Shown one piece after another: positions 1 to 64,000 of a stretch of DNA of 64,000 nucleotides. Source of the DNA: Patescibacteria group bacterium. GTDB lineage: Bacteria > Patescibacteriota > Doudnabacteria > UBA920. Where the stretch lies: assembly GCA_036726225.1 (NCBI GenBank), contig DAIMCS010000002.1, forward strand, positions 123,743-187,742. The letters are read 5' to 3'. The notes under the pieces were generated by a model. That model saw only the letters and a program-made list of their open reading frames with translations. It was not told the DNA's origin and searched no databases. The position numbers and the translations under genes were made by a program. Each line of letters begins with the position of its first letter. Within the stretch, counting starts at the first letter, position 1.

Positions 1-233
1 AAAAGAATATTCTCCCACTGACTCTGCCCAATACCAAAATACTGGTAAATCTTTAGTGGCGCTTTCCACTTGCTGGCCGGTTGGCAGCACAGCCAAAAGG
101 TTAGTTGTGTACGGCGAGTTAATGCAGGTTGAAAAGTAATAAGTTCGCTTTGCCCTTGACAACAAGAGATAAAACCATTATAATTAAAAGTTAAAATCAT
201 TATCCATCTTATTTAAGCTTTAAACGAGTACTT

Positions 234-3200
234 ATGAACAAAATATTACAAGTGTTAAAACCTCAAGTTAGTTTACCAATTGCCCTGGCCATTTTAGTTG
301 GCTTAAGCGGCGTTTTTGTAATGTCGCCAAGGGCCTCCAGAATTGTAAAAGCCGAAAATTGTAACAATGCCCCTTCTGTAGCGACTTTAAACTTTTACCC
401 GGTTACCTGGGGAAACGTTGCGGGTGTTAACTGTTTGGATTTTGCTCCTATATCTATAAGAAACGTAAACAATCCTAATTACGCCCCGAGCGTTTCTGCC
501 CAGCCCGGAGAAGAAATGTATGTAAGTATTTACGTACACAATGGCGCCAGACAAGATGGCGACCCAAACCAAACCACAGCCCAAAATGTAAACGGGAGCA
601 TTTCGCTTTCCGGCAATACCATTTCCACAAGTTTTGCAGGTTCTAATACCAACACCAAAACTGGTGATGTCACTGTAGATATGCCTTCCGGTGCGACTTT
701 GGAAATTATTCCGGGTACAGAGGAATTTTTTGACTATCAATTTAGACCCATTTCCAAAAGTGTCAATTTAACTACTACCGGCGGGAGTTTTAATTTAGGT
801 GATATGCTCGCCTGTTTTGAATATTCCATTCAGCTTCGTTTTAAAGTAAAAGTTGTCGGGGCGGCTGCAGGCACAGGCAATATTGACGCGCAGACAAAAG
901 ACCAAAACTGCCCGGCCGGCAATTACAACGGCATTGTAAGCTGGAATGTTAGCGGCGGCGTTACCCAATCTGCCGTTTATGTCGATGATTTAAATGACAA
1001 CTTAGGCCCGCAATATTTTAGCGGTGAGCTTTGGGCTGAAAACAAAGCAATCTCTTTAATTCCAAACCATACTTTTGTTTTTACTCTCTATTCTGTTCAA
1101 AACGGAGTTGAAACTAAAATCTCTGAGGATTCCACCGGCGTTGTACCTGCGCTTAATTGCGGCGAGGATGCCACCGGAAATATTGATGTAGTCGTGCAGA
1201 GTCAAAACTGCCCGGCCGGCAATTACAACGGCATTGTAAGCTGGAATGTTAGCGGCGGCGTTACCCAATCTGCCGTTTATGTCGATGATTTAAATGACAA
1301 CTTAGGCCCGCAATATTTTAGCGGTGAGCTTTGGGCTGAAAACAAAGCAATCTCTTTAATTCCAAACCATACTTTTGTTTTTACTCTCTATTCTGTTCAA
1401 AACGGAGTTGAAACTAAAATCTCTGAGGATTCCACCGGCGTTGTACCTGCGCTTAATTGCGGCGAAGGCCCCACCACTTTAGTTTGTACGCCCCAAACGC
1501 AGACTGTAAATTCCGGAGCCCAGGCAAGTATTACTGCCAGCGGAGGCACTGCTCCATATTCATGGAAAGAAGGCGGCGTAGTAGTCAGCACACAGCCTAC
1601 CATTACCAGGACTTATACCAACCCTCTAACCTCTACTCAAACCAATACGCTTACTGTTTCAAGCTCAGACGGTCAAACTAAAACTTGTATTATATATGTA
1701 AATGGAGTTAGCGCTCCGCAAAGCGCCAGTATTGTTATAACTAAAGATGTCAGAAATATTACCCAAAACCAGTCTACTTTTGTGGATTCTACATCTGCCA
1801 AACAAAACGATACTTTAGAATACCGCATTGTGGTATCGGCAGGCAGCTCTGTGGCTTTAAACAACGTTGTTGTAACCGACACCTTTGCATCCGGCTTAAC
1901 TTATTTAAGCGGTTCTATTAGGGTAAACGGCCAGCCGCACAGCGCCGGGCTCTCCAGCGGGGGATTAACTTTCTCTTCTGTTAGCCAGGGTTCTCCGTTA
2001 ACTATTACTTACCAGGCCACAGTTAACGCCTCCAGCGGCACTATTGTAAATACCGCTAAGGCCACTGCTTCTAATTCAATCAATTTTCCTAGCGATACTG
2101 CAACTGTAAACGTAACTACGAATCCGGTTTCAGTTAATTGTACTGCTAATCCGACCGTTATTAATATAAACGGTTCAACTACTTTTTCCGCCTCAGGCGG
2201 CAATGGTTCTTATTCTTGGACTGTAACCGGCGGCAGTGTAACCAATTCAACTCAACAAAGCTTTAACTCAACTTTCAACACTGCGGGCACTTTTATAGCC
2301 ACTGTCTCCAGCGGCGGCAATTCCGCCACCTGTAACGTTGTTGTAAACAGCAACCCTAACAATTTAGTTTGTTATGCTAACCCATCTGTAATAAGCTCCG
2401 GTCAAAGCGTGACTTTTACTGCCTCAGGCGGCAGCGGATCTTATACTTGGCATGACAACGGCAACACTTATTTCGGCAGCTCTTACACACCTAACCCAAA
2501 TTACATTAACAACTCTACAGGGTCTATTACCCGCACCGTAACTGTAAACAGCGGCGGCCAAACCGTGCAATGCAGCGTTACTATAAACGGTATTAGCAAC
2601 CCGGGCCAGGCCATTTTGAACATTTCCAAAATGGTCAGGAATACAAACGGCGGCGCTTATCAAAATAGCGTGACCGTAAATACTAATGACACTGTCCAGT
2701 TTGAAATTGTTGTAACCAACAACGGCAGCCAGACAGCAAACAATGTCCGCGTAACTGACAACCTAACTAACGGGTTAAGCTTAGTGCCGGGCAGCGTAAC
2801 TGTTGACGGTTCATACGCTTCTGATTCCACTATCTATTCAGGAATGTATTTAGGCAACTTAGTCCCCGGCCAACAAAAACGAATTAATTTTCAGGCCAGA
2901 ATTAATTCCACCGGTTCTTCCAGCATCCAAAATGTTGCCGTAGCCAACTCCGACAATGCGGGCAGCGTACAAGCCAGCGCCTGGGTTTTTGTAAGCCAGG
3001 TTTCTGGAGGTAATGTAAACTTAAATTACAGCAAGCGCGCTTTCAACGAAACTAGAAATGCCGATGCTACCACTGTTACTGCGCAAAGAGAAGACTTTAT
3101 TACTTATACTTTAACTGTCAACAACAGCGGCAATACACCTGCAAATAATTTCGTCATTACTGACGACCTAAGTCAGGTTTTGCAATATGCTGATATGGTG

Positions 3201-3512
3201 GACAATGGCGGGGGTAGTTTAAACGGCAGTGTTATAAATTATCCGGGTATAACTGTTCCGGCCGGCGGTAGCGTATCGCGCAGCTTTAAAGTGAGAGTCA
3301 AGTTCTCGCTTGCCAGCAACCTTAGCTACACTATGACTAACACTTACGGCAATACCGTAACTGTCAGAATTAACACTCCGCAGGTTTTAGGCAACTTTGT
3401 TGCTCCTAAGACCGGTGCGGAAACTGCGGCTTTCAGTTTTGCAGGCATATTTACCGGCGCTGCAGCGCTTATTAGAAAAAGAAAGTATTTAATGAAGCTT
3501 ATCTTTACTTAA
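234..3512 (+). CDS. Large secreted cell-surface protein with DUF11-type 'conserved repeat domain' modules and Ig-like repeats; C-terminal sortase-like sorting signal
   Basis: N-terminal signal peptide (KPQVSLPIALAILVGLSGVFVMSP). Repeated modules of type VVTDTFASGLTYLSGS / VTDNLTNGLSLVPGSVTV typical of DUF11. The C-terminus is VAPKTGAE + hydrophobic stretch + RKRK, resembling an LPXTG-type cell-wall sorting signal. A terminator follows. Confidence 0.8.
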   Translation: MNKILQVLKPQVSLPIALAILVGLSGVFVMSPRASRIVKAENCNNAPSVATLNFYPVTWGNVAGVNCLDFAPISIRNVNNPNYAPSVSAQPGEEMYVSIYVHNGARQDGDPNQTTAQNVNGSISLSGNTISTSFAGSNTNTKTGDVTVDMPSGATLEIIPGTEEFFDYQFRPISKSVNLTTTGGSFNLGDMLACFEYSIQLRFKVKVVGAAAGTGNIDAQTKDQNCPAGNYNGIVSWNVSGGVTQSAVYVDDLNDNLGPQYFSGELWAENKAISLIPNHTFVFTLYSVQNGVETKISEDSTGVVPALNCGEDATGNIDVVVQSQNCPAGNYNGIVSWNVSGGVTQSAVYVDDLNDNLGPQYFSGELWAENKAISLIPNHTFVFTLYSVQNGVETKISEDSTGVVPALNCGEGPTTLVCTPQTQTVNSGAQASITASGGTAPYSWKEGGVVVSTQPTITRTYTNPLTSTQTNTLTVSSSDGQTKTCIIYVNGVSAPQSASIVITKDVRNITQNQSTFVDSTSAKQNDTLEYRIVVSAGSSVALNNVVVTDTFASGLTYLSGSIRVNGQPHSAGLSSGGLTFSSVSQGSPLTITYQATVNASSGTIVNTAKATASNSINFPSDTATVNVTTNPVSVNCTANPTVININGSTTFSASGGNGSYSWTVTGGSVTNSTQQSFNSTFNTAGTFIATVSSGGNSATCNVVVNSNPNNLVCYANPSVISSGQSVTFTASGGSGSYTWHDNGNTYFGSSYTPNPNYINNSTGSITRTVTVNSGGQTVQCSVTINGISNPGQAILNISKMVRNTNGGAYQNSVTVNTNDTVQFEIVVTNNGSQTANNVRVTDNLTNGLSLVPGSVTVDGSYASDSTIYSGMYLGNLVPGQQKRINFQARINSTGSSSIQNVAVANSDNAGSVQASAWVFVSQVSGGNVNLNYSKRAFNETRNADATTVTAQREDFITYTLTVNNSGNTPANNFVITDDLSQVLQYADMVDNGGGSLNGSVINYPGITVPAGGSVSRSFKVRVKFSLASNLSYTMTNTYGNTVTVRINTPQVLGNFVAPKTGAETAAFSFAGIFTGAAALIRKRKYLMKLIFT
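903..1465 (+). repeat. Perfect tandem duplication (2 x 300 bp period, 263 bp identical) inside the adhesin gene, in frame
   Basis: Positions 903-1165 are identical base-for-base to 1203-1465 (checked line by line). They encode NCPAGNYNGIVSWNVSGGVTQSAVYVDDLNDNLGPQYF...VVPALNCGE twice. Confidence 0.95.
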
Positions 3513-3525
3513 AAATAAAATTAAA

Positions 3526-3566
3526 AAAGCCCCGAATCCGCTATCTGGCAGACGGGGCTTTTTTAC
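3526..3566 (+). terminator. Rho-independent terminator after adhesin gene
   Basis: aaagccccg...cggggctttttt hairpin plus T-run. Confidence 0.7.
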
Positions 3567-4086
3567 TTGCGCAATTTCGGGGAAGTGCTATTATAAAAGT
3601 AAATCGGGCTTAAAATGCCCTACCAAACAGAGGTGGAAATGAAGGTAGCTCCGTACGGCCGAGAAAGAAATGACCGGAAAAAAGTTTTGTTGCTGAGTTT
3701 ATTGGTAACTTTTTGCCTACTGTTTACGGCCTGGCAACTTGCGCAAACTCGCGTATACAGAGAAAGACCAGGGGAGCAATTGCAACCACTGCCTTCCCCG
3801 CTGACGGTTCAATATGTTTGCGGGCAAAAAGGAGTTGTGTGCGTATGGGGGTAGCCCACTTAATCAAAAGGGGGGCCGTCGGTACAAACCTTCCGCCCCT
3901 TCCTCATCTTAACAAAACAAAAACCAACAGCTAGAAAGCTGTTTTTATTTTTACCAGCCAACCAATGACTAACCAATATCTTTTAGACCTAATTCATGAA
4001 GCAAACAACCGCGGCGGCGGTATGGTTTTAAATTTGGACGGACAGCCCCAAGTTGTCGTTTTGACTTTGGATCGGTATAATCAAAT

Positions 4087-5077
4087 TATGAATAAGGAAT
4101 CAATAAAAAATAAAGAATTAAAAGTGCTGGTCACCGGCGGAGCGGGGTATATTGGCGGGCATTTGGTGAAAGAATTGACAGAAGCAGGTTATCAGGTGGT
4201 GGTTTTAGATAATTTATCCAGCGGCAAAAGAGAAAATATTGACCCCAGGGCTGTTTTTATAGAAGGGGATTTGGCCGACACAAATTTGCTTAAAGATATT
4301 TTTGCGGCCAATAAATTTGACGCAGTTTTCCATATGGCTGCGAGCGTGGAAGTGGAAGAATCGGTCAAAGAGCCTCAAAAATATTTTGACAACAATGTCA
4401 GCAATACCAACAAGCTTTTAAACGCAATGGCAGAAGCCGGGTGTAAAAAGATTATTTATTCCTCCACAGCCGCGGTTTACGGCGAAAGCCAAAACCCCAT
4501 AACCGAAACTTCACCGCTGCACCCTTCCAGCCCTTATGGCGCAAGCAAACTTTTGGGCGAGCGGGCCATAAAATATTTTTGCGAAAATTTGGGTTTTTCC
4601 GCCGTTGTATTCCGTTATTTTAATGCCTGCGGTTTTAACCCAAAAGCTAAAATTTTGCCTACCCACCAGTCGCATTTAATTTACAATGTTATGCAAGTTG
4701 CTTTGGGGCGAAAATCTGCCCTGCAGGTTTTTGGCAACAGTTACAACACCCTGGACGGCACGGGGATTCGGGATTATGTGCATATTTTGGATATTGTCCA
4801 TCCTCATATTCTGGCTTTAAATAAGCTGGACGGAAATAAATTCGAAATTATAAATATTGGTACCGGCAAAGGCAGTAGTGTTGCACAAGTAATTAATACC
4901 GCGTCAGAAGTTTTAAACAAAATTATTCCCATGGAGATTGTGGGGAAAAGAGCAGGGGACTCTGCTATTACCGTAGCCGACAACGCTAAGCTTCGGAAAG
5001 ATTTAGGTTATGAACTCAAATATAGTGATTTAGAGAATATAATTAGGACTAGTTGGGAAGGCATGAAGAACATATAG
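4087..5077 (+). CDS. galE: UDP-glucose 4-epimerase (NAD-dependent epimerase/dehydratase); the ORF is open upstream to 3965 (alternative start)
   Basis: Rossmann motif VLVTGGAGYIGGH, YSSTAAVYG, and catalytic SPYGASK (YxxxK). A TATAAT at 4074-4079 lies 7 nt before the ATG at 4087. Confidence 0.85.
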
Positions 5078-5096
5078 ATTAGAAACAAATTCACTT

Positions 5097-5124
5097 AAAA
5101 CCCGTCTATAAGTAGGCGGGTTTT
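5097..5124 (+). terminator. Terminator after galE, followed by an extended -10 promoter (TGtTATAAT 5125-5133)
   Basis: aaaacccgtctataagtaggcgggtttt hairpin. Confidence 0.6.
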
Positions 5125-5208
5125 GTGTTATAATTTATCTGGGTTCGCGGAAAACGTGCGGAATTTAACGCCCAAAGTACGCGGAAACTAGATAATTAAC
5201 ACATTAAA

Positions 5209-5928
5209 ATGAACAAACTGTCAGTTGTTATCCCGGCTTACAACGAGGAGCATCGTATTGCTCAAACGCTTGCGTCAGTAAGCGAGTATTTAAAAAAACA
5301 GCCTTACGATTACGAAATTTTGGTAGTCAACGACGGTTCTAAAGACTCAACAGCAAAAGCCGTATTAAGCCTTGAGTCACAAATCCCGAATTTAAGGTTA
5401 ATTGATAACCGGGAAAACCACGGCAAAGGCTGGGTAACAAAACAGGGTATGCTTGCGGCAACCGGGGATGTCAGGTTGTTTATGGACGCTGACAATTCCA
5501 CTAAGGTTGATGAAGTAAGCAAAATGTTGCCGTTTTTTTCGCAAGGGAATGACATAGTTATTGGCTCCCGCAGAATTAAAGGCTCGGTCATTGCCATCCA
5601 CCAGCCATGGTTTAGGGATTTTTTAGGCGGCGTGTTCCGGTTTATTGTGCATACGTTGGTTCCGCTTAATGTAACGGATTCGCAGTGCGGTTTTAAGACT
5701 TTTTCGGGCAAAGCCGCGCAAACCGTTTTTAGCAGACAAACTGTTTTTCGCTGGGCGTTTGACGTTGAAATTTTAGCAATTGCCCGCAGGCATAAATTAA
5801 AAATAGCAGAAGTGCCCATAACCTGGGTCAATGACGCAGAAAGCCACGTAAAATTTTCAGGGGAAGTGAATATGCTTTTGGAAATTTTTAAAACCAGGTT
5901 AAATTTATGGGCAGGAAAGTATAAATGA
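5209..5928 (+). CDS. Family 2 glycosyltransferase (dolichyl/polyprenyl-phosphate sugar synthase-like)
   Basis: VVIPAYNEE...VVNDGSKD...DADNS motifs (GT-A DXD). Confidence 0.85.
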   Translation: MNKLSVVIPAYNEEHRIAQTLASVSEYLKKQPYDYEILVVNDGSKDSTAKAVLSLESQIPNLRLIDNRENHGKGWVTKQGMLAATGDVRLFMDADNSTKVDEVSKMLPFFSQGNDIVIGSRRIKGSVIAIHQPWFRDFLGGVFRFIVHTLVPLNVTDSQCGFKTFSGKAAQTVFSRQTVFRWAFDVEILAIARRHKLKIAEVPITWVNDAESHVKFSGEVNMLLEIFKTRLNLWAGKYK

Positions 5929-7799
5929 GAATAACGCTTTCAAAATTTAGTAAATTAAAAAAAACGATTGCCATTTTTATGGTACTCATTTTTGTTTTTA
6001 TTCCCGAATTTTTGCCCACCAAAGCGGCTTTAGCCGGACAGGAAGCCGGGGGAACTTATATTATCAAACTTAAAGACACTAAAGATTACAGCCGGCTGCT
6101 TTTGGTTTCGGACTCAATTAAAAGGCGCTTTATCCAAAGTAAAAACATCCAATTTCAAAATATCTACACTTTTAATTCCAACTTAAGCCTTGCGGGTTTA
6201 AAAAATTTTTTAGCCGGTACGTATGAATACATTGAGCCCCAAAAAGTTTTACAGGTTTCTGAAGTTTTTGTAAATGACCCGGGTTTTACCCTCCAGGAGC
6301 AAAACGTCGATAAGCAGTGGGGTCTGGTTAAGGCCGGCTTTTCCCAAGCCTGGGCAAAAACCGTGGGCAGCGATGCAAATGTTGTTGCAATTATAGACAC
6401 AGGCATAGACGGGACCCACGAAGATTTACAAACTACAAATTTTGTATCCGGTTTTAATTTTATTTCCAACCAACCGATTGCGGCCGGACCAAACAATAAT
6501 TCGGACGACAACGGCCACGGCACTTTGGTTGCCGGCGTCCTGGGCGCGGCAACCAATAACGGCATGGGAGTTGCGGGAACTAACTGGGAAATTTCCCTAA
6601 TGGCCCTTAAAGCTTTGGATAAAGAGGGTAAAGGCGATGTTTCTGGCGTGGCTGAGGCAATTGTCTGGGCAACCGACCACGGCGCCCAGTTTGTAAATTT
6701 GAGCTTAGGCGGCATAGGTTTTGGCCACGACACGACTTTAGCCAACTCTATTAATTACGCCTTTAATAAAAACGTACTTATTGTCGCTGCCGCCGGTAAT
6801 GACACGGCAACAACGGGCAGTAACCTGGACCAGACGCCTGTTTTTCCGGTTTGTGACGACAATAATTTTAATATGATAATCGGCGTGGCGGCAACGGACC
6901 ATAATGATTTAAAACCCGCCTTCTCTAATTACGGTAAAAATTGCATAGATGTAACCGCACCCGGCAAAAGAATTTTATCTACAATTAATTTCGACCCGCT
7001 ATCCCAAAAGCCTTCGCCAAATTCTTATGCTTACGCTTCGGGAACTTCTTTGGCCGTGCCTTTTGTTGTAGGACAGGCCGCGCTTATAAAAGCCCTGTAC
7101 CCGCAAGCCACCAACATACAAATCCGCGACCGGATAATCGGCACGGCAGACACTATAGATAATTTAAACCTTATCCAGTGCGCAGGGGGTTCTTGTAGGG
7201 GGCTGGTCGGCGCGGGCAGGATTAATGTGTTTAGAAGTTTGCAAACAGAAATCCCTCTAGATTTTATTGAATGGGATATTGTGAAGGTCAACGATTTAAG
7301 CGGGGTGGTTTACCAAATTGTTGGCGGCCAAAAGAGGCTCATCTCCTCCTTTGTTTATAACCAGCGTTTTGCCAATTCCGAGTTTAAGACCGCCAATTTC
7401 GACCAGCTTGCCAACTTTCCCGAAGGCCCGTATGTAACGCCTCAAGATGGTACTTTAGTTAAATATGATACCAGCCCGACTGTTTACATAATGGACAAAG
7501 GGCAAAAGTTGCCCATAACCGCGCAGGTGTTTTTTCAAAGGAAACTTAGCTTTGCTGACGTTCGCACTTTAAGCGTTTCTGAACTCGACTCCTGGGCAAA
7601 AGGGAATTTTTACCCGCCGGCGGAAGGCACGCTGCTGAAAGCCGCAAAAAGCAAAACCGTCTATTGGGTGGTGGGTCAGGTACTACACCCTATAAATAAT
7701 ACATTCTATGCCGACAAGGGGCTAAAGGTTTTTCCTCTCATAACTTTTTCTGACGCGGATATTGCGAGTTTCCCCAAAGGCGAAGCTTATATTAGATAG
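5925..7799 (+). CDS. Secreted subtilisin-like serine protease (peptidase S8) with C-terminal ~55-aa repeat modules
   Basis: Signal/TM at N-terminus. Catalytic triad motifs AIIDTGID (Asp), HGTLVAG (His) and GTSLAVPFV (Ser). Three C-terminal repeats of the type DGTLVK..TVY.V..GQK.PI. Confidence 0.9.
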   Translation: MRITLSKFSKLKKTIAIFMVLIFVFIPEFLPTKAALAGQEAGGTYIIKLKDTKDYSRLLLVSDSIKRRFIQSKNIQFQNIYTFNSNLSLAGLKNFLAGTYEYIEPQKVLQVSEVFVNDPGFTLQEQNVDKQWGLVKAGFSQAWAKTVGSDANVVAIIDTGIDGTHEDLQTTNFVSGFNFISNQPIAAGPNNNSDDNGHGTLVAGVLGAATNNGMGVAGTNWEISLMALKALDKEGKGDVSGVAEAIVWATDHGAQFVNLSLGGIGFGHDTTLANSINYAFNKNVLIVAAAGNDTATTGSNLDQTPVFPVCDDNNFNMIIGVAATDHNDLKPAFSNYGKNCIDVTAPGKRILSTINFDPLSQKPSPNSYAYASGTSLAVPFVVGQAALIKALYPQATNIQIRDRIIGTADTIDNLNLIQCAGGSCRGLVGAGRINVFRSLQTEIPLDFIEWDIVKVNDLSGVVYQIVGGQKRLISSFVYNQRFANSEFKTANFDQLANFPEGPYVTPQDGTLVKYDTSPTVYIMDKGQKLPITAQVFFQRKLSFADVRTLSVSELDSWAKGNFYPPAEGTLLKAAKSKTVYWVVGQVLHPINNTFYADKGLKVFPLITFSDADIASFPKGEAYIR

Positions 7800-7842
7800 G
7801 AGTTTTAAAATAGGAGGTACAAAAAGCATTAAGAAAAAAAAT

Positions 7843-9699
7843 ATGCTCAAAAGAAAAATTTTAAAATTTATAAGCGCCGTAATATTATTCAGCTTCCCGC
7901 TGGCCGCGTTGGCTATGCCGGTTGACCCAAATTTTAACCCGGCCAAACTCATTGACGACAAAGTTTTTTCCGACATTCAAACTTTTGGCGGTCCGGAAGG
8001 CGTGCAGAAATTTTTGGAAAGTAAAAATTCGGTTTTGGCAAACACCTCCGCGGATTTTTTGGTTAAGCTCAAAGAGCCGCAGGCTACCCAACTAAAAGAA
8101 GGCCTGGAAGACCCGCAGCCAAATTTAGGCAGGCTTAGGACAGCTGCGGAGCTTATTTGGGACGCCTCCAGGCAAAGCGGGCTTAACCCCCAGGTACTCC
8201 TGGTGACTTTAAACAAAGAGCAGGGGTTAATTACTTCTGCCGGGGATTTTTCCCAAAGCCAGCTGCAAAAAGCTTTAGACAGATCTATGGGTTTTGATTG
8301 TCCGGACGGCGGAGGCTGCGGTAGTTTGTTTCCGGGTTTTTATTATCAATTATTTGGGAATTTTGACTCCGAAGGCAACCGTTATTTAGGCGCGGCCAAA
8401 TCTTTAATGAAATCTTTTACCACAGACGGCGGGCGGGGACCGATTATTGACGGGCGTACCGCAAAGGTAGGCGAGACAATAGTCTTGGGCAACACTTTAG
8501 GCGGCTATGAAAATATTTTGCCTTCGCAGTCGGTGTGGCTGACCAATAATGCAACCGCCGCGCTTTACCGGTATACTCCGCATGTTTTTAACGGCAATTA
8601 CAATTTTTGGAAATTTTTCCAGGCGTGGTTTAAATATCCCAACGGCACGCTGCTTAAAATGGCGAGCTCCGGGGAAACATACATTATCCAAAACGGACTT
8701 AAAGCTTTTGTCCCGCAATTCGTGGCAGCTGCCAGAGGGCTTGATTTAAACAGCACCGTTATAATTTCGCCTACGGAATACGAAAGTTATGTAACAGACA
8801 AGCCGTTGGGGCCGGAAAATAACACCATTGTGCAGCTGCCGGGCCAAAACGAGAAATACGTATTTATAGACAACGTCAGGCACTTGGCGTCAGATTTGGT
8901 AATTAAGCAAAGAGGTTTGGATCCTAAAAAAGTTTTGAGCATTTTGCCGGACGAAGCCGCAATTTTTGAAGCCGGCAGTGTTTTGCCTCCCAAAGACGGC
9001 ACAGTTATCCGCGGCACAACTAACCAGGCAGTATTTTTGGTTAAAGACGGCAAAATTAAAATGTTCAGCGCTTACACATTTGCCCAAAATAAAATTACCA
9101 AAAAAGATATTATAACTGTTCCGGATTCCGAAATTGGCACTTATTCCCAAAGCGGTTTTGTAGCACCGCTCGACGGCAGCCTGGTTAAATCGGCAAACGA
9201 TAGCACAGTTTATTTAGTCCAAAGCTCACTTAAGCAGCCGCTGCTCGGCGAGATTTTCAAGAACCGCGGCTTAAGCTTTAAAAAAGTGGCAATAATTTCA
9301 TCTGACGAGTTAAATGCTCTGCCTATGGGCGGGTTGGCTACGCCTAAAGAGCTTACCTACTTTGCTGCCGATTCAAAGACCGGGCCTTTGTATATTTTTA
9401 AAGAAGGTTCAGTGCACAGCATCTCCAGTTTTGTTGCCAAACAACGCGGCATTACCCCGGATTATATATTTAGCACCAGCGCAATAAATTTTTGGATTGT
9501 GGGAATTCCCATCCCGCCTAAAGACAACACCATTGTAAAAGGCGATACTGACAATACAGTCTATCTTGTTTTAAAAGGCCAGTTAAGGCCTTTAACCTAC
9601 CAAGCTTTCACCAACCGAAAAATTACGTCCAAGAAAATTGTGAGTTTGCCACAGGCCGAAGTTGACGCTTACGCCAAAGGGGAGATAATCACCAAGTAG
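7843..9699 (+). CDS. Secreted hypothetical protein with six C-terminal ~55-aa repeats of the same family as the S8 protease tail (ORF open from 7762)
   Basis: Signal peptide MLKRKILKFISAVILFSFPLAALA. Repeats DGTVIRGTTNQAVFLVKDGKIKMFS / DGSLVKSANDSTVYLVQSSLKQPL / DNTIVKGDTDNTVYLVLKGQLRPL. Confidence 0.75.
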   Translation: MLKRKILKFISAVILFSFPLAALAMPVDPNFNPAKLIDDKVFSDIQTFGGPEGVQKFLESKNSVLANTSADFLVKLKEPQATQLKEGLEDPQPNLGRLRTAAELIWDASRQSGLNPQVLLVTLNKEQGLITSAGDFSQSQLQKALDRSMGFDCPDGGGCGSLFPGFYYQLFGNFDSEGNRYLGAAKSLMKSFTTDGGRGPIIDGRTAKVGETIVLGNTLGGYENILPSQSVWLTNNATAALYRYTPHVFNGNYNFWKFFQAWFKYPNGTLLKMASSGETYIIQNGLKAFVPQFVAAARGLDLNSTVIISPTEYESYVTDKPLGPENNTIVQLPGQNEKYVFIDNVRHLASDLVIKQRGLDPKKVLSILPDEAAIFEAGSVLPPKDGTVIRGTTNQAVFLVKDGKIKMFSAYTFAQNKITKKDIITVPDSEIGTYSQSGFVAPLDGSLVKSANDSTVYLVQSSLKQPLLGEIFKNRGLSFKKVAIISSDELNALPMGGLATPKELTYFAADSKTGPLYIFKEGSVHSISSFVAKQRGITPDYIFSTSAINFWIVGIPIPPKDNTIVKGDTDNTVYLVLKGQLRPLTYQAFTNRKITSKKIVSLPQAEVDAYAKGEIITK

Positions 9700-9711
9700 C
9701 CGCAAATGCAA

Positions 9712-9740
9712 AAAGCCTTGCTATAACCAAGGCTTTTTTG
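9712..9740 (+). terminator. Rho-independent terminator
   Basis: aaagccttgctataaccaaggcttttttg. Confidence 0.7.
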
Positions 9741-9772
9741 TTATATTTGTAAGCAGATTTGGGGAGGCAAAA

Positions 9773-10051
9773 ATGATTATCGAAGTTGCGTTATTCGGGT
9801 TCCGCAATGACGTTGATGCTGCAAGGGCCGCTCTTTTGGGGCTGATCCGTGAAAAACAGCCTTACTGGAAGATGGAACACAAAAGGCGGAAAGACGGAAC
9901 TAGCGGCTGGACAGAAGAAAACCCCTGCGTGCACTGGATTATTACTATTACAGAGGACTTGACTGTAGGGGAAGTCTTGAGGCAGATTGACGCTTTAAAT
10001 TTTGGTTTCGTTCTTGGCACCGATTGCCGCGCGTGCCAGAATAAAATCTAG
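9773..10051 (+). CDS. Small hypothetical protein (92 aa), GC-richer than its flanks, strong SD
   Basis: GGGGAGG RBS 6 nt upstream of the ATG. Followed by a GC hairpin plus T-run (10050-10078). Confidence 0.5.
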   Translation: MIIEVALFGFRNDVDAARAALLGLIREKQPYWKMEHKRRKDGTSGWTEENPCVHWIITITEDLTVGEVLRQIDALNFGFVLGTDCRACQNKI

Positions 10052-10103
10052 GCGAGCGCGGATGCTCGTCTTTTTTTATTGCAAATGTTAAAATAGGCTG
10101 AGT

Positions 10104-11546
10104 ATGAGTTTAAGCGTTTCAAAAAATATTTTTTGGTTAACAATCTCGCGTATAGCGGCTTTGGTTTTGCTGGCAATTGCATATTTTGCCCTGTTTAGGT
10201 ATTTAAAGCCTTACGGCTCGGGGCAATACCAGTTCGTGCTTTCCTATGTGCTGATTTTTGGCACCATAGTCGACTTTGGCATACAGCAGTTTATTACCAA
10301 AAAAATCAGCGAAGACCCCAAAAACGCCAAACAGTATTTTCAGGAATTTTTTTCCTTTGAAACTGTGGTGGCGCTGTCTTTGCTCCTCCTGTTAGTCGTT
10401 ATAGCTTACTTTAAGCATTACGAGGCCACGGTTTTTTATGCAATTGTCGCGGCGGGTTTAGGTATGGCCTTAAACGCTCTCTGCTATCCGTTTATGGCCG
10501 TGCTGGCAGCCTTTCAGGATATTAAAAAAGTTGCCCTTATAAATTTTTTAAATTCGGTGGTGAACTTCAGCATGATTTTTCTTGCCATTTTTTTCCATCG
10601 ATACATAGTATTTTTAGCCGCGACCACCGTAGTTTTTGGAATTTTGGATTTAATTCTTTACCGCGCGTTCGTAACAAAACATTTGCCCCGCCCGCAGGTA
10701 CTCAAAGCGGCTTTCAGTTTGGATTTCCGCCTCATAAAAAATATTATAAAACAGGGCTGGCCGTTTGCTGTGTTAGTCGGCTTTAGCGCCATTTACAATC
10801 GTATTGATGTGCTTATTATTACCACGTTACAGGGTTATCAGGAAACCGGGCTGTATACCGCTGCTTATAAAATTTTTGACCTGCTCGGGTTTTTCCCTGC
10901 CGCTGTTTCCTTTACGCTTTTCCCTTTTTTTGCAAGCCTCATTGCCCAAAAGGCCGTAAGTGAGGTAAAAGGGGCTTTAGAAAAATATTTGAGGTTAATG
11001 GTTATTGCCGCTTTGCCCATGGCTGTTGGCGGAACCATATTGGCCGCCAAATTAATAAACCTTATTGCCGGGCCGGGTTATGAAAACGCCGCCGGTGTGC
11101 TCGCCATACTTATTTGGGCGCCGGCCATACTTTTTATTTACATACCGGTAAACGCACTGGTCATTTCCCAGCTAACCAAAAAAGCCGTCATAATTACGGG
11201 CGCTAACGTTTTAGTCAATATTGTCGGCAACTTAATTTTAATTCCCATTTACGGCATTAAAGCCGCAGCGGTTATGACCGTGGTTTCAGAAAGCATCCAG
11301 GGCATTTTTTATTTTTATTTTGTAAGAAAAAATATTACACATTTCAATTTTTTTGGGTTGTTTCTAAAACCGCTTTTTGCTGCGGTGGCCATGGGTCTGG
11401 TGCTCTGGCCAATCCGCGGCCAGCAGCTGTTAGTTACATTGCCGGTCGGGGCAACAGTGTATTTTTTAATTTTAATGATTACGGGTTTTGTGAGTAAGTC
11501 AGATTTAAGTTTAGTTAAAGGTTTAATAAAATCACCTAATTCATGA
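10104..11546 (+). CDS. Polysaccharide biosynthesis flippase (Wzx / MOP superfamily)
   Basis: 480 aa, ~12-14 predicted TM helices; architecture and context match oligosaccharide flippases. Confidence 0.75.
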   Translation: MSLSVSKNIFWLTISRIAALVLLAIAYFALFRYLKPYGSGQYQFVLSYVLIFGTIVDFGIQQFITKKISEDPKNAKQYFQEFFSFETVVALSLLLLLVVIAYFKHYEATVFYAIVAAGLGMALNALCYPFMAVLAAFQDIKKVALINFLNSVVNFSMIFLAIFFHRYIVFLAATTVVFGILDLILYRAFVTKHLPRPQVLKAAFSLDFRLIKNIIKQGWPFAVLVGFSAIYNRIDVLIITTLQGYQETGLYTAAYKIFDLLGFFPAAVSFTLFPFFASLIAQKAVSEVKGALEKYLRLMVIAALPMAVGGTILAAKLINLIAGPGYENAAGVLAILIWAPAILFIYIPVNALVISQLTKKAVIITGANVLVNIVGNLILIPIYGIKAAAVMTVVSESIQGIFYFYFVRKNITHFNFFGLFLKPLFAAVAMGLVLWPIRGQQLLVTLPVGATVYFLILMITGFVSKSDLSLVKGLIKSPNS

Positions 11547-11974
11547 AAAAGAATTTGACCAGGATTATGGTGTTCGGCACTTTTGATATTTTGCACCCGG
11601 GGCATTTAAATTTTTTTTTGCAGGCAAGGGGCCTGGCAAAAAATCCTTATTTAATTGTTTCGGTGGCCAGGGATGTAAACGTGAAAAGAATTAAAGGCAG
11701 GCCAACGTTCCATAAAGAGAAAGTAAGGCTTAAGGAAATAAAAAAAATTAAGCTTGTGGATAAAGCGGTTTTAGGAGGACTAACAAATCACCTACCTCAC
11801 ATACTAAAAGAAAAGCCGGCTATTTTGGCAATAGGCTATGACCAGAATAATTATCTGAAAAATCTTAAATCCGATTTAAAAAGGCGCGGTTTGCAGGTTA
11901 AGGTTTTTAGGTTAAAAGCTTTTAAGCCTAAAATTTACAAAGGCAGCCTTTTACAAGGCAGGCGGTTATCATAA
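11543..11974 (+). CDS. Cytidylyltransferase-like nucleotidyltransferase (TagD/RfaE-domain-II family)
   Basis: HxGH motif FGTFDILHPGHLNFF at the N-terminus; size 143 aa; start overlaps the flippase stop. Confidence 0.7.
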   Translation: MKKNLTRIMVFGTFDILHPGHLNFFLQARGLAKNPYLIVSVARDVNVKRIKGRPTFHKEKVRLKEIKKIKLVDKAVLGGLTNHLPHILKEKPAILAIGYDQNNYLKNLKSDLKRRGLQVKVFRLKAFKPKIYKGSLLQGRRLS

Positions 11975-12024
11975 ACAGCTGTTTTGTGCTATAATATTGT
12001 AAATATACAAATCAACAAAAATAA

Positions 12025-12216
12025 ATGGCGCAAAACATAAAAGACATAAAATTCAACATCACCTTTTGGCAGATGTTCACAATAATAGTGGTTGCGGTTG
12101 TGTTGGGGGGCGTTATTTATAAGTTTTCATACGACAACGTGCTCCAAGATGACATTCATTCCATTTCGTTCCCGGTTCACAAAGGAGATGAAGCTAAAAC
12201 GCCGCTCAAAAGATAA
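12025..12216 (+). CDS. Small single-TM hypothetical protein (63 aa)
   Basis: Extended -10 (TGcTATAAT) upstream; one hydrophobic helix; no homology recognised. Confidence 0.3.
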   Translation: MAQNIKDIKFNITFWQMFTIIVVAVVLGGVIYKFSYDNVLQDDIHSISFPVHKGDEAKTPLKR

Positions 12217-12273
12217 ATTGTACCTATTTAAAGGCCGCCTACAATGGCGGCTTTATTTTGCTATAATCACTGT

Positions 12274-13356
12274 ATGACTATAGGTATTGAGGCTGAGAGG
12301 GCGAATAATCCGCTTAAAACAGGGGTGGAGCATTATGCAAAGCAGCTAATTTTGCATTTGGCAAAAATAGACAGCACAAACTCTTACATTTTGTATTTGC
12401 GCACTAAGCCCCAAGCATGGTTTTTAAGTTTACCTAAAAATTTTCGCATAAAAGTCATGCCTTTCCCCATATTTTGGACGCAAATTAGAATAAGTATAGA
12501 AATGTTGCTTAACCCGGTTGACGTGCTTTTTATTCCCGCTTCCGCGCTGCCTTTAATTCACCCAAAAAAATCGGTAGTAACTATTCATGACCTGGCCTGG
12601 CGGTATTTTCCCGGTTCTTTTACCTGGTTTATGAAAATTTTTTTACAGTGGTCAACGGGGTTTGCGGTTAAGCGGGCGTCGCAAATAATTGCGGTTTCAC
12701 AAAGTACCGGGCGGGATTTGGTAAAGTTTTATGGCATTGAGGAAAAAAAGATTGCCGTGGTGCATCACGGGTATGAAGAAAGTAGACAGCATACGGTAGA
12801 CAGTATGCAGACAGGCATGGATTTGCCGGAAAAATATGTTTTGTTTTTATCCACGCTGCAGCCGAGGAAAAATTTGGAAGGCTTAATTGATGCTTTTAAA
12901 TTACTTAAGCAGGAACATCCCGAACTGCCTCACAAGCTTGTTGTGGCAGGCAAACCCGGTTGGAAGTTTGAACCAATTTTACAAAAAATAGAAAAAAATA
13001 AAGATTTTGTAATTTATTTGGACCATGTTTCTGACGAAGACCGCTTAACCATTTTATCGAAAGCTGACCTTTTGGTATTGCCCAGTTTTTATGAAGGCTT
13101 TGGTATGCAGATTTTAGAAAGCTTTGCCTCAAATGTGCCTGTTGCGACATCTAATGTTTCCAGCATGCCCGAGGTGGCAGGGAACGCAGCAGTTTATTTT
13201 AACCCCCACAGTACAACCGAAATAAAGAATGCAATAAAATTAGTTTTGACAGATAAATCATTATGTGAAAATTTGAAGGAAAAAGGCAAAGACAGGTTGT
13301 CTCATTTTTCTTGGGAAAAATGCGCCACAGAGACTTTGGCAGTTCTTGCAAAATAA
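12274..13356 (+). CDS. Family 4 glycosyltransferase (GT-B); ORF open from 12244 but the promoter TGCTATAAT (12259-12267) lies inside that extension
   Basis: EX7E-type motif EGFGMQILESFASNVPVATSNVSSMPEVAG. The ATG at 12274 is 6 nt after the -10, so the mRNA is probably leaderless. Confidence 0.85.
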   Translation: MTIGIEAERANNPLKTGVEHYAKQLILHLAKIDSTNSYILYLRTKPQAWFLSLPKNFRIKVMPFPIFWTQIRISIEMLLNPVDVLFIPASALPLIHPKKSVVTIHDLAWRYFPGSFTWFMKIFLQWSTGFAVKRASQIIAVSQSTGRDLVKFYGIEEKKIAVVHHGYEESRQHTVDSMQTGMDLPEKYVLFLSTLQPRKNLEGLIDAFKLLKQEHPELPHKLVVAGKPGWKFEPILQKIEKNKDFVIYLDHVSDEDRLTILSKADLLVLPSFYEGFGMQILESFASNVPVATSNVSSMPEVAGNAAVYFNPHSTTEIKNAIKLVLTDKSLCENLKEKGKDRLSHFSWEKCATETLAVLAK

Positions 13357-13358
13357 TT

Positions 13359-14936
13359 ATGACGCAAGCTTTAATTGAAAAAATAAAAAATTTACCAAGG
13401 CTTAGGCTGCTAATAATTTTATTAGTTATTTGGCAGTATTTTTGCGTAGCCGGCATTGGGCTTTTGAATTGGCCACAGTATTTAATTTGGGTAAATTTGG
13501 GCTTGCTGTTGGGATTCATTTTAATTTGCCCGGTTTATGAGTCGCTATTGCTTTTAATTCTATCAATCCCTTTTTCTGTAGCTTTGCCTAACGCTTACTT
13601 TGACGCGCTCCCTATGTGGCGGATTTTGTACCTGGCTTTATTTATTGTTTGGTTAATAAAAGAGAAAAAATTTAAGTTTAAGGAAATCCATTTTTTACCT
13701 TGGGATAAATTTTTAGCCATTTTTGCGGCAATTGGGCTAACTGTTTCTTTAATTTTTGCGCCTTACAAAGCGCAGGCAATTAAAGAAGTGGTTTTTTGGC
13801 TGAATATTTATTTTTTTTATATTGTCTTAATCAATTCAGTGCGGGGCAAACAGCATATTTTTGAAATTATACGCTATGTGCTTTGGTCGCTGACAATAAT
13901 TGTTGCGCTCGGGTTTGCCCAGCTCTTCGGCACTTTTTTTACCAGTTTAGATACTTTTTGGGTTTTTTGGGCGGCTAATATTACCAAACTTTATTATGGG
14001 GCAGATTTTGCTTCAGTCTCACTTTATTCCAATTCTTGGTTTTCTTATGTGGGGGCAAGGGAGCTGCGGATGTTTTCTATAATGCCGGACTCGCAGTCTT
14101 TTGCCTACATTTCTCTTTTTGGCCTGGCGTTAGGCACCGCGCTCACGCATAGCGTATTTAAGCACGTTAGAAAGTGGCTGTGGTCGGGAATCCGCTTTAG
14201 CGGCATGGCAATTATCCTTTCCGGCACGCGCGCGGTGTGGGTGGGTATGATAGTCCCGTTCTTAGCCGTAGCCTGGGCATACAGAAGAAATTTTCAAAAG
14301 CATTTAGCGGAAAAATTTTTGTGGCCGTTTATTATTATTTTTGCGCTATTTGCAGTATCGCCGCTAATTAACAAGGGTTTGCATTTTTTACGCGTGGAAA
14401 GTTTTAAGGAAAATTTCTTAAGCCGCGCCGCGAGCATTTACGATTTAAACGACACTTCTAACAGGGGCAGAATTGCCATTTGGGAGCACAGTTCTTTTTT
14501 TGCGCTAACGCATCCTTTGGGCATGGGTTTTGGCAATTTTATGGTCTCGGTAGACGGTTTTGATGGCGACAAAACCTACAATGAAGCAGCCGGCCAAATA
14601 AACGAGCGTTATAATTTGCCGGCAAAATACGTTTCGGCGCACAGCTTGTATCTGCAAGTTTTAGTGGAAACCGGTATCCTGGGCTTTATAGTTTTTATGA
14701 TGTTTTGGGGCAGGGTGTGCTGGTATTTTTGGCGGTTTGTAAAACACTACCATAACAAACATGACTTTTTAATTTATTTTGTCGCCCAGGCGCTTATTAC
14801 CGTTTTGTGGGTTTTGGCTGCTTCGATTTTTGACATAACGCTTTTAAACGACAAAGTACTTATGTTTTTCCTGATTAACATTGGCCTTGCCGGACTTATA
14901 GTTAAAAGATACCAGGAGTATGAAGTTGAGGAGTAG
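13359..14936 (+). CDS. O-antigen ligase / Wzy-like polysaccharide polymerase family membrane protein (ORF open from 13311)
   Basis: Polytopic membrane protein with a large periplasmic loop, typical of the Wzy_C/O-antigen ligase fold, in a glycan gene block. Confidence 0.65.
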   Translation: MTQALIEKIKNLPRLRLLIILLVIWQYFCVAGIGLLNWPQYLIWVNLGLLLGFILICPVYESLLLLILSIPFSVALPNAYFDALPMWRILYLALFIVWLIKEKKFKFKEIHFLPWDKFLAIFAAIGLTVSLIFAPYKAQAIKEVVFWLNIYFFYIVLINSVRGKQHIFEIIRYVLWSLTIIVALGFAQLFGTFFTSLDTFWVFWAANITKLYYGADFASVSLYSNSWFSYVGARELRMFSIMPDSQSFAYISLFGLALGTALTHSVFKHVRKWLWSGIRFSGMAIILSGTRAVWVGMIVPFLAVAWAYRRNFQKHLAEKFLWPFIIIFALFAVSPLINKGLHFLRVESFKENFLSRAASIYDLNDTSNRGRIAIWEHSSFFALTHPLGMGFGNFMVSVDGFDGDKTYNEAAGQINERYNLPAKYVSAHSLYLQVLVETGILGFIVFMMFWGRVCWYFWRFVKHYHNKHDFLIYFVAQALITVLWVLAASIFDITLLNDKVLMFFLINIGLAGLIVKRYQEYEVEE

Positions 14937-14945
14937 TTAATTTAT

Positions 14946-16034
14946 ATGCCTAAAGTTACTGTTGTCCAGGTTATATATAATTCCAAAAAATATATTCAGC
15001 CCGTCTTTGAGGCCATTTTTAGGCAAACCTTTAAAGATTTTAACGTGGTGGCGGTAATTGCAGGAAATGCAGACGGCGGTAAAGAATTTTTGTCTGAAAA
15101 ATTTCCGCAAGTTGAAATTATAGATCCCGGCTACAATATTGGTTTTGCCAAAGGCCATAATTTGGTTTTTGAAAAATATCCATCTGATTTTTTTCAGCTC
15201 GTAAACCCCGATCTAATTATGGAACCCAATTATATTGAGGAAATTTTAAAAGCTTTTGAGGATCCAAAAGTTGGCGCGGCAACAGGCAAGTTGCTGCGTT
15301 ATGATTTTGAAAACAATCAGCCAACGAAAACCATCGATTCGACCGGAGTTTCCATAAGCAAATCCGGCCGCGCCAGGGACAGGGGACAGCATGAAATTGA
15401 TTATCATCAGTTTGACGATTTAACATCCGTTGATGCCGTTTCCGGCGCCGGCGCTATGTATAGGAGGGAAGCTCTTAAAGCAATAAAAACTCCAATATTG
15501 TCATCCCGACCGAGCCCGAGCGAAAGCGAGGGCGAGCGGAGGGATCTATTAAAAGATTCCTCGACTCGTCCCGATAAATCGGGACTCGCTCGGAATGACA
15601 GGGAATTTGAATTCTTCGACGAAGATTTTCATAGTTATTGGGAGGATGTCGATCTTAGTTGGCGCATGGCAAATGCAGGATGGAAAAATGTTTATGTTCC
15701 GTCCGCGGTTGGCTATCACGGCAGGGCATCAGGGTCATCTAAGGGCGGCTATAAAGACATTGGCGGATTTATACGGCATCATCGCAAGCTTAGCTCCTTT
15801 GTGCGCCAGTTGAATTACAAAAACCATATTTTTATGTACATAAAAAATTCTAAATGGTTTTACCCGCAGTTTTTTGTTCGTGAGTTTTTTATGCTAATCT
15901 ATATATTGGTTTTTGAAACCGGAACTTTAAAAGTTTTGCCGGGAATATTTGAATTATTGCCTAAGATGTGGCAGAAAAGAAAAAACATACAAAATAAAAT
16001 CCATTTCGAACGAAGTGAGAAATCTGTTTTGTGA
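14946..16034 (+). CDS. Family 2 glycosyltransferase carrying an in-frame 102-bp MITE-like insertion
   Basis: N-terminal GT-A fold (VTVVQVIYNSKKYIQPVFEAIFRQT...). The low-complexity insert SSRPSPSESEGERRDLLKDSSTRPDKSGLARNDR corresponds to a palindromic element. Confidence 0.8.
   Translation: MPKVTVVQVIYNSKKYIQPVFEAIFRQTFKDFNVVAVIAGNADGGKEFLSEKFPQVEIIDPGYNIGFAKGHNLVFEKYPSDFFQLVNPDLIMEPNYIEEILKAFEDPKVGAATGKLLRYDFENNQPTKTIDSTGVSISKSGRARDRGQHEIDYHQFDDLTSVDAVSGAGAMYRREALKAIKTPILSSRPSPSESEGERRDLLKDSSTRPDKSGLARNDREFEFFDEDFHSYWEDVDLSWRMANAGWKNVYVPSAVGYHGRASGSSKGGYKDIGGFIRHHRKLSSFVRQLNYKNHIFMYIKNSKWFYPQFFVREFFMLIYILVFETGTLKVLPGIFELLPKMWQKRKNIQNKIHFERSEKSVL
15499..15600. mobile_element. MITE-like element with terminal inverted repeats TGTCATCCCGAccGAGC / GCTCGctCGGAATGACA, inserted in frame (34 codons) in the GT2 gene
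   Basis: TIRs read directly; an internal hairpin gtcccgataaatcgggac. Related copies at 28493-28527 (5' half only) and 45540-45616 (TIR TGTCATTGCGA). Confidence 0.7.
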
Positions 16035-16050
16035 CAGATCTCTCGCTCCG

Positions 16051-16070
16051 CCTGCCTGCCGGCAGGCAGG
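16051..16070. repeat. 20-bp perfect palindrome CCTGCCTGCCGGCAGGCAGG (mini-element); other copies at 25816-25835 and 33451-33471
   Basis: Exact string recurs three times in the window. Confidence 0.9.
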
Positions 16071-16089
16071 CTCGAGATGGAAAAGAAAT

Positions 16090-16124
16090 GGCGTTATCCT
16101 GATCATACGGATCAGGATAACGCC
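16090..16124. terminator. Bidirectional terminator hairpin between convergent genes
   Basis: ggcgttatcctgatc-atac-ggatcaggataacgcc, a perfect 15-bp stem. Confidence 0.7.
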
Positions 16125-16141
16125 ATAAGAGCCCCGGCGGG

Positions 16142-16357
16142 CTAACCGGAAAGCACAGACACCTCTTCTCCTTCCGGAAATACTTCCACGGGCCTGCCTG
16201 TGTTGGAAAAAACCAGTCCGTTGGGGCCGACCGTATAGGCGTAGTTGCCTGGTCCGGTGCTGGCAAGTTTTGCGCCTTCCTGAAGCTCTTCAAATCCGCA
16301 GCCGCTTTGAAAGCCCACCTTACCATCTTTTTCAGTCAATGTAACGAAGCGCGCCAT
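16142..16357 (-). CDS. Small Gly-rich hypothetical protein (71 aa), GC-rich, strong SD
   Basis: AAGGAGG 7 nt upstream of the ATG on the minus strand; flanked by the palindrome and a terminator; no homology recognised. Confidence 0.5.
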   Translation of the reverse strand: MARFVTLTEKDGKVGFQSGCGFEELQEGAKLASTGPGNYAYTVGPNGLVFSNTGRPVEVFPEGEEVSVLSG

Positions 16358-16412
16358 GAGTGAACCTCCTTATATTAGAAGAAATATATAACCTAAGTTT
16401 GTTTAAGTCAAT

Positions 16413-17273
16413 ATGGATCTTTCAATAATAATTCTTTCATATAAATCCAAAGAGCACCTCCAGGTGCTTTTGCCGAGTGTTTTTAATTCGACCAAAAAAT
16501 ATTCGTACGAAGTAATAGTGGTAGATAACGATTCGGGCGACGGAACGGCAGAAGCCGTTGAAAGTTTACTTCCTTCTATCCCTAATTTGAGGCTAATACG
16601 AAACCAAAACACGGGCTTTGCGGCCGGAAATAATTTAGGGATAAAGCAGGCAAAAGGTAAATATATTTTGTTGCTTAACCCTGACACCAAAGTTGAGCGC
16701 GATACTTTTGAAACAATGCTGGATATGATGGAGAACCGGCCTGAAGTGGGGATGTCCGGCTGTAAAATAATAAAACCCGACGGTACTTTAGATTTAGCTT
16801 GCCGCCGCCGTTTCCCAAACCCGTGGAATAGTTTTAAAACTTTATTTTTAGGCAGCAGGAAAAATTATAATTATAGCGATGTTGATGAAAACCAAGAAAT
16901 GGAAGTCGACAGCGTAGTTGGAGCGTTTTTGCTTATCCGAAAATCTGTAATAGAAAGAATTGGCTTGCTGGACGAAAGTTTTTTTATGTACGGGGAAGAT
17001 TTAGACTGGGCTTACCGCTGCCAGCGTAACGGATTTAAAGTATGGTATTACCCAAAAACTTTTATTACCCACTATAAGGGCGCTTCGTCTGCCAAAGCGC
17101 CGTTTAAAGCTTTAAAGTGGTTCCACGACGCTATGTGGATTTTTTACAAAAAACATTATGCCCGAAAATATGTTTTCGCCTTTAACTGGCTGGTGTTTTT
17201 AGGAATATATTTTAGGCTTTTAGTTTTAACTTTGGTTAATTTTTTTAAAAAGAAGCCTGTTGTGAGCCGTTAA
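16413..17273 (+). CDS. Family 2 glycosyltransferase
   Basis: LSIIILSYKSKEHL...VVDNDSGDGT...NPDT GT-A motifs. Confidence 0.85.
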   Translation: MDLSIIILSYKSKEHLQVLLPSVFNSTKKYSYEVIVVDNDSGDGTAEAVESLLPSIPNLRLIRNQNTGFAAGNNLGIKQAKGKYILLLNPDTKVERDTFETMLDMMENRPEVGMSGCKIIKPDGTLDLACRRRFPNPWNSFKTLFLGSRKNYNYSDVDENQEMEVDSVVGAFLLIRKSVIERIGLLDESFFMYGEDLDWAYRCQRNGFKVWYYPKTFITHYKGASSAKAPFKALKWFHDAMWIFYKKHYARKYVFAFNWLVFLGIYFRLLVLTLVNFFKKKPVVSR

Positions 17274-17348
17274 TTTGGAATTTTGATATCAACATCTTTT
17301 CTGTTATAATAAATAAGCAAAATTAATAAAATCATATAACATAACATC

Positions 17349-18605
17349 ATGGAACCAGGAAATTTTAGTCCCACTCAACCTCCTAAACCGAATCACGGCT
17401 TTTACATTCGCGGCATTGCCGTGATTTTAATTTTAATCATTACTTATTTCCTCGGCTACCAAACCGGCCACAAGGGTTTTGTGTTTGAACCCAAATCTTT
17501 TCAGGTTATTAACCAAAAAGACCAGTCCGTCACAGTTGACTATAACTTACTCTGGGACGCTTTGGAGGTCATAAATAACAAATACATAGACAATCCGGTT
17601 GACCAGCAAAAAATACTATACGGCGCCGTCAGAGGCGCGCTCGATTCTTTGGGTGACCCATATACCGTATTTTTGCCGCCAAAGGAGCTGGAGAATTTTC
17701 AAACCCAGCTTAGGGGCAGTTTTGGAGGCATTGGCGCAGAGGTTGGTAAAAAAGATGGGAACATAGTAGTTGTTGCGCCGCTGTCTGAAAGTCCGGCAGA
17801 GCGGGCCGGCATTTTGGCGGGTGATTTTATTATTTCAGTCAACGGTGAGTCCACTGCAGGCTGGTCTGTGGAGCAGGCGGTGGAAAAAATTCGCGGAGAA
17901 AAGGGCACGGAAGTTACTTTAAATCTTTACAGGGAAGGCAAAGACAAGCCTTTTGAAGTAAAAATTGTGCGCGACACTATTGTAATTAAAAGCGTGAAGC
18001 TGGCTTATAAAGAGTCTGAAGTCAACGGGCTGAAAAAAACCGTGGCGGTTATAACTTTAAGCGAGTTTGGAGACGATACCAAAATTCTTTTTGACAAGGT
18101 CGTTAATGAAATTTTAACCAAAAATGTTTCGGGCATAGTTTTAGATGTCCGCAACAACCCGGGCGGTTATTTGCAGACAGCCGTTGACCTTGCTTCCGTG
18201 TGGGTAAATAAAGGCGAGATTGTGGTTTCCGAGGAACACAGTGACGGAACAAGCAAAAAATATAATGCGAGCGGGAGTAACAGGCTTTCCGGCATTAAGA
18301 CTGTAATTTTAATAAACGGCGGGTCAGCTTCGGCTTCGGAAATTTTGGCCGGTGCGCTGCATGACCACGGTATTTCTAAGCTCATTGGCGAGAAAAGCTT
18401 TGGCAAGGGCAGTGTGCAGGAATTGGTAGATTTATCCGGCGGTAGTGCGGTAAAGGTGACGGTTGCCAAGTGGATTACGCCCTCGGGAAAAAATTTGAAT
18501 AAAGAAGGACTGGTGCCGGATTTTGAAGTAAAGATAACAGAAGAAGACATAGCGGCAAAAAAAGACCCGCAAATGGACAAGGCGGTAGAGGAAGTAACTA
18601 AGTGA
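17349..18605 (+). CDS. ctpA: Carboxy-terminal processing protease (peptidase S41) with PDZ domain
   Basis: PDZ segment GGIGAEVGKKDGNIVVVAPLSESPAERAGILAGDFII. Catalytic Ser in GSASASEILAGAL and Lys in FGKGSVQ. Confidence 0.9.
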   Translation: MEPGNFSPTQPPKPNHGFYIRGIAVILILIITYFLGYQTGHKGFVFEPKSFQVINQKDQSVTVDYNLLWDALEVINNKYIDNPVDQQKILYGAVRGALDSLGDPYTVFLPPKELENFQTQLRGSFGGIGAEVGKKDGNIVVVAPLSESPAERAGILAGDFIISVNGESTAGWSVEQAVEKIRGEKGTEVTLNLYREGKDKPFEVKIVRDTIVIKSVKLAYKESEVNGLKKTVAVITLSEFGDDTKILFDKVVNEILTKNVSGIVLDVRNNPGGYLQTAVDLASVWVNKGEIVVSEEHSDGTSKKYNASGSNRLSGIKTVILINGGSASASEILAGALHDHGISKLIGEKSFGKGSVQELVDLSGGSAVKVTVAKWITPSGKNLNKEGLVPDFEVKITEEDIAAKKDPQMDKAVEEVTK

Positions 18606-18702
18606 TTGATCAAGATTTAAAAGAGTTAAATGATTGACATGATTAAGACGCAGGCTATTCTTGTCACTCTTGATCAATCTTGTCATTCATGTCAATTAAT
18701 TT
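18604..18702 (+). repeat. Intergenic repeat-family element (TTGATCAA / TTGACA-rich) directly abutting the alaS start codon
   Basis: Shares the motifs tgatcaagattt, gattgaca, cttgatcaatctt, catgtcaat with copies at 24748-24844, 25790-25907 and 31114-31196. Confidence 0.7.
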
Positions 18703-20502
18703 ATGCCAAAAATAACTGCTCAAGAACTTAGGGAAAAGTATTTAAATTTCTTTAAGTCTAAAAACCATACTATTATTCCTTCGGCGTCTTTGGTGCCGGG
18801 GTCAGAAACGTCCGCGCTTTTTACCATGGCCGGTATGTTCCCTTTAGTGCCCTATCTTTTGGGAGAAAAACATCCCGGGGGGAGCAGGGTTACCAATGTG
18901 CAAAAATGTATACGCACTATAGATATTGATGACGTAGGTGACAACACGCACGGAACTTTTTTTGAAATGATGGGCAATTGGAGCTTTGGTGATTATTTTA
19001 AAAAAGAAGCCATTGAGTGGAGCTTTGAATTTTTAACTAACAAAGAAACCGGTCTGGGTTTGCCTATTGAGCGATTGGGTTTTTCGGTTTTTGCCGGGGA
19101 TGGAGACGCGCCATTTGACGAAGAGTCGGAAAAGATTTGGCTGTCTTTAGGTGTTCCCAAAGAACGCATTGCGCGGCTTCCTAAAGAAGACAACTGGTGG
19201 ATAGCAGGGGAAACCGGCCCCTGTGGCCCCGACACCGAAATGTTTTACTGGATAGACGACGGCACTCCGGCGCCATCCAAGTTTGAAGGCAATGCTAAAG
19301 ACAAAAGATGGGTTGAAATTTGGAATGATGTCTTTATGCAGTACAACAAACTGCAGGACGGCAAACTCGTCCCGCTTCAAAACCCAAACGTAGACACGGG
19401 TATGGGTTTGGACAGGACTTTGGCGGTTTTAAACGGACAGACATCGGCTTACGATACAGAGCTATATAAAGGCATGTGGGAGGTTTTGGCCCTAGACCAG
19501 GACATTATGACTAACGATGAAGTCCGCAAGGGTAGAATTGTGCTGGACCATGTTCGAGCTTCTGTATTTATAGCAGGGGACGGGGTTGAGCCTTCCAACA
19601 AAGACCGCGGTTATGTTTTGCGAAGGTTACTTCGCCGAGCAATGGTTATGGGAAGGTTGCTGAACTTGAAGCACCATTGGCTTGAGGCTTTAGTTGGAAA
19701 AGTTGTGGCTGAATATTCAGAGGCGTATCCTGATTTAATGGATAAATCTGAAAATATTTTTGAAGTTTTAGACAAAGAAAAAAATAAATTTGAAGTCACT
19801 TTGGAAAAGGGGTTAAAAGAGTTAGGCAAATTGGTGCAATCCGACAGTCACGTAAAACAACATCCGTTAACCGGTAAGCACGCTTTTGATTTATACCAGA
19901 CTTATGGTTTCCCCTGGGAGCTTACAAAAGAAATGGGGGAGCAGTTTGGGCAAAAGATAGACAAGAAAGAATTTGAGGAGGAATTTAAAAAGCACCAGGA
20001 ATTGTCCAGGACTTCTTCTGCCGGTATGTTTAAAGGCGGACTGGTTGACTTGGAACCAAAAACCATAAGACATCACACTGCGCACCATCTTTTACTTGCG
20101 GCACTGCGGCAGGTTTTAGGCGACCATGTTTTCCAGCGCGGTTCCAATGTTTCGTCAGAAAGATTGAGAATAGATTTTTCGCATGGTGAAAAAATGACGC
20201 CCGAGCAAATTAAACAGGTGGAAGAAATTGTAAACCAAAAAATAGAAGAAGACCTAAAAGTTGAAAGAAAAGAAATGGCAAAAACCGAAGCGGAAAAATT
20301 AGGCGCGCTAGCAGAGTTTGGTGCTAAGTACGGTGATACGGTTAGTGTTTATTCAATTTACGAAAATGACGGCACGGCTTTTTCCCGTGAATTTTGCGGC
20401 GGCCCGCACGTGGAGCACACGGCAGTAATAGGTAAATTCAAAATTATAAAAGAGGAAGCATCCAGCGCAGGGGTGAGAAGAATTAAAGCAAGTGTAGAAT
20501 AA
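18703..20502 (+). CDS. alaS: Alanine--tRNA ligase, short form (catalytic and editing domains; no long C-terminal domain)
   Basis: Class II AlaRS N-terminus (FTMAGMFPLVPYLLG, FEMMGNWSFGDYFK). Editing-domain motifs HHTAHHLL and CGGPHV. Confidence 0.85.
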   Translation: MPKITAQELREKYLNFFKSKNHTIIPSASLVPGSETSALFTMAGMFPLVPYLLGEKHPGGSRVTNVQKCIRTIDIDDVGDNTHGTFFEMMGNWSFGDYFKKEAIEWSFEFLTNKETGLGLPIERLGFSVFAGDGDAPFDEESEKIWLSLGVPKERIARLPKEDNWWIAGETGPCGPDTEMFYWIDDGTPAPSKFEGNAKDKRWVEIWNDVFMQYNKLQDGKLVPLQNPNVDTGMGLDRTLAVLNGQTSAYDTELYKGMWEVLALDQDIMTNDEVRKGRIVLDHVRASVFIAGDGVEPSNKDRGYVLRRLLRRAMVMGRLLNLKHHWLEALVGKVVAEYSEAYPDLMDKSENIFEVLDKEKNKFEVTLEKGLKELGKLVQSDSHVKQHPLTGKHAFDLYQTYGFPWELTKEMGEQFGQKIDKKEFEEEFKKHQELSRTSSAGMFKGGLVDLEPKTIRHHTAHHLLLAALRQVLGDHVFQRGSNVSSERLRIDFSHGEKMTPEQIKQVEEIVNQKIEEDLKVERKEMAKTEAEKLGALAEFGAKYGDTVSVYSIYENDGTAFSREFCGGPHVEHTAVIGKFKIIKEEASSAGVRRIKASVE

Positions 20503-20510
20503 GGATAAAT

Positions 20511-21212
20511 ATGAGTGAAAGATTATCTATTGAACTCGAGCCAATATCTGGGCGAAAGCCTCATATAATTGAAATAAAAGAGGAGCAGCCAATAATGGGA
20601 CAGGGGCTTGAACCTAAAGTTAAAGTGAGAGCCGAGACTTCATTTGGTAAAAAAAGGTTATTTAGAAAGAGAAAAAGGAAAGAAGTCAATTTTGTTGAAA
20701 GAAAGTTAAATTCTCTGGATTCAGATGATTATATTGCTAAATGGAAACAGTTCAGCGAGGCTGGTTTACCCGTAGTGTCCACATTAAGAAAAAGCTCTAG
20801 AGATTCTTTATTTCAAACAGACCTAAAAAGTGATGGAACCGAATTGTATGGGAAAGCTTTTTGGTATCTAATTTATTCTAAGTCGGAATTTAGACTAAGA
20901 CCGGTCGATAAAATATTTTTAAACTTAACTGATACCAATAACTTTCAAAAAATTGCTGAAAAAGTATTCATGTATAAAGATTTAGCAGATAAAAATGGAA
21001 TTTTGCTCCCATACGATGACCCTTTTGAGTTAATAGTACATCCTGATGGGAAGTGGGATTTTGTAATAATAGATTTGAGATTTGGCGAGAAGTTAGAAGC
21101 AGGCAGTGGAGAAAGTCGGAGGAATGAAATAGTTGAAAAAAATTCGAGATTCGTTGGAAATTTTCTGGATCAGTTAAAATATATTAGGGTAGCTCTTTTA
21201 GAAAAAATATGA
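20511..21212 (+). CDS. Hypothetical protein (233 aa)
   Basis: Long ORF in operon arrangement with alaS and pgi; no motif recognised. Confidence 0.55.
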   Translation: MSERLSIELEPISGRKPHIIEIKEEQPIMGQGLEPKVKVRAETSFGKKRLFRKRKRKEVNFVERKLNSLDSDDYIAKWKQFSEAGLPVVSTLRKSSRDSLFQTDLKSDGTELYGKAFWYLIYSKSEFRLRPVDKIFLNLTDTNNFQKIAEKVFMYKDLADKNGILLPYDDPFELIVHPDGKWDFVIIDLRFGEKLEAGSGESRRNEIVEKNSRFVGNFLDQLKYIRVALLEKI

Positions 21213-22396
21213 AACTTGAATTTTACAATTGTCCTCAACCCGAAAATATGGATTCCCGCCTGCGCGGGAATGGGGTTTCGATTTTGCCTGAAGCGCCGGA
21301 GTTTTTAACGTACAAACCGGATTTTGAAGGTATGAAAAAGATTGCGGATGGCTATGCTAATTATCAAAACATCCTAATTCTTGCGCACGGAGGCAGCCTT
21401 ACATCTTTTTATGGTTTTTATAATGCATTCTTAGAGCAAACCAAGAAGAAGGTTTATTTTTTAAACACAGTTGACCCGGATTATATTTTTGAGCTCAAGC
21501 AAAAGCTTATGCCGACAAACACGGTTGTGGTTGCAATTAGCAAGTCAGGAGAAAACACAACCCAACTCGAAATGTTAATGCAGTTTTTAGACTACCCGCT
21601 CATTATAGTTACCGGTAAAAGCAGTCCGCTTAGGGCAGTGGGGGAAAAAATAGGCGCAAAAATTGTAACTCACCCCCCAATTGGCGGCCGCTATACCGGC
21701 TTTACCGAAGTTGCGTTGCTGCCGGCTGCTATGTGCGGTCTGGACGTGCGCGGGTTTGAGGAAGGCGCGAAAGAATTTTATAAATTCTACCAAAAAGACA
21801 ATTTAGCCTGGAAAGCCGCGTCGGTTTTGTACCAGCTGGAGCAAAAAGGTTATGTAGATGTGTTTATGCCTTTTTACACGCATTATCTATTTTTTATGAG
21901 CAATATAATTGTCCAGCTTTGCCATGAGTCGTTTGGAAAGGAGGGGAAAGGCCAGACCTATTTTGCCCACGAGGCGCCCGAGTCCCAGCACCATACCAAT
22001 CAGAGGTTCTTTGGCGGACCCAAAAATATTTGCGGATTTTTTATTGGCGTGGAAAATTTTAACCATCCAACCCAAAATAATTTTCCTCTAGGCACACATA
22101 GCGTACAGCTAAAAGGCCATTCCCTTTTTGACATAAATAAAATTCCGTTGGAAAAGGCTTTGGAGTTTGAGCTGCAAGGCACAATGGAGGACGCCCGTAT
22201 TTACGGCATTCCTTTAATTCGTCTTTCCGTAACCAGTTTTACTGCTTTTGAAATTGGCCAGTTTTTGGCTTTTTGGCAGCTGTTTGCTGTCTACTCATCT
22301 GTGCTAAGGGGAGTGGACCCTTTTGACCAGCCGCAGGTGGAAAACAGCAAGAACATTAGCTTTAATAAAAGGCTAGGATATAAGGGGCTGCTTTAA
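21209..22396 (+). CDS. pgi: Glucose-6-phosphate isomerase, short SIS-domain type
   Basis: SIS/PGI motif VVAISKSGENTTQLE; 395 aa. Confidence 0.7.
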   Translation: MKLEFYNCPQPENMDSRLRGNGVSILPEAPEFLTYKPDFEGMKKIADGYANYQNILILAHGGSLTSFYGFYNAFLEQTKKKVYFLNTVDPDYIFELKQKLMPTNTVVVAISKSGENTTQLEMLMQFLDYPLIIVTGKSSPLRAVGEKIGAKIVTHPPIGGRYTGFTEVALLPAAMCGLDVRGFEEGAKEFYKFYQKDNLAWKAASVLYQLEQKGYVDVFMPFYTHYLFFMSNIIVQLCHESFGKEGKGQTYFAHEAPESQHHTNQRFFGGPKNICGFFIGVENFNHPTQNNFPLGTHSVQLKGHSLFDINKIPLEKALEFELQGTMEDARIYGIPLIRLSVTSFTAFEIGQFLAFWQLFAVYSSVLRGVDPFDQPQVENSKNISFNKRLGYKGLL

Positions 22397-22406
22397 TGCT
22401 GGAATT

Positions 22407-22482
22407 CGTATAAGGTATTAGGTATAATGTATAAAGTATAAGGCATCAGACCCCCTTATACTTTATACGGCATACCTTATAC
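22407..22482. repeat. ~76-bp imperfect palindromic element; its left arm (30 nt) recurs in frame inside pepN at 46371-46400
   Basis: cgtataaggtattaggtataatgtataaagtataagg ... ccttatactttatacggcataccttatac. Confidence 0.8.
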
Positions 22483-22489
22483 TTTCTAA

Positions 22490-24181
22490 ATGACCATACC
22501 CAGCATTTACATAAACCTTGAGGACGATGTAAGCAAAATTGTCCAAAGAATAAACCGGGAGAGATCTCCCAGTCTTATTTTAGTTTGCCCAAAACGCTGT
22601 TTTTTGTTTTCCGACAGCATTAACCTGAAGCTTTTAAAAAAGCAGACAGATGCATTAGGCAAAGAAATTTTTGTGCTGACTATGGATGAAAAGGGCCAGG
22701 CTTACGCCCAGGAAGCCGGTTTTCAGTTAAAGTTTTTGCCGAAAATGAATGCCAATAAGGCGATTTCCGATATCCGCGTGGCTAAAAAATCCAGCCCTGA
22801 AGAGCAGGCGGAAGCAGCAAAAGTAGAAGGAGTGTTGGCAAGCACTGTAAAAGAAGTGCAAGAAGTTGTAAAAAGATTTGTGCCGGCTTCGGTTTTAAAG
22901 TCGGAAAATATGGAAGCTGACCAGGAACCCGTTACTCCAATATTGTCCGACACCTATTACCCCCAAGAGAGCCAGGCGGTTTTAAAAAAACCTGCCAAAA
23001 AATCCCATATTAATAAATTTATTATTGCAACAGTCACAGTCTCTTTAATTGTTATTTTACTTTTGGTATTTGTAATTTTGCCAAAAGCCACGGTAATTGT
23101 TTACGCTCGAAGCGAGCCGCTTACCCGGGATTTTTTGGAAATAAGTTTGAGCCCGAACGTTAAGGCAATAGATTACGCAAAACTTTCGTTGCCCGCAGAA
23201 AAAATAGAGACAGATGTTTTTGCATTAGACGATTTTCAAAGCCAGGGCAAAAAGCAAGTTGGCAACAGAGCAGCCGGAACAATAAAAATTTATAATTTTA
23301 CCAAGGTGCCCATTAATTTAAAAGCTTCTACTACGAGCTTTGTTTTAGGCGGCAAGATTTATAACCTGCTCTCGGACGTTTCGGGCCTTAAACCCACAAC
23401 TTATAAAAACGCCCAAACCAAGGAAGTCAACGAGGGTTCTTTGGGTGAGCCTTTCCAAATAATTGCCGCACAGGGAGGCGAAGATTATAATTTGCCTGCC
23501 GGCACGCGTTTGGAAATTACCAACGAAGTTTTTGGCAGCCAGCCGCAGCTTTTATACGCCAAAACTGAGAGCGAACTTACGGGGGGCACAACCCGTTATC
23601 TTTCTGTAATTTCCGCTGAAGACGAAGCAGAGGCAAAAGAAGCTTTGCTGGAATTATCTTTAAAGGAGTTTAGGTCCAAACTTGCCGCCGAAGGCAAAGT
23701 TTTAGCAGACAAAGCTTTTGCCACAGACAGTTTAGATTTTAAATTAAGCAATCCGGTCGGCACTGAAACCCCAAGTTTTGATGCGAGCATTAAAGCAAAG
23801 GTTTCGGGCTTGGTTTTTAAAGGCGAAGATTTAAAAAAATTAATTTTCGGCAGAATAGAAGAAACTTTAGCTTCCAATAAGACTTTGCGCGCAAAGAATC
23901 CTGACAAAACGGTTTACAGGATAAAAAGCTTAGATTTGAATAACCAGGTGGCAGTTATGGAAGCGCATTTTGAGGGCGAAGCGGTTTATAATTTAAATTT
24001 GCCTTACATTGCGCCTGAACTGGTGGGCAAAACCCAAAACGAAGTTTATGAAATACTTCGCTCCAAAGCGGAAATAGACAAGGTGGATATTATTTTAGCC
24101 CCCTCCTGGCAGAAAAATTTCCCGTATTTTGCTAAGCAAATTGAGGTAAAAGTGGCAACAGAGAATTTGGTTGGTAATTAA
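22490..24181 (+). CDS. Hypothetical bitopic membrane protein (563 aa)
   Basis: Single TM helix (FIIATVTVSLIVILLLVFVIL) between cytoplasmic and extracytoplasmic domains; no motif recognised. Confidence 0.55.
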   Translation: MTIPSIYINLEDDVSKIVQRINRERSPSLILVCPKRCFLFSDSINLKLLKKQTDALGKEIFVLTMDEKGQAYAQEAGFQLKFLPKMNANKAISDIRVAKKSSPEEQAEAAKVEGVLASTVKEVQEVVKRFVPASVLKSENMEADQEPVTPILSDTYYPQESQAVLKKPAKKSHINKFIIATVTVSLIVILLLVFVILPKATVIVYARSEPLTRDFLEISLSPNVKAIDYAKLSLPAEKIETDVFALDDFQSQGKKQVGNRAAGTIKIYNFTKVPINLKASTTSFVLGGKIYNLLSDVSGLKPTTYKNAQTKEVNEGSLGEPFQIIAAQGGEDYNLPAGTRLEITNEVFGSQPQLLYAKTESELTGGTTRYLSVISAEDEAEAKEALLELSLKEFRSKLAAEGKVLADKAFATDSLDFKLSNPVGTETPSFDASIKAKVSGLVFKGEDLKKLIFGRIEETLASNKTLRAKNPDKTVYRIKSLDLNNQVAVMEAHFEGEAVYNLNLPYIAPELVGKTQNEVYEILRSKAEIDKVDIILAPSWQKNFPYFAKQIEVKVATENLVGN

Positions 24182-24295
24182 GCTTTTATTTAAGCCAAGT
24201 TTTTGAATTGGCGATTTTTTGGTATTCTTATTGACATAAGCCGGGGGCTTATGTTAGAATAGCCAAGATAAAACATCTAAAATTTATTTAACAGT

Positions 24296-24550
24296 TTGTC
24301 AAACGGAATTCAAGACTTAGGGAAGTCTGGTACAAATAAAAAGGAAGTAATTGAACTCGAGGGTAAAGTCGTTGAGAATTTACCTAATGCTATTTTTCGT
24401 GTGCAATTAGACAGCGGACAAACGGTTATCGGCCACCTTGCCGGCAAAATGCGGGTGAATATGATTAAAGTTATGCCCGGAGACAGGGTGGTAATTGAAA
24501 TGACTCCTTACGATTTAAGCAAAGGACGCATTACTCGCAGAATGAGGTAG
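24296..24550 (+). CDS. infA: Translation initiation factor IF-1 (S1-like OB fold); start codon uncertain (TTG at 24296 or internal)
   Basis: [62 protein letters not shown] matches IF-1. Promoter TTGACA-N17-TAGAAT at about 24228-24258. Confidence 0.85.
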
Positions 24551-24630
24551 GACGGTTTAACCGCAAATAAGTATATAAGCCAGTAAACAACTTACTCACT
24601 TATTTACTTACTCACTTATTTACTTATTTT

Positions 24631-24744
24631 ATGAAAGTTAGAGCTTCAGTAAAACCTATGTGCAAGAAATGCAAAATCGTCAGACGGTTCGGACGCGTTT
24701 ATATTATTTGTTCCAATCCTAAACATAAGCAGCGACAAGGATAA
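24631..24744 (+). CDS. rpmJ: 50S ribosomal protein L36 (37 aa; not in ORF track because it is below the 60-aa cut-off)
   Basis: Translation [37 protein letters not shown], a textbook L36 with zinc-ribbon Cys/His. Confidence 0.9.
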
Positions 24745-24747
24745 TTA

Positions 24748-24844
24748 ATTGACCAAGATTAAGTAAGATTTAAAAGATTGAACAAGAATGTAATGGCAAT
24801 CATGTCAATCTTGGTCAATCCTGATCAATCATTTAAATTCACCT
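24748..24844 (+). repeat. Intergenic repeat-family element abutting the rpsM start (copy B)
   Basis: Nearly identical to 25790-25907 except for the 20-bp palindrome insertion in that copy. The 3' 45 nt (aatcatgtcaatcttggtcaatcctgatcaatcatttaaattca) are identical in both. Confidence 0.85.
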
Positions 24845-25234
24845 ATGGCTAGAATTGCCGGGATAAATCTTCCCAACGAAAAAAGAATAGAAGCAGCCTT
24901 GCCCTACATCTACGGTGTAGGTTTAAGTTTGTCAAAAAAAATTCTGGCGGAAACCAGCGTTGATCCTAATAAAAGAACAAAAGATTTATCTGAACCCGAA
25001 CTTAACAGAATTAGGGAATATATAGAAAAAAGCTTTAAGGTAGAAGGGGAATTGCGACAGCAAATTTTGCTCAACATAAAACGCCTTAAAGAAATTGGGT
25101 CTTACCGAGGGGTCAGGCACATTAAAGGCCTGCCGGTCAGAGGACAAAGAACCAAAACCAATTCCCGTACCCGAAGAGGTAACGTTAGAAAAACCGCAGG
25201 CTCGGGTAGAAAGAACGCGGCGGAAAAAACCTAG
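24845..25234 (+). CDS. rpsM: 30S ribosomal protein S13
   Basis: [26 protein letters not shown]... Confidence 0.92.
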
Positions 25235-25315
25235 CGCTTCCGGCGCAGTAAAAAGTGACAAGTTGAAAGTAAAAAGTACTTTTAACTTTACACTTTCAAC
25301 TTTTAACTATATTTT

Positions 25316-25786
25316 ATGGCTGAAGAAAATATTACAACCGAAGAGGTAACCCAAGAAACTCCGGCAACTGCCGAAGCTGTTTCTCCTGTGGTTGAGGCTT
25401 CTGCAAAAATTAAGTCCAAGAAAAAGAAAAGCAAAGCCAAAATTACCAAAGGCAAAATTTACATTAACTCCACTTATAACAACACAATTGTCAGCCTTAC
25501 AGATATGGTTGGAAATGTACTTGTTTGGAGCTCGGCCGGTAAAATTGGTTTTAAAGGTTCAAAGAAATCCACTCCGTACGCCGGACAAAGAACCATGGAA
25601 GACGTGCTTGCCAAACTTCGTGAACGCGGACTTTCGGAGCTCGATGTTTTAATTAAAGGTATTGGCTCAGGCAGAGAATCTGCTATTAGGGCGCTTCAAG
25701 GCAGCGGATTAAATATTTTGTCTATTAAAGACCAGACCCCAATTCCTCACGGTGGCGTAAGGCCAAAGAAACCGAGACGAGTGTAA
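25316..25786 (+). CDS. rpsK: 30S ribosomal protein S11 with Lys/Ala-rich N-terminal extension
   Basis: IYINSTYNNTIVSLTDMVGNVLVWSSAGKIGFKGSKKSTPYAGQ. Confidence 0.92.
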   Translation: MAEENITTEEVTQETPATAEAVSPVVEASAKIKSKKKKSKAKITKGKIYINSTYNNTIVSLTDMVGNVLVWSSAGKIGFKGSKKSTPYAGQRTMEDVLAKLRERGLSELDVLIKGIGSGRESAIRALQGSGLNILSIKDQTPIPHGGVRPKKPRRV

Positions 25787-25789
25787 GTT

Positions 25790-25907
25790 AATTGAACAAG
25801 ATTAAGTAAGATTTACCTGCCTGCCGGCAGGCAGGAATGATTGAACAAGAGTGTACAGACAATCATGTCAATCTTGGTCAATCCTGATCAATCATTTAAA
25901 TTCATTT
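25790..25907 (+). repeat. Intergenic repeat-family element abutting the rpsD start (copy C), carrying a nested CCTGCCTGCCGGCAGGCAGG palindrome at 25816-25835
   Basis: Alignment by eye to copy B shows a clean 20-bp insertion. Confidence 0.85.
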
Positions 25908-26516
25908 ATGCGTTATACAGGTCCAAAAGTAAAAAAAGCAAGACGCCTGGGGATGGCTTTTACCCCCAAAGACGTAAAAATCCTCCAAAAGAGGAATTTT
26001 GCGCCTGGCCAGCACGGCCAAAACCGCAGCCGTCTTTCTGAATACGGAACCCAGCTCAAAGAAAAGCAGAAAGCTAAAGTGGCTTATGGAATAATGGAAC
26101 GCCAGTTCGAAATTTATTTTAACAAAGCTTTAAAGCAAACGGGAGTTACCGGTGACAACTTGCTCAAACTTTTGGAGCACCGGTTAGATAACATTGTTTT
26201 CCGTTTAGGTTTTGCTGAAACCCGCGCCCAGGCCAGACAGTTAGTTAACCACGGTTTTTTTGAAGTTAACGGCAAGCGCGTAGACATCCCTTCTTTTTCT
26301 GTTAAAGTCGGTGACATTGTTTCCGTCAGGCCGGTTAAACAGAAGAAAGCTTATATTGAAAAGATTAAAGAGAAGTTAAAGAATTTTAAAACTTTAGACT
26401 GGCTGCAATTAAACCCCGGTGAATTTAAAGGTAAAATTGTAAGCAGCCCGGAAGTCGAATCTTTGGGCTCCGAAATTAACACTCAGCTTATTGTTGAGCA
26501 TTATAGTAGGACATAA
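25908..26516 (+). CDS. rpsD: 30S ribosomal protein S4 (ORF track starts at an upstream in-frame M inside the repeat; true start MRYTGPK)
   Basis: MRYTGPKVKKARRLG...LDNIVFRLGFAETRAQARQLVNHG. Confidence 0.9.
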   Translation: MRYTGPKVKKARRLGMAFTPKDVKILQKRNFAPGQHGQNRSRLSEYGTQLKEKQKAKVAYGIMERQFEIYFNKALKQTGVTGDNLLKLLEHRLDNIVFRLGFAETRAQARQLVNHGFFEVNGKRVDIPSFSVKVGDIVSVRPVKQKKAYIEKIKEKLKNFKTLDWLQLNPGEFKGKIVSSPEVESLGSEINTQLIVEHYSRT

Positions 26517-26646
26517 ATTCGAAGTAAGAAATTCGAAATCCGAAAAATACAGAATTTCAAAAATTTAAATATTTATACATTAGAATTTAATAAGTGTTTC
26601 GAATTTCGATATTCGAATTTCGATATTAATTTGGAGGTCAAATTTT

Positions 26647-27585
26647 ATGGAAGCTATACCACTGCCAAATCGCGTTAAAGTTAGCGACCTTGGCAACAAC
26701 AAATACAGTCTGGTACTTGAGCCGCTATACCCCGGCTACGGTGTTACTATTGGTAATGCCATGCGCAGAGTATTTCTTTCCTCTATGCCTGGCGCTGCCG
26801 TAACCGCTGTCAAAATAAAATTCGTTGACCACGAATTTTCCACCATCCCGAACGTGAAGGAAGATGTTATCCAAATAATTTTGAACTTAAAACAGTTAAG
26901 GGTAAAAAGTTTTAGCGCAGAGCCCGTTAAATTGAGCCTGAAAGTTAAAGGTGAAAAAGTTGTTACTGCTGCGGACATTAAAGAAACCGACCAGGTCCAG
27001 GTTATAAGCAAAGAGTTGCATATTGCCACTTTGGACAACAAAAATTCCGAATTAGATATGGAATTAACAATTGAACAGGGCAGGGGATATGTGCCGGTGG
27101 AAGCCAGGGAGAACCAAAAACAGGAAGTCGGAGTAATTGCCATAGATGCAATATACACCCCGGTAAAGTCCGTGCACTTCGATGTCTCCAATGTGCGTGT
27201 CGGGCAGTTAACTAACTTTGACAAGCTGGAAATAGTTTTGGAAACCGACGGTTCGCTTTCCGGCCAGGAAGCTATGGATATTTGCGCTCATATTTTGGTT
27301 GACCACTTTACTATGATGTTTGGCGGAGATTTTGCCAAAGTTGAAAGTCCGGTTGTGGAAATGCAGACTGCAGAAGCCGCTGAAGCTATGGAAGCAATGA
27401 GCGAGCCTGCGGGTGAAAATGAAATCCAGGCCTCCATTCTTTCAACCAGGGCAAAAAATGCATTGGTTAAAAATGGCATTACCACTATGGCCCAACTTTC
27501 GGCTTTAACAGATGACCAAATTTCCAACCTTAGCGGACTTGGTGAAAAGACCATTACAGAAATTAAGGATTTTTTGAAAAGATAA
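26647..27585 (+). CDS. rpoA: DNA-directed RNA polymerase subunit alpha
   Basis: LEPLYPGYGVTIGNAMRRVLLSS-type N-terminal domain; C-terminal domain with ...LSTRAKNAL...; GGAGG SD upstream. Confidence 0.92.
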   Translation: MEAIPLPNRVKVSDLGNNKYSLVLEPLYPGYGVTIGNAMRRVFLSSMPGAAVTAVKIKFVDHEFSTIPNVKEDVIQIILNLKQLRVKSFSAEPVKLSLKVKGEKVVTAADIKETDQVQVISKELHIATLDNKNSELDMELTIEQGRGYVPVEARENQKQEVGVIAIDAIYTPVKSVHFDVSNVRVGQLTNFDKLEIVLETDGSLSGQEAMDICAHILVDHFTMMFGGDFAKVESPVVEMQTAEAAEAMEAMSEPAGENEIQASILSTRAKNALVKNGITTMAQLSALTDDQISNLSGLGEKTITEIKDFLKR

Positions 27586-27666
27586 CAGATACACACTAAT
27601 TGAATCAGCGGATGAACACGGATCAGTGTTAATCCGTAAATATCAGCGTTTATTAGTTTTACTTAT

Positions 27667-28011
27667 ATGAGGCATCAAAAGAAGAAAAAAATTGGTAAGG
27701 GTATGGATCACCGCAGGAAGCTGCTTCGCACTTTGGCTTCTTCGCTTGTTTTGTATGAAAAAATCCAGACCAATTACGCCAACGGTAAAGCTGCTAAATC
27801 TTACGTTGAAAAAGCCATTACTATTTCTAAAGTTAACTCATTGCATAGCCGCAGGCTTTTGCTTTCTAAGCTTTCGCCCATGGCTGCAAAAAAAGCTCTG
27901 GAAGTTTTAGGGCCTAAATACCAAGAGCGAAAAGGTGGCTATACACGTTTAATTAAACTTAATAATCCCAAAGCGGGAGCTTCTAAGGTAATTTTAGAAT
28001 TAGTAGAATAA
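27667..28011 (+). CDS. rplQ: 50S ribosomal protein L17
   Basis: MRHQKKKKIGKGMDHRRKLLRTLASSL... Confidence 0.9.
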   Translation: MRHQKKKKIGKGMDHRRKLLRTLASSLVLYEKIQTNYANGKAAKSYVEKAITISKVNSLHSRRLLLSKLSPMAAKKALEVLGPKYQERKGGYTRLIKLNNPKAGASKVILELVE

Positions 28012-28063
28012 TAGATTCAGCGTGTTATCAGCTTACTAATCCGCGATAATTCAGCGATTTAAT

Positions 28064-28486
28064 ATGAAATCTCAAATCACTACATTAGCAAATAAAGTCA
28101 GCCGCAAATGGCATCAAGTAGATGTTTCTAAAGAGCCAATGGGCCGCGTGGCAACACATATTGCCAATCTTTTGCGTGGTAAGCATAAGAGAGATTTTAC
28201 CCCGCACGTGGATATGGGCGACTACGTTATTGCCATTAATGCCGGGCATTTAAAACTCACGGGGCGAAAAGTTGCGCAAAAAAAATATTACAGACATTCG
28301 GGATACTTAGGGGGAATTAAATCTACCGCTTTAAAAGATTTAATTATAAAAAACCCGGAAGACGTGCTTAAGCGAGCAGTATTTTCTATGATAGACGATT
28401 TGAAATTTAGGAAGCAAATTATGTCACGTTTAAAAATTGTTAAAGGCGACAAGCACGATTATAAAGTGACAAACAATAATTCATAA
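28064..28486 (+). CDS. rplM: 50S ribosomal protein L13
   Basis: WHQVDVSKEPMGRVATHIANLLRGKHKRDFTPHVDMGDYVIAINA. Confidence 0.9.
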   Translation: MKSQITTLANKVSRKWHQVDVSKEPMGRVATHIANLLRGKHKRDFTPHVDMGDYVIAINAGHLKLTGRKVAQKKYYRHSGYLGGIKSTALKDLIIKNPEDVLKRAVFSMIDDLKFRKQIMSRLKIVKGDKHDYKVTNNNS

Positions 28487-28540
28487 AATAGTTGTCATCC
28501 CGAGCGACCGAAGGGAGTCGAGGGATCTCATCCAAGCATT

Positions 28541-29122
28541 ATGGTAACCAAAACACCCACAACCTCCGCCAAAGGCGGATCCGCCTCTGGCGGAAAATCA
28601 ACAGCCATTAAAGCGCCTCGTAAGCCCAGAGGTGCTGCTAAACCTGTCAAAGCAAAAGAAGTCGAGGAAGTTAAAACTCACGCGACTGCTGTTCATCCGC
28701 ATCCTGTAGAGCATAAACCGGCTCATGCTGAAAAAGGCAGGTATATTTTTGCAACCGGACGCAGAAAAACCGCTATTGCTAACGTCAGACTTTTTGAAGG
28801 CAAAGGCGAACAGGTTGTAAATAAACTTCCGCTTAAAAATTATTTTAACTATTCTTTTTATTTCGACGAAGTCATAAGGCCTCTGGAAGTTACAGGTCTT
28901 GAAGGCAAATATCACTTTACTGCACACATAAATGGCGGCGGCCCGCACGCCCAAGCAACCGCTTTGCGCCACGGTATAAGCATCGCCTTAGGCAGCATTT
29001 CTCAGGAAGTTAGAAAAGTTTTAAAAAAGAACGGCTTTTTAACCCGCGACGACAGAAAGAAAGAACGTAAGAAACCGGGTTTGAAGCGTGCAAGACGTTC
29101 CCCACAGTGGGCCAAGCGTTAA
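28541..29122 (+). CDS. rpsI: 30S ribosomal protein S9 with ~60-aa K/A/P-rich N-terminal extension
   Basis: RYIFATGRRKTAIANVRL...GGGPHAQATALRHGISIAL...KRARRSPQWAKR. Confidence 0.9.
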   Translation: MVTKTPTTSAKGGSASGGKSTAIKAPRKPRGAAKPVKAKEVEEVKTHATAVHPHPVEHKPAHAEKGRYIFATGRRKTAIANVRLFEGKGEQVVNKLPLKNYFNYSFYFDEVIRPLEVTGLEGKYHFTAHINGGGPHAQATALRHGISIALGSISQEVRKVLKKNGFLTRDDRKKERKKPGLKRARRSPQWAKR

Positions 29123-29138
29123 TCATTGCAAATTTAAA

Positions 29139-29166
29139 AAGACCACACTTATGTGCGGTCTTTTTT
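29139..29166. terminator. Hairpin plus T-run between rpsI (+) and the 3' end of rnpB (-)
   Basis: agaccacacttatgtgcggtcttttttt. Confidence 0.6.
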
Positions 29167-29168
29167 AA

Positions 29169-29512
29169 TGCTTTAAGCAAACTCGTAAGCCGAATTCTGT
29201 TTCTAAATAATCATCTATCTGGTCACGTTATTGCTAACGTGATCAAGCAACCTACCTAATTTGGTCTTGCACTCAAGTAAGGATTTGGCCGTTTCACCTT
29301 TAATGTTTCCATCAAAGCTAATCTCTTGCGAGATCCTTGGCGTCTTTCGTACCAAGCGTCTCTGTTCGCACCTCTAGGATTACTCCCGACGGGAATTACC
29401 CGCTACCAGTTTTGATAACTCATATGAGGCTATCAAATAAGTGTTCGGACTTTCCTCCCCAACCGGCATCTTGCGATGCCAATTAAAGCGATTATTCGGT
29501 TTGCTTAAAGCC
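29169..29512 (-). ncRNA. rnpB: RNase P RNA, bacterial type A
   Basis: The minus-strand reading contains GGGGAGGAAAGTCCG (P4 / CR-I), AAAGGTGAAACGGCC (GGUGAAA region) and ACAGAATTCGGCTTACGAG (ACAGAAnCCGGCUUA, CR-V). The P1 stem is gctttaagcaaac / gtttgcttaaagc. Length ~344 nt. Confidence 0.85.
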
Positions 29513-29533
29513 TAAAAAGTTTAACAAAAATAG

Positions 29534-29656
29534 TTGTTTTTGTCAAGGGAAAATGGTATAATAACTACAGAAAATTTTTGAAACACTACAGATAACTACA
29601 GAAAAATAAGCCAGTTACTTCTGTAGTCATCTGTAGATTTTTTTAGCTTCTGTAGT
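29534..29656 (+). promoter_or_regulatory. Promoter (TTGTCA ... extended -10 TGgTATAAT) followed by an array of CTACAGA / TCTGTAG direct and inverted repeats upstream of the initiating glycosyltransferase
   Basis: ggtataataactacagaaaatttttgaaacactacagataactacagaaaaataagccagttacttctgtagtcatctgtagatttttttagcttctgtagtttATG: three CTACAGA then three TCTGTAG. Confidence 0.6.
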
Positions 29657-29658
29657 TT

Positions 29659-31113
29659 ATGAAAAAAACCGAGCTTATTTTTAACCTTATTTCAATTGGT
29701 TTTGACGCTGTTTTTCTGCTCCTGGCGGGGATCGCGTCTTTTTATTTGAGGCAGACGAATTTTGCCACCAGGATAGTCGGCCACCCTGTAAGTTACGATT
29801 TGCAATTTCAGCAATTTATTTCTTCGGCTTACTCCGTGCTTCCGGTTTTGCTTTTAATTTTCGCGGCTTTAGGGCTGTATAATTTAAAAGGTACCCGAAA
29901 GTTTTCTTCCGAAATTGGGAGAATTATGGTCGGCACTTCGCTTAGCTTGCTGCTCATTATTTTAATTTTCTTTTTTAACACCAATTTTTTTGAGGACATA
30001 TTCCCTTCCAGGTTTATAATTCTTGCTGCCTGGGCTTTGGGGACATTGTTTGTCATTTTTGGCAGAACGCTTTTAAAACAGCTGCAAGTGTTAACGTTTA
30101 AAAATAATATAGGTTTGCATAAGTTGGTAATTATAAACGGCGGTCCCGAGCTCGACGTTATTGAAAGTATTTTGAAAAAAAAGGAACATGGTTATGAAAT
30201 TACCGGCGAATTCGCTTTTTCTGAAAATATTTTTGAGCAGCTGGAAAAATTGTATGAAGAAGGCAGGGTGGATGAAATTTTACAGGGCAATTCCAACTTG
30301 AATGACTCTGCAAATTTAAAATTGGTGCAATTTGCGCGTGACAAAGGCTTAAAATTCAGCTTTGTGCCCAATTTGTTTGAGGTGCAAAGAAACATTATTG
30401 AAACTGACAATTTAGACGGTATTCCGCTTATCAGTTTAAAAAATACTCCATTGGACGGCTGGGGCAAAGTGGTAAAGAGAATTATGGATATTATTTTAAG
30501 CGCGGTATGTCTTATTGCTACGTCGCCAATATTTTTAATTGTTTCCGTTCTAATTAAGTTCGATTCGGCCGGTAAAGTTATTTATTCTGCCGTTCGCGGC
30601 GGGCGCGGCAAAAATTTTAAGTTTTACAAATTCAGGAGTATGTACAGCCATTTAAGCATTGGCGAGGACTACGGCGGCCGGCAGGCGGAACAACTTAGAG
30701 AGCAGCTTTGGGAAAAAAATGACCGTGGCGGCAAAGAAGGGCCGTTTTTAAAAATTAAAGACGACCCTCGTGTGACTAAAATTGGCCGTTTTTTGCGCAG
30801 GACCAAACTGGACGAAATCCCGCAGTTTTGGAACGTGTTTGTGGGGGATATGAGTATGGTGGGCCCCAGGGCGCACGTGTTAGATGAGGTCGACAGGTAC
30901 AGGAACCGCTACCCCAGAATGTTTAGCATTAAGCCCGGGACTTTTGGGCTTTCACAAATTGCGCAAATGAACTGGCCGGATTTGCCGTTTGAGGAAGAAA
31001 TTAGGCTGAACACTTTTTATATTGAGAACTGGTCGCTGTGGCTGGATGTAAAAATTTTAGCAAAAAGTTTTTGGCAGCTGTTTTTTGGAAAAAAGCCCAA
31101 GGCAAACTATTAG
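29659..31113 (+). CDS. Undecaprenyl-phosphate hexose-1-phosphate transferase (WbaP/WcaJ-like 'bacterial sugar transferase')
   Basis: N-terminal TM bundle plus C-terminal catalytic domain with IMDIILSAVCLIATSPIFLIV...KFRSM...KDDPRVTKIGRFLRRTKLDEIPQFWNVFVGDMSMVGPR. Confidence 0.85.
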   Translation: MKKTELIFNLISIGFDAVFLLLAGIASFYLRQTNFATRIVGHPVSYDLQFQQFISSAYSVLPVLLLIFAALGLYNLKGTRKFSSEIGRIMVGTSLSLLLIILIFFFNTNFFEDIFPSRFIILAAWALGTLFVIFGRTLLKQLQVLTFKNNIGLHKLVIINGGPELDVIESILKKKEHGYEITGEFAFSENIFEQLEKLYEEGRVDEILQGNSNLNDSANLKLVQFARDKGLKFSFVPNLFEVQRNIIETDNLDGIPLISLKNTPLDGWGKVVKRIMDIILSAVCLIATSPIFLIVSVLIKFDSAGKVIYSAVRGGRGKNFKFYKFRSMYSHLSIGEDYGGRQAEQLREQLWEKNDRGGKEGPFLKIKDDPRVTKIGRFLRRTKLDEIPQFWNVFVGDMSMVGPRAHVLDEVDRYRNRYPRMFSIKPGTFGLSQIAQMNWPDLPFEEEIRLNTFYIENWSLWLDVKILAKSFWQLFFGKKPKANY

Positions 31114-31196
31114 AGTGAACAAGATTGATCAAGATTGACAAGAATGTCATCTAAAATCATGTCAATCTTTTAAATCTTATTTATTCTTGGTCAATT
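31114..31196 (+). repeat. Intergenic repeat-family element abutting the GT4 start (copy D)
   Basis: agtgaacaagattgatcaagattgacaagaatgtcatctaaaatcatgtcaatctt...cttggtcaattATG. Confidence 0.7.
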
Positions 31197-32270
31197 ATGA
31201 GGATCGCATTAGCACATGATTCCCTTACTCAAATGGGCGGGGCGGAAAGAGTGGTAGATGCATTACACGAACTTTTTCCAAACGCGCCTGTTTTTACATT
31301 GGTCTTTGACCCAAAGTTTAAAGAAAAGTATAAAGATTGGGACATTCAAACTTCACCACTACAGTCGCTGTACTTGGTTTTAGGAAAACTGCAATATTGT
31401 TTGCCGCTAATCCCGTGGGCGGTGGACCAGCTAAACTTTAGCGGCTACGATTTAGTTATTTCCTCCAGCTCGGGTTTTGTAAAAAATATCCGTGTGCCAA
31501 AAAATTGTGTGCATATAAATTATTGTCACACCCCAACCAGATTTTTGTGGAGCGATAACGATTATGTCAAACAGGAAGTAAATTTTTTCCTAAGGCCTTT
31601 TGTAAAAGTTTTTTTATCTAAAATGCGGAAGTGGGATTTAATTGGCGCCAAAAGGGTAACGCATTTTATTGCCAATTCAAAAGAAGTCCAGGATAGAATC
31701 CAAAAATATTATCAGCGTACTAGTACGCTGATATACCCGTTTGTGGATTCAAAATTTTGGAATTCGACAACGCCTAAGGGCGATTACTTCTTACTTGCAG
31801 GCAGGCTACATCCCCATAAAAAAAATGACCTTATTGTGGAAGTTTTTAATGACCTAAATATCCCGCTCCACGTTGTGGGTACAGGGAGGCAAGAGGGTTA
31901 TTTGAAGTCGATTGCTAAGCAAAATATTAGCTTTTTGGGCAGAATAAGCGACGAAGCGCTTAGGGATGAGTATAGCGCTGCTTTAGGGTTTATTTACCCA
32001 CAAATTGAAGATTTTGGCCTTATGCCACTGGAAGCCGCCGGCTGCGGCACAGCCACACTGGCTTACGGTGAGGGCGGCGCTAAAGAGACTGTTCTGCCCG
32101 GGGTAACCGGGGAGCTGTTTGACTCTTACAATGAGGAGAAAATTAAGCAGATGGTTTTGTCTTGGGATGCAAAAAAATATCGAACGGATGACTTAAAAAA
32201 CCAGGCAGAGAAATTTAGTAAAGAAAAATTTAAAAGTGAAATGTTAAATTTTGTAAAATCCCATGTCTGA
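31197..32270 (+). CDS. Family 4 glycosyltransferase; contains the 22-bp palindrome ATCAGCGTACTAGTACGCTGAT at 31720-31741
   Basis: GT-B C-terminal motif LAGRLHPHKKNDL...EDFGLMPLEAAGCGTATLAYGEGGAKETV. Confidence 0.85.
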   Translation: MRIALAHDSLTQMGGAERVVDALHELFPNAPVFTLVFDPKFKEKYKDWDIQTSPLQSLYLVLGKLQYCLPLIPWAVDQLNFSGYDLVISSSSGFVKNIRVPKNCVHINYCHTPTRFLWSDNDYVKQEVNFFLRPFVKVFLSKMRKWDLIGAKRVTHFIANSKEVQDRIQKYYQRTSTLIYPFVDSKFWNSTTPKGDYFLLAGRLHPHKKNDLIVEVFNDLNIPLHVVGTGRQEGYLKSIAKQNISFLGRISDEALRDEYSAALGFIYPQIEDFGLMPLEAAGCGTATLAYGEGGAKETVLPGVTGELFDSYNEEKIKQMVLSWDAKKYRTDDLKNQAEKFSKEKFKSEMLNFVKSHV

Positions 32271-33417
32271 AAACATACCCCAAAAAGGCGGGCCTGCCTC
32301 CGGCAGAAAAATTGCTATTGATTTAAGGAGTCTGTCTTCAGGCCGGGTTTCGGGGGTGGAAAATTACTGTTTGAATCTGCTGGAGAGTATGCCGCCGCTG
32401 GATAATCGCAACCAATATACATTTTTTTACAACTCACTGCGCAGACGCAAACTGCCCGATTTTCATTTTGTTAATTCCACCGTCCGCCATAGTCATATCC
32501 CCAACAAAATTTTAAATTTGGCATTAAAGTTAAACCTTACCAAGCTGGAAAATTTTATAGGAGAAACAGATTGGATTTTTATGCCTAATTTAAACCAATT
32601 TTCAATATATCCCAAATCCAAACTTGCCGTAACTGTTCACGACCTTTCGCCGGTTATGGCACCTGAATTCTATAATGTAAAAAGGAGGCTGTGGCATAAA
32701 TTTTTAAACTATAAAAAAGCTTTGGAAAGGGCGGATATTATTTTTACCGTGTCGGAATATACAAAAAACGATCTTATAAAAATTTTTAGTGTTCCCGCCG
32801 AAAAAATTAAAGTTGTTTACCCGGGGGTAAGCCACAAAGCTTTTCATCCGAACCTGCCGGAAAATTATTTAAGGGAAGTTAGAAATTTGTACAGTTTGCC
32901 CGGAAAATTTATTTTATTTTTAAACACAGTTGAGCCCAGGAAAAATTTAGGCACACTCGTTAAAGCTTTTGAAAAATTGCAGGACTCGACTAATTTGGTC
33001 GTGGCCGGAAGGCTTGGATGGAAGTATCGGGCAGATTTTAAGTTAATAAATAACAGCAGGAAATTGAACAAAATAAAATATATTGGCTACGTACAAGAGC
33101 AACATAAGCCCGCGCTTATTAAACTTGCTTCTGCTTTGGTTTACCCTTCGTTTTATGAAGGTTTTGGTTTCCAGTTACTTGAAGCCATGGCTGTGGGTAC
33201 ACCTGTGGTTGCCAGTCAGTTAACTTCTATTCCCGAGGTTACGGGTGATGCAGCATTGCTAGTTAACCCTTATGATGAAAATAGTTTAGCTGAAGCTTTG
33301 AGCGAAGTTTTAAATAATGAGGGCTTGAGGCAGGCATTGGTCGCTAAGGGAATTAGGCGGGCACAGCATTTCAACTGGCAAAAAACCGCCACAGGGATAT
33401 TGGGAGGATTGAAATAA
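32263..33417 (+). CDS. Family 4 glycosyltransferase
   Basis: EGFGFQLLEAMAVGTPVVASQLTSIPEVTGDAALLVNP. Confidence 0.88.
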   Translation: MSENIPQKGGPASGRKIAIDLRSLSSGRVSGVENYCLNLLESMPPLDNRNQYTFFYNSLRRRKLPDFHFVNSTVRHSHIPNKILNLALKLNLTKLENFIGETDWIFMPNLNQFSIYPKSKLAVTVHDLSPVMAPEFYNVKRRLWHKFLNYKKALERADIIFTVSEYTKNDLIKIFSVPAEKIKVVYPGVSHKAFHPNLPENYLREVRNLYSLPGKFILFLNTVEPRKNLGTLVKAFEKLQDSTNLVVAGRLGWKYRADFKLINNSRKLNKIKYIGYVQEQHKPALIKLASALVYPSFYEGFGFQLLEAMAVGTPVVASQLTSIPEVTGDAALLVNPYDENSLAEALSEVLNNEGLRQALVAKGIRRAQHFNWQKTATGILGGLK

Positions 33418-33418
33418 T

Positions 33419-34603
33419 ATGAATAATTACACGCTCTCCAAAGGCCGGTCCCTGCCTGTCCGGCAGGCAGGCGCCTTCGGCAGAAAAATCGGCTTAGATT
33501 TAAGGCTATTTGGCACAGCTCACGGGGGCATTGGCAGGTACTGCGAACAGCTTTTCCCGCGGCTTTTAAAATTGGACAAAGCAAACCAATATTTTGCCTT
33601 TGTGAATTCCAAAATGCTTCACACAGGCGCTTTAAAAGCGCTGGAAAGTTTGAATAACTGCAAAATTGTGGAAACAAATGCCAGGCATTATTCTTTTGGC
33701 GAGCAGCTAAGCTTTTTAAGGCTGTTAAATAAATATAAATTGGATTTAGTCCATTTCCCGAATTTTAATATGCCGATTTTCTACAAACGCCCGTTTGTAG
33801 TTACTATCCATGACATGGTTCACCATAAAATTAGCGGTGCAAAAAAAAGTCATCTGCTGCATTTTTTAGCCTATAAAAAAGTAATTGAGACCGCGGGCAG
33901 GCAGTCAAAAAAAATTATCACAGTATCCCAGGCTTCCAAAAAAGACATAAGCAATTTTTTGCAAATTCCCAATGACAAAATCGAGGTAATTTACGAAGCC
34001 GCATCTTTAAGTCCCCAAATCCAGGCCGCAAAAGTTTTAGAAATAAAAAAGAGCTACCTTTTAAGCAGCCCGTATTTTTTGTTTGTCGGGGTATTGGAAC
34101 GCAAGAAAAATTTAATTAATTTAACCAGGGGGTTTGACTATTTTTTACAAAAATATAAATTGAAAATGGACCTGGTTTTGGTCGGAAAAAAAGATCCGCA
34201 CTACCCGGACATTAAGCATAAGGCTATGGACATTAAGCATAAAGACAACTTAGTTTTTGCAGACCAGGTGGATGATGAAGAATTGGCAGCTCTCTATAGC
34301 GGGGCTTATGCTTTTACCTCGGCTTCTTTACATGAAGGCTTTGGCTTGCCCGGGGTAGAGGCTTTGAGTTTTGGTTTGCCGCTGCTTGCTTCTAATATTG
34401 AAGTTTTTAATGAAATCTATGACAACGCTGCTATGTATTTTAACCCGCTTGACCCGGCCGATATAGCTGAAAAAATGAACCTGCTGGCAAGGGACAAACA
34501 ATTTTACGAACAAATGAGCAAGAAAAGTTTAGAAAGGGCTCAAAAGTTTGGCTGGGACGAGGCAGCTGCGGCCACTTTAGAAGTATACAAACAAATTTTA
34601 TGA
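33419..34603 (+). CDS. Family 4 glycosyltransferase with an in-frame palindrome insertion near the N-terminus
   Basis: EGFGLPGVEALSFGLPLLASNIEVFNEIY. The N-terminus aligns to the upstream paralog (GRKIaIDLR) except for the extra LPVRQAGA encoded by cctgcctgtccggcaggcagg. Confidence 0.88.
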   Translation: MNNYTLSKGRSLPVRQAGAFGRKIGLDLRLFGTAHGGIGRYCEQLFPRLLKLDKANQYFAFVNSKMLHTGALKALESLNNCKIVETNARHYSFGEQLSFLRLLNKYKLDLVHFPNFNMPIFYKRPFVVTIHDMVHHKISGAKKSHLLHFLAYKKVIETAGRQSKKIITVSQASKKDISNFLQIPNDKIEVIYEAASLSPQIQAAKVLEIKKSYLLSSPYFLFVGVLERKKNLINLTRGFDYFLQKYKLKMDLVLVGKKDPHYPDIKHKAMDIKHKDNLVFADQVDDEELAALYSGAYAFTSASLHEGFGLPGVEALSFGLPLLASNIEVFNEIYDNAAMYFNPLDPADIAEKMNLLARDKQFYEQMSKKSLERAQKFGWDEAAAATLEVYKQIL

Positions 34604-35694
34604 AGATATTACTTGTGGGCGGCGGAAGCGGCGGGCCGGTTGCACCGCTATTGGCCGTTGCCCGGGCAATAAAAAAGAATCATCAAAAAACCGACTTTTT
34701 ACTGGTGGGGGGCAAGAGTGGCCCCGAAAAACTTATGGCGCAAAATGCGGGGCTTGCTTTTGAAGCTATTAATGCAGGCAAACTAAGGCGCTATTTTTCC
34801 CTTAAAAATTTTGGCTCACCCTTTTTAACTTTAGCCGGTTTTATCCAAAGCCTGAAAATTTTAAAAAAGTTTAAGCCTGACTGCGTTTTTGGCACGGGCA
34901 GCTTTATTCAAGTCCCCATGGTTTGGGCTGCGGGGCTTTTAAACATTCCGGTAGTCTTACACCAGCAGGATGTCGCACCGAGTCTGGCAAACAGGTTATG
35001 CCAGCTTATGGCAAAAAAAATTACGGTCAGCTTTGAGTCCAGCTTAAAGGATTTTGCTTCATCTTTAGGTGTTTTTTACAAGAAAAATCAGGATAAAGTT
35101 ATTTTAACCGGCAATCCCTTTAGGGAAGAACTAAAAGAAGGCAGCAGGCAACAGGGACTTAAGATTTTTAATCTAAAAAGCGATTTGCCGACTTTGCTGG
35201 TTTTAGGAGGCGGCACCGGGGCAGAGTTTATTAACGAATTAATAAAAGGATGTCTACCGAAGCTTTCTAAAAGCGTGCAAATTATCCACTCAACCGGTGC
35301 GGGCAAACAGACTTTGGAAGAGAGCGAGAATTACCACCCTTTTGAGTTTATAAAAGATATGGGAGAGGCTTATGCTGTAGCTGATATTGTTTTGGCCAGG
35401 GCAGGACTTTCCACCTTAGCTGAATTGTCAAACCTTAAGAAAGTAAGTATAATAATCCCCATACCGCAAAGCCACCAGGAAATAAATGCGCTGTATTTGG
35501 CGCACACCCAGGCAGCCATTACGCTTAACCAAAACCGCACAACCCCAAACGGCTTTACCGCACTTATTAGGAAATTATTGTTTGCTCACGATTTTTTGGA
35601 AGTGCTTAAAGAGAATATTGAAAAAGTAATGCCCCATAATTCCGGCGAGATGATTGCGGAGATAATTGTGAAGGAATCATTAAAAGATGGATAA
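34600..35694 (+). CDS. murG: GT28 family glycosyltransferase, MurG-like
   Basis: MKILLVGGGSGGPVAPLLAVARAI N-terminal glycine loop; C-terminal GGGTGAEFINELI. It sits between the GT4 cluster and murC/murB, so the substrate (lipid I or another acceptor) is not certain. Confidence 0.65.
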   Translation: MKILLVGGGSGGPVAPLLAVARAIKKNHQKTDFLLVGGKSGPEKLMAQNAGLAFEAINAGKLRRYFSLKNFGSPFLTLAGFIQSLKILKKFKPDCVFGTGSFIQVPMVWAAGLLNIPVVLHQQDVAPSLANRLCQLMAKKITVSFESSLKDFASSLGVFYKKNQDKVILTGNPFREELKEGSRQQGLKIFNLKSDLPTLLVLGGGTGAEFINELIKGCLPKLSKSVQIIHSTGAGKQTLEESENYHPFEFIKDMGEAYAVADIVLARAGLSTLAELSNLKKVSIIIPIPQSHQEINALYLAHTQAAITLNQNRTTPNGFTALIRKLLFAHDFLEVLKENIEKVMPHNSGEMIAEIIVKESLKDG

Positions 35695-36679
35695 TTTAAA
35701 CAGACCAAAATTGGGTTTGGCTTTAAGCGGCGCGGCTGCAAGGTCAGTTTTCTACATAGGTTTTTTGGAAGTCCTGCAGGAAAACCAAATCCACATAGAT
35801 TACATTTCCGCCAACTCCGGCGCGTGCATAGTGGCCGCGGCTTTTGCCTGCGGGACACTTTCCGAGCTAAAAGAAAAAGCACTTTCTATGGATAAAGAGT
35901 TTTTATTTTCCATAATCCAAAGAAGCAAAGACAAGGGCGGCCTTTACAGTATGGATAAAGTGGAGGAGGCTTTCCAAAAATACACCAAAGGTATGAATTT
36001 TGAGCAGGTCAGGCCGCTAATGGGTTTTACCTGCACTAATATTAACAGCGGCGAGGAAATTATTTTAACTATGGGCGACATTGCTAAAGCCATTTCGGCT
36101 TCCTGCGCGCTACCCGGAATTTTTAAACCTGTGCGCTGGGGACAGTGGGACTTGGTAGACGGCGGTTTGGTAAGCATAGTGCCGGGCCACGCTGCCAGGA
36201 CAGCGGGCTGTGACGCGGTTATTGGCATTTATGTTTCGCCAAAAGAGCGGGTGTTTAACAATTTTGAAATCGCTATTAAAAAGACTGTGAATTTTTTTTA
36301 CAGGCTCTTCGGTTTTCACGGGGCAAGGCGTATGTTTAGGAGTTTTATGAGCGTTTTAGAAAAAAATAAATATTTTAGTTACTTTTATGACCTGGAAGAA
36401 GCAGAGCCAAAAACCTCCGGGATGTTTGAAATTTTAGGCAAGGCCATGGACATTGCCATAAAAGCCCAAAATAAACAGCACTTGCTGCCGCCAAATTTTG
36501 ATTGTGATTTTATAATAAGGCCCACTCTGCCCACGGAATCGGCGTTTAAACGTCTTTCTTATTTGTACTTGGCAGATTTTAGCGGTTCAAAGCGGCTTTA
36601 TGAGTTTGGCCGGCAAACCGCAACCAGCAGTTTGCCCAGGATAAAAAATTTGCTTTTAGAAAAATCTAAAGAACTTTAA
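35687..36679 (+). CDS. Patatin-like phospholipase family protein with non-canonical nucleophile motif
   Basis: LALSGAAARSVFYIGFLEVL (oxyanion-region analogue), DGGLVSIVP (Asp of dyad). The canonical GxSxG is replaced by SANSGAC. Confidence 0.55.
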   Translation: MDNLNRPKLGLALSGAAARSVFYIGFLEVLQENQIHIDYISANSGACIVAAAFACGTLSELKEKALSMDKEFLFSIIQRSKDKGGLYSMDKVEEAFQKYTKGMNFEQVRPLMGFTCTNINSGEEIILTMGDIAKAISASCALPGIFKPVRWGQWDLVDGGLVSIVPGHAARTAGCDAVIGIYVSPKERVFNNFEIAIKKTVNFFYRLFGFHGARRMFRSFMSVLEKNKYFSYFYDLEEAEPKTSGMFEILGKAMDIAIKAQNKQHLLPPNFDCDFIIRPTLPTESAFKRLSYLYLADFSGSKRLYEFGRQTATSSLPRIKNLLLEKSKEL

Positions 36680-36683
36680 ATGT

Positions 36684-38135
36684 ATGCTGGAAACCGACCT
36701 GGAAAATATACTTTCAAAAGACGCCGCTAAAATTTATTTTGTCGGCATTGGCGGCATTGCTATGTCGGCCGCGGCAAACATTGCCGCTTCTTTTGGCTAT
36801 GAAATACAAGGTTCGGACAGCAAAGAAATTTACTCGCCTGCCAAGGACGTATTGGATGATTCTAAAATAAGTTATTTTAAAAGTTATTCCGAAGAAAACG
36901 TAAAAAATAGCAACGCAGATTTATTTGTGCTTTCTGCCGGGGAAGATTTAAACAATCCGGAAGTTAAATATATAGAAAAAAATAAATTACCTCACTTAGG
37001 CTTTCCCGAACTCATTTATTTTTTAACCAGGGATAAGCTAAGAGTGGTGGCCACGGGTACCCACGGCAAATCTACCACTACCGGCCTGCTCGGGCATATT
37101 TTTAAAAATCTAGACGACAGCTCCTTTATGGCCGGCGCTGTGCTGCAGAATTATTCCAGCAACTTTCATTTGGGCGTGGGCAACTATTTTGTCATTGAAG
37201 GCGACGAGTACAAGTCCGAATACGACGACCCCACGCCCAAATTCCATTATTACAAGGCTGACATTTTAGTTTTAACCAATTTGGAATATGACCACCCGGA
37301 CCTCTTCCCAAACTTTAAAGCCCTGGAAGATGAATTCCGCCACCTTATTGCCAATATGCCGCAAGACGGTCTAATTGTTTATAATGCCGACGATGTTAAT
37401 TTAAGCCGCCTGGTGCACGAGTCCAACGTCAGCAGCGCAAGTTATGGCATTGACAATGAGGCGGATTTTAGGGCAGAGCAAATTCAGTACGGGGAAGAGT
37501 TTACGACTATTGAAGTAATAAATAAATTTTCAAAAAATATTTCCAGCAAACTTTTGGGGCAAACTGAACAGTACAAAATTCAGCTGCCCGGAAAAATAAA
37601 CGTCTACAACGCGCTCGCGGCCATTGCGACGCTTCGTTCCTTAGGGTTTGCCCAGGACCAAATTGCCCTGGATTTACTTATTTATAAAGGCGTTAAAAGG
37701 CGTTTTGAAATTGTGGCAGTCAAAAAGGGGATTACAATTGTGGACGATTACGCCCATCACCCAACCGCAGTCAGGGAAACCCTTAACGCCGCGCGTTTAA
37801 AATTTCCAAAGTCAAAAATTTGGGCAATTTTTGAGCCACATACTTTTAGCCGCACAGAGGCAACATTGGAAGATTTAACCAAAAGCTTTGAAGGGGCCGA
37901 TGAAGTCTTAATTTCAGATATTTACCCGGCAAGAGAAAAGAAAACTAAGTCGTCAGTAACATCAGAACAAGTGGTGGAAGCGGTTAAACAAAACGCAAAA
38001 AATGCCAGGCTCATTCACAACAAAAAAGAAGCTTTGGAAATTTTGAAAAATGAAGTTAAGCCGGGCGAAGCCGTAATTATAATGGCCGTGGGCGATTTTA
38101 ACCGTTTGGCTTACGATTTAAAGGATATATTATAG
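36684..38135 (+). CDS. murC: UDP-N-acetylmuramate--L-alanine ligase
   Basis: KIYFVGIGGIAMSAAANIA, VATGTHGKSTTTGLL. Confidence 0.9.
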   Translation: MLETDLENILSKDAAKIYFVGIGGIAMSAAANIAASFGYEIQGSDSKEIYSPAKDVLDDSKISYFKSYSEENVKNSNADLFVLSAGEDLNNPEVKYIEKNKLPHLGFPELIYFLTRDKLRVVATGTHGKSTTTGLLGHIFKNLDDSSFMAGAVLQNYSSNFHLGVGNYFVIEGDEYKSEYDDPTPKFHYYKADILVLTNLEYDHPDLFPNFKALEDEFRHLIANMPQDGLIVYNADDVNLSRLVHESNVSSASYGIDNEADFRAEQIQYGEEFTTIEVINKFSKNISSKLLGQTEQYKIQLPGKINVYNALAAIATLRSLGFAQDQIALDLLIYKGVKRRFEIVAVKKGITIVDDYAHHPTAVRETLNAARLKFPKSKIWAIFEPHTFSRTEATLEDLTKSFEGADEVLISDIYPAREKKTKSSVTSEQVVEAVKQNAKNARLIHNKKEALEILKNEVKPGEAVIIMAVGDFNRLAYDLKDIL

Positions 38136-38136
38136 A

Positions 38137-39252
38137 ATGAAAATCCAGGAAAACGTTTTGCTAGCTCCATACACCACTTTTAAAATCGGCGGGCCGGCGA
38201 AGTTTTTTTGCATTGTAAACGACCAGTTCGATGCGCTTTCGGCCTATGACTTTGCGGACAAAAATCGGCTTAAAACCTTAGTTTTGGGCGGCGGAAGCAA
38301 TGTGTTAATTAGTGACAAAGGTTTTGACGGGCTTGTTTTAAAGGTGGAGAACAAGGGCATTGAAATTTTGTTTCAAAATGAAAATTTTGTAACCTTAAAA
38401 GTTGCTTCCGGTGAAAATTGGGATGAAGTTGTAAAATTTGCGGTAAAAAATAACTGGTGGGGGATTGAAAATCTTTCCCACATTCCCGGCTCCAGCGGGG
38501 CCATTGCCGTACAAAATGTTGGCGCTTACGGACAGGAAGCTAAAAATGTAATTGAATCGGTTGTGGTTTTTAACAAAGCCACTCACGAAATACAAAATTT
38601 GCAAACTCAAGATTGCCACTTTGCTTACCGCTCCAGTATTTTTAACGCCAGCCGCAAAGGTAATTTTATTATTTTTTATATTGTTTTTAAATTGTCCAAG
38701 ATGGCAAAACCTATTTTGTCTTACCGTGATCTGAAAAAGTACTTTCAGCTTTCAGAAACCCTCTCTGCCCCGGCTGTGCCGGGGCATCTCCCCCAAAAGG
38801 GGGAGAATAATAATGTATTATCGCTTGAAAAAATTCGCGAGGCGATAATCTATATACGTGACAAAAAATTCCCCTTTCCCACAGAGGCAAAAAAAGGGAA
38901 TGCCGGGTCATTTTTTAAGAATCCTGTTTTAAGTAAAGAACAATATAACGTGCTTAAAGAAACTCTTGATGTAAATTTTGGCACTCAAAAAGTTGCGGAG
39001 CTGGAAACAAAGCAATTTGTGGAAGAGGAAAAAATTAAAGTTCCGGCCGCTTTTTTAATAGACCTTTGCGGCTTAAAAGATCTGCAAGTCGGAGGCGCAG
39101 CAATTAACGCAAACCAGCCTTTGGTAATTGTAAATGAAAGCGGCACTGCGAGCGCACAAGACGTGCTTAGTTTGGCAAACAGGGTAAAAGCAGAGGTTAA
39201 AAATAAAACCGGTATTGAACTAATGTTTGAACCGGAGTTGATTGGTTTTTAA
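38137..39252 (+). CDS. murB: UDP-N-acetylenolpyruvoylglucosamine reductase carrying an in-frame twin-hairpin insertion
   Basis: FAD-binding N-terminus TTFKIGGPAKFFCIV...LVLGGGSNVLISDKGFDG. Insert ...APAVPGHLPQKGENNNV... at 38767-38815. Confidence 0.88.
   Translation: MKIQENVLLAPYTTFKIGGPAKFFCIVNDQFDALSAYDFADKNRLKTLVLGGGSNVLISDKGFDGLVLKVENKGIEILFQNENFVTLKVASGENWDEVVKFAVKNNWWGIENLSHIPGSSGAIAVQNVGAYGQEAKNVIESVVVFNKATHEIQNLQTQDCHFAYRSSIFNASRKGNFIIFYIVFKLSKMAKPILSYRDLKKYFQLSETLSAPAVPGHLPQKGENNNVLSLEKIREAIIYIRDKKFPFPTEAKKGNAGSFFKNPVLSKEQYNVLKETLDVNFGTQKVAELETKQFVEEEKIKVPAAFLIDLCGLKDLQVGGAAINANQPLVIVNESGTASAQDVLSLANRVKAEVKNKTGIELMFEPELIGF
38767..38815. repeat. Twin-hairpin mini-element (gccccggctgtgccggggc + tctcccccaaaagggggaga + ATAATAATG) in frame inside murB
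   Basis: Same architecture at 49744-49795 (upstream of secD) and single G5/C5 hairpins at 46849-46869 (in pepN) and 52264-52291 (secF terminator). Confidence 0.75.
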
Positions 39253-39406
39253 AAATTTGGTATAGTTTAAATGTGCAAAGAACAAAAATAATGAAAGCGC
39301 TAATAATTTTTGCAATTCTATTAATCCTAAGTTTTATAATATTTGTTTTGTATCAGCTGACTGTCGTTGGAGATTCATTTCTTAAAGGTTCTCAATTTTA
39401 GATAAT

Positions 39407-39727
39407 ATGAACATAAACATCAAAGCGACAAACACTACATTAACTCCGTCTATTAGGGGCTTTATTGAAGAAAAACTGGAAAGCTTGGCAAAATTTATTA
39501 AAGAAGAAGACAAAATCCGCGTAGAAATAGAAGTGGACAAAAAACGCACTGGTGAGGCTCGTTTTAGGGCGGAAATAGACATTCAACCCCGCGGGCATTA
39601 CGCAGAGGCAAGGGGAGTGGATGAATACGCGGCAATAGATTTAGTTTTGCCAAAAATTAAAGAGCAGCTAACCCGAAAAAAGGACAAGGAAGTCAGCCTA
39701 AGAAGGAGAAGAACAAAGCTTAGGTAA
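39407..39727 (+). CDS. hpf: Ribosome hibernation promoting factor / ribosome-associated inhibitor A
   Basis: [35 protein letters not shown]...VEIEVD...[26 protein letters not shown]. Confidence 0.85.
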
Positions 39728-39743
39728 TAAGGGATAATTTACT

Positions 39744-39772
39744 TGACAAAGCCAGTTTTAGGATATAAAATA
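39744..39772 (+). promoter_or_regulatory. Canonical sigma70-type promoter TTGACA-N17-TAAAAT at the left edge of the GC-rich islet
   Basis: ttacTTGACAaagccagttttaggataTAAAAT. Confidence 0.55.
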
Positions 39773-39785
39773 ATTTTAGTGAAAA

Positions 39786-39935
39786 AAATACTCAAAATTT
39801 CTAATGGGATTGGTTTTTGGTTTTATTTTACTCCGGCAGTTGAGCCCGGAAATTTTGAGTTGATTACCAAGTAGTTTTGTAAAATAATCGACTTTAAATC
39901 TCCGGCCTCAACGAGGCCGGTTTTGTTTTTTGCAG
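39786..39935 (+). ncRNA. Candidate structured leader or small RNA (promoter to intrinsic terminator, ~150 nt) upstream of the strong-SD Cys-rich ORF
   Basis: Long-range complementarity actcaaaatttc / gaaattttgagt. Terminal hairpin ccggcctcaacgaggccgg plus T7 at 39902-39933. The RBS of the next ORF lies 40 nt downstream. Confidence 0.35.
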
Positions 39936-39986
39936 TTTTCCAAATCGCTGTGTGGATGTGAGCAAAACAAGCAAGGAGGATTGATT

Positions 39987-40259
39987 ATGGCTAACCCGTT
40001 CGATTGGCATGGAACAAGCCGCGATATGTGCGGACAAGTTTGTTATATCTTTGAAGTCAAAAACCTGTCGGGACTTCGGAAGAAAAAAAGAAGGCGTAAG
40101 CCCGCGACTTACCTCATTAAAGCCAGGACCGAAATTGGCACGAATATAAAGTTTTACTGTCGGCTTACAGCTGGCCAATGGAAAGTCTGGAGAGTTCCTA
40201 GAGGGATGCCAAACCCAAAACGGCAAGTATCTCGTGTTTCCTTTGGTGACAGCCGTTGA
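39987..40259 (+). CDS. Small basic Cys-containing hypothetical protein (90 aa)
   Basis: AGGAGG 8 nt upstream of the ATG; perfect terminator hairpin agcaggaagcgaatttacattcgcttcctgc at 40268-40298; GC and codon use differ from the surrounding genes. Confidence 0.55.
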   Translation: MANPFDWHGTSRDMCGQVCYIFEVKNLSGLRKKKRRRKPATYLIKARTEIGTNIKFYCRLTAGQWKVWRVPRGMPNPKRQVSRVSFGDSR

Positions 40260-40409
40260 AAGTGCCTAGCAGGAAGCGAATTTACATTCGCTTCCTGCGT
40301 CACAATACTAATTACTTTTTTATGAGAACAATAAACTCAAAATTATATATTTCCATTTGGTGGGTTTTGCAATTCCCGCAAAGCCGTCTTTAAGCGTGTT
40401 TAGTTACAA

Positions 40410-40446
40410 AAACATCCCGACGGCCGTCGGGATGTTTTTGTTTTGG
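40410..40446. terminator. Terminator hairpin, followed by a 15-bp palindrome GATTGTCAAACAATC (40455-40469, -35/operator-like)
   Basis: aaaacatcccgacggccgtcgggatgtttttgtttt. Confidence 0.65.
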
Positions 40447-40506
40447 CTTTTGATTGTCAAACAATCGAGAGCCAGCACAAAAGCTGGAGAAGGCAGGAGG
40501 AATATT

Positions 40507-40878
40507 ATGTCAGAGGAGATCGTCCGTTGGTGTTTTGTTCAGTTGGTATATGAGCGTTTTGTAAGACAGTTAATGGATGCCGAGGAAGAAGAAAGATTTA
40601 CAATCCATCTTTCCAGGTGTGCTTTATGCCGAAATGCCGTGGAGCAGACAGATGAGGAGCTGGCGCAAGCCAAGCTTGAAGCCGGAGAAAAAAAAGTACG
40701 CTTGCTCATTCGGCAAATTGGCAGAACGAAACACAACATGAGGAAAGTTCGCGCAATCAACGGTAAAAGGGTCTTAAAAAACAACGAAGCTAGAGAGCGA
40801 CAGATTAAAATAATGGAAGGACAACTGCTTGAAGCGGAGGCAAATATTTTTGCTTTGAGATGTAAGTATTTGCCATGA
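40507..40878 (+). CDS. Hypothetical coiled-coil protein (123 aa; ORF track start 40357 lies inside a terminator, so the AGGAGG-served ATG at 40507 is used)
   Basis: ggcAGGAGGaatattATG; terminator aagacagg...ccctgtcttatttttt after the stop. Confidence 0.55.
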   Translation: MSEEIVRWCFVQLVYERFVRQLMDAEEEERFTIHLSRCALCRNAVEQTDEELAQAKLEAGEKKVRLLIRQIGRTKHNMRKVRAINGKRVLKNNEARERQIKIMEGQLLEAEANIFALRCKYLP

Positions 40879-40910
40879 TCTCAACTAATAAGACAGGATT
40901 TGTCCCTGTC

Positions 40911-41204
40911 TTATTTTTTGTAATATTTTTTCCAAATAGTATTAAAGCCGCCGTTTTTGTTAAGCAGTTCTTTCACGCCTCTGTTTATGGTTGCCACTCC
41001 TACTTTTAGGCGTTTGGCAATTTCGCGATGGGGGATTTTTGCTTTAAGCATTTTAACTATTTGCCAGCGTACCGCCATTTCAGAATATTCTGCATGCGAA
41101 AGCAGATCGAACAAAAATTCGCGTAAAAGTTTTTTATCCCGCTCTTTTGAAATTTTACCAATAAGCTCCTCCAGCTCTACTCCGTATTCGTGTTTATACT
41201 TCAT
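40911..41204 (-). CDS. TrpR-like YerC/YecD family DNA-binding protein
   Basis: 97 aa, ...EMAVRWQIVKMLKAKIPHREIAKRLKVGVATINRGVKEL... helix-turn-helix typical of YerC/YecD. Confidence 0.65.
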   Translation of the reverse strand: MKYKHEYGVELEELIGKISKERDKKLLREFLFDLLSHAEYSEMAVRWQIVKMLKAKIPHREIAKRLKVGVATINRGVKELLNKNGGFNTIWKKYYKK

Positions 41205-41217
41205 TTTGTATTGCGTG

Positions 41218-41322
41218 TTAGCGTACTAGTACAGTAGCACGCAGCAGGGTTTTATTTCAAGCTGTGGATAAAAATTATTAAAATAAATAAAATTCGATGT
41301 TTCAGCGTACTAGTACGCTATT
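41218..41322. promoter_or_regulatory. Divergent control region with two copies of the palindromic core AGCGTACTAGTAC(GCT)
   Basis: gttAGCGTACTAGTACagtagcacgc (41218-41243) and ttCAGCGTACTAGTACGCTattgac (41303-41327). A perfect 22-bp version lies inside the GT4 gene at 31720-31741. Confidence 0.5.
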
Positions 41323-41394
41323 GACTAAAGGAATTGGTTCAATGTACGCTAAGTGAAGTTCGTGCAAAAAAATACACCAGTAAGGAGGAAGTAA

Positions 41395-41604
41395 GTGACG
41401 CAGGAAGCTGCTCGTTTGGATACTTGCCCTCAAGGAACATCTTTTTGCTATTGGATGGAACAAAAATCCAGGAGCGTTGAAGGCTCGGTGATTGTGTTTT
41501 GTTCCACCTGTGACAAGGCCAGATGCAAAGAATGCTGGAAACCGGCGGTCCAAGTTGAGGGAACTGACAAATACCGGTGTCCGGACTTATGTAAGGCAAG
41601 CTAG
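41395..41604 (+). CDS. Small Cys-rich (8 Cys) hypothetical protein, GTG start
   Basis: AAGGAGG 7 nt upstream; CxxxxxxC...CxxC...CxxC...CxxxC pattern; two terminator hairpins downstream (41618-41640; 41655-41712). Confidence 0.5.
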   Translation: MTQEAARLDTCPQGTSFCYWMEQKSRSVEGSVIVFCSTCDKARCKECWKPAVQVEGTDKYRCPDLCKAS

Positions 41605-41726
41605 CGGCAAAATCGCCCGGGCTGAGAGCAATCTCAGCCTGTCTTTTATTTGAAAATAAAAATAACCGTGAACGGAATGCAAGCAGTTGGCTGCTCTTTT
41701 CCGTTCACGGTTTTTGCTTTTGGGCT

Positions 41727-41953
41727 TTAGGGTTTTGCTTTCCTGATGGGAGCCAGGAGGAACTTTATGTCGGTCTCCTCGCCCTCAATTTTGTAGCGCT
41801 TGGCTTGTTTAGTCCGGAGACTTGTAATGGCCACACCTTTTTTGTAAAACTGTGCCGCCTTGCCGGTCTTTAGGTCGTGCCTTGTAAATTTTGATCCGCC
41901 TTTGATCAAAACCCGTGTGGCTATCGATGAGGTCACTAGCCGTTCAATTACCA
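41727..41953 (-). CDS. Small basic hypothetical protein (75 aa; strong-SD start MVIERL)
   Basis: gaAGGAGGGct ATG on the minus strand; the ORF-track N-terminal extension lacks an RBS. Confidence 0.5.
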
Positions 41954-42088
41954 TAGCCCTCCTTCTTAAGTTTGGGAACACAATGATGCTAACTTTACCA
42001 TAGGTACTTTTAGTTGTAAATAAAAAAACCGCCTTAAGCGGGAAGAACAGGGACGCAAGAGGGGTGCCTCTTGCGTCCCTTACATGGT

Positions 42089-42292
42089 TTAGGCTTCAAC
42101 TAAGCATTCCCAGCGTTTTGGGCCCGAAATTTTGTATATCCAATTGCAATCGGACCATACTGCTGTGAGAAATCGTCCGTCGGCAAGTACTACCGAACCT
42201 TCTGTGTTCTGGGCCCCTTTTAGGGTCTCCTGGGTAACGCCCGCAATTTCCAGGGCTTGGAATCGTTTAATCCAGGTCGAATCGTCGTCCAT
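42089..42292 (-). CDS. Small hypothetical protein (67 aa)
   Basis: ORF with downstream terminator hairpin gggacgcaagaggggtgcctcttgcgtccc (42043-42072); weak RBS. Confidence 0.35.
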   Translation of the reverse strand: MDDDSTWIKRFQALEIAGVTQETLKGAQNTEGSVVLADGRFLTAVWSDCNWIYKISGPKRWECLVEA

Positions 42293-42474
42293 AATTACCT
42301 CGTGGGATTGGGGTTATGTGGTGTTTCGTCGCCTTAGCTATGGCATCCTCCTTCAAAGCGCACTCTACCAAAAATTGCCTTTTTAGGCAAGGTTTTAAGC
42401 TTTTCAGGCAGGGCTTTTTTTGTTATAATCAAACAGTTATCCAGTACTGCCTATAGACTATTTACTACTAATTT

Positions 42475-45198
42475 ATGTCTTTTTTAAGCAATTTATTTAG
42501 CGGACAAAAGAACCCTTTGGACAGGTTTTCCAAAGAGCTTTTGGAAGTTAACAGTTACAGGGAAGAAGTGGAAAAGCTCACACAGGAGCAAATGAGAAAA
42601 GAAGTGACAAGTTACAAGTCACAAGTAACAAGTTTAGAAACTGACAAAGAGATTTTTTTAAAGCTTCAGCAAATTGCTCCCAGGGTTTTTGCCCTAATCC
42701 GCGAAGCCGCAAAAAGGTCCATTGGCCAGTTCCATTACGACGTCCAGCTCGCCGGCGGTTTTGTTTTGTCCAGCGGGAAAATTGCTGAAATGAAAACCGG
42801 AGAAGGAAAAACTCTAACTGCGACTTTGCCGCTCGGGCTTTTTGCGCTTGCAGGCAAAGGCGCGCATTTGGTCACAGTAAACGACTATTTAGCCAGGTGG
42901 CAAGCCTCTCTTATGGGCCCGGTTTTCCATTATCTTGGACTTTCTACTTCATCCATTCAGCACGAAGCCTCGTTTTTGTACGACTCAAGCTACCAGCCAG
43001 AACAGGAAGAAATTACCAAGCTCGAAGGCGAGACCCAGGGTTTGGTAATGGATGTAAAACATATGCGGCCGGTTAAACGCAAAGAAGCCTACGCCGCGGA
43101 TATAACTTACGGCACCAACAACGAATATGGCTTTGACTATTTGCGCGACAATATGGCGCAAAACGTTTCGCAAATAGTTCAGCGCGAATTGTTTTTTGCA
43201 ATTGTCGACGAAGTTGACTCTATTTTAATAGATGAAGCGCGTACCCCTCTTATCATTAGCATGCCGGACGCAGAGCCAACCAGCAAGTATTACGATTTTG
43301 CCAAATTAGTTGAGCGGTTAGACGAAAGCACAGACTATATAGTTGACGAAAAGCACAAATCAGCATCGCTGACCGATGCGGGCATTAATAAAATTGAAAG
43401 CATTTTAAAAGTGCCGAACATTTACGACACTTCCAAAGGCGTTACTACCATCCACCATATTGAACAGGCTTTAAGGGCCAGGACTTTGTTTAAAAAAGAC
43501 AGGGACTATGTGGTGCGTGAAGGCGAAATTATTATTGTAGACGAATTTACCGGGCGTTTAATGTTTGGCCGCAGGTATTCAGAAGGACTGCACCAGGCAA
43601 TTGAGGCAAAAGAAAACGTAAAAATCCAGCAGGAAAGCAAAACCCTTGCCACCATAACCTTCCAAAATTTATTTAGGCTTTACAAAAAACTTTCGGGTAT
43701 GACCGGAACGGCCAAAACCGAGGAAGAGGAGTTCTTTAAAATTTATCAGCTTACAGTTGAGCAAATCCCAACCCATAGGCCAATGGTAAGGGCAGACGGC
43801 GCGGATATGATTTATAAAACTGAGGAAGCCAAGTTTAAAGCTATTGCAAAAGAAGTAAAAGAACGCCACAAAAAAGGCCAGCCGGTTTTAATTGGTACGG
43901 TAAGCATTGCCAAAAACGAAATGCTGGCAGAAGTTTTAAAGAGCGAAGGGCTGACTTTTGAAATTTTAAACGCTAAAAACCACGAACGTGAGGCGCATAT
44001 TATTTCCCAGGCCGGCCGCTTGGGGCAAATTACTTTGGCCACTAACATTGCCGGTCGCGGTGTGGACATTTTGCTCGGCGGCAACCCCATAGACCAGCAG
44101 GAGGCCAAAGCTGTGCGAGATGCGGGTGGTCTGCACATTTTGGGCACGGAGCGCCACGAATCGCGCCGTATAGACAACCAGCTTCGCGGGCGCGCCGGCC
44201 GTCAGGGTGACCCGGGGTCTTCGCAGTTTTTTGTTTCTATGGAAGATGACCTTATGCGCCTTTTTGGCGGCGAGCGGATGAAGTCCTTAATGACCACTTT
44301 GGGCCTGCCGGACGACCAGCCAATTGAAGCAAAATTGGTTTCGCGGTCTATTGAGTCTGCGCAAAAGAAAATTGAAGGCTTAAACTTTGACACCAGAAAA
44401 CACGTGCTTGAATTTGACGACGTATTAAACCACCAGCGCAACGTAATTTACAAAAGGCGCCGCGCGTTTTTGGCAGACACAGAAGAAAGCAAACAGGGGG
44501 ATTTGAAAAAAGAAATTTTGGAAATGGTGGAAAAGGAAATTGGGGAGCTGGTGACAACTAATTTAAATGCGTTAGACGAACTTGGCAATAAAAAAGAGGA
44601 CTGGGATAATTTGTTTAAAACTGCAAACAGCATAATTCCTGTTGATCAGAATCTTATTGCTAAAATAAAAGAAGAAGCAAAAAATGCGGCAGACAGGGAA
44701 TTTGCAGTTGCCGATGTGCTATATAAAGCAGCGGCTGATTTTTGGGAAAAGAAAGAGCAGGAAATGGGCAGGGAGGTTTTTGAAGGCGCGCAACGGTTTG
44801 TGGCTTTGCAGTCTTTAGACAACCTTTGGATGGAGCATTTGGACACTATGGACCATTTGCGCGACTCGGTAAGGCTCCGCGGCTATGGCCAAAGGGATCC
44901 GCTTGTTGAGTACAAAAAAGAAGGGCATTTAATGTTCCAGCGTTTGACCGCAGAAATAAACAAGCAAATTGTCTTTACTATTTTCCACATAAGTGTCCAA
45001 GCCAAGCCACAGCAACAGGTCCAGCCAATGAATTTGAATTTATCGAGTCAATCAGCGAATCAGTCAATCAGCGAATCAGCTGATAAAAGTGTGGGCAGAA
45101 ACGAGCCTTGCCCCTGCGGCAGCGGGAAGAAATGGAAAAAATGCGGGATGATAAATTCCCAAGAACATCAAACGAATATATCTAAAACTAATCACTAA
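42475..45198 (+). CDS. secA: Preprotein translocase ATPase SecA
   Basis: DVQLAGGFVL, MKTGEGKTLTATLP (Walker A), DEVDSILIDEARTPLIIS; C-terminal zinc motif CPCGSGKKWKKCG. Confidence 0.95.
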   Translation: MSFLSNLFSGQKNPLDRFSKELLEVNSYREEVEKLTQEQMRKEVTSYKSQVTSLETDKEIFLKLQQIAPRVFALIREAAKRSIGQFHYDVQLAGGFVLSSGKIAEMKTGEGKTLTATLPLGLFALAGKGAHLVTVNDYLARWQASLMGPVFHYLGLSTSSIQHEASFLYDSSYQPEQEEITKLEGETQGLVMDVKHMRPVKRKEAYAADITYGTNNEYGFDYLRDNMAQNVSQIVQRELFFAIVDEVDSILIDEARTPLIISMPDAEPTSKYYDFAKLVERLDESTDYIVDEKHKSASLTDAGINKIESILKVPNIYDTSKGVTTIHHIEQALRARTLFKKDRDYVVREGEIIIVDEFTGRLMFGRRYSEGLHQAIEAKENVKIQQESKTLATITFQNLFRLYKKLSGMTGTAKTEEEEFFKIYQLTVEQIPTHRPMVRADGADMIYKTEEAKFKAIAKEVKERHKKGQPVLIGTVSIAKNEMLAEVLKSEGLTFEILNAKNHEREAHIISQAGRLGQITLATNIAGRGVDILLGGNPIDQQEAKAVRDAGGLHILGTERHESRRIDNQLRGRAGRQGDPGSSQFFVSMEDDLMRLFGGERMKSLMTTLGLPDDQPIEAKLVSRSIESAQKKIEGLNFDTRKHVLEFDDVLNHQRNVIYKRRRAFLADTEESKQGDLKKEILEMVEKEIGELVTTNLNALDELGNKKEDWDNLFKTANSIIPVDQNLIAKIKEEAKNAADREFAVADVLYKAAADFWEKKEQEMGREVFEGAQRFVALQSLDNLWMEHLDTMDHLRDSVRLRGYGQRDPLVEYKKEGHLMFQRLTAEINKQIVFTIFHISVQAKPQQQVQPMNLNLSSQSANQSISESADKSVGRNEPCPCGSGKKWKKCGMINSQEHQTNISKTNH

Positions 45199-45223
45199 CA
45201 ACTAATTACTATTCACTAACCCT

Positions 45224-45532
45224 ATGCCCAACGATTTCGTAAAAAAAGAACCCACAAAAAACGAAAAAATGCTCCAGGAATTGGCTATGGCCCAGTACCA
45301 AATGGAAAGGGGACTTTGGTCCACTTCTACTTTAGTTATGGTTTTGTCCATACTCACCAAACAAAAACCCGAAGATGTGGCTGACTTAATGGTCAACGGC
45401 GACGAAAAAATAAAAGAGTTCAGCAACAAAGTTAATGAAGTTGTAAGGAAGCTGGAAGCAGAAAAACATCCGGAAAAACACGGCCAGAGTCACGAAGGCC
45501 ACAACCACAGTGATCATAATCACGAACACTAA
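45224..45532 (+). CDS. Small hypothetical protein with His-rich C-terminus (HEGHNHSDHNHEH)
   Basis: ORF only; possible metal-binding tail. Confidence 0.4.
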   Translation: MPNDFVKKEPTKNEKMLQELAMAQYQMERGLWSTSTLVMVLSILTKQKPEDVADLMVNGDEKIKEFSNKVNEVVRKLEAEKHPEKHGQSHEGHNHSDHNHEH

Positions 45533-45539
45533 GAACAAA

Positions 45540-45616
45540 TGTCATTGCGATCCGCCAAAGGCGGAGAAGCAATCCAAAATAAGATTGCTTCGTCGCTATC
45601 GCTCCTCGCAATGACA
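45540..45616. mobile_element. 77-bp MITE-like element with perfect 11-bp TIRs TGTCATTGCGA / TCGCAATGACA and an internal hairpin
   Basis: Read directly; the TIR is related to TGTCATCCCGA of the 15499 element. Confidence 0.75.
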
Positions 45617-45623
45617 GAAATGT

Positions 45624-46166
45624 ATGCTTAAATTTATTACCGGAAATAAAGGTAAATTTAAAGAAATAGAAAAGTCTTTCCTGCCGTTAAAGTTAAAGCA
45701 GGAGAATATTGATTTGGAGGAAATTCAAGAAATAGACGTCGGTAAAATTATAAGACACAAAGTTCAGCAGGCTTTAAAACATCATGAAGCTAATTTTTTT
45801 GTGGAAGACACGAGTTTGTATTACGAGGCTTTAAAAAACAAATTGCCGGGGCCGTTAATAAAATGGTTTTTAGACGCACTCAAGCCCAAGGGTTTGTATG
45901 AAATGGCAAAAAAGCTCGGAAATACCAAGGTTGAACTTAAAAGCGTGGTGGCTTATGTGGACCAAAAAAAGAAGGTCCATTTTTTTGAAGCATCAACTAA
46001 GGGCATATTGGTAAAGCCAATAGGGACTAACGGTTTTGGACTCGATCCGATTTTTAAACCTTCAGGGTATCAAAAGACTTTAGCGCAAATGTCAGTTTTC
46101 GAGAGGCCAAAGTTTAGCCCTCGCGCAAAAGCAGTCGCAAAGCTTAAAAAATTTCTGTTACAATAA
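45624..46166 (+). CDS. rdgB: Non-canonical purine NTP pyrophosphatase (Ham1/RdgB family)
   Basis: FITGNKGKFKEIE and FFVEDTSL motifs. Confidence 0.8.
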   Translation: MLKFITGNKGKFKEIEKSFLPLKLKQENIDLEEIQEIDVGKIIRHKVQQALKHHEANFFVEDTSLYYEALKNKLPGPLIKWFLDALKPKGLYEMAKKLGNTKVELKSVVAYVDQKKKVHFFEASTKGILVKPIGTNGFGLDPIFKPSGYQKTLAQMSVFERPKFSPRAKAVAKLKKFLLQ

Positions 46167-46198
46167 AGTAAGGTAATCGTTATAGCAATATATTAGAT

Positions 46199-48790
46199 AT
46201 GAAAAATGTTAGATTGCCAGCTTACATAAAACCCGAACGTTACCAAATTTTAATGAAACCTAATTTGGAGGGTTTTACTTTTGATGGTGAGGAAACAATA
46301 TATTTGAGGCTGGATAAATCAACACGCGAAATAGTTTTGCATGCAAAGGAATTAAAAATAGCTGAGGCATCGTATAAGGTATTAGGTATAACGTATAAAG
46401 GGAAGGTTTCTTATGATGTTAAAGCTGAAACGGCAGCATTTGCTTTCCCAAAATCCCTACCTAGAGGGAAAGGGGAATTAAAACTTTCTTTCAAAGGAAT
46501 TTTAAACGACCAAATGCGCGGGTTTTACCGGAGCCGCTACACCCACGAGGGCAAAGAAAAGCATATGGCCACAACGCAGTTTGAAGCCACAGATGCCCGC
46601 AGAGCTTTTCCTTGTTTTGATGAGCCGGCACAAAAAGCGATTTTTGACGTAACTTTAATGGTGCCAAAGGGACTGACGGCCATCTCTAACACCATTGAAA
46701 CATCAATAGCCGAGCATGAAAGCGGTTACCAGGTTGTAAAATTTGCGCCTACGCCCAAAATGTCCACCTATCTTTTGGCATTTATAGTGGGGGATTTTGA
46801 ATTTATAGAAGGCTGGGCCAAACCATCCAAAATTTCACCCCCACCTAACCTCCCCCCTCAAGGGGGAGGAAAAAATAAAGGAACCTTAGTACGTGTATTC
46901 GTAACTCCGGGGAAAAAGCACCAGGCAAAATTTGCGTTGGGCACGGCCATTAAAATGCTTGAGTTTTATAATAAATATTTTGACATCCCATATCCTTTGC
47001 CGGTTTTGGATTTAATTGCAATTCCAGATTTTTCCCACGGCGCTATGGAAAATTGGGGCGCGGTAACTTACCGCGAATCTGCCCTCTTGGTTGACACTAA
47101 ATTATCATCCGCTGCTAACAAGCAATGGGTGGCTTTGGTTATTGCCCACGAGCTGGCCCACCAATGGTTTGGTAATTTGGTAACCATGGAATGGTGGACC
47201 CATTTGTGGCTTAACGAAGGGTTTGCATCTTATATAGAATATTTGGCAGTTGACCATCTTTTTCCTAAATGGGACATTTGGACGCAGTTTGCCGCGCACG
47301 ATTTAAACCCGGCCTTAGAACTCGATTCGCTAAAGCACACCCATCCTATAGAGGTGGAAGTCCGCCACCCCGACGAGATTGGTGAAATTTTTGACGAAAT
47401 TAGCTACAGCAAAGGCTCAAGTGTTATTCGTATGCTGGCCGGTTACTTGGGTAAAACAGATTTTCGTGACGGCCTGCGTTATTATTTAAAAAAACATTCC
47501 TACAAAAATGCTTCCACTATAGATTTGTGGGAAGCTTTTGAAAAAGTGTCGAAAAAACCCGTCAGCGCGCTTATGCAAAATTGGACAGGCAAAGGCGGAT
47601 ACCCGGTAGTAAAAATTATTCAAAAACCGAAAAGTTTGCAATTTACCCAAAGCAGGTTTTTTTCTTCGCCCGTTTCCAAAAAGCAGGTAGGGGACAAAAC
47701 CGTTTGGCAGGTACCGGTGTCAGTTACGGGTGACGGGGTAGGGGTGACGGGTTATTTGATGGAAAAAAAATCTATGAGCATACCCAAACCAAAAGGGGAG
47801 TGGGTAAAAGTTAATTTTGGCGAAACAGGATTTTTTAGGGTTAATTACCCCTCTCAAATGCTTGCTGAGTTTAAACCGGCAATTAAATCTAAAAAATTGC
47901 CCTCAATTGACCGGTTGGGAATTATTAGAGACGCGTTTGCGCTTTCTGAAGCCGGAGATTTGCCGGCAGCCCGGGCGCTGGCTTTAACGAATGCTTATAT
48001 AACAGAAAACGATTATACAGTCTGGTTGCAGCTGGCTTCGTCTTTGGCGGACATAAAAATGCTCATTTTTGGCCAAAAGTATTATTTTTTATTTGAAAAT
48101 TACGCGCGCACTGTTTTTGAAAATGTAGGTAAAAAAGTCGGCTGGAAGGTAAAAGCAGGGGAAGGCCATACCGAGGCTTTGCTTAGAAGCTTGGTTTTGC
48201 ATCAGCTTGCTTCTTATAACCACGCGCCAACAATAAAAAAAGGTTTGCAAATTTATAAATCCAAGAATATTTCGGCAGATATAAAGAGCGTAGTTTACCA
48301 GATTGCGGCCCAGCAGGGAGGCGCAAAAGAACATCAAAAATTTATTCAAAGTTACAAAACAGAAAGCCTAAGTGAGGAGAAAAACCGAATTGGCCGCGCT
48401 TTGGGACAATTTACAAACCCGGGTCTTTTGAAAAAAAGTTTGCAGTTTGCCTTGTCCAAAGAAGTTAGGATCCAGGATACAGCCGGAATTTTTATGTCAG
48501 TCTGGAATAACCCGCAAGGAAGGCAAATAGCCTGGCAGTTTACCAAAAAGAGTTGGGGAGATTTGCTTAAGAGGTATCCATCGTCGGGGCATATGTTGTC
48601 TCGGTTCATAAAACCCGCAGGCAATTTTGTTTCTGCAAAAGATGCAAAAGACGTAGGCGCGTTTTTTAAAAAGCATAAAGCGCCGGGCGCCAAAAGGGCG
48701 GTTGAGCAGGTTTTAGAAAAAATTTACAGCCAGGACGCCTGGTTTTTGCGCGACGGCAAGCATATAGAAAATTGGTTGAAAAGTTTATGA
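46199..48790 (+). CDS. pepN: Aminopeptidase N (M1 family metallopeptidase) carrying two in-frame mini-element insertions
   Basis: GAMENWG exopeptidase motif; HELAHQWFGNLVTMEWWTHLWLNEGFA (HEXXH-18-E). Insertions at 46371-46400 and 46849-46869. Confidence 0.9.
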   Translation: MKNVRLPAYIKPERYQILMKPNLEGFTFDGEETIYLRLDKSTREIVLHAKELKIAEASYKVLGITYKGKVSYDVKAETAAFAFPKSLPRGKGELKLSFKGILNDQMRGFYRSRYTHEGKEKHMATTQFEATDARRAFPCFDEPAQKAIFDVTLMVPKGLTAISNTIETSIAEHESGYQVVKFAPTPKMSTYLLAFIVGDFEFIEGWAKPSKISPPPNLPPQGGGKNKGTLVRVFVTPGKKHQAKFALGTAIKMLEFYNKYFDIPYPLPVLDLIAIPDFSHGAMENWGAVTYRESALLVDTKLSSAANKQWVALVIAHELAHQWFGNLVTMEWWTHLWLNEGFASYIEYLAVDHLFPKWDIWTQFAAHDLNPALELDSLKHTHPIEVEVRHPDEIGEIFDEISYSKGSSVIRMLAGYLGKTDFRDGLRYYLKKHSYKNASTIDLWEAFEKVSKKPVSALMQNWTGKGGYPVVKIIQKPKSLQFTQSRFFSSPVSKKQVGDKTVWQVPVSVTGDGVGVTGYLMEKKSMSIPKPKGEWVKVNFGETGFFRVNYPSQMLAEFKPAIKSKKLPSIDRLGIIRDAFALSEAGDLPAARALALTNAYITENDYTVWLQLASSLADIKMLIFGQKYYFLFENYARTVFENVGKKVGWKVKAGEGHTEALLRSLVLHQLASYNHAPTIKKGLQIYKSKNISADIKSVVYQIAAQQGGAKEHQKFIQSYKTESLSEEKNRIGRALGQFTNPGLLKKSLQFALSKEVRIQDTAGIFMSVWNNPQGRQIAWQFTKKSWGDLLKRYPSSGHMLSRFIKPAGNFVSAKDAKDVGAFFKKHKAPGAKRAVEQVLEKIYSQDAWFLRDGKHIENWLKSL

Positions 48791-49401
48791 AGTTAGGAAT
48801 ATTCATTTTTATTTTGGCAATAGTCATCCCCGGAAAGCTTTTGGCGCAGGGGAGCCTTGAACCGTTAAGCATTGCACAACAAAAAACCATTGATTCCGAC
48901 AGCGACGGATTAAGCGATTATTACGAAATTTATGTTTACCATACTTCCATTAGCAACCCTGATACTGACCATGACGGTTTTTTAGACGGAGGCGAAGTAC
49001 AATTCGCTTTTGACCCTAACAAAAACGGGAATGACAAATTACAAAAAGAAATTGTAGTCACACTCGCTGACCAGAGTTTAAGTTATAAGCTGGGGGATTA
49101 CATTGTTGGTACTTTTAAAATTTCCAGCGGCAAAAAATATTTTTCCACACCATTGGGAGAGTTTTCGGTTTTGAAAAAAAGGCCGATTGTGGATTATGTA
49201 GGTCTTGGGTATAGCTATCCTAAAACCAAATGGAACTTAATGTTTAGGCCGGGCAGAGTGGGGAACTTTTATATTCACGGGGCATATTGGCACAACAATT
49301 TTGGCACGCCCATGAGCCATGGGTGTGTAAACGTTTCTTACGCTAATATGGAAGCGCTCTATAATTGGGCGGAAGTTGGCACAAAAGTCGTCATAAAATA
49401 A
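48772..49401 (+). CDS. L,D-transpeptidase (YkuD fold) with N-terminal signal peptide and Asp-rich Ca-binding-like segment
   Basis: Catalytic motif SHGCVNVS near the C-terminus; DSDSDGLSDYYE...DTDHDGFLDGGE. Confidence 0.8.
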   Translation: MVEKFMKLGIFIFILAIVIPGKLLAQGSLEPLSIAQQKTIDSDSDGLSDYYEIYVYHTSISNPDTDHDGFLDGGEVQFAFDPNKNGNDKLQKEIVVTLADQSLSYKLGDYIVGTFKISSGKKYFSTPLGEFSVLKKRPIVDYVGLGYSYPKTKWNLMFRPGRVGNFYIHGAYWHNNFGTPMSHGCVNVSYANMEALYNWAEVGTKVVIK

Positions 49402-49459
49402 AATATGGCAATTAGCAGCTTGGTCTGGTAAAATACTAGTATCTTGATGGGAGGGCGGT

Positions 49460-49615
49460 ATGCTAACAGATCCTGTTTGCGGTATGGGAGTCAGTGATGA
49501 AACAATGTTTAATTCGGTCCACGAAGGCTCGACGTACTTTTTTTGCTCTCAAGACTGTATGGATGAGTTTGAGCAAAACCCGGAGGAATATGAAACTGAA
49601 TCTGGCCACAAATGA
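49460..49615 (+). CDS. Unannotated 51-aa YHS/TRASH-type metal-binding domain protein (below ORF-track cut-off)
   Basis: Translation MLTDPVCGMGVSDETMFNSVHEGSTYFFCSQDCMDEFEQNPEEYETESGHK shows the DPVCGM...Y.FCS..C...F YHS signature. GGGAGGGCGG SD upstream and a terminator (49627-49667) downstream. Confidence 0.7.
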   Translation: MLTDPVCGMGVSDETMFNSVHEGSTYFFCSQDCMDEFEQNPEEYETESGHK

Positions 49616-49743
49616 GGCAGCCGTAAGCGGGAAGCAGCGTTTAGCTGCTTCCCGCACTTTCTTTTTTAAGCATTGCCAAAACCGCTGGTTTTGCTATAAT
49701 ATGCCAAGTATAAATCTGAGCTGTAAACATCGACCCCCTCATC

Positions 49744-49795
49744 TGTCCTGCCAAAGGCAGGACATCTTCTCCCGCTAGGGGAGAAGATAATAATG
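49744..49795 (+). repeat. Twin-hairpin mini-element (tgtcctgccaaaggcaggaca + cttctcccgctaggggagaag + ATAATAATG); its terminal ATG is the annotated secD start
   Basis: Same architecture as 38767-38815 in murB. Confidence 0.75.
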
Positions 49796-51319
49796 AATGC
49801 TATGCATCCAAAACTTAAGATATTTCTGCCGCTATTTGCCATTTTAATTATTACCGCAGCGGCTGTCTGGATAAACCTGCCGCAAGGTTCAAAAATCAAC
49901 TTAACCAAGCTTAAAATCCCTTACAATAAGGAGTTTAGGGTGCGTTTAGGTTTGGACTTGCAGGGCGGTAGCCGTTTGGTTTACCAGGCCGACTTTAAAG
50001 ATATAAAATCGGAAGACCAGGCAGACGCGCTTAACGCCATTCGCGACACAGTTGAGCGCAGGGTTAACAGTTTTGGTGTCAGCGAACCACAAGTGGTGGT
50101 AACCGGCACGGACAGAATTATTGTTGAGCTTCCCGGCATAAAAGATATTAATGAGGCAATAAACCAAATTGGTCAAACACCGTTTTTGGAATTTAAACTG
50201 GCAAACCCAAATCCCACTTCGGCGTCTTTGGATGAGTCGGGCCAGGCAGTTATTAATTCAGATGACCAGTGGATCGCAACCGGACTTTCGGGCAAGCAGC
50301 TTTCCAAAGCAACTGTAGATTTCCAGCAGGGAGCAGGCATAAGCAGCCAGGTGGTAGTGCGCCTGCAATTTAACGACGAAGGTAAAAAACTTTTTTCCGA
50401 AATTACATCGGCTAATATTGGTAAACAAATTGCCATATTTTTAGACGGCCAAATACTTTCGGCCCCCACCGTGCAAACCGCAATTACTGACGGCGTGGCG
50501 ATTATTAGCGGCAACTTTAAAATTGAGGATGCCAAAGAATTAGCAACGCGCTTAAACAGCGGCGCTTTGCCGGTGCCCATTAAACTTATTTCGCAAGAAA
50601 CCGTGGGCGCAACTTTGGGCAAGGAATCGGTCCAGAAATCCGTGGCCGCGGGGCTTATTGGTTTGGTAATGATAGTGCTGTTTATGCTAATTTATTACCG
50701 TCTGCCCGGGCTGCTTGCCGCCATAGCTTTGCTTATTTACGCCGTTGTTTCGTTTGCCGTCTTTAAGATCGGCATATCATTTACCGCTGTGGTTTTAGTC
50801 GGCTTGTTTTTCTTTTTAGGTTTAACCGTAAGCACGTGGTTTGGCGGCCTGGCCCTGTTAAGTTATATTGGGTTGATATTTTTAGGGGGGCTTTCCCCGG
50901 TGACTCTGACTCTAGCCGGCATTGCAGGTTTCATTTTGTCCATTGGTATGGCAGTAGACGCCAACATTTTAATTTTTGAAAGGTTAAAAGAAGAAATTCG
51001 CGCCGGTAAAGAAATCCACAAAGCAGTGGATGACGGTTTTGCCAGGGCATGGCTCTCCATCCGCGACTCTAACGTGTCCAGCCTTATTACCACCGCAATT
51101 TTATATGTTTTCGGCACCCCGAGCATAAAAGGTTTTGCAGTTACCTTGGGAGTCGGTATTTTAATTTCTATGTTTACAGCAATTACAGTCACCCGCACGT
51201 TTTTGAAAATTTTTGTGGGCAACACAATTTTAAGCCATCCTTGGCTGTTTGGAGTAGGTAGAGTAAAATCTAACAGCCAAGATCCAAATACCAATCAATC
51301 TCCAAATATTAATATTTAA
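49793..51319 (+). CDS. secD: Protein translocase subunit SecD
   Basis: Large periplasmic domain plus C-terminal 6-TM region; immediately upstream of secF. Confidence 0.9.
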   Translation: MNAMHPKLKIFLPLFAILIITAAAVWINLPQGSKINLTKLKIPYNKEFRVRLGLDLQGGSRLVYQADFKDIKSEDQADALNAIRDTVERRVNSFGVSEPQVVVTGTDRIIVELPGIKDINEAINQIGQTPFLEFKLANPNPTSASLDESGQAVINSDDQWIATGLSGKQLSKATVDFQQGAGISSQVVVRLQFNDEGKKLFSEITSANIGKQIAIFLDGQILSAPTVQTAITDGVAIISGNFKIEDAKELATRLNSGALPVPIKLISQETVGATLGKESVQKSVAAGLIGLVMIVLFMLIYYRLPGLLAAIALLIYAVVSFAVFKIGISFTAVVLVGLFFFLGLTVSTWFGGLALLSYIGLIFLGGLSPVTLTLAGIAGFILSIGMAVDANILIFERLKEEIRAGKEIHKAVDDGFARAWLSIRDSNVSSLITTAILYVFGTPSIKGFAVTLGVGILISMFTAITVTRTFLKIFVGNTILSHPWLFGVGRVKSNSQDPNTNQSPNINI

Positions 51320-51370
51320 AATTTTTATCTTGTTTGGTTTTTGTGATTTGATATTTGTTACTTACTAAAT

Positions 51371-52264
51371 ATGTTCAACACTTTAAAATACTACAAACTT
51401 TGGTTTATTATTTCCGGCCTAATTTTGCTTTTTGGTATTGTCTCTCTTTCGGTCTACGGTCTTAAGTTAGGCATAGATTTTACCGGCGGAACTGAAATTC
51501 AGCTCCAATTTAACAACCAGGTGGATATAGGCAAAGTCAGGGAGGCTGCCACTTCCCAAAACATAGGCCACTTCCAAATCCAAACCACCGGCGAAAATGG
51601 GCTTATAATAAAAACCCCGCCTATTGAAAAAGAACAACACGACAAACTGCTTGAAGAAATAAAAAAACAGGCCGGCGATTTTTCCGAGATCCATTATGAC
51701 TCCATTGGCCCGCTTATTGGCAGTGAGTTGAAAAAAAATGCCTTTTTGCAATTATTGTTTGTGTCTTTAGGTATTATTTTTTACATTGGTTATGCTTTCC
51801 GCAAAGTAAGCAAGCCCGTGACTTCCTGGCGCTTTGGCGGAGCGGCAATTATTGCGCTTTTCCACGACTTACTTTTTGTGCTCGGCGTCTTTTCCCTCCT
51901 GGGCCACTATAAGGGCGTGGAAATTGACAGTTTATTTGTGACCGCTATGTTAACCGTGTTGGGTTTTTCAGTTCATGACACAATTGTTGTCTTTGACCGA
52001 ATTCGAGAAAATTTAAGGGTTTACCCGGGACAGGGGATAGAGTTTGTGGTCAACCATAGTATTGCCCAGACTTTAGTCAGGTCACTAAATACTTCACTCA
52101 CAGTTTTGTTCGTGTTATTTAGCTTACTATTGTTTGGCGGAGAAACCATAAGATATTTTGTCCTGGCGTTGTTTATAGGTATTATAGTCGGAACTTATTC
52201 ATCGATATTCATAGCCAGTCCGGTTTTAGTACTTTGGCAAAAATGGAAAACCAGGCAGTTGTAA
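51371..52264 (+). CDS. secF: Protein translocase subunit SecF
   Basis: LGIDFTGGTEIQ motif; 6 TM. Confidence 0.9.
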   Translation: MFNTLKYYKLWFIISGLILLFGIVSLSVYGLKLGIDFTGGTEIQLQFNNQVDIGKVREAATSQNIGHFQIQTTGENGLIIKTPPIEKEQHDKLLEEIKKQAGDFSEIHYDSIGPLIGSELKKNAFLQLLFVSLGIIFYIGYAFRKVSKPVTSWRFGGAAIIALFHDLLFVLGVFSLLGHYKGVEIDSLFVTAMLTVLGFSVHDTIVVFDRIRENLRVYPGQGIEFVVNHSIAQTLVRSLNTSLTVLFVLFSLLLFGGETIRYFVLALFIGIIVGTYSSIFIASPVLVLWQKWKTRQL

Positions 52265-52291
52265 AAACCCCCTAAAAATAGGGGGTTTTTT
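52264..52291 (+). terminator. Terminator hairpin aaaaccccctaaaaatagggggtttttt after secF
   Basis: G5/C5 stem plus T-run, followed by taataat. Confidence 0.75.
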
Positions 52292-52444
52292 AATAATCAG
52301 AAATCAGGCGCAGGGACTATTTACAAAACTCCTTTTAAATAAGACATTATTCGCCCATTTAATTGACAATAATTATAATTTTGTGCTATACTATGGGAAA
52401 TTAATTTTTTCACTTAATTTCCTTTTTCCAGCTTTTTAAATTTT

Positions 52445-53530
52445 ATGGGCATCCTCGACACCATTATTCATACCAAACAAACCGAAAGTTTAAGCCAATT
52501 TAGCCCGTCTGACGTGGTTAAAGAGGTTTTGGAATTGCTTAAAGAGCGTGACAGGAAAATTTTAATAAACCGTTACGGCCTTGAAGGCGGAGAAATAAAA
52601 ACTTTGGCTTCCATTGGCCAGGAGCATAATTTAACCCGCGAACGCGTAAGGCAAATTGAAAAAGATTTAATTAAGAATTTAAAGAAAACCAGTTTGCAAA
52701 AAAAGACATTTGCAGACGCTAAAGATTTTTTGCTGAACATTATTACTGAACACGGCAGGATTATAGCCGAAGAAAGCCTGCTTTTGCATTTGAGCATAAA
52801 AGAGCAAAAAGAACGCAATGCGCTTATTTTTATTTTGCATTTAATTGAAGAGTTGGACCATTTTATCCACCAAAACTATAAAAAGTCCTGGGTGAACGTG
52901 CTTTTTAAAGAAGATTTATTGCACAGTTTTTCCGACGAAAGCAAGAAAGTTTTAGGTGACCAAAATAAGCCCTTGCCGGCGGACGAGTTTTTGGAACATT
53001 TTAAGCAAACCCAGTTTTACCAGGAGCACAAAGAAGACTTAACTGACAAAATTGTTTTAAATTATTTGGAATTGACCGTCCACATACAAAAAAATGTGTT
53101 TGGCCATTGGGGACTTTCTTTATGGAAAGAAGTTAAGCCCAAAGACGTTGGTGACAAAGCTTATTTGGTCATGAAGCACCATAAGCAGCCCGAACATTAC
53201 GCCCAAATTACCGAAATGATTAACAAAGCCAAGTTTGACGCGCGTCCCGCTTACAAAGAAACTGTGCATAATGAACTTATTAAAGATCCGCGTTTTATTT
53301 TAATTGGCCGCGGCATTTACGCCCTTTCTGAATGGGGCTACAAACCCGGCGTAGTTGCCGACGTAATTGCTGAAATTTTAAAGCATTCCGGCCAGCCCGT
53401 GCCAAAAGACAAAATTATTGAAGAGGTATTAAAACGCCGAATGGTGAAAAAGAACACCATATTAGTCGGCCTTTCCAACAAAAAGCTGTTTAAAAAGGTA
53501 GGTAAAAACGCTTACGCATTAGTGGCCTAA
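52445..53530 (+). CDS. Sigma-70 region-4-like HTH domain protein with large uncharacterised C-terminal domain
   Basis: ILINRYGLEGGEIKTLASIGQEHNLTRERVRQIEKDLIKNLKK resembles the sigma factor region 4 HTH; no regions 2 or 3 recognisable. Confidence 0.55.
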   Translation: MGILDTIIHTKQTESLSQFSPSDVVKEVLELLKERDRKILINRYGLEGGEIKTLASIGQEHNLTRERVRQIEKDLIKNLKKTSLQKKTFADAKDFLLNIITEHGRIIAEESLLLHLSIKEQKERNALIFILHLIEELDHFIHQNYKKSWVNVLFKEDLLHSFSDESKKVLGDQNKPLPADEFLEHFKQTQFYQEHKEDLTDKIVLNYLELTVHIQKNVFGHWGLSLWKEVKPKDVGDKAYLVMKHHKQPEHYAQITEMINKAKFDARPAYKETVHNELIKDPRFILIGRGIYALSEWGYKPGVVADVIAEILKHSGQPVPKDKIIEEVLKRRMVKKNTILVGLSNKKLFKKVGKNAYALVA

Positions 53531-53641
53531 GTCCGCTGAATTAACGCGGATAGGAACGCCGAAGAATCGCGGAAAAAATTTTCAGCGTGTGATCAGCGTC
53601 CTCATCAGCGACTCATCTGCGGTATCAGAAATAAAAACGAA

Positions 53642-54994
53642 ATGGAAGTAATAAAAGACATTTTCCCAAATTTTTTTGAAATTTTCCACCTAGCCTTCAG
53701 GTTTATGTTTGAGTATTACGGGTGGGTGCTTTTTGTTATTGGCTTTTTTGTAATGTTCAAACATGAGTACGTGGAAGAAATCCAGGGGCAATTTGTAAGG
53801 AGCACGGAGTGGGTTTTTTTGCAGATTTTAGTGCCTAAGGAAAACAAAACCAGCACACTGGCGGTGGAAAATATTTTCGCGCAAATGCATGTTTTGCATA
53901 GGGGCTTGACCTTCCAGGAAAAATATACAGAAGGCAAATTCCAGCTTTGGTATTCCCTGGAAATTGCGTCTTTTGGCGGCAAGGTTTCTTTTATTATCCG
54001 CACGCCCAAAAAATCGCAGCATTTAGTGGAATCGGCTTTTTATTCCCAATATCCAAACGCGGAAATCCACGAAATTTCCGATTATATGGAAAATTTTAAT
54101 TTAAGCCCGTATGACGATAATACCGAATACGACTTTTTTGGGACTGAATGGAAAACCACCGAAGACAGCGTCATCCCGATTAAAACTTATAAAGATTTTG
54201 AGCATCCATCGGCCGAGGAAAAAATTATTGACCCGCTGACTAATTTAATTGAAACCATGGAACGGGTAAAACCCCATGAGTTTTTAGCGCTGCAAATTTT
54301 AACCCAGCCTATTCAAAACAATGAATGGGAAGACAAGGCAAAAAATAAAATTAAGGAGCTGACAGGGGAAGAAATGGAGCATGGTTTTAGTTTTTTGGGT
54401 TTGCTTATGAAACCTTTTGACTGGTTTGCTAAGTTTAGTTATAAAGAGTTGTTCCAAAGCCATGCGCATGAAAATCCGAATGCCAACAAACCCAGGAACA
54501 ACTGGCTAAATATGACAGAAGCGGAAAAGAAACGTGTTACTTTAATTGAGGAAAAAATTAACAAACCTTGCTATAACTCAAAAATTAGACTCTTGTATAT
54601 TGCGCCTAAGAACGATTTTGACAAAGGCAGGCGTTTTGAATTAATAGGCGCTTTAAGGCATTTAAGCCCCGGAGGCGGATCGGGCACGCATAACACCCTT
54701 AAAGCCGATATGAGTATTTGGACAAAAGTTGACCCGTATTTTTCGCCCGCGCTGGAGGGTCCGGTTATCCAAAGTATGACCAAGTCCAGGAAGTATTGGT
54801 TTTTAAGAGGCTATAAAGCTCGCAGTATGTATGTGGGTTCGCCAAAATTTTTATTGAGCGTAGAAGAGATTGCCACGCTTTTCCATTTTCCAATTACGCC
54901 CGAAGGCGGTATGACGCCGGCAAATGTGGGGACCGTGGCCAGTAAAACTTCGCGTCCGCCGGCAAACTTGCCTGTTGGGGATATAAACCAGTAA
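53642..54994 (+). CDS. Hypothetical protein with N-terminal TM anchor (450 aa)
   Basis: YYGWVLFVIGFFVMF helix; 38 nt upstream of the VirD4/TraD-like ATPase gene, same strand. Confidence 0.55.
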   Translation: MEVIKDIFPNFFEIFHLAFRFMFEYYGWVLFVIGFFVMFKHEYVEEIQGQFVRSTEWVFLQILVPKENKTSTLAVENIFAQMHVLHRGLTFQEKYTEGKFQLWYSLEIASFGGKVSFIIRTPKKSQHLVESAFYSQYPNAEIHEISDYMENFNLSPYDDNTEYDFFGTEWKTTEDSVIPIKTYKDFEHPSAEEKIIDPLTNLIETMERVKPHEFLALQILTQPIQNNEWEDKAKNKIKELTGEEMEHGFSFLGLLMKPFDWFAKFSYKELFQSHAHENPNANKPRNNWLNMTEAEKKRVTLIEEKINKPCYNSKIRLLYIAPKNDFDKGRRFELIGALRHLSPGGGSGTHNTLKADMSIWTKVDPYFSPALEGPVIQSMTKSRKYWFLRGYKARSMYVGSPKFLLSVEEIATLFHFPITPEGGMTPANVGTVASKTSRPPANLPVGDINQ

Positions 54995-55032
54995 TTCCCA
55001 CCAATATCTACTTTTAGTATAGGCAATAAATT

Positions 55033-56925
55033 ATGAGCAACGAACAAGATAAAATTACAGTGTTTGCCAAAACCAACTTCAGGAGCCATGAGGTGCCTTT
55101 TGGCATTAAGACAGACGACAGGCGGAGGCATATGTACTTAATTGGTAAGACCGGCATGGGCAAGACTACGCTTATGGAAAATATGGTTATTCAGGATATA
55201 CGAAACGGGCACGGGGTTGCGTTTTTAGACCCGCACGGCGACAGCATCCAGAGAATTTTAAATTGCGTGCCTGCCAACAGGGTAAACGACGTAATTTATT
55301 TCAACCCCGCAGACCTTGACCATCCTTTGGCTTTTAATATTTTGGAATCGGTCGACCCGCGTTACAAGCATTTGGTGGCCAGCGGGCTTATGGGGGTGTT
55401 TACCAAAATTTGGGCCAACTTGTGGTCAGCCAGAATGGAATATATTTTAAACAACACCATTTTAGCGCTGCTTGATAGCCCGGGCAACACGCTTTTGGGA
55501 ATAACCAGAATGTATGTGGACAAAAAATACCGCAAGAAAATTGTCGACAATGTAAAAGACCCGATGGTCAGGACTTTTTGGACAGACGAGTTTGCAAATT
55601 ACAACGAAAAGTACAGGACAGAAGCCATTGCCCCAATTCAAAATAAGGTCGGGCAGTTTTTGTCTTCGGGAATTATCCGTAATATTGTGGGCCAGCCGCG
55701 CTCAACCATAGATTTGCGGGAAGTTATGGACCAGCAGAAAATTTTAATAATGGATTTGTCCAAAGGCAAAGTCGGTGAGGACAACAGCGCGCTTTTGGGG
55801 GCTATGTTGGTCACTAAAATCCAGCTCGCGGCTATGTCGCGCACGGATATTGAGGAGAAAGACAGGAAAGATTTTTACCTTTATGTGGACGAGTTCCAGA
55901 ATTTTGCCACAGACAGTTTTGCGACAATCTTGAGTGAAGCCAGAAAGTACAGGCTGAATTTAATTGTCGGCCACCAGTACATTGGCCAGCTCGTCCAGGA
56001 AAAAAATACTAAGGTGCGGGATGCAATTTTTGGCAACGTCGGCACGTTAGTGGTGTTTAGAATTGGCGCAGAGGACGCGGAGTTTTTGGTTAAGGAGTTT
56101 GAGCCGGTCTTTACAGAGATAGACATTGTGAATTTGCCTAAGTACCATATACTTTTAAAGTTAATGATCAACGGCGTTGCGTCCGATCCGTTTTCTGCAA
56201 TTACTATGTCGCCTAACCCTAATTACCAGACTGACAATGCCGACAAAGTCATAAAAGTTTCGCGTGAGCGCTACGCAAACCCGGTGGCGGAAGTGGAAGA
56301 AAAAATTTCCCGCTGGATGGGCGCCGAGTACCATCAGGAAGCTGCTATTGTAATTGGCACTGAAGGTGAGACTAAGGAATTGCCTAAAGAACAGAATATT
56401 ACCATTCAACAGCCTAAAATGGTGCAAATCCAACAGCCGGCGGGAGATACGGTAATTGAACAGGTTTTAGAAAAGACGGCTGTCCGCGAGGAAAATGACT
56501 TCGTTGATGAGCCGCATACAGCGCCAAAAGCAGAAGTCCTGCCACCGCCACCGGCTCCGCCTGTACAAACCGCGCATCATTTTAAGCCGCGCGAAGAAAG
56601 GCATCAGCCAAGGCAGGAACACAAACCACACCCGCCCAGGCACAAAGAACCGCCTCACTTTTCCCATAAACCACAATTTAGCAAGCATCACACAAACCCT
56701 AAAAGCCAGTTCCCTCAAAAAAAAGAAAACCCTATTTGGGACAAAGTGCTGGGTTTCCAAAAGGAAAAGATTCAGGAGTCCAAACAAAAGTCCCAAAATA
56801 TTGTCAGCCAAATTGAGTCTATTTCTTTAGAGCCTCCGGCCGCGGCCCAGAGCCAGGCCTCAAAAGCGCCTGTGCCGTCGGTGGACAGAAAAGTATTACG
56901 GCCGGGGGAGTCACAATCTTTATAA
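55033..56925 (+). CDS. VirD4/TraD/TraG-family (type IV coupling protein-like) P-loop ATPase with P/H/K-rich low-complexity tail
   Basis: Walker A LIGKTGMGKTTL followed by AFLDPHGD (cf. the TraD ...VDPNGD motif). Walker B YVDEFQNF. C-terminal PPPPAPPVQTAHHFKPREERHQPRQEHKPHPPRHK. Confidence 0.55.
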   Translation: MSNEQDKITVFAKTNFRSHEVPFGIKTDDRRRHMYLIGKTGMGKTTLMENMVIQDIRNGHGVAFLDPHGDSIQRILNCVPANRVNDVIYFNPADLDHPLAFNILESVDPRYKHLVASGLMGVFTKIWANLWSARMEYILNNTILALLDSPGNTLLGITRMYVDKKYRKKIVDNVKDPMVRTFWTDEFANYNEKYRTEAIAPIQNKVGQFLSSGIIRNIVGQPRSTIDLREVMDQQKILIMDLSKGKVGEDNSALLGAMLVTKIQLAAMSRTDIEEKDRKDFYLYVDEFQNFATDSFATILSEARKYRLNLIVGHQYIGQLVQEKNTKVRDAIFGNVGTLVVFRIGAEDAEFLVKEFEPVFTEIDIVNLPKYHILLKLMINGVASDPFSAITMSPNPNYQTDNADKVIKVSRERYANPVAEVEEKISRWMGAEYHQEAAIVIGTEGETKELPKEQNITIQQPKMVQIQQPAGDTVIEQVLEKTAVREENDFVDEPHTAPKAEVLPPPPAPPVQTAHHFKPREERHQPRQEHKPHPPRHKEPPHFSHKPQFSKHHTNPKSQFPQKKENPIWDKVLGFQKEKIQESKQKSQNIVSQIESISLEPPAAAQSQASKAPVPSVDRKVLRPGESQSL

Positions 56926-56933
56926 CTGCAAAT

Positions 56934-56969
56934 AAAAATTCCCCAAAGGCAATGCCTTTGGGGAATTTT
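56934..56969. terminator. Bidirectional terminator between the ATPase gene and trxA
   Basis: aaaaattccccaaaggcaatgcctttggggaatttt. Confidence 0.75.
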
Positions 56970-56976
56970 AGCAGGG

Positions 56977-57297
56977 TTATAAATGTTTTTTTATTTCCGC
57001 TTCCACTGTAGCCTTTGGCGCGGCGCCAATTAGTTCGCCCACTACCTTGCCGCCTTTATAGAATTTTAAGGTGGGGATGCTCATAACATTGTACCGCATA
57101 GCCAAATTGTTGTTTTCGTCTACATTTACTTTGCCCACTTTGAGCTTACCGGAGTAATCGTTGGCCAGCTCTTCTACAATTGGCCCTAAAACCTTGCATG
57201 GACCGCACCAAATTGCCCAAAAATCCACCATTACGGGCAATTCCGAGGTTAAAACCTCTTTGTCAAAATTTTTTTCATCTAAAGTAATTTGCGCCAT
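56977..57297 (-). CDS. trxA: Thioredoxin (start taken at MAQITLDE; ORF open further upstream to 57423)
   Basis: WCGPCK active site; ...VMVDFWAIWCGPCKVLGPIVEELA...MSIPTLKFYKGG. Confidence 0.85.
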   Translation of the reverse strand: MAQITLDEKNFDKEVLTSELPVMVDFWAIWCGPCKVLGPIVEELANDYSGKLKVGKVNVDENNNLAMRYNVMSIPTLKFYKGGKVVGELIGAAPKATVEAEIKKHL

Positions 57298-57416
57298 ATA
57301 GTGTGACTGATAATTAATAACAGTTAATTGCTGCTTAACTATATTATCCACAACTAAAAGCTTTGTCAATGAGTTATACTTTAAATAAGCATAACAGCAG
57401 AAATTAATTAAAAAAA

Positions 57417-58379
57417 TTGGCAATTAAAACAAAAATTTTCAAAATCCTTCCGTTCTGGCTTGCTGCCGTTATAGTAGTCACCGCTCTTCAGTTAGGGGTT
57501 GCTTTGCAGTTAAAAGGCAATAACCCAATATCCGGGGCCACAGAGGAAGCACAACCGAAAGTTTTGGGGGTAAGCACACAAATTAGAGGCGAGCCGGAAG
57601 AGGTAGGGGATTTATTAGTAGAGAAAATTAGCGAACCAAATGTTGAGGAAGTTAACGCGAAAAGTTTTTTAGTTTTTGATCTTGCCGGCGGGCAGGTGCT
57701 TTTGGCAAAAAACAGCAAAATTAGGCTGGGCATAGCCAGCCTGACTAAATTGATGACTGCGTTAGTTGCCTACGAACACGGGGATTTAAACAAAAGTTTT
57801 ATTGTTGAGGGCAAAGATACGTCTAACATAAATCCGGTGCTGGATTTAGCCGCAGGAGACGAGGTTTTGGCCTTAGATATTTTTAATGCCATGTTGGTTG
57901 GCTCGAGTAACGATGCCGCCTTAGCGCTTTCTAATTTCGTTGCTACATCTACCGGACAAAATTTTGTCGATCTTATGAACGCGGAAGCAAAAACTTTGGG
58001 TATGAACAGCTCCCACTTTTCCAACGCCCTGGGCTTTGACAGCTACTATAATTATTCTACGGCTGAAGATTTAAAAATCCTCATTTCCAAAACTCAAAAG
58101 CTGGCTGCTTTCAGCAATTTGGGCAGGCGCAATTCTTACGAGTTTTTGGGTAAATTTAGACTAAGATACTTTGCTCCCGCCACCAACAAACTCATCCAAG
58201 CCAACTCCGATATGTCGGCAATAAAAACCGGATACACGGCCGGTTCTTTAGGAGCAATGGCCACTAAACTACAAGTAGGCAACAGGGACATTGTAATTTT
58301 AGTTCTGGGCAGTAAAGACAGGGAAGGGGATACGCTGAAGTTAAAAGACGCGATTTCTAAAAGTTTTAAATTTCAATAG
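57417..58379 (+). CDS. D-alanyl-D-alanine carboxypeptidase (peptidase S11, low-MW PBP), TTG start
   Basis: SxxK (ASLTKLM), SxN (GSSND), KTG (AIKTGYT) motifs. Confidence 0.8.
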   Translation: MAIKTKIFKILPFWLAAVIVVTALQLGVALQLKGNNPISGATEEAQPKVLGVSTQIRGEPEEVGDLLVEKISEPNVEEVNAKSFLVFDLAGGQVLLAKNSKIRLGIASLTKLMTALVAYEHGDLNKSFIVEGKDTSNINPVLDLAAGDEVLALDIFNAMLVGSSNDAALALSNFVATSTGQNFVDLMNAEAKTLGMNSSHFSNALGFDSYYNYSTAEDLKILISKTQKLAAFSNLGRRNSYEFLGKFRLRYFAPATNKLIQANSDMSAIKTGYTAGSLGAMATKLQVGNRDIVILVLGSKDREGDTLKLKDAISKSFKFQ

Positions 58380-58427
58380 ACAAATTTAAAAAGCACTCGC
58401 AACATCCATGAAAAACGCGGGTGCTTT

Positions 58428-58721
58428 TTATTGTTGGAACGGGAGTCTTACTGCTGTGATGAGCACGACTAAGAATAGTAAGACACACAGTATAGCCAAA
58501 ACTACAAAGGCAGTTAACAAAACGAGATGCCAAAGTATTCCCGGGCCTTGACTCTGATTGTGCTCAATGGCCTCCAGTAATAAATAAAATATGGAGACGC
58601 CAACTATTACTATAACCTGGGTCAAAAATTCCTTTGAGGCTTCGTCATCTGCAGTAAAAAAAGCAAATATCAGGCTTCCAACCACCATGAGCAAAATTAT
58701 GACCCTTGTTCCTCTGTCCAT
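58428..58721 (-). CDS. Small three-TM hypothetical membrane protein
   Basis: ORF with three hydrophobic helices; no motif recognised. Confidence 0.4.
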   Translation of the reverse strand: MDRGTRVIILLMVVGSLIFAFFTADDEASKEFLTQVIVIVGVSIFYLLLEAIEHNQSQGPGILWHLVLLTAFVVLAILCVLLFLVVLITAVRLPFQQ

Positions 58722-58915
58722 TGAGTCCCCCTTTTGTTTTGAGCATCAGAATATAGGTAAATAGGCACTTAGTCAAGGTTTTAAAAAACCTGATTTTATG
58801 GTATAATTTTACTATGGAATCCGTTAGAAGTTGTTATTTTTAACGGCCCAATACAGTTATCGGATTTTTTACTGAATTCATAAGACTTATAAGTATAATT
58901 AAATTTTTAAACGGG

Positions 58916-59953
58916 ATGGAATACTCGGTTTTGACTAAAATTTTTACCTTAACTTCCCTTGCTTTTATTTTTGCCCTGGCCGTCACTCCGCTTTTAAGCA
59001 ATTTCCTCCACAAAAACAAATTAGGCAAACAAATACGTAACGACGGTTCAACTCCGCTCTTTTCCAAAATGCATAAATCCAAAGCCGGCACTCCCACAAT
59101 GGGCGGGATTTTAGTCTGGGGCACGCTTTTGATTATAATGGGGATTTTTTGGTTTTTAAACCGGGTTTTAAATATTGAACAGTTTGGATTTTTAGATTTT
59201 TACTCCAGAAAAGAAACCTTGCTGCCCTTAGGCGCGCTTTTGGGAGCTTCCATTGTGGGCGCTATAGATGACTGGCTCGACATCCGCCAGCTTGGGCATA
59301 AAGGCAGGGGACTGCGCTTTCGTTTTAAGTTTATGCTTTACACGCTGGTTGCAACCATTGGGGCATGGTGGTTTTATTTCAAGCTCGAATTTTCTGCAGT
59401 CCACGTGCCGTTTGTGGGCGCGGTTGACCTGGGTATGTGGTTTATCCCGTTTTTTATTCTGGCCGTTGTCGCTGCCAGCTTTGCGGTTAATGAAACCGAC
59501 GGGCTGGACGGGCTTGCTGCCGGAAGTTTAATGATTGCTTTTTTTGCTTACGGGCTCATTGCTTTTTTGCAGGGGAAAAATGACCTCGCATCATTTATTG
59601 GGGTAATCTGCGGAGGGCTGCTTGCGTTTTTATGGTTTAACGTCCATCCGGCCAAATTTTTTATGGGTGATACCGGCTCAATGGGTCTTGGTGTTTTACT
59701 GGCTGTGGTGGCTTTTTTAACCAATTCCATTTTTTTGCTCGGTCTTATAGGTTTTGTATTTATGGCAGAGGCCGCATCTTTTTTATTACAATTGCTGTGG
59801 CGCAAGGCATTCCATAAAAAATTGTTCCTTTCCGCCCCGCTACACCACCATTTAGAGGCCTTGGGCTGGCCCGAAGCCAAAGTGACAATGCGGTTTTGGA
59901 TAATCGCAGCCGTTACGAGTATTGTAGGCGTAATAATTTATTTTTTGGGATAA
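58916..59953 (+). CDS. mraY: Phospho-N-acetylmuramoyl-pentapeptide transferase
   Basis: NETDGLDGLA and MGDTGSMGLG motifs; extended -10 TGgTATAAT at 58797-58808. Confidence 0.9.
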   Translation: MEYSVLTKIFTLTSLAFIFALAVTPLLSNFLHKNKLGKQIRNDGSTPLFSKMHKSKAGTPTMGGILVWGTLLIIMGIFWFLNRVLNIEQFGFLDFYSRKETLLPLGALLGASIVGAIDDWLDIRQLGHKGRGLRFRFKFMLYTLVATIGAWWFYFKLEFSAVHVPFVGAVDLGMWFIPFFILAVVAASFAVNETDGLDGLAAGSLMIAFFAYGLIAFLQGKNDLASFIGVICGGLLAFLWFNVHPAKFFMGDTGSMGLGVLLAVVAFLTNSIFLLGLIGFVFMAEAASFLLQLLWRKAFHKKLFLSAPLHHHLEALGWPEAKVTMRFWIIAAVTSIVGVIIYFLG

Positions 59954-61519
59954 ATGTATTCTTTATTAATAAAAAATGCAAGCGTAATTGACGGGACGGG
60001 GTCGCCCGCACAAATAATGGACGTTGCGGTCCAGGGCGACCAAATTGTAAATGTTGCGCCGAAAATAAATTCCCAGGCACAAACCACTGTAGATGCTTCC
60101 GGCAAAATTTTAGCCCCGGGATTTATAGATTTGCAAAACCACAGCGATAGCTACTGGCAAATTTTCGACAACCCGTCTTTGGAGAGCTTAATTTCGCAGG
60201 GTTTTACCACCATCCTGCTGGGCAACTGCGGAGCCAGCTTAGCGCCCCTCCTTTCCCGCGAGGCCCTTTTGGCAATGCAAAAATGGCACAACTTAGAGGG
60301 CGTTAATGTTAACTGGCAAACTTTTTCAGAGTTTATGGAAGAGCTTGCTAAAAAGCGTTTTGCCTGCAACGTTGGCAGCTTAGTGGGTTACGCGACCTTG
60401 AGGCGTGCAATTGTTGGTGACCAAATTCGCGGGCTTGAGAAGGGCGAAACCGATAGTTTAAAAATGGCGCTGGAAGAAAGTATGGATGCGGGGGCGTTTG
60501 GGCTGTCCAGCGGGCTTTCATATGCCCATGAGATTATTATTTCCGAACTTGAGCTTTTTGAAGCCGCCAAAATTGTTAAAAGTAAAAACGGTATGTTTGC
60601 CATTCACTTAAGGAGCGAAGGCACAGAAGTAGTGGAAGCCGTGGATGAAGCTTTAGAAATTGCCAAGAGGACAGAAAGCAATGTAAGAATTTCGCATTTA
60701 AAAGCGCGCAATGAAGCAAACTGGGAAAAACTCCCCGAAATGCTTAACTTAATTGATACCGCGTACCACCAGGGCGTCAACATTCATTTTGACCTCTACC
60801 CTTACGAAATTATGTGGCAGCCGCTTTACAGTTATTTGCCGAAATGGGCAATTGAGGGTGGTAGGCAATTAATGATTAAGCATTTTTCAGATTCAGTCCA
60901 AAAAAATAAAATCCTTTTGTATTTGAATAATTCCGGAATAAAATTTGCGGACGTTAAAGTCGCATCTACGGCCAATAAATTAAATTTTACAGGCAAAACT
61001 ATTGGGCAAATTGCAAAAAATTTGGAATGTAGCTCTGAACAGGCAGTTTTGCATTTAATACAAAACGGCGGGTCGGAGATTATGGTGTTTGAAAATAATT
61101 TAAATATGGCGCAAGTTGAGCAGCTTTTGTCCCATCCCCTGTCATTTATTGCTACAGACGGGGCGGGGTTTAGCCAAACCGGCCAAGCGGGCCTGGTACA
61201 CCCGCGCTCTTTTGGTACAGCCGCAAAATTTTTAAACTGGGCAATTACAAAAAAGACTTTAGACTTGCCCCAGGCAATAAAAAAATTAACTGGCGGCCCG
61301 GCTAAAAAAATGGGGCTAAAAAAGCGGGGAGAAATTAAAATAGGTAATTTTGCTGACCTGGTTATTTTTGATGCCGGCAAAATTCAAGACAAAGCCACTT
61401 ACGAAAACCCCTACCAGTTCAGCGAAGGCGTGGAGTATGTTTTTGTAAACGGAAAAGCTGCAGTGGCGGAAGGAAAATTAACAGGGCAGCTCACAGGCTA
61501 TGCTTTAAGGAAAAGTTAA
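59954..61519 (+). CDS. Metal-dependent amidohydrolase of the D-aminoacylase / N-acyl-D-amino-acid deacylase type
   Basis: GFIDLQNHSD metal-binding start of the amidohydrolase fold; 521 aa; inserted between mraY and murD. Confidence 0.65.
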   Translation: MYSLLIKNASVIDGTGSPAQIMDVAVQGDQIVNVAPKINSQAQTTVDASGKILAPGFIDLQNHSDSYWQIFDNPSLESLISQGFTTILLGNCGASLAPLLSREALLAMQKWHNLEGVNVNWQTFSEFMEELAKKRFACNVGSLVGYATLRRAIVGDQIRGLEKGETDSLKMALEESMDAGAFGLSSGLSYAHEIIISELELFEAAKIVKSKNGMFAIHLRSEGTEVVEAVDEALEIAKRTESNVRISHLKARNEANWEKLPEMLNLIDTAYHQGVNIHFDLYPYEIMWQPLYSYLPKWAIEGGRQLMIKHFSDSVQKNKILLYLNNSGIKFADVKVASTANKLNFTGKTIGQIAKNLECSSEQAVLHLIQNGGSEIMVFENNLNMAQVEQLLSHPLSFIATDGAGFSQTGQAGLVHPRSFGTAAKFLNWAITKKTLDLPQAIKKLTGGPAKKMGLKKRGEIKIGNFADLVIFDAGKIQDKATYENPYQFSEGVEYVFVNGKAAVAEGKLTGQLTGYALRKS

Positions 61520-61528
61520 TGACCTAAA

Positions 61529-62866
61529 ATGGGAATAAAAGATTTAAATAACAGAAAAGTAGCGGTTTTGGGGTTTGGTTTAGAAGGTAAAGCCGTTATA
61601 CGATACTTAACCAAGCACGGACTTCAGCCCGTGCTGTTTGATCAAAAGCCGCTTAATGATTGGAGTGAGGAAGACCAAAAAGAATTAGAGTTGCTTTCTG
61701 TGGAATCGGTTTTGGGTTCTAATTGCTTTGAAAAATTAAAAGATTTTGAAATTGCTTTTAGAAGTCCGGGGATAAAGTTGTTACAAGTTATAAGTGACAA
61801 GTTGCAAGTGACAAGCCAGACCAAATTCTTTTTTGAAAATTGCCCTTCCAAAATTATTGGCGTTACCGGTACTAAAGGCAAAGGCACAACCTGCGCGCTA
61901 ATTTTTGAAATGCTGAAGGCTGATAAAAAATCGGCGCATCTAACGGGCAATATTGGCAAAGTCCAGCCTTTGGAAATTTTAGACGACTTAAAACCCGAAG
62001 ATTGGATTGTTTATGAGCTTTCTAGTTTTCAGCTCCAGGATCTTAGCCAAAGCCCTTATGTGGGTGTTGTGCTTATGGTAACGTCTGAACATTTAGATTA
62101 TCACACAGGCCACGGCGAGTACCTGGAGGCTAAGTCAGCAATTACTAAATTCCAAAACGCGGAAGATTTTGCAGTTATAAATGCGGATTTTGAAAATTCA
62201 AAAAAAATTGGCGAATTGTCAAAAGGCAAAAAGTTATATTTTAGCAGAAAATCGGACGCGGACTGTTTTGTAAAGGACGGGAAAATAATTGCCCCCAAAT
62301 TTGGTTTTGAATTTAAAATTACAAATTTGCAACTGCGCGGCGAACATAATTTAGAGAATGTTTGCGCTGCAGTTTTAGCTGCTAATTCGGCCCGGTGCTC
62401 GGCTTTGGCAATTGAGTCAGCTATTAAAGGTTTTAAGGGCCTTGAGCATCGTTTGGAGTTTGTAACGGAAAAAAACGGAATTAAATTCTACAACGATTCT
62501 TTTTCCACGACTCCGGAAACCGCAATTGCCGCAATTAAATCTTTTAGTGAGCCGCTAATTGTTATTTTGGGAGGTTCTTCTAAGAATTCTAATTTTAATG
62601 AGTTGGGCAAAGTTATAAACACATCTAAAAATATTAAAACGCTAATTTTAGTCGGCCAGGAGGCACAAAAAATTAAACAATCCCTGGATAGCTCAAGCCT
62701 TAAATTAATGGAGGGCGCAAAAAATATGGTTGAGATTTTTAATCAAATTACGTCTGTGGCTAAACCGGGTGACGTAGTTTTACTTAGCCCCGCCTGTGCT
62801 TCGTTTGGTATGTTTAAAAATTATAAAGACAGGGGAGAACAGTTTAAAAAGCAGGCAGGGGACTAA
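61529..62866 (+). CDS. murD: UDP-N-acetylmuramoylalanine--D-glutamate ligase
   Basis: VTGTKGKGTT P-loop; Mur ligase middle and C-terminal domains. Confidence 0.88.
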   Translation: MGIKDLNNRKVAVLGFGLEGKAVIRYLTKHGLQPVLFDQKPLNDWSEEDQKELELLSVESVLGSNCFEKLKDFEIAFRSPGIKLLQVISDKLQVTSQTKFFFENCPSKIIGVTGTKGKGTTCALIFEMLKADKKSAHLTGNIGKVQPLEILDDLKPEDWIVYELSSFQLQDLSQSPYVGVVLMVTSEHLDYHTGHGEYLEAKSAITKFQNAEDFAVINADFENSKKIGELSKGKKLYFSRKSDADCFVKDGKIIAPKFGFEFKITNLQLRGEHNLENVCAAVLAANSARCSALAIESAIKGFKGLEHRLEFVTEKNGIKFYNDSFSTTPETAIAAIKSFSEPLIVILGGSSKNSNFNELGKVINTSKNIKTLILVGQEAQKIKQSLDSSSLKLMEGAKNMVEIFNQITSVAKPGDVVLLSPACASFGMFKNYKDRGEQFKKQAGD

Positions 62867-62888
62867 AAGTTAGGGATTAGCTTGACCT

Positions 62889-63995
62889 ATGTCAATAAGA
62901 AAATCAAATTCCACATTAGACTTTTCGTTGTTAGCCATAGTCTTAGGGCTGCTTTCTTACGGGCTTGTGGTGCTATATTCGGCATCTACCGTAGATTCTT
63001 TTGCAAACTTTGGCAACACCAACTACTATATTGTCCACCAGCTCCTTTACGGCGCGGGGGTGGGGCTTATTGCTATGTATATTTGTTCCAGGATAGATTA
63101 CCATGTTTGGCAAAAGTACTTGCCGCTTTTAATTTTTGCCTCCCTGTTTTTGCTTTTTTTGGTAAAAATTCCAGGACTGGGGTTTGCTTCCGGCGGGGCG
63201 GAGAGGTGGATCCATGTTGGTTTTTTTACTTTTCAGCCCGCAGAGCTGGCTAAGCTGGTTATAATTTTTTACGTGGCCTCATGGGTGGACAGAAAACGCG
63301 GAGAACTAAACGATTTTTATTTTGGTCTGCTTCCTTCGCTTATTATTATTAGTTTATTCGCGGCCCTCATTTTATGGCAGCCGGATTTCGGCACTATGTT
63401 AGTGTTACTGCTTGTGGCTTTTTGTATGCTTTTTGCAGCCGGTATCCCGTGGAAATATTTTTTTTACTGCGGCGTTGTCGGCTTTTTGGCGCTTTACGCT
63501 TTTGTAAAATTTGAGCCTTACAGGGCCAGAAGGCTTACTACTTTTTTCAATCCTGCCCTAGACCCTAAAGGCATTGGTTACCAAATTAACCAGGCACTTT
63601 TGGCAATTGGTTCAGGCGGGGCCTGGGGTTTTGGCTATGGGCTGTCCCGCCAAAAACATGACTATCTGCCCGAGGTTATGAATGACTCTATTTTTGCTGT
63701 TTTTGCCGAAGAGCTCGGCTTTTTTAGGGTGAGCGCCGCGGTGTTGCTATTTACCGCCTTTGCGTACAAGGGATACAAAGTGGCAGTACGGGCGCCCGAC
63801 ACTTTTGGCAAAATGGTCGCGCTGGGAATTACCTGCTGGGTCACTGTACAGACTTTAATTAACATTGGGGCTATAATCAACCTGCTCCCCTTAACGGGCA
63901 TCCCGCTGCCTTTTTTTTCTTACGGCGGAACGGCAATGATTGCCAACCTGGCGGCCGTAGGCATACTGCTAAATATTTCCCGCCACGGGCGTTAG
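62889..63995 (+). CDS. ftsW: SEDS family cell-division/elongation glycosyltransferase (FtsW/RodA)
   Basis: 10-TM protein with the PEx/ExxFAEELG-like segment (FAVFAEELGF) and PFFSYGGTAM; located after murD. Confidence 0.85.
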   Translation: MSIRKSNSTLDFSLLAIVLGLLSYGLVVLYSASTVDSFANFGNTNYYIVHQLLYGAGVGLIAMYICSRIDYHVWQKYLPLLIFASLFLLFLVKIPGLGFASGGAERWIHVGFFTFQPAELAKLVIIFYVASWVDRKRGELNDFYFGLLPSLIIISLFAALILWQPDFGTMLVLLLVAFCMLFAAGIPWKYFFYCGVVGFLALYAFVKFEPYRARRLTTFFNPALDPKGIGYQINQALLAIGSGGAWGFGYGLSRQKHDYLPEVMNDSIFAVFAEELGFFRVSAAVLLFTAFAYKGYKVAVRAPDTFGKMVALGITCWVTVQTLINIGAIINLLPLTGIPLPFFSYGGTAMIANLAAVGILLNISRHGR

Positions 63996-64000
63996 TTTAA

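Follow-up and report, generated by a model that had tools for sequence, protein, structure and literature searches.

A probable leader-peptide transcription attenuator with a mixed aromatic codon run in a Candidate Phyla Radiation bacterium

The DNA between hpf and an orphan ORF of 90 aa in the window, by which we mean the whole analysed stretch of 64,000 nucleotides, very probably holds a ribosome-mediated (leader-peptide) transcription attenuator of the trp/phe type. The earlier note on this DNA had seen here a transcription-terminating leader, most likely a riboswitch, and had also considered an attenuator or a small RNA. The terminating leader with attenuation stands, since competing helices and a terminator are conserved in homologous units, and a run of Phe, Trp and Tyr codons supports an attenuator. 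The riboswitch does not, as the conserved core appears to be a translated short ORF (sORF) with this codon run and not an aptamer, and nothing that was observed calls for a stand-alone sRNA acting in trans.

The leader in the window

The source of the window is a Candidate Phyla Radiation (CPR) bacterium, and the genome records closest to its MurB are MAGs of 'Candidatus Doudnabacteria', with 55-65% identity. The genes around the unit are murC (36684-38135), murB (38137-39252), an ORF of 42 aa, and hpf, encoding an S30AE ribosome hibernation factor (39407-39727). On the other side of the unit follow the orphan 90-aa ORF (39987-40259, plus strand), an orphan ORF of 123 aa (orf123; 40507-40878, plus strand), a TrpR-family gene on the minus strand (40911-41204), further orphan ORFs, and secA (42475-45198). 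Neither blastn nor nhmmer found a second copy of the leader in the 64-kb window.

The TTGACA-N17-TAAAAT promoter reported earlier is present, of the sigma-70 type, at 39743-39771 on the plus strand (TTGACA at 39743-39748, a spacer of 17 nt, TAAAAT at 39766-39771), which is outside the coordinates 39786-39935 that had been given for the whole unit. It matches the consensus in 11 of 12 positions and is the top site within 38500-42500. Seven nt past the -10 box, at 39779, a GTG without any Shine-Dalgarno (SD) sequence opens an sORF of 31 codons on the plus strand, which ends with TAG (39779-39874) and encodes (M)KKILKISNGIGFWFYFTPAVEPGNFELITK. This sORF had been overlooked in the earlier note. 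Because of the short distance to the -10 box and the missing SD it is probably leaderless. The arrangement recurs in the homologous units described below: an in-frame ATG or GTG is found 6-10 nt past a -10-like hexamer in all 14 full-length members, at exactly 7 nt in ten of them, and the nucleotides in between are A/T-rich and without SD. In 12 of the 14 full-length homologues the promoter itself (TTGACA-N16/17-TAnAAT) is equally far from the sORF start. The start codon is GTG in the window and in the related locus L008, and ATG in the other full-length members. A 5' ATG or GTG suffices for leaderless initiation in mycobacteria (PMC4633059; 10.1101/834739). In E. coli GTG is a poor leaderless initiator (PMC4633059), and the GTG start of the window sORF counts against its leaderless initiation.

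The codon run is at 39815-39829 on the plus strand and reads TTT TGG TTT TAT TTT (Phe-Trp-Phe-Tyr-Phe), followed by the Thr codon ACT. Directly upstream of the aromatic codons, and extending into the run, is segment 1, the 5' arm of the 1:2 helix (39790-39801, plus strand; ACUCAAAAUUUC). The long-range helix of 12 bp proposed earlier is real, as ACTCAAAATTTC at 39790-39801 forms a perfect inverted repeat with GAAATTTTGAGT at 39849-39860. The latter lies in segment 2 (39839-39865, plus strand; GUUGAGCCCGGAAAUUUUGAGUUGAUU), for which segment 1 and segment 3 (39886-39912, plus strand; AAUCGACUUUAAAUCUCCGGCCUCAAC) are alternative partners. Segments 2 and 3 together make an anti-terminator that spans 27 positions (39839-39865 with 39886-39912), and the 3' part of segment 3 is also the 5' arm of the terminator. 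This intrinsic terminator (3:4; 39902-39931, plus strand) has the stem CCGGCCUC/GAGGCCGG with the loop AAC, and then UUUUGUUUUUU. It is as strong as was claimed before; the hairpin CCGGCCTC-AAC-GAGGCCGG at 39902-39920 has 8 bp, of which 7 are G-C, and the T-run TTTTGTTTTTT follows at 39921-39931. Since the 2:3 helix draws its 5' arm in part from the 3' arm of the 12-bp helix, and its 3' arm in part from the 5' arm of the terminator, the pairings 1:2, 2:3 and 3:4 are mutually exclusive. The helix between 39839-39865 and 39886-39912, a rival of both the 12-bp helix and the terminator, was not recognised in the earlier note.

The leader of 157 nt has a minimum free energy (MFE) of -45.9 kcal/mol (z = -3.9), better than 200 of 200 dinucleotide shuffles, and the terminated transcript would be about 150 nt long. 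The unconstrained MFE fold of the window leader holds the 2:3 helix and not the 12-bp helix, which implies that termination by default would hinge on the order of co-transcriptional folding.

Conservation, covariation and the reading frame

Sixteen homologous units were collected, in Doudnabacteria-like and other metagenomic contigs. The conservation in related loci that the earlier note had asked for is found, with nhmmer E-values of 1e-23 to 1e-40 in 15 other loci and 4e-19 in the divergent L049, and it is the strongest evidence that the leader is something beyond chance. Each locus has one copy of the leader (nhmmer). Ten contigs that encode the identical 90-aa protein are from the same organism and 100% identical, with one (L008) at 97%. 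Five related genomes have hpf and trpR convergent, with a spacer of 80-370 nt that does not contain the leader unit; the spacer being so short, the whole 1.2-kb block that bears the unit is absent there. In three of these five genomes the unit is instead located between trpR and secA (blastn, core 74-88% identity). A pattern scan of metagenome contigs with GTTGAGNNNNRAAATTTTGAGTTG gave 26 loci, which were 11 new members, a repeat of L011, and chance matches, the last told apart by the absence of all other features of the unit. L049 (GCA_016197215.1) was reached through loci anchored on TrpR: among eight more such loci it was the one new member, and the other seven had no unit in the retrieved DNA.

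The members share one layout, a promoter, an sORF of 24-34 codons, segments 1 to 3, a terminator and an SD-led ORF. Segment 1 of the family is ACUCAAAAUUU(C/U), segment 2 is GUUGAGnnnnGAAAUUUUGAGUUGA and nearly invariant, and segment 3 is UC(A/G)ACUnnnnnnnnnCCnnnCUCAAC; the stop codon is within a variable spacer between segments 2 and 3. Alignment of the terminators with MAFFT followed by RNAalifold gave no consensus owing to indels, and folds of each sequence were used instead. The MAFFT alignment of whole leaders misplaced segment 1, and the helix counts are from ungapped alignments of the segments.

All 16 members have the three competing helices. In the per-sequence folds their energies are -11 to -26 kcal/mol for 1:2, -18 to -31 kcal/mol for 2:3, and -9.5 to -17 kcal/mol for 3:4. 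Among the 14 members that have segment 1, the helices 1:2 and 3:4 together outweigh 2:3 in stability in 13, and 2:3 is more stable than 3:4 alone in all 15 cases when segment 1 is masked. The 2:3 helix is also stronger than with a shuffled segment 3 (z from -3.9 to -11). In the ungapped alignment of 15 distinct sequences, 84.4% of the cells in its 27 positions are standard pairs, as compared to 23-51% in the control registers in which the partner was slid by 1-3 columns. Five of its pairs have changed on both sides. L049, for instance, has C-G for U-A at two positions, which turns GUUGAG/CUCAAC into GCCGAG/CUCGGC. None of 500 shuffles reached the paired fraction, and two of 500 reached the covariation score. 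No compensatory changes in the 1:2 helix were seen among the members, because segment 2 is almost invariant, and the argument for this helix would be its conservation, which is independent of the reading frame.

Every member has a terminator, a G+C-rich hairpin of 6-14 bp followed by 4-7 consecutive U, and the stems, which co-vary, differ from one another in sequence and length (CCUC/GAGG, CCCC/GGGG, CCUU/AAGG, AGCUC/GAGCU, UCUCA/UGAGA, CCUCGGC/GCCGAGG). Mutually exclusive helices and a terminator upstream of a gene, both looked for in leader-peptide attenuators, are found here. The alternative anti-terminator fold exists as well, in the form of the 2:3 helix that takes the arm of the terminator and is kept across the members. 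The earlier note had named the lack of such a fold and the lack of conservation as the two findings that would speak against it, and neither is the case.

All 16 members have the aromatic run in frame, with 5-7 codons. Changes in its length are of +3 or +6 nt, that is, of whole codons, with the variants FWFYF, FYFYF, FSFYFYF, FSFFFYF, WYFFYF, FWYYF, FGFWYYF, FWYFYF and FWFFFYF. The substitutions are TTT/TTC, TAT/TAC, or exchanges between Phe, Tyr and Trp, and occasionally a Ser or a Gly is found within the run. The codon after the run is for Thr in 15 members (ACT, ACG, ACC or ACA) and for Ser (AGC) in L049. Start codon and segment 2 are 45, 48, 51 or 60 nt apart, a multiple of three, in 13 of 14 members.

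Outside the run the frame is not kept in the same way. L008 has the same GTG as the window, with a 9-nt in-frame indel and substitutions between it and the run, and its peptide reads MKKLTQKFGFWFYFT, as in other family members. The window reads segment 1 in a frame unlike that of its relatives, and the nucleotides are nonetheless conserved. In L036 it is segment 2 that is read in another frame, a shift ahead of it leading to a stop inside it, and here too the nucleotides are conserved. Because these two frame changes outside the run keep the nucleotides, selection appears to act on the segments at the level of RNA, and on codons or peptide in the run only. It would follow from the sequences that the sORF is translated and that its aromatic run is the only part constrained as a peptide. 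The mixture of Phe, Trp and Tyr, with the occasional Ser or Gly, may fit a conserved aromatic peptide motif too.

In the family the last aromatic codon starts 11-15 nt, and the first one 21-30 nt, ahead of segment 2. For most positions of a waiting ribosome within the run, this spacing would put segment 1 under the ribosome and keep segment 2 accessible. The stop codon is located -3 to +29 nt from the end of the segment 2 core and always 7-27 nt ahead of segment 3; in the window it follows this conserved core, of 25 nt, by 8 nt and precedes segment 3 by 14 nt. From the position of the stop, a ribosome that completes the peptide would sit on or just past segment 2 while segments 3 and 4 are made. 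Thus the cluster of regulatory codons known from leader-peptide attenuators is present, and so is its placement, with the run overlapping segment 1 and a stop suited to the blocking of 2:3.

Downstream ORFs and the second leader

A ribosome binding site and a gene do follow the terminator, as had been stated, at a distance of about 55 nt from the T-run and not 40. This cistron, which would be the regulated one, is found at 39973-40259 on the plus strand, with the RBS AAGGAGG at 39973-39979 and the orphan 90-aa ORF from ATG at 39987 to TGA at 40259. The protein was described before as Cys-rich and has only three Cys. A word-indexed search among 5.8 billion clustered proteins returned no homologues, only the protein itself, and an exhaustive HMMER search of 1.84 billion representatives gave only low-complexity matches to its KKKRRRK stretch. 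The suggestion that homologous leaders would stand upstream of its orthologs did not hold, since it has no homologues and the unit is not tied to orthologs. The 123-aa product of orf123 is likewise an orphan, for which homologues were not found.

An SD-led ORF on the same strand is found 15-71 nt past the T-run in 15 of the 15 loci examined, with a length of 60-113 aa in complete contigs, and L049 also has a GAGGAGG-led ORF behind the unit. Each locus has an orphan as its first cistron, and between most loci the first ORFs behind the leader have no detectable similarity. A Pfam search with ten of the downstream small ORFs gave nothing at threshold and only weak hints of zinc ribbons; zinc-ribbon-like CxxC...CxxC motifs are present in the cargo ORFs of L012, L027, L030, L035 and L042. 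L029 and L042 are 92% identical in the leader and 88% in the region after the ORF, and the intervening ORFs have no detectable similarity. A swapped ORF between conserved flanks is likewise seen in L011 as compared to L021, and in L012 as compared to L027. It appears from these comparisons that the cargo ORFs have not merely diverged and that they are swapped between conserved flanks. The homologous cargo ORFs of L030 and L035 have a dN/dS of 0.86, with the Cys motif kept.

The units of a second clade stop at a terminator of their own, and a separate promoter serves the AbrB-like / MacAB-like operon behind them. Six Doudnabacteria loci have secA as the next conserved gene, 600-1600 nt downstream of the unit. 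The window has trpR between the unit and secA, and a predicted promoter-like site of its own for secA; in other loci a terminator separates secA from the unit.

The window contains a second leader-peptide unit (40322-40441, plus strand) ahead of orf123. Its sORF, MRTINSKLYISIWWVLQFPQSRL, is at 40322-40393, where 40358-40363 are tandem Trp codons, and is followed by a strong terminator at 40406-40441, all on the plus strand. Homologous leaders of the form S-x-W-W were found in L012, L015, L016, L027 and L036. The first four of these have a predicted TrpR-type operator, GTACTAGTAC, at the promoter of the Trp leader, and in L036 the Trp leader is upstream of trpB-trpA, which are found downstream of the unit in this locus only, behind the second leader. 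The window and L036 have the same order of a small ORF and then a tandem-Trp leader with a strong terminator. As Trp leaders with terminators occur in these loci, it is plausible that the lineage uses attenuation.

Proposed mechanism, rival explanations and known systems

From the arrangement of the elements we infer the following course of events. Transcription would start about 7 nt past the -10 box, the mRNA would begin at or next to the GTG, and initiation would be leaderless. The ribosome would then pass segment 1, the Phe-Trp-Phe-Tyr-Phe run and segment 2 before it reaches the stop. When charged Phe-, Tyr- and Trp-tRNA are ample, the ribosome on its way to the stop would cover segment 2, and the 3:4 terminator would form. 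The terminator would also form when no ribosome is loaded, with segment 2 paired to segment 1, and termination near 39931 would be the default outcome. A ribosome that stalls on the aromatic codons would occupy segment 1 and leave segment 2 free to form the 27-position helix with segment 3. This helix would take the 5' arm of the terminator, and the RNA polymerase would continue through the small ORF with its SD and further downstream. Most likely it is the availability of aromatic aminoacyl-tRNA that serves as the signal, though we hold this with less confidence than the mechanism as a whole, and the organism probably obtains aromatic amino acids from outside. The cargo genes count against the proposed attenuator, as they are not genes of aromatic amino-acid biosynthesis or charging and the physiological logic is not evident.

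The run could act through the peptide instead of the tRNA, with the RNA switch unchanged. The F-W-F-Y-F-T motif would then be an arrest peptide in the exit tunnel that senses a ligand, as TnaC does, or secretion, as SecM does. It is in favour of such a nascent-peptide sensor that the motif mixes Phe, Trp and Tyr before the Thr (15 of 16; Ser in L049) and is not a run of a single codon, that secA is 600-1600 nt downstream in the six Doudnabacteria loci, and that the regulated genes are not amino-acid genes. The length and order of the motif vary (FWFYF, FSFYFYF, FSFFFYF, WYFFYF, FGFWYYF), however, which is unusual for arrest peptides, there are no conserved residues at a fixed distance from the stall site, and the C-terminal part is not conserved as a peptide, as seen in L036. 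The own promoter of secA in the window and the terminator in front of it in other loci also argue against a link to secretion, and we find an arrest peptide unlikely. It is slightly harder still to believe in an ordinary gene for a small protein, in which the aromatic peptide of about 30 aa is the product, a membrane micropeptide or toxin, and the helices are incidental. Promoter, ORF and terminator make a complete gene, and a hydrophobic aromatic peptide is conserved in 16 loci, but only 5-7 of its residues are conserved as a peptide, and the N-terminal frame change between the window and L008 with its relatives, as well as the C-terminal one in L036, leave the nucleotides conserved. Neither would incidental helices include a 2:3 helix with compensatory changes that consumes the arm of the terminator, or always be followed within 15-71 nt by an SD-led ORF in the same direction.

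The unit could also be a trans-acting sRNA, or nothing else than the 3' end and terminator of the hpf transcript. The gene hpf ends at 39727 and has no terminator of its own before 39902, so that transcripts reading through from hpf would end here, and a separate RNA of about 150 nt, ended by the terminator, would arise. Contrary to what this would predict, the unit is located away from hpf in most relatives, beyond trpR or, in the second clade, in another context, and it has its own conserved promoter. We give these two readings hardly any weight, and for the window and L036 it is plausible that the unit also ends hpf transcripts as a side function, which is not the reason for its conservation. 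The least credible reading is the one preferred in the earlier note, a metabolite-binding riboswitch with a terminator as its expression platform. It would account for the geometry of promoter, structured leader, terminator and gene and for the alternatives of anti-terminator and terminator, but the leader is without a multi-helix junction or a conserved unpaired pocket, and the conserved 'loop' that the 12-bp helix encloses is the codon run, with whole-codon indels and synonymous changes. With the transcription start predicted at the start codon there would also be no room for an untranslated aptamer. No known riboswitch class had been recognised in the earlier note, and the Rfam scan agrees, with no family match to the leader. 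At gathering thresholds the only match was RNase P, elsewhere in the window, and with E-values up to 10 the best plus-strand matches were noise, with sub-threshold matches to RAGATH-19, CRISPR-DR and miRNA families; no family matched in ten related loci either. The Rfam family Phe_leader (RF01859) gave 16.4 bits at 39799-39926, as compared to a gathering threshold of 55 (E = 7.4), and the leader is not a member of it.

Leader-peptide attenuation is a textbook mechanism in Proteobacteria and is known in a few other phyla, and in the literature that we searched no report of it was found for CPR/Patescibacteria. The mechanism proposed for the leader is of a known kind, and the leader family is not in Rfam. 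It departs from the classical cases in its phylum, in an sORF that appears to be leaderless, in the mixture of aromatic codons, and in the cassette-like, swapped orphan cargo. Regulation in CPR bacteria is almost unstudied, since the organisms are rarely cultured, and the leader family together with the Trp leader and the TrpR operators offers a sequence-defined handle on amino-acid sensing in a reduced and probably symbiotic bacterium. It points to orphan small proteins as the output of amino-acid sensing, and it suggests that unannotated leaderless sORFs may carry regulation in CPR genomes. More tentatively, and with considerable doubt on our side, a subset of CPR bacteria may have a conserved regulatory chassis of its own, with the leaderless aromatic attenuator in front, a conserved structured RNA with a Trp mini-ORF and a terminator at the back, and swapped zinc-ribbon-like proteins in between. 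Host-dependent bacteria that are unable to make aromatics might in this way use tRNA charging as a read-out of host nutrients, which would switch on diversifying small effectors or regulators and not biosynthesis.

The closest parallels are pheL, the leader of pheA, and pheM, the leader of pheST, which are Phe-codon leader-peptide attenuators of E. coli. The trp and phe attenuators of E. coli have the same arrangement of segments, codons and stop as the unit. In common with pheL and pheM, it has a short ORF with a Phe-rich run, the helices 1:2, 2:3 and 3:4 and an intrinsic terminator, and stalling would lead to read-through. The run is a mixture of Phe, Tyr and Trp (..FWFYFT.. or ..FSFFFYFT..), in contrast to the Phe-codon runs carried by pheL leaders (PMC3082878) and by pheM. 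There is also no similarity in sequence or to the covariance model, the hosts are CPR/Patescibacteria and not Gammaproteobacteria, the sORF is without SD and apparently leaderless, and the cargo is orphan instead of pheA or pheST.

The leaderless polycysteine sORFs of mycobacteria are amino-acid-sensing attenuators (10.1101/834739; PMC4633059) that start, as the sORF of the window would, at an AUG or GUG at the 5' end of the transcript and have a codon run for one class of amino acids. In both, stalling of the ribosome would remodel the RNA downstream and switch on the operon. The mycobacterial sORFs act on translation, by unmasking the next RBS, while the unit should act on transcription because of its canonical intrinsic terminator, and they sense other amino acids in another phylum.

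The unit resembles TnaC, SecM and MifM in having a short upstream ORF whose translation status would control the expression downstream, and secA is near in several loci. Aromatic residues matter in TnaC and SecM. The unit differs in the lack of an arrest motif with fixed spacing, in a peptide that is not conserved outside the run, and in a control predicted to go via terminator and anti-terminator and not via Rho access or RBS unmasking.

With trpL and TrpR of E. coli the unit shares the four-segment logic, and its loci contain a tandem-Trp leader, a TrpR-family gene and the GTACTAGTAC operators, with trpB-trpA downstream in L036. Unlike trpL, the main leader has aromatic F/W/Y codons and not WW, its promoter is without an operator, and the genes behind it in the window are orphans.

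A tandem-Trp leader and tryptophan-pathway genes

The second leader-peptide unit, the WW leader, is located at 40322-40441 of the window, upstream of the 123-aa orphan ORF orf123 (40507-40878). Its sORF (40322-40393) encodes MRTINSKLYISIWWVLQFPQSRL, tandem Trp codons included, and 3' of these codons there is a GGUUUUGC/GCAAAGCC hairpin followed by a terminator (40406-40441) with an 18-bp perfect stem. A repeat search revealed that segment 1 (39790-39801), the 5' arm of the 1:2 helix in the first, aromatic leader, recurs at the 5' end of the WW leader. Judged from its sequence, the unit looks like a trp-type attenuator. Homologous S-x-W-W leaders were found at the related loci L012, L015, L016, L027 and L036, and the one in L036 is placed 5' of trpB-trpA, the one in L012 5' of a trpB2-like gene.

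Tryptophan-pathway genes adjoin the TrpR-family gene or the leaders in L054 (1301-3404), L036 (4479-6429), L012 (9328-10635) and L021 (89-775). Between them, the four loci have genes for components of anthranilate synthase (Chorismate_bind, GATase), the trpB-trpA pair and the trpB2-like gene, which implies that at least part of the lineage handles Trp synthesis or salvage.

Operator-like palindromes and orf69

The window holds three GTACTAGTAC palindromes, at 41223-41232, 41307-41316 and 31717-31726, as compared to 0.44 expected, and they resemble the half-sites of the E. coli TrpR operator. The TrpR-family gene is divergent from orf69, and the region separating the two has the copies at 41223-41232 and 41307-41316, of which one adjoins a TTGACT -35 box; the copy at 31717-31726 forms the middle of an 18-bp perfect palindrome, CAGCGTACTAGTACGCTG, within a glycosyltransferase gene. 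In L012, L015, L016 and L027 the WW leader has the same motif right beside its -35 box.

The genuinely Cys-rich small ORF of the neighbourhood is orf69 (41395-41604, plus strand, terminator at 41618-41641), with 9 Cys in 69 aa and a strong SD, AAGGAGG; its product belongs to no known family. The predicted orf69 promoter is divergent from trpR and carries the operator-like GTACTAGTAC motif.

Position of the block and replacement of the small ORF

The aromatic leader, the 90-aa orphan ORF orf90, the WW leader and orf123 together make up a 1.2-kb block (39730-40910). The whole block is missing from the hpf-trpR spacer in all five relatives compared (L011, L012, L013, L015 and L016), where the convergent hpf and trpR meet at a common hairpin and the trpR-secA interval houses the aromatic leader instead. 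The arrangement seen in the window is common to L036 only.

The small ORF, the SD-led first cistron behind the attenuator, differs between flanks that are 75-92% identical (L029 vs L042, L011 vs L021 and L012 vs L027), a replacement that appears like a cassette exchange inside a fixed regulatory frame.

Structured motif, hairpins and other RNA elements

After the small ORF there is a conserved structured motif (L012 11610-11700, L027 about 3551-3640, L029 5743-5830, and also L030, L035 and L042), consisting of GGGCGAGGAAUUU, a variable hairpin, AUUUUCCUGGCyCU, a loop and rGrGCCAAU. It shows apparent covariation in two hairpins, has no match in Rfam, and may be a further regulatory RNA. Four loci (L012, L029, L035 and L042) have, next after this motif, a Trp-containing mini-ORF with its own SD (MSKVWF, MNEVWF, MRVWL and MNTAWSFDGDWT) and then a terminator, and L030 has kept a CUGGUUUUAA remnant and the terminator, without SD and start codon.

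The read-through part of the aromatic leader has, in most members, two further small hairpins 3' of the T-run. The GUUUG that ends the T-run takes part in the first, as in GUUUGCCUGGAAUCCCGGGCAAAC of L028, and the second, GGCGCAAnUUGCGCC in L012, L029 and L042, lies immediately 5' of the SD and has compensatory changes. Both hairpins may influence how stable the read-through mRNA is or how well it is translated. Directly 3' of the orf90 stop codon there is a perfect hairpin of 13 bp, GCAGGAAGCGAAT/ATTCGCTTCCTGC (40269-40298), which has no T-run.

The hairpin motif GTCATCCnGGAnTTTTT...TCCGGGATCCAG, common to the hpf-trpR spacers of two relatives (L012 about 7830-7880, L016 about 7600-7660), may be a small repeated element. 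Rfam gave a borderline match to DUF3800-II RNA on the minus strand of L011 (5836-5901, 43.6 bits vs 43.2), and in the window the bacterial RNase P class A RNA at 29170-29507 (minus strand, 122 bits).

Follow-up and report, generated by a model that had tools for sequence, protein, structure and literature searches.

The closest described counterparts of the locus reported here are repressors of the TrpR fold family and the tryptophan attenuators associated with them. The published TrpR motif is TGTAcTnGTnnACnAgTACA or TGTACTnGTnnACnAGTACA, with GNACT half-sites 8 bp apart (PMC9413887). YerC of Bacillus subtilis is the histidine repressor HisR, with the motif cacTTTAn6TAAAgtg; the TrpR DNA contacts R69, I79 and T83 and most of the Trp contacts are replaced in this protein, with Tyr, Thr and Ser at the positions that differ (PMC9413887). 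In Chlamydia trachomatis, the trpRBA operon has a Trp-dependent TrpR acting on its own promoter and a TrpL-type leader between trpR and trpB (PMC7755916). Our analysis of a Doudnabacteria genome revealed a locus that shares elements with each of these systems. Its best explanation, which we hold with considerable confidence, is a pair of TrpR-family operators (S1 and S2) that would mediate autoregulation and repression of a divergent transcript, with tryptophan as the likely corepressor.

The window, that is, the whole 64,000-nucleotide stretch of DNA analysed, contains the features listed below; scores in bits were obtained with a position weight matrix (PWM) built from promoter sites of other genomes only, and L numbers designate individual loci or contigs throughout.

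31711-31732: site S3, ATCAGCGTACTAGTACGCTGAT, a perfect 22-bp palindrome over the GT4a codons for YQRTSTL; PWM 27.8 bits
40322-40393, + strand: WW leader ORF, MRTINSKLYISIWWVLQFPQSRL and stop codon; WW codons 40358-40363, hairpin 40363-40385, terminator 40406-40441 followed by a T-run
40507-40878, + strand: orphan ORF of 123 aa (orf123), downstream of the WW leader
40911-41204, - strand: TrpR-family regulator gene, 97 aa (Pfam Trp_repressor, PF01371)
41218-41237: candidate operator S1, TTAGCGTACTAGTACAGTAG, regulator-proximal, over the predicted -10 and transcription start of the regulator promoter; PWM 30.0 bits
41260-41231, - strand: predicted regulator promoter, from alignment with relatives; -35 TTGAAA 41260-41255, 18-nt spacer, -10 TACTGT 41236-41231
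41263-41271, - strand: perfect DnaA-box sequence TTATCCACA, just upstream of the regulator -35 and between S1 and S2
41302-41321: candidate operator S2, TCAGCGTACTAGTACGCTAT, distal, its end falling on the -35 of the divergent promoter; PWM 28.0 bits
41321-41350, + strand: predicted divergent promoter, from positional homology with relatives; -35 TTGACT 41321-41326, 18-nt spacer, -10 TACGCT 41345-41350
41395-41604, + strand: orphan 8-Cys ORF of 69 aa, the gene under S2; Shine-Dalgarno (SD) sequence AAGGAGG 41382-41388, GTG start, terminator 41618-41641

A preliminary description of this DNA had placed two related palindromes between the regulator gene on the - strand and the 8-Cys gene on the + strand, and both are present as described: the 13-mer AGCGTACTAGTAC occurs on the + strand in exact copies at 41220-41232 and 41304-41316. 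S2 is a perfect 16-bp palindrome (AGCGTACTAGTACGCT, 41304-41319), and S1 (AGCGTACTAGTACAGT, 41220-41235) an imperfect one of the same length, enclosed by a 32-bp imperfect palindrome (41212-41243) and starting 16 nt upstream of the regulator ATG (41204, - strand); the two centres lie 84 bp apart. At two or fewer mismatches the 13-mer had six matches on both strands of the window, against 0.41 expected, a number reached in none of 100 shuffles. S1, S2 and S3 were the only motif matches in the 64 kb, the next best position scoring -0.3 bits and the maximum in shuffles being 18.8 bits. The third site lies in a GT4a gene (31197-32270; Pfam Glycos_transf_1/Glyco_transf_4); it had been reported as a perfect 22-bp copy inside a GT4 gene, which is correct, but its position had been given as 31720-31741, about 9 nt off.

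The sites were compared with the trp, trpR and aroH operators of Escherichia coli, with which they share the GTACT/AGTAC and CTAG elements, in the same 8-bp register as the operators of TrpR proper. In the symmetrised matrix (34 sites), which reads yTAn-yGTA-CTAG-TACr-nTAr, TA is conserved at +8/+9 and T occupies +8 in 108 of 122 half-sites, so that CTAG-like elements repeat every 8 bp; the array is perfect in one relative (L040, CTAG-TGTA-CTAG-TACA-CTAG), and a second exact CTAG at +/-8 is found in several sites. E. coli trpO (GAACTAGTTAACTAGTACGCAAG; the query sequence was 100% identical in more than 5,000 genomes) has ACTAGTACGC in common with S2, and the sites here correspond to the outer hexamers of the TrpR motif TGTACTnGTnnACnAGTACA, brought together. 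They differ from the E. coli operators in that the axis of symmetry falls on one CTAG instead of between two, and in that TGTACT and AGTACA abut without the 8-bp spacer. Lawson and Carey reportedly found in 1993 that tandemly bound TrpR dimers are offset by 8 bp, and given such binding, one central CTAG with two weaker flanking elements would fit two overlapping dimers. The operator variants, furthermore, change together with the residue at the position of Ile79, a DNA contact in TrpR: loci with GCACTAGTGC (L008, L016, L019; GCAC-type) have Met or Pro at this position and I/V in helix 1, and the locus with GTGCTAGCAC (L013; GTGC-type) has Thr. This co-variation is supportive and not decisive, since the loci may be related by descent.

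The regulator belongs to the same Pfam family as E. coli TrpR (E 7e-18, 64.9 bits, gathering cutoff 27). TrpR was also its best-scoring NCBIfam family (TIGR01321 equivalog), but at 39.7 bits the match was below the cutoff of 67.25, as was that to yecD_yerC (TIGR02531; 27 bits, cutoff 42.2). In a BLASTP alignment with E. coli TrpR (reference sequence 100% identical to PDB 3wrp), residues 39-80 corresponded to 47-89, with R54, R69, A80, T81, R84 and G85 kept and I79 changed to V. At the DNA-contact positions R69, I79, A80, T81, T83 and R84 (list taken from PMC9413887), the window protein has R, V, A, T, N, R and the family consensus R, V, A, T, T, R; the recognition helix reads GVATINRG here and GIATITRG in E. 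coli. The family consensus L-S-P-x-E...RWQIV...VSVATVTRGS follows that of TrpR (L-T-P-D-E...RVRIV...AGIATITRGS), and the pocket residues R54, T81, R84, G85 and L-[ST]-P align. The likeness to HisR (PMC9413887) is of another kind: a length of about 95-100 aa, the same fold family and frequent autoregulation through a 20-bp palindrome, with the family profile scoring 34-36 bits on structures of the YerC/HisR type (closest 3frw, 3kor and 3g1c) and 29 bits on E. coli TrpR. Scaffold and length are therefore nearer the YerC type, whereas the HisR motif TTTA-N6-TAAA, its his-gene targets and its His corepressor do not apply here, both operator and targets being different. Taken together, the profile scores and the kept contact and pocket residues argue that the regulator combines the scaffold of a YerC-like protein with a reading head and pocket of the TrpR type. 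In the earlier label of a YerC/TrpR-like regulator, the assignment to the TrpR family stands by the Pfam match, but the reference to YerC does not carry over, as YerC is HisR, with another motif, and both the recognition helix and the operator here are TrpR-like.

Homologous regulator loci (23, with 45-73% identity) were found in Doudnabacteria and other Patescibacteria MAGs, in the shared order murB-hpf-[regulator]-variable island-secA. Beyond the window, about 25 genomes have the two-site layout upstream of homologues of the regulator (45-75% identity), with its position constant with respect to both divergent promoters, and metagenome matches to the motif lie beside TrpR-like genes, trpB2 and trpB. 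In nearly all relatives the regulator ATG is preceded at 25-45 nt by a proximal palindrome of the GTACTAGTAC type, with a distal one some 110-140 nt upstream, and additional 20-kb loci showed the same arrangement. When the loci were aligned on CTAG, the distal GTACTAGTAC core preceded the TTGACA of the divergent promoter (TTGACA, 17-18 nt, TATnAT) by 4-5 nt in 20 of 22 relatives; at the proximal site, the left outer element coincides with TAnnGT, which on the regulator strand follows TTGAAA/TTGACC after 17-18 nt. A consensus promoter scan of the window called neither of the two predicted promoters, the -10 elements of which are weak, and gave an alternative + strand promoter (TGGATA/TAAAAT, 41265-41293) upstream of S2; use of that promoter would place S2 over the transcription start and would imply repression as well. 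Spacing between the two sites varies from 72 to 108 bp across genomes, and on this ground a constant helical phase or a DNA loop between them was rejected. Contigs of the same species are 99.9-100% identical, so they carry no information on population variation in the operators. The conserved layout, the fixed promoter geometry, the co-variation of operator and recognition residue and the metagenome scan all support the paired operators and the autoregulation proposed in the preliminary description, and in our view both sites very likely serve the adjacent regulator as operators.

The perfect DnaA-box sequence between the two operators is a further conserved component and a difference from the E. 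coli TrpR system, as are the targets in the window, which are orphan ORFs and an intragenic site. TTATCCACA occurs three times in the window (0.7 expected). Within 200 nt upstream of the regulator it was present, exact and in sense orientation, in 24 of 46 loci and with one mismatch in five more, at 1-13 nt upstream of the regulator -35 and usually 65-90 nt before the ATG; it was also found in lineages with only 42-48% identity (L049, L069 at 2630-2638, and L098). Such exactness and common orientation across loci, against a chance expectation of about 7e-4 per locus, suggest that DnaA co-regulates the regulator promoter, and we flag the strong conservation of this box in these promoters. A replication origin was considered and rejected, as there is a single DnaA box only.

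In most relatives the divergent promoter would drive a Trp-rich leader in place of the 8-Cys ORF. Its -10 is followed after 6-9 nt by an ORF of 16-33 codons with WW, WxW or a single W (e.g., MSKAVIKYTVSAWWTLPSFAKFVV and MNSNMVKNTQVWWQALRRRAEVVFAV; 19 such leaders in total), so placed that the leader mRNA would be leaderless or nearly so, with a hairpin directly after the Trp codons and then an intrinsic terminator. The combination of a tandem-Trp-codon ORF with an intrinsic terminator, characteristic of trpL, was present here, including in the window (40322-40450). We simulated folding with the RNA masked either through the Trp codons plus 12 nt or through the stop codon. With the Trp codons masked, about 10 of 17 leaders changed their minimum free energy (MFE) fold, giving up the hairpin and terminator for an antiterminator in which CGCAAAGNC pairs with GNCTTTGCG of the terminator; masking through the stop codon restored the terminator fold. 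In an alignment of 18 sequences, pairing reached 89% in the hairpin and terminator and 83% in the antiterminator, and slid controls did not exceed 54% in either case. Nine pairs of the hairpin and terminator showed double changes, which none of 500 shuffles reached; covariation in the antiterminator was weaker. The predicted structure switching and the covariation support an attenuator in the relatives. As in E. coli trpL, there would be a short tandem-Trp ORF, a hairpin directly after it, a terminator and a mutually exclusive antiterminator, and attenuation would be combined with TrpR-like repression of the same promoter. The differences are that the mRNA is leaderless or nearly so, that sequence and Rfam similarity to trpL are absent, and that the antiterminator pairs with the terminator loop and the first bases of the 3' arm. 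Rfam covariance models gave no match to Trp_leader or any other relevant family in the window or in 16 loci, and an E-value scan of 39700-41700 returned noise.

The window's own copy departs from this scheme. Its WW leader lies on the other side of the regulator, convergent with it, and its promoter has no operator; by its layout it appears homologous to the element driven by S2-type promoters in relatives. Its transcript is predicted to start at the ATG (40322) and to end at 40442-40450. MFE folding predicted no antiterminator for this leader, with only a 6-bp GCCGTC/GACGGC alternative, a further difference from trpL. The 8-Cys ORF, orf123, orf90, orf84 and orf67 had no Pfam or NCBIfam match and no tblastn match in the 23 relatives, and the 8-Cys ORF and orf123 had no homologue but themselves among 5.8 billion proteins. 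No trp gene, trpB2 included, and no serK-like gene was found in the 64-kb window. Within the locus, conservation covers the regulator, both operators, the DnaA box and the leader; the small ORFs are specific to individual lineages.

Several other elements were observed near the WW leader. A strong promoter (TTGACA-17-TAAAAT, 11 of 12 consensus matches) lies in the segment 39743-39920 on the + strand and is followed by a possible leaderless, aromatic-rich GTG ORF (..GIGFWFYFTP.., 39779-39874), by a stretch at 39832-39850 capable of base-pairing with the 5' arm of a terminator at 39902-39920, and, after this terminator, by an orphan 90-aa ORF (39987-40259, + strand, SD AGGAGG); this region may be a second attenuator, of ambiguous predicted folding. 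A palindrome with 11-bp arms (CAGGAAGCGAA-TTTACA-TTCGCTTCCTG, 40269-40298), the loop of which holds the predicted -35 of the WW-leader promoter, could terminate the upstream ORF or bind another factor. In five independent assemblies of the same species the contig ends inside the WW leader or its terminator (L027-L029 at 40412; L031 and L032 at 40325/40329), a possible sign of a repeat or of a junction that varies between strains. Between the leader terminator and the next ORF, relatives (e.g., L004/L039, L011, L013, L015 and L019) conserve an element CCAGCGCAAA..GGCGG..GCGCTGG..CCGCC..GGAG-ATG, which looks like an H-type pseudoknot or an SD-sequestering structure ahead of the downstream ORFs and had no match in Rfam; in its place the window has only a simple hairpin, CCAGC-ACAAAA-GCTGG, at 40472-40488. 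Extra operators with the outer arms CCTTTTGC...GCAAAAGG occur in the interval that separates the leader terminator from the downstream genes, or beyond those genes (L003 at 1048; L004/L039 at 9670; L038 at 7509 and 9367; L006 at 2273; L013 at 1410; L040 at 8411-8428 and 9548-9573), which suggests additional repressor-controlled promoters inside the island.

The link to tryptophan rests on the WW leaders and their predicted attenuators and, in addition, on the genes found with the motif in relatives. L038/L005, L016 and L010 have, after the leader, a 135-aa SerK/SbnI-like ORF (38 bits, a weak match) and TrpB2 (708 bits, cutoff 366). This ORF, of the ParB fold, lies immediately upstream of TrpB2 in L038 (7601-9320, - strand), L016 and L010. 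SerK is a ParB-like serine kinase (PMC5120207), and TrpB2 enzymes use O-phosphoserine according to Busch 2014, as cited in PMC11917138; on these grounds the serK-like gene and TrpB2 would form a coherent indole-salvage operon, which suggests a two-step route in Doudnabacteria from serine to O-phosphoserine and, with indole, to tryptophan. An exact-pattern scan of metagenomes for TYAGCGTACTAGTACRST returned 107 stretches, and a TrpR-like gene lay within about 300 bp of the match in 11 of the 80 stretches read. One locus (L069) contains in series the DnaA box, -35, operator, regulator, a leader ending ...GRAWWWTLFWR with hairpin and terminator, and trpB2; in another (L051) a canonical trpB promoter has the operator directly behind its -10. 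As with E. coli TrpR, then, a Trp enzyme gene would be regulated in addition to the autoregulated regulator gene, here in relatives: trpB2 in L038, L016, L010, L049 and L069, and trpB in L051. The L069 series, the L051 promoter and the TrpR-like neighbours together would tie the motif and its regulator to tryptophan in several independent lineages.

The trpRBA operon of Chlamydia (PMC7755916) offers a close parallel: there, too, host-dependent bacteria have retained just the final step of tryptophan synthesis for indole salvage, and the order operator-regulator-WWW leader-trpB2 in L069 closely resembles it. Unlike in Chlamydia, however, TrpB2 stands alone, sometimes with the serK-like gene and with no trpA, the leader is divergent in most Doudnabacteria, no YtgR/iron layer is evident, and the window genome lacks trpB at the locus.

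These observations of sequence, conservation, geometry and homology are the basis on which we propose binding, effector, direction of regulation and transcription starts. Tryptophan-dependent binding would occur in tandem, probably with two overlapping repressor dimers per site. Repressor on S1 would cover the -10 TACTGT and the start of the regulator's own promoter, predicted near 41224 on the - strand, and by blocking RNA polymerase would cause negative autoregulation. At S2, the core ends 4 nt before the -35 TTGACT and the outer element overlaps the hexamer, a geometry in which bound repressor would shut off the divergent transcript. This transcript would encode the 8-Cys ORF here and, in most relatives, the leaderless tandem-Trp leader with its terminator and antiterminator, extended in several lineages by serK-like-trpB2. 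S3 in GT4a would probably be a genuine extra binding site, possibly acting as a roadblock or an auxiliary site.

Although a HisR/YerC-like protein or a sensor of some other amino acid would leave S1 and S2 as operators, it would have them report a different metabolite. The family profile does score slightly higher on 3frw, 3kor and 3g1c than on E. coli TrpR, the overall length and the C-terminal GGF tail resemble the YerC/HisR type, and the window has no trp gene. HisR, however, has the cacTTTAn6TAAAgtg motif and replaces R69, I79, T83 and the Trp-pocket residues (PMC9413887), whereas R69, T81, R84, G85, R54 and [ST]-P-x-E are TrpR-like here, the regulated leaders carry WW or WWW and no His runs, and the regulated enzymes are TrpB2 and TrpB. 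We consider such a sensor quite unlikely, and L-tryptophan the likely effector, acting as corepressor. As for the direction of control, S2 is centred at 41311.5, about 46 nt upstream of the predicted start near 41357, a position typical of activators, and might thus be an activator or dual-function site of the divergent promoter; yet nearly all relatives have the -35 hexamer overlapped by the outer element of the array, a trpB2 gene both repressed and attenuated would fit a coherent feedback logic, and the TrpR family is, to our knowledge, known only as repressors, which makes activation very unlikely. Finally, the palindromes might be RNA hairpins, terminators or copies of a dispersed palindromic repeat and not protein operators at all. 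S3 is indeed terminator-like on the - strand, with a 10-bp stem and then ATATTTTTGG, and TATCAGCGTACTAGTACGCTGATA is dispersed in unrelated contigs, one of which (L111) has three copies. Against this, S2 lies upstream of the -35 and so is not transcribed from the divergent promoter, there is no - strand gene upstream of S3 that would need a terminator, and the sites keep fixed distances to the promoter hexamers, co-occur with TrpR-like genes far above chance and co-vary with the recognition residue, so that a non-operator origin appears highly improbable. The operator of a restriction-modification controller (C-box) was also rejected, as the adjacent protein is of the TrpR family and not Xre-type.

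For S3 taken by itself the evidence is more evenly divided. The palindrome could be a by-product of Thr-Ser-Thr codons (ACT AGT ACN) or a relic without regulatory role, a reading to which we give serious weight while not preferring it. Among GT4a orthologues in seven lineages, GTACTAGTAC occurs at the same codons in three (window, CAG CGT ACT AGT ACG CTG; L036, CAG CGT ACT AGT ACA TTA; L038, GAG TGT ACT AGT ACA GTA) and is absent in the other four (L034, L039, L040 and L041); no promoter with S1- or S2-like geometry lies near S3, and no mechanism is evident. As an internal promoter or terminator, S3 was rejected, with weak consensus matches only and no - strand gene to terminate. On the other side, S3 is identical to S2 at 16 of 16 positions within its 22-bp perfect palindrome, for which the chance expectation is about 1e-5 in 64 kb, and the Arg-to-Cys change in L038 (CGT to TGT) leaves the palindrome intact. 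The site is kept in three genes that share the codon at only 29% of the columns where all three have the identical residue, and selection at the DNA level is therefore likely. Whether S3 is functional we judge to be evenly balanced; the remote target proposed in the preliminary description is accordingly a real site and a plausible target, conserved in three of seven lineages.

Copies of the motif were also seen in other settings. The operator GTTTCAGCGTACTAGTACGCTAAG lies about 19 nt upstream of map (methionine aminopeptidase, Peptidase_M24) in L047 (5380), L086 (3125) and L120 (872), at a GC content of 0.38-0.41. An extended palindrome of 24-26 bp, (A)TATCAGCGTACTAGTACGCTGATA(T), identical to S3, is intergenic in unrelated contigs with a GC content of 0.53-0.59 (L042, L048, L054, L061, L084/L090, L099 and L111), next to polA, an alcohol dehydrogenase gene and others; the copies in L111 are about 395 bp apart (2864, 3255 and 3658). 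TATCAGCGTACTAGTACGCTGATA may be either an operator of wide distribution or a dispersed palindromic element. In the window, a bacterial class A RNase P RNA (122 bits, 29170-29507, - strand) lies just upstream of the Bac_transf-GT4 cluster that contains S3; it was the only Rfam match at the gathering threshold in the window, where a tRNA/tmRNA search found none.

Patescibacteria (CPR) cannot grow alone and lack amino-acid synthesis, and we know of almost nothing that has been established about their gene regulation. A search of the literature found no paper linking TrpR or TrpB2 with this group. S1 and S2 are very probably part of a previously undescribed tryptophan-sensing circuit, conserved in these tiny symbiotic bacteria, in which the element that we did not find in the searchable literature would be the TrpR/operator variant within a trp-like combination of repression and attenuation. 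It is conceivable, if unlikely, that in the window genome the circuit has been uncoupled from tryptophan synthesis and serves as a sensor of starvation or host contact, with host tryptophan and DnaA status setting the orphan small proteins and the envelope glycosyltransferase/mur cluster linked to the operator in GT4a; the terminated leaders would then possibly act as trans sRNAs, as the terminated leader transcript rnTrpL does in Sinorhizobium. The preferred reading, a tryptophan-responsive repressor acting at S1 and S2, would provide the Patescibacteria with a regulator for which operator, effector (tryptophan) and regulon are all predicted. It would imply that the TrpR recognition code, with its GTACT/CTAG elements in an 8-bp register, is conserved far beyond the Proteobacteria, in a circuit that would combine repression and attenuation as in the E. 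coli trp operon and parallel the indole-salvage operon of Chlamydia. The locus would thereby make testable the question of whether episymbionts sense tryptophan or indole derived from their hosts.

What the first reader, a model, noticed from the sequence alone, without database searches (positions are those of the whole stretch)
52445..56925. Three-gene module: sigma70-r4 HTH protein, membrane-anchored unknown, and VirD4/TraD-like coupling ATPase
The ATPase has the Walker A + xxDPxGD + DEFQNF pattern of T4SS coupling proteins or FtsK/HerA-like DNA translocases, plus a proline/histidine-rich tail. It is preceded by a 450-aa single-TM protein and a DNA-binding-domain protein, all on one strand and terminated by a strong bidirectional hairpin. 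In host-dependent small-genome bacteria such modules are candidates for DNA uptake/transfer or effector translocation. It could be a minimal, undescribed translocation apparatus.
Basis: partly seen in the sequence, partly recalled or inferred. Interest (0 to 1): 0.7.

Follow-up and report, generated by a model that had tools for sequence, protein, structure and literature searches.

The report
Split coupling-protein-like ATPase of Patescibacteria
The three genes are real and stay together across the Patescibacteria: two of them are the halves of one membrane-tethered, conjugation-type motor ATPase found in nearly all of these tiny bacteria, and the third is a DNA-binding protein that is essential in the one relative tested.

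Summary

- **Organism:** a Candidatus Doudnabacteria (Patescibacteria/CPR) chromosome, in a core-gene neighbourhood.
- **g3** is a TrwB/VirD4-type coupling-protein (T4CP) ATPase. It is not FtsK-, HerA- or VirB4-type, and it has no membrane domain of its own.
- **g2 and g3 are one machine.** They are fused into one 830-1200 aa protein in at least 1738 clusters of other Patescibacteria, in Bacillus plasmids (in the T4CP slot beside a relaxase-like gene) and in large Bacillus phages.
- **The order g1-g2-g3 is conserved phylum-wide:** g3 follows g2 in 57 of 69 loci, and g1 precedes g2 in 61 of 70. SecDF is usually adjacent.
- **The ATPase core is unusually conserved:** median 64% identity, against 46% for SecF.

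Published data put T4CP homologues in 96% of Patescibacteria genomes, rarely near virB4. In Southlakia epibionticum the fused orthologue is dispensable, but the g1 orthologue is essential.

The most likely role is a domesticated coupling motor that feeds nucleic acid to a membrane channel. That role is inferred, not shown. I class it as a new variant of a known kind.

The parts
52363..52392 (+). Sigma-70-like promoter upstream of g1 (TTGACA, 18 nt spacer, TG-TATACT)
   Evidence: Consensus scan, 11 of 12 matches with an extended -10. Sequence read. Function not tested.
52445..53530 (+). g1: 361-aa DNA-binding protein with sigma-70 region 4 (residues 29-81, nt 52529-52687) and HARE-HTH (residues 238-297, nt 53156-53335). 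It has no sigma region 2.
   Evidence: Pfam and NCBIfam. PDB matches cover sigma region 4 only. It lies directly upstream of DUF8128 in 61 of 70 species loci. The orthologue SEML1_0294 is essential in S. epibionticum.
53531..53641 (+). g1-g2 spacer: an imperfect long hairpin, then an A-rich leader (CAGAAAYAAAAAYG) that is conserved just before the g2 start
   Evidence: Window fold -31.4 kcal/mol, z -2.2. Relatives have much stronger hairpins of unrelated sequence (z -5.3 to -7.2). No terminator-like site was scanned here.
53642..54994 (+). g2: 450-aa DUF8128 (PF26449) protein. Membrane helix at residues about 21-40 (nt 53702-53761), VirB4-like cytoplasmic domain at about 55-430 (nt 53804-54931), conserved C-terminal PPANLP at 439-444 (nt 54956-54973).
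55033..56355 (+). g3 core: T4CP-type nucleotide-binding domain, probably with an all-alpha insertion. Walker A at nt 55144-55167, Walker B D286-E287 at nt 55888-55893. No membrane segment.
   Evidence: Pfam and NCBIfam. hhalign to TrwB 97.5% probability, E 5e-12. PDB profile search gives TrwB 3.7e-8 and DotL 7.3e-8. Motifs and hydropathy. About 60-90% identity across the phylum.
56356..56925 (+). g3 tail: about 190-aa Pro/His-rich segment of variable sequence, ending in a conserved C-terminal peptide (RKVLRPGESQSL; family consensus (I/L)xPG(E/Q)x(I/V)(K/H)F; nt 56887-56922)
   Evidence: Composition and C-terminal motif in 22 close homologues and in species loci across classes. Low pLDDT throughout.
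56935..56969 (.). Bidirectional terminator hairpin between convergent g3 and thioredoxin
   Evidence: 16-bp perfect stem, -28.1 kcal/mol, z -5.7, flanked by an A-run and a U-run.
49793..52264 (+). Conserved neighbours secD (49793-51319) and secF (51371-52264). They are not shown to be functionally linked.
   Evidence: Pfam of the called genes. secF lies upstream on the same strand in 39 of 58 loci. SecDF is still adjacent, but convergent, in L092 and L094.

Best explanation
**What it is.** g2 and g3 together encode one membrane-tethered ATPase of the type IV coupling protein (T4CP) kind, written as two genes.
- g2 supplies the membrane anchor and a cytoplasmic domain whose predicted fold matches VirB4/TrwK, most likely its N-terminal domain.
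- g3 supplies a TrwB/VirD4-type nucleotide-binding domain, probably with the all-alpha insertion, and a long flexible tail ending in a conserved docking-type peptide.

**Origin.** It looks like a chromosomal, vertically inherited, near-universal Patescibacterial descendant of the coupling ATPase of monoderm conjugation systems.

**How it most likely works (inferred).** g2 holds a g3 ring at the cytoplasmic face of the membrane. ATP hydrolysis drives hand-over or pumping of a macromolecular substrate, most probably nucleic acid, into a membrane channel encoded elsewhere. The separately encoded Patescibacterial T4SS is the first candidate for that channel.

**g1.** It is a conserved upstream sigma-region-4 plus HARE-HTH DNA-binding protein with an essential role of its own, probably in transcription. 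It may in addition act as the DNA-side adaptor.

**Shown:** homology, fold similarity, fusion, synteny and conservation.
**Inferred:** hexamer formation, the substrate, the channel partner and any g1-g3 contact.
For: - **ATPase type.** The g3 family profile aligns with R388 TrwB at 97.5% probability, E 5e-12, over g3 residues 26-376 and TrwB residues 118-478. The best solved relatives are TrwB and DotL. T4CP Pfam and NCBIfam families match.
- **g2 and g3 are one unit.**
  - Natural fusions carry PF26449 plus PF10412 in at least 1738 clusters.
  - PHROG 5156 covers both proteins.
  - The two genes are adjacent in 57 of 69 loci.
- **Conjugative ancestry.** An 885-aa Bacillus plasmid protein has a DUF8128-like N-terminus (hhalign 93.8%, E 1.7e-7). 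It sits first in a cluster with Replic_Relax, an AAA_10 VirB4, conjugal transfer proteins and a cell-wall hydrolase.
- **Precedent for a split T4CP.** The pIP501 TraJ/TraI pair is a recognised class (PMC7431656).
- **Hints of a nucleic-acid substrate.**
  - One fused orthologue carries a C-terminal S1 domain, E 5.7e-20.
  - The conserved neighbour g1 is a DNA-binding protein.
- **Core status.**
  - T4CP homologues occur in 2,918 of 3,035 Patescibacteria genomes (PMC12102498).
  - The ATPase core has a median 64% identity, against 46% for SecF.
Against: - No virB4, virB6 or relaxase lies in the 64-kb window. Only 148 of 5,713 Patescibacterial T4CP homologues lie near virB4, and more genomes carry the T4CP homologue (96%) than VirB4 (80%).
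- In S. epibionticum the T4SS is essential but the fused orthologue SEML1_0293 is not. Its read counts fall only about four-fold over the passages.
- Such strong sequence conservation is unusual for coupling proteins.
- The g3 structure model failed (pLDDT 42), so the all-alpha domain and ring assembly are not confirmed.
- DUF8128 shows no sequence-profile similarity to VirB4. Which part of TrwK it matches was not printed by the tools. The N-terminal domain is my inference, because no other P-loop ATPase scored.
Confidence: 0.45

Rival explanations
1. A T4SS-independent nucleic-acid translocase. The g2-g3 motor would work with another channel, for example ComEC during DNA uptake or nucleotide scavenging, or in DNA or RNA export, rather than with the VirB4 system.
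For: - T4CP homologues are more prevalent (2,918 of 3,035 genomes) than VirB4 (2,417 of 3,035) and are almost never next to it.
- The orthologue is dispensable while the T4SS is essential. comEC is likewise dispensable in the same screen.
- No ComFA is named in the S. epibionticum tables.
- There is an S1-domain fusion.
- ComEC lies 3-4 genes downstream in 5 of 55 loci.
Against: - There is no consistent linkage to competence genes.
- Relatives outside the phylum sit in conjugation clusters.
- No T4CP is known to me to act with ComEC (own knowledge).
- Missing VirB4 in draft genomes may partly reflect incomplete assemblies.
Confidence: 0.2
2. A protein-export or envelope-assembly ATPase linked to the Sec machinery, working like the FtsK-type ATPases of type VII secretion with their membrane partner EccE.
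For: - SecDF is the conserved neighbour in 39 of 58 loci. It stays adjacent even when inverted.
- Some T4CPs deliver proteins (PMC12857230).
Against: - SecDF is not adjacent in S. epibionticum.
- The EccE similarity is weak next to VirB4.
- There is no sequence match to EccC or EssC.
- No candidate substrate genes recur downstream.
Confidence: 0.1
3. One reading: the three genes alone form a minimal, self-contained DNA-uptake or effector translocation apparatus.
For: - The three-gene synteny is conserved.
- There is a membrane anchor, a motor and a DNA-binding protein.
- The block has its own promoter and terminator.
Against: - There is only one predicted membrane helix per g2 chain and no polytopic channel protein.
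- The g1 orthologue is essential while the ATPase orthologue is not, so they are not one obligate machine.
- A structured spacer separates g1 from g2.
Confidence: 0.07
4. A housekeeping FtsK-like chromosome-segregation translocase, or a HerA-type helicase or defence ATPase.
For: - It lies next to cell-wall and division genes (MraY, MurD, FtsW) in Doudnabacteria.
- DUF87 matches above its cut-off.
- PADLOC mad8 matches at E 2.8e-15.
Against: - FtsK_SpoIIIE matches only 2 of 16 family members, at E 0.004 or weaker, with no gamma domain or 4TM region. No FtsK chain appears in the PDB search.
- S. epibionticum has a canonical, essential FtsK as well.
- The division-gene neighbourhood is confined to Doudnabacteria.
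- There are no NurA or defence partners. The gene lies in a core, syntenic position in about 96% of genomes.
Confidence: 0.04

Closest known systems
Type IV coupling proteins of the VirD4/TrwB/TraD family (TrwB of R388; DotL)
   Same: The nucleotide-binding domain is homologous over its whole length, including the region of the all-alpha domain. It shares the Walker A, DPxGD and DEF-Q motifs. It has a long C-terminal tail ending in a conserved peptide, as in TraD and DotL (tails of TraD and DotL from own knowledge; g3 tail).
   Different: - g3 has no membrane domain.
- A roughly 400-aa VirB4-like domain sits between the anchor and the ATPase.
- It is chromosomal, near-universal in a phylum and vertically inherited.
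- It is not next to a relaxase or virB4.
- Its sequence is far more conserved than its neighbours.
Two-partner T4CPs without their own membrane domain (TraJ plus TraI of pIP501; class iii of Llosa and Alkorta, as cited in PMC7431656)
   Same: The ATPase lacks a membrane domain, and a separately encoded adjacent membrane protein is thought to complete it.
   Different: Here the partner is a 450-aa protein with a large folded cytoplasmic domain, and it is fused to the ATPase in many lineages. Homology to TraI or TraJ was not tested.
VirB4 (TrwK of R388) and TrsD-like N-terminal-domain proteins
   Same: The g2 model matches TrwK and no other solved family strongly. The Patescibacterial T4SS also pairs a separate TrsD protein, a remote homologue of the VirB4 N-terminal portion, with its VirB4 (PMC12102498).
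   Different: The attached ATPase is T4CP-type, not VirB4-type. DUF8128 has no detectable sequence similarity to VirB4.
Fused DUF8128-like plus ATPase proteins of Bacillus plasmids and large Bacillus phages (B. licheniformis WP_128472464; phage G gp156; SPO1-like phage SP8 QPX71692; PHROG 5156)
   Same: Same two-part architecture. The plasmid copy occupies the T4CP position of a conjugation cluster.
   Different: They are single polypeptides on mobile elements, with only 22-28% identity in the ATPase part. The plasmid copy has no N-terminal hydrophobic segment that I could see. The function of the phage copies is unknown.
FtsK/SpoIIIE and HerA
   Same: Same ATPase superfamily. The DUF87 model matches.
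   Different: There is no consistent FtsK motor match, no gamma domain and no 4TM region. Canonical FtsK coexists in the phylum. There is no NurA partner.

Membership tests
T4CP (VirD4/TrwB/TraD) | Nucleotide-binding domain homologous to TrwB, with Walker A and B motifs | tested here: met
   hhalign 97.5%, E 5e-12, 322 columns. PF10412, PF02534 and PF12696 score above their cut-offs. Motifs.
T4CP (VirD4/TrwB/TraD) | All-alpha domain inserted in the nucleotide-binding domain | tested here: inconclusive
   The profile alignment runs through the TrwB region between the Walker motifs, and residues about 103-270 are predicted helical. The AF2 model has pLDDT 42, so the fold is unconfirmed.
T4CP (VirD4/TrwB/TraD) | N-terminal transmembrane domain in the same polypeptide | tested here: not met
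   g3 has no hydrophobic window (maximum Kyte-Doolittle 1.17). The anchor is on g2, or is fused in other lineages. TMD-less T4CPs are a recognised class.
T4CP (VirD4/TrwB/TraD) | Encoded with a relaxase and/or T4SS (virB4) genes | tested here: not met
   None in the 64-kb window. Literature: 148 of 5,713 lie near virB4.
T4CP (VirD4/TrwB/TraD) | Required for substrate transfer through a T4SS | not testable with these tools
   Only indirect data exist: the orthologue is non-essential while the T4SS is essential in S. epibionticum.
VirB4 | VirB4-specific N-terminal domain fold | tested here: met
VirB4 | VirB4-type C-terminal ATPase, or sequence membership (CagE_TrbE_VirB, AAA_10) | tested here: not met
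   g3 against TrwK aligns only at Walker A, 9% probability. VirB4 4ag5 scores E 0.74. No VirB4 Pfam hit for g2 or g3.
DUF8128 (PF26449) | Match to the Pfam model | tested here: met
   Precomputed Pfam assignment for the identical protein and its homologues. The local Pfam copy returned no hit for g2.
FtsK/SpoIIIE | FtsK motor domain, gamma domain and 4TM region | tested here: not met
   PF01580 matches only 2 of 16 family members, at E 0.004 or weaker. No FtsK chain at E<=1 in the PDB search.
Sigma-70 factors (for g1) | Region 2 (core binding, -10 recognition) together with region 4 | tested here: not met
   Only region 4 matches (residues 29-81). NCBIfam scores of 30-56 bits fall far below cut-offs of 240-800. 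g1 is therefore not a sigma factor.
HARE-HTH proteins (for g1) | Match to PF05066 | tested here: met
   34.3 bits against a cut-off of 25.9, residues 238-297. The RNA polymerase delta model TIGR04567 scores 37.3 bits, below its cut-off of 42.

The most novel reading that the evidence does not exclude
The DUF8128 plus T4CP-type ATPase is a third, hybrid branch of the type IV secretion ATPases, combining a VirB4-like N-domain with a VirD4-like motor. The ancestor of Patescibacteria fixed it as a core gene. Together with the essential sigma-region-4/HARE-HTH protein, it would form a chromosomal nucleic-acid import or export machine underlying exchange between epibiont and host, independent of classical conjugation.
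Probability: 0.15. Interest if true: 0.85.

Novelty: new variant of a known kind. Interest (0 to 1): 0.55.

Why it matters
Patescibacteria make up a large share of bacterial diversity and depend on host cells, but how they exchange material with hosts is largely unknown.

Their 'orphan' T4CP homologue is present in about 96% of genomes and had no assigned partner or role. This analysis adds four things:
- It has an obligate second half (DUF8128) with a VirB4-like predicted fold.
- It has a conserved, essential DNA-binding neighbour.
- Its sequence is unusually constrained.
- Its relatives sit in the coupling-protein slot of Gram-positive plasmids.

This gives a Pfam family of unknown function a structural context. 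It gives the T4SS field a possible intermediate between VirB4 and VirD4. It also names precise genes, SEML1_0293 and SEML1_0294, that can be tested in a genetically tractable strain.

Tried and rejected
- **g3 structure model.** The AF2 run on a 22-sequence alignment failed (pLDDT 42), so g3 was not fold-searched.
- **afdb50 library.** Not available.
- **Sequence link between DUF8128 and VirB4.** hhalign against R388 TrwK and against the Bacillus AAA_10 VirB4 gave nothing. A PDB profile search with DUF8128 gave only noise.
- **g2 in phage genomes.** tblastn found nothing. The link to phage proteins came only from the PHROG profile and from fold comparison. hhalign to the SP8 phage protein was weak (E 0.13).
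- **Literature.** Searches for DUF8128/PF26449 found nothing, and nothing on g1.
- **Genes downstream of g3.** No gene recurs across the phylum: MnmA 12, thioredoxin 11, EF-P 8 and ComEC 5 of 55 loci. The block therefore ends at g3.
- **Rfam.** No match in 49-60 kb.
- **TCAGCG repeats in the g1-g2 spacer.** The motif is not significant (8 of 100 shuffles give a match) and is not conserved in relatives.
- **FtsK replacement and defence-system readings.** Considered and rejected; see the rival explanations.

Full report
**1. Observation**

The window carries three + strand ORFs at exactly the stated coordinates: g1 at 52445-53530 (361 aa), g2 at 53642-54994 (450 aa) and g3 at 55033-56925 (630 aa).
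- g1 has Pfam Sigma70_r4 (residues 29-81) and HARE-HTH (238-297).
- g2 has one hydrophobic segment, at residues about 21-39, and no P-loop.
- g3 has Walker A GKTGMGKT (38-45), LDPHGD (65-70) and Walker B YLYVDEFQNF. It scores above the cut-offs for TrwB_AAD_bind, DUF87, TraG-D_C and T4SS-DNA_transf.
- Its last 200 or so residues are Pro/His-rich.
- secF ends in a terminator, and g1 has its own strong sigma-70-like promoter.
- g3 is followed by a 16-bp perfect hairpin (-28.1 kcal/mol, z -5.7) shared with the convergent thioredoxin gene.

**2. Setting**

Homologues are named Candidatus Doudnabacteria or Patescibacteria. The rest of the window is core genome: cell-surface and glycosyltransferase genes, AlaRS, ribosomal proteins, RpoA, MurG/C/B, SecA and SecDF, then MraY, MurD and FtsW. 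There is no mobile-element signature, no virB4-like gene and no paralogue of g2 or g3 in the 64 kb.

**3. The ATPase (g3)**
- A family profile aligns with the R388 coupling protein TrwB at 97.5% probability (E 5e-12). The alignment covers 322 columns, g3 residues 26-376 against TrwB 118-478.
- Against R388 VirB4 (TrwK), only the Walker A stretch aligns, at 9% probability.
- In a profile search of all PDB sequences the order is TrwB 3.7e-8, DotL 7.3e-8, HerA 1.8e-3 and VirB4 0.74. No FtsK chain appears.

It lacks the N-terminal membrane domain of classical T4CPs.

My AF2 model of g3 was unusable (pLDDT 42). The all-alpha domain is therefore supported only by the profile alignment and by predicted helices.

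**4. The 'unknown' (g2)**

g2 belongs to Pfam DUF8128 (PF26449) according to precomputed annotation. I found no paper that mentions this family.

g2 has no P-loop, and no other RecA-like ATPase scores. From this I infer that the match is to the VirB4-specific N-terminal domain. The tools did not print the aligned ranges, so this is not directly shown. There is no sequence-level similarity to VirB4.

**5. g2 and g3 are two halves of one protein**
- PHROG 5156, an 824-position profile, matches g2 at positions 66-287 and g3 at 398-813.
- A 956-aa natural fusion joins the g2 C-terminal PPxNLP motif directly to the g3 N-terminus.
- At least 1738 90%-identity clusters of Patescibacteria carry PF26449 plus PF10412 in one chain of 830-1200 aa. 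Those that carry a source name are labelled Berkelbacteria, Patescibacteria group or simply 'bacterium'.
- Because the fused ATPase must be cytoplasmic, the DUF8128 domain is also cytoplasmic (inference).

**6. Distribution, synteny and constraint**

The 80 best include Doudna-, Kuenen-, Kerfeld-, Yanofsky-, Uhr-, Morani-, Lipton-, Terry-, Magasanik-, Sung- and Gribaldobacteria, Microgenomates and Paceibacterota.

| Test | Result |
|---|---|
| g3 directly after g2 | 57 of 69 testable loci |
| g1 directly before g2 | 61 of 70 |
| secF upstream on the same strand | 39 of 58 |
| Median identity to the window: g2 | 30% |
| Median identity: g1 | 37% |
| Median identity: SecF | 46% |
| Median identity: g3 core | 64% |

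- Nothing recurs downstream of g3.
- Where the fused form occurs, g1 is still upstream (L093, L094). SecDF is still adjacent even when inverted (L092, L094).
- L092 (a Berkelbacteria genome) and L094 carry a second, more divergent paralogue, 42-43% identical in the ATPase part. A conserved 170-aa protein sits next to it.

**7. Relatives outside the phylum**
- A 27.6-kb Bacillus licheniformis plasmid begins its transfer cluster with an 885-aa protein. Its N-terminus aligns with DUF8128 (93.8% probability, E 1.7e-7) and its C-terminal part with g3.
- That gene is followed by a Replic_Relax protein, conjugal transfer proteins, an AAA_10 VirB4 (E 1.9e-116) and a cell-wall hydrolase. This is the T4CP slot of a Gram-positive conjugation module.
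- Haloarchaeal plasmids carry related long proteins next to conjugal transfer genes.
- Large Bacillus phages encode fused versions: phage G gp156, JL and SPO1-like phages. Their N-terminal parts match the g2 model (E 6.5e-16 for gp156).

**8. What the literature adds**

*Quinonero-Coronel et al. 2025 (PMC12102498)*
- They found 5,713 VirD4-type T4CP homologues in 2,918 of 3,035 Patescibacteria genomes, only 148 of them near virB4.
- VirB4 itself is in 2,417 genomes.
- They noted that exaptation of the T4CP 'cannot be ruled out'.
- Nothing I retrieved from that paper mentions the DUF8128 partner.

*Wang et al. 2023 (PMC10633639), Tables S1 and S2 for Southlakia epibionticum*
- SEML1_0293 is 921 aa, with PF10412 at residues 402-719. 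Its fused layout and its position next to the g1 orthologue make it the likely orthologue of g2+g3; I could not compare the sequences. It belongs to a core, Patescibacteria-enriched family.
- It is non-essential at all passages, although normalised reads fall from 5817 to 2940 to 1372.
- The gene immediately upstream on the same strand, SEML1_0294, has Sigma70_r4 at 27-72 and HARE-HTH at 225-283. It is essential at all passages.
- The same genome has a canonical essential FtsK, a second essential 'TraM recognition' ATPase (SEML1_0142) and a dispensable ComEC. No ComFA is named.

The g1-ATPase linkage therefore extends to Saccharimonadia, but the two genes do not share one essential function.

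**9. Mechanism**

*Shown:* a T4CP-type ATPase split from, or fused to, a membrane-anchored domain with a VirB4-like predicted fold. It is near-universal, syntenic and strongly constrained, and its relatives occupy the coupling-protein slot of conjugative plasmids.

*Inferred:*
- g2 tethers a g3 ring under the membrane.
- ATP hydrolysis passes a macromolecule, most likely nucleic acid, to a channel encoded elsewhere. The Patescibacterial T4SS is the first candidate.
- The long variable tail ends in a conserved peptide, (I/L)xPG(E/Q)x(I/V)(K/H)F, in many classes. Other lineages end in an amphipathic helix instead. This looks like a docking device of the kind T4CP tails use (own knowledge).
- One orthologue carries an S1 single-strand nucleic-acid-binding domain in the tail.

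I give this explanation 0.45. The main doubts are the lack of linkage to virB4, the higher prevalence than VirB4, and dispensability where the T4SS is essential.

**10. g1**

Only sigma region 4 is present. Region 2 is absent, and NCBIfam scores are far below their cut-offs, so g1 is not a sigma factor. The published domain parse of its orthologue is a sigma-like tri-helical domain plus three winged helices, one of which takes a chain of PDB entry 7f75 as its template.

Its essentiality points to a general role, most plausibly at RNA polymerase or on DNA. A second role as the DNA-side adaptor of the ATPase is possible but untested.

In Doudnabacteria, a long hairpin of non-conserved sequence follows the g1 stop (z -5.3 to -7.2 in relatives, z -2.2 here). 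It may uncouple g1 expression from g2-g3.

**11. Verdict**

The 'unknown' protein is the missing half of the ATPase. The claim of a minimal, undescribed apparatus is not supported as stated.

This is a new variant of a known kind: a two-part T4CP with a VirB4-like N-domain, fixed as a core gene of a phylum. Interest is moderate to high for T4SS and CPR specialists, because it supplies a structural context for DUF8128 and concrete testable genes.

Noticed in passing
L092 3851-6346 and 7001-9988; L094 2373-4934 and 7001-10543: L092 (a Berkelbacteria genome) and L094 carry two tandem paralogues of the fused DUF8128-ATPase. Clade B is the orthologue of window g2+g3 (56-57% identity in the ATPase part). 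Clade A is more divergent (42-43%). S. epibionticum also has a second, essential 'TraM recognition' ATPase (SEML1_0142) with a roughly 380-aa unassigned N-terminus, which may or may not be clade A.
   Followed up: partly
L092 6486-7001; L094 5212-5721: A conserved 170-aa protein of unknown family sits between the two paralogues. The two copies are 52% identical and have no Pfam hit. It is absent from the window and from the 80 species loci.
   Followed up: partly
L093 7001-10159 (protein P0393, residues 895-968): One fused orthologue carries a C-terminal S1 (OB-fold, single-strand nucleic-acid-binding) domain, E 5.7e-20. This is a hint about the substrate, but I saw it in only one cluster.
   Followed up: partly
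window 56887-56922 and the C-termini of g3 orthologues in L006-L085: The otherwise variable g3 tail ends in a conserved peptide, (I/L)xPG(E/Q)x(I/V)(K/H)F, in many classes. Other lineages end instead in an amphipathic 'ELKKALEEALKK'-type helix. The binding partner is unknown.
   Followed up: partly
window 53531-53641; L007 5906-6000; L012 2689-2808; L008 5892-6000: The g1-g2 spacers of Doudnabacteria hold long hairpins of unrelated sequence (-36 to -46 kcal/mol, z -5.3 to -7.2; weaker in the window, z -2.2). A conserved A-rich leader, CAGAAAYAAAAAYG, follows before the g2 start.
   Followed up: partly
window 49793-52264; L092 10605-12819; L094 11798-14021: SecD-SecF stays next to the module across much of the phylum, even when its orientation is inverted (convergent). 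It is not adjacent in S. epibionticum. I have no explanation for this.
   Followed up: partly
window 53642 versus 53705: Gene callers disagree on the g2 start: 450 aa or 429 aa. Conservation of the first 20 residues in the family alignment favours the longer form.
   Followed up: yes
window 234-3512: A 1092-aa predicted surface protein contains a long internal duplication of roughly 100 aa that is almost exact (GNID..QNCPAGNYNGIVSWNVSGGVTQSAVYVDDLNDNLGPQYFSGELWAENKAISLIPNHTFVFTLYSVQNGVETKISEDSTGVVPALNCGE occurs twice).
   Followed up: no
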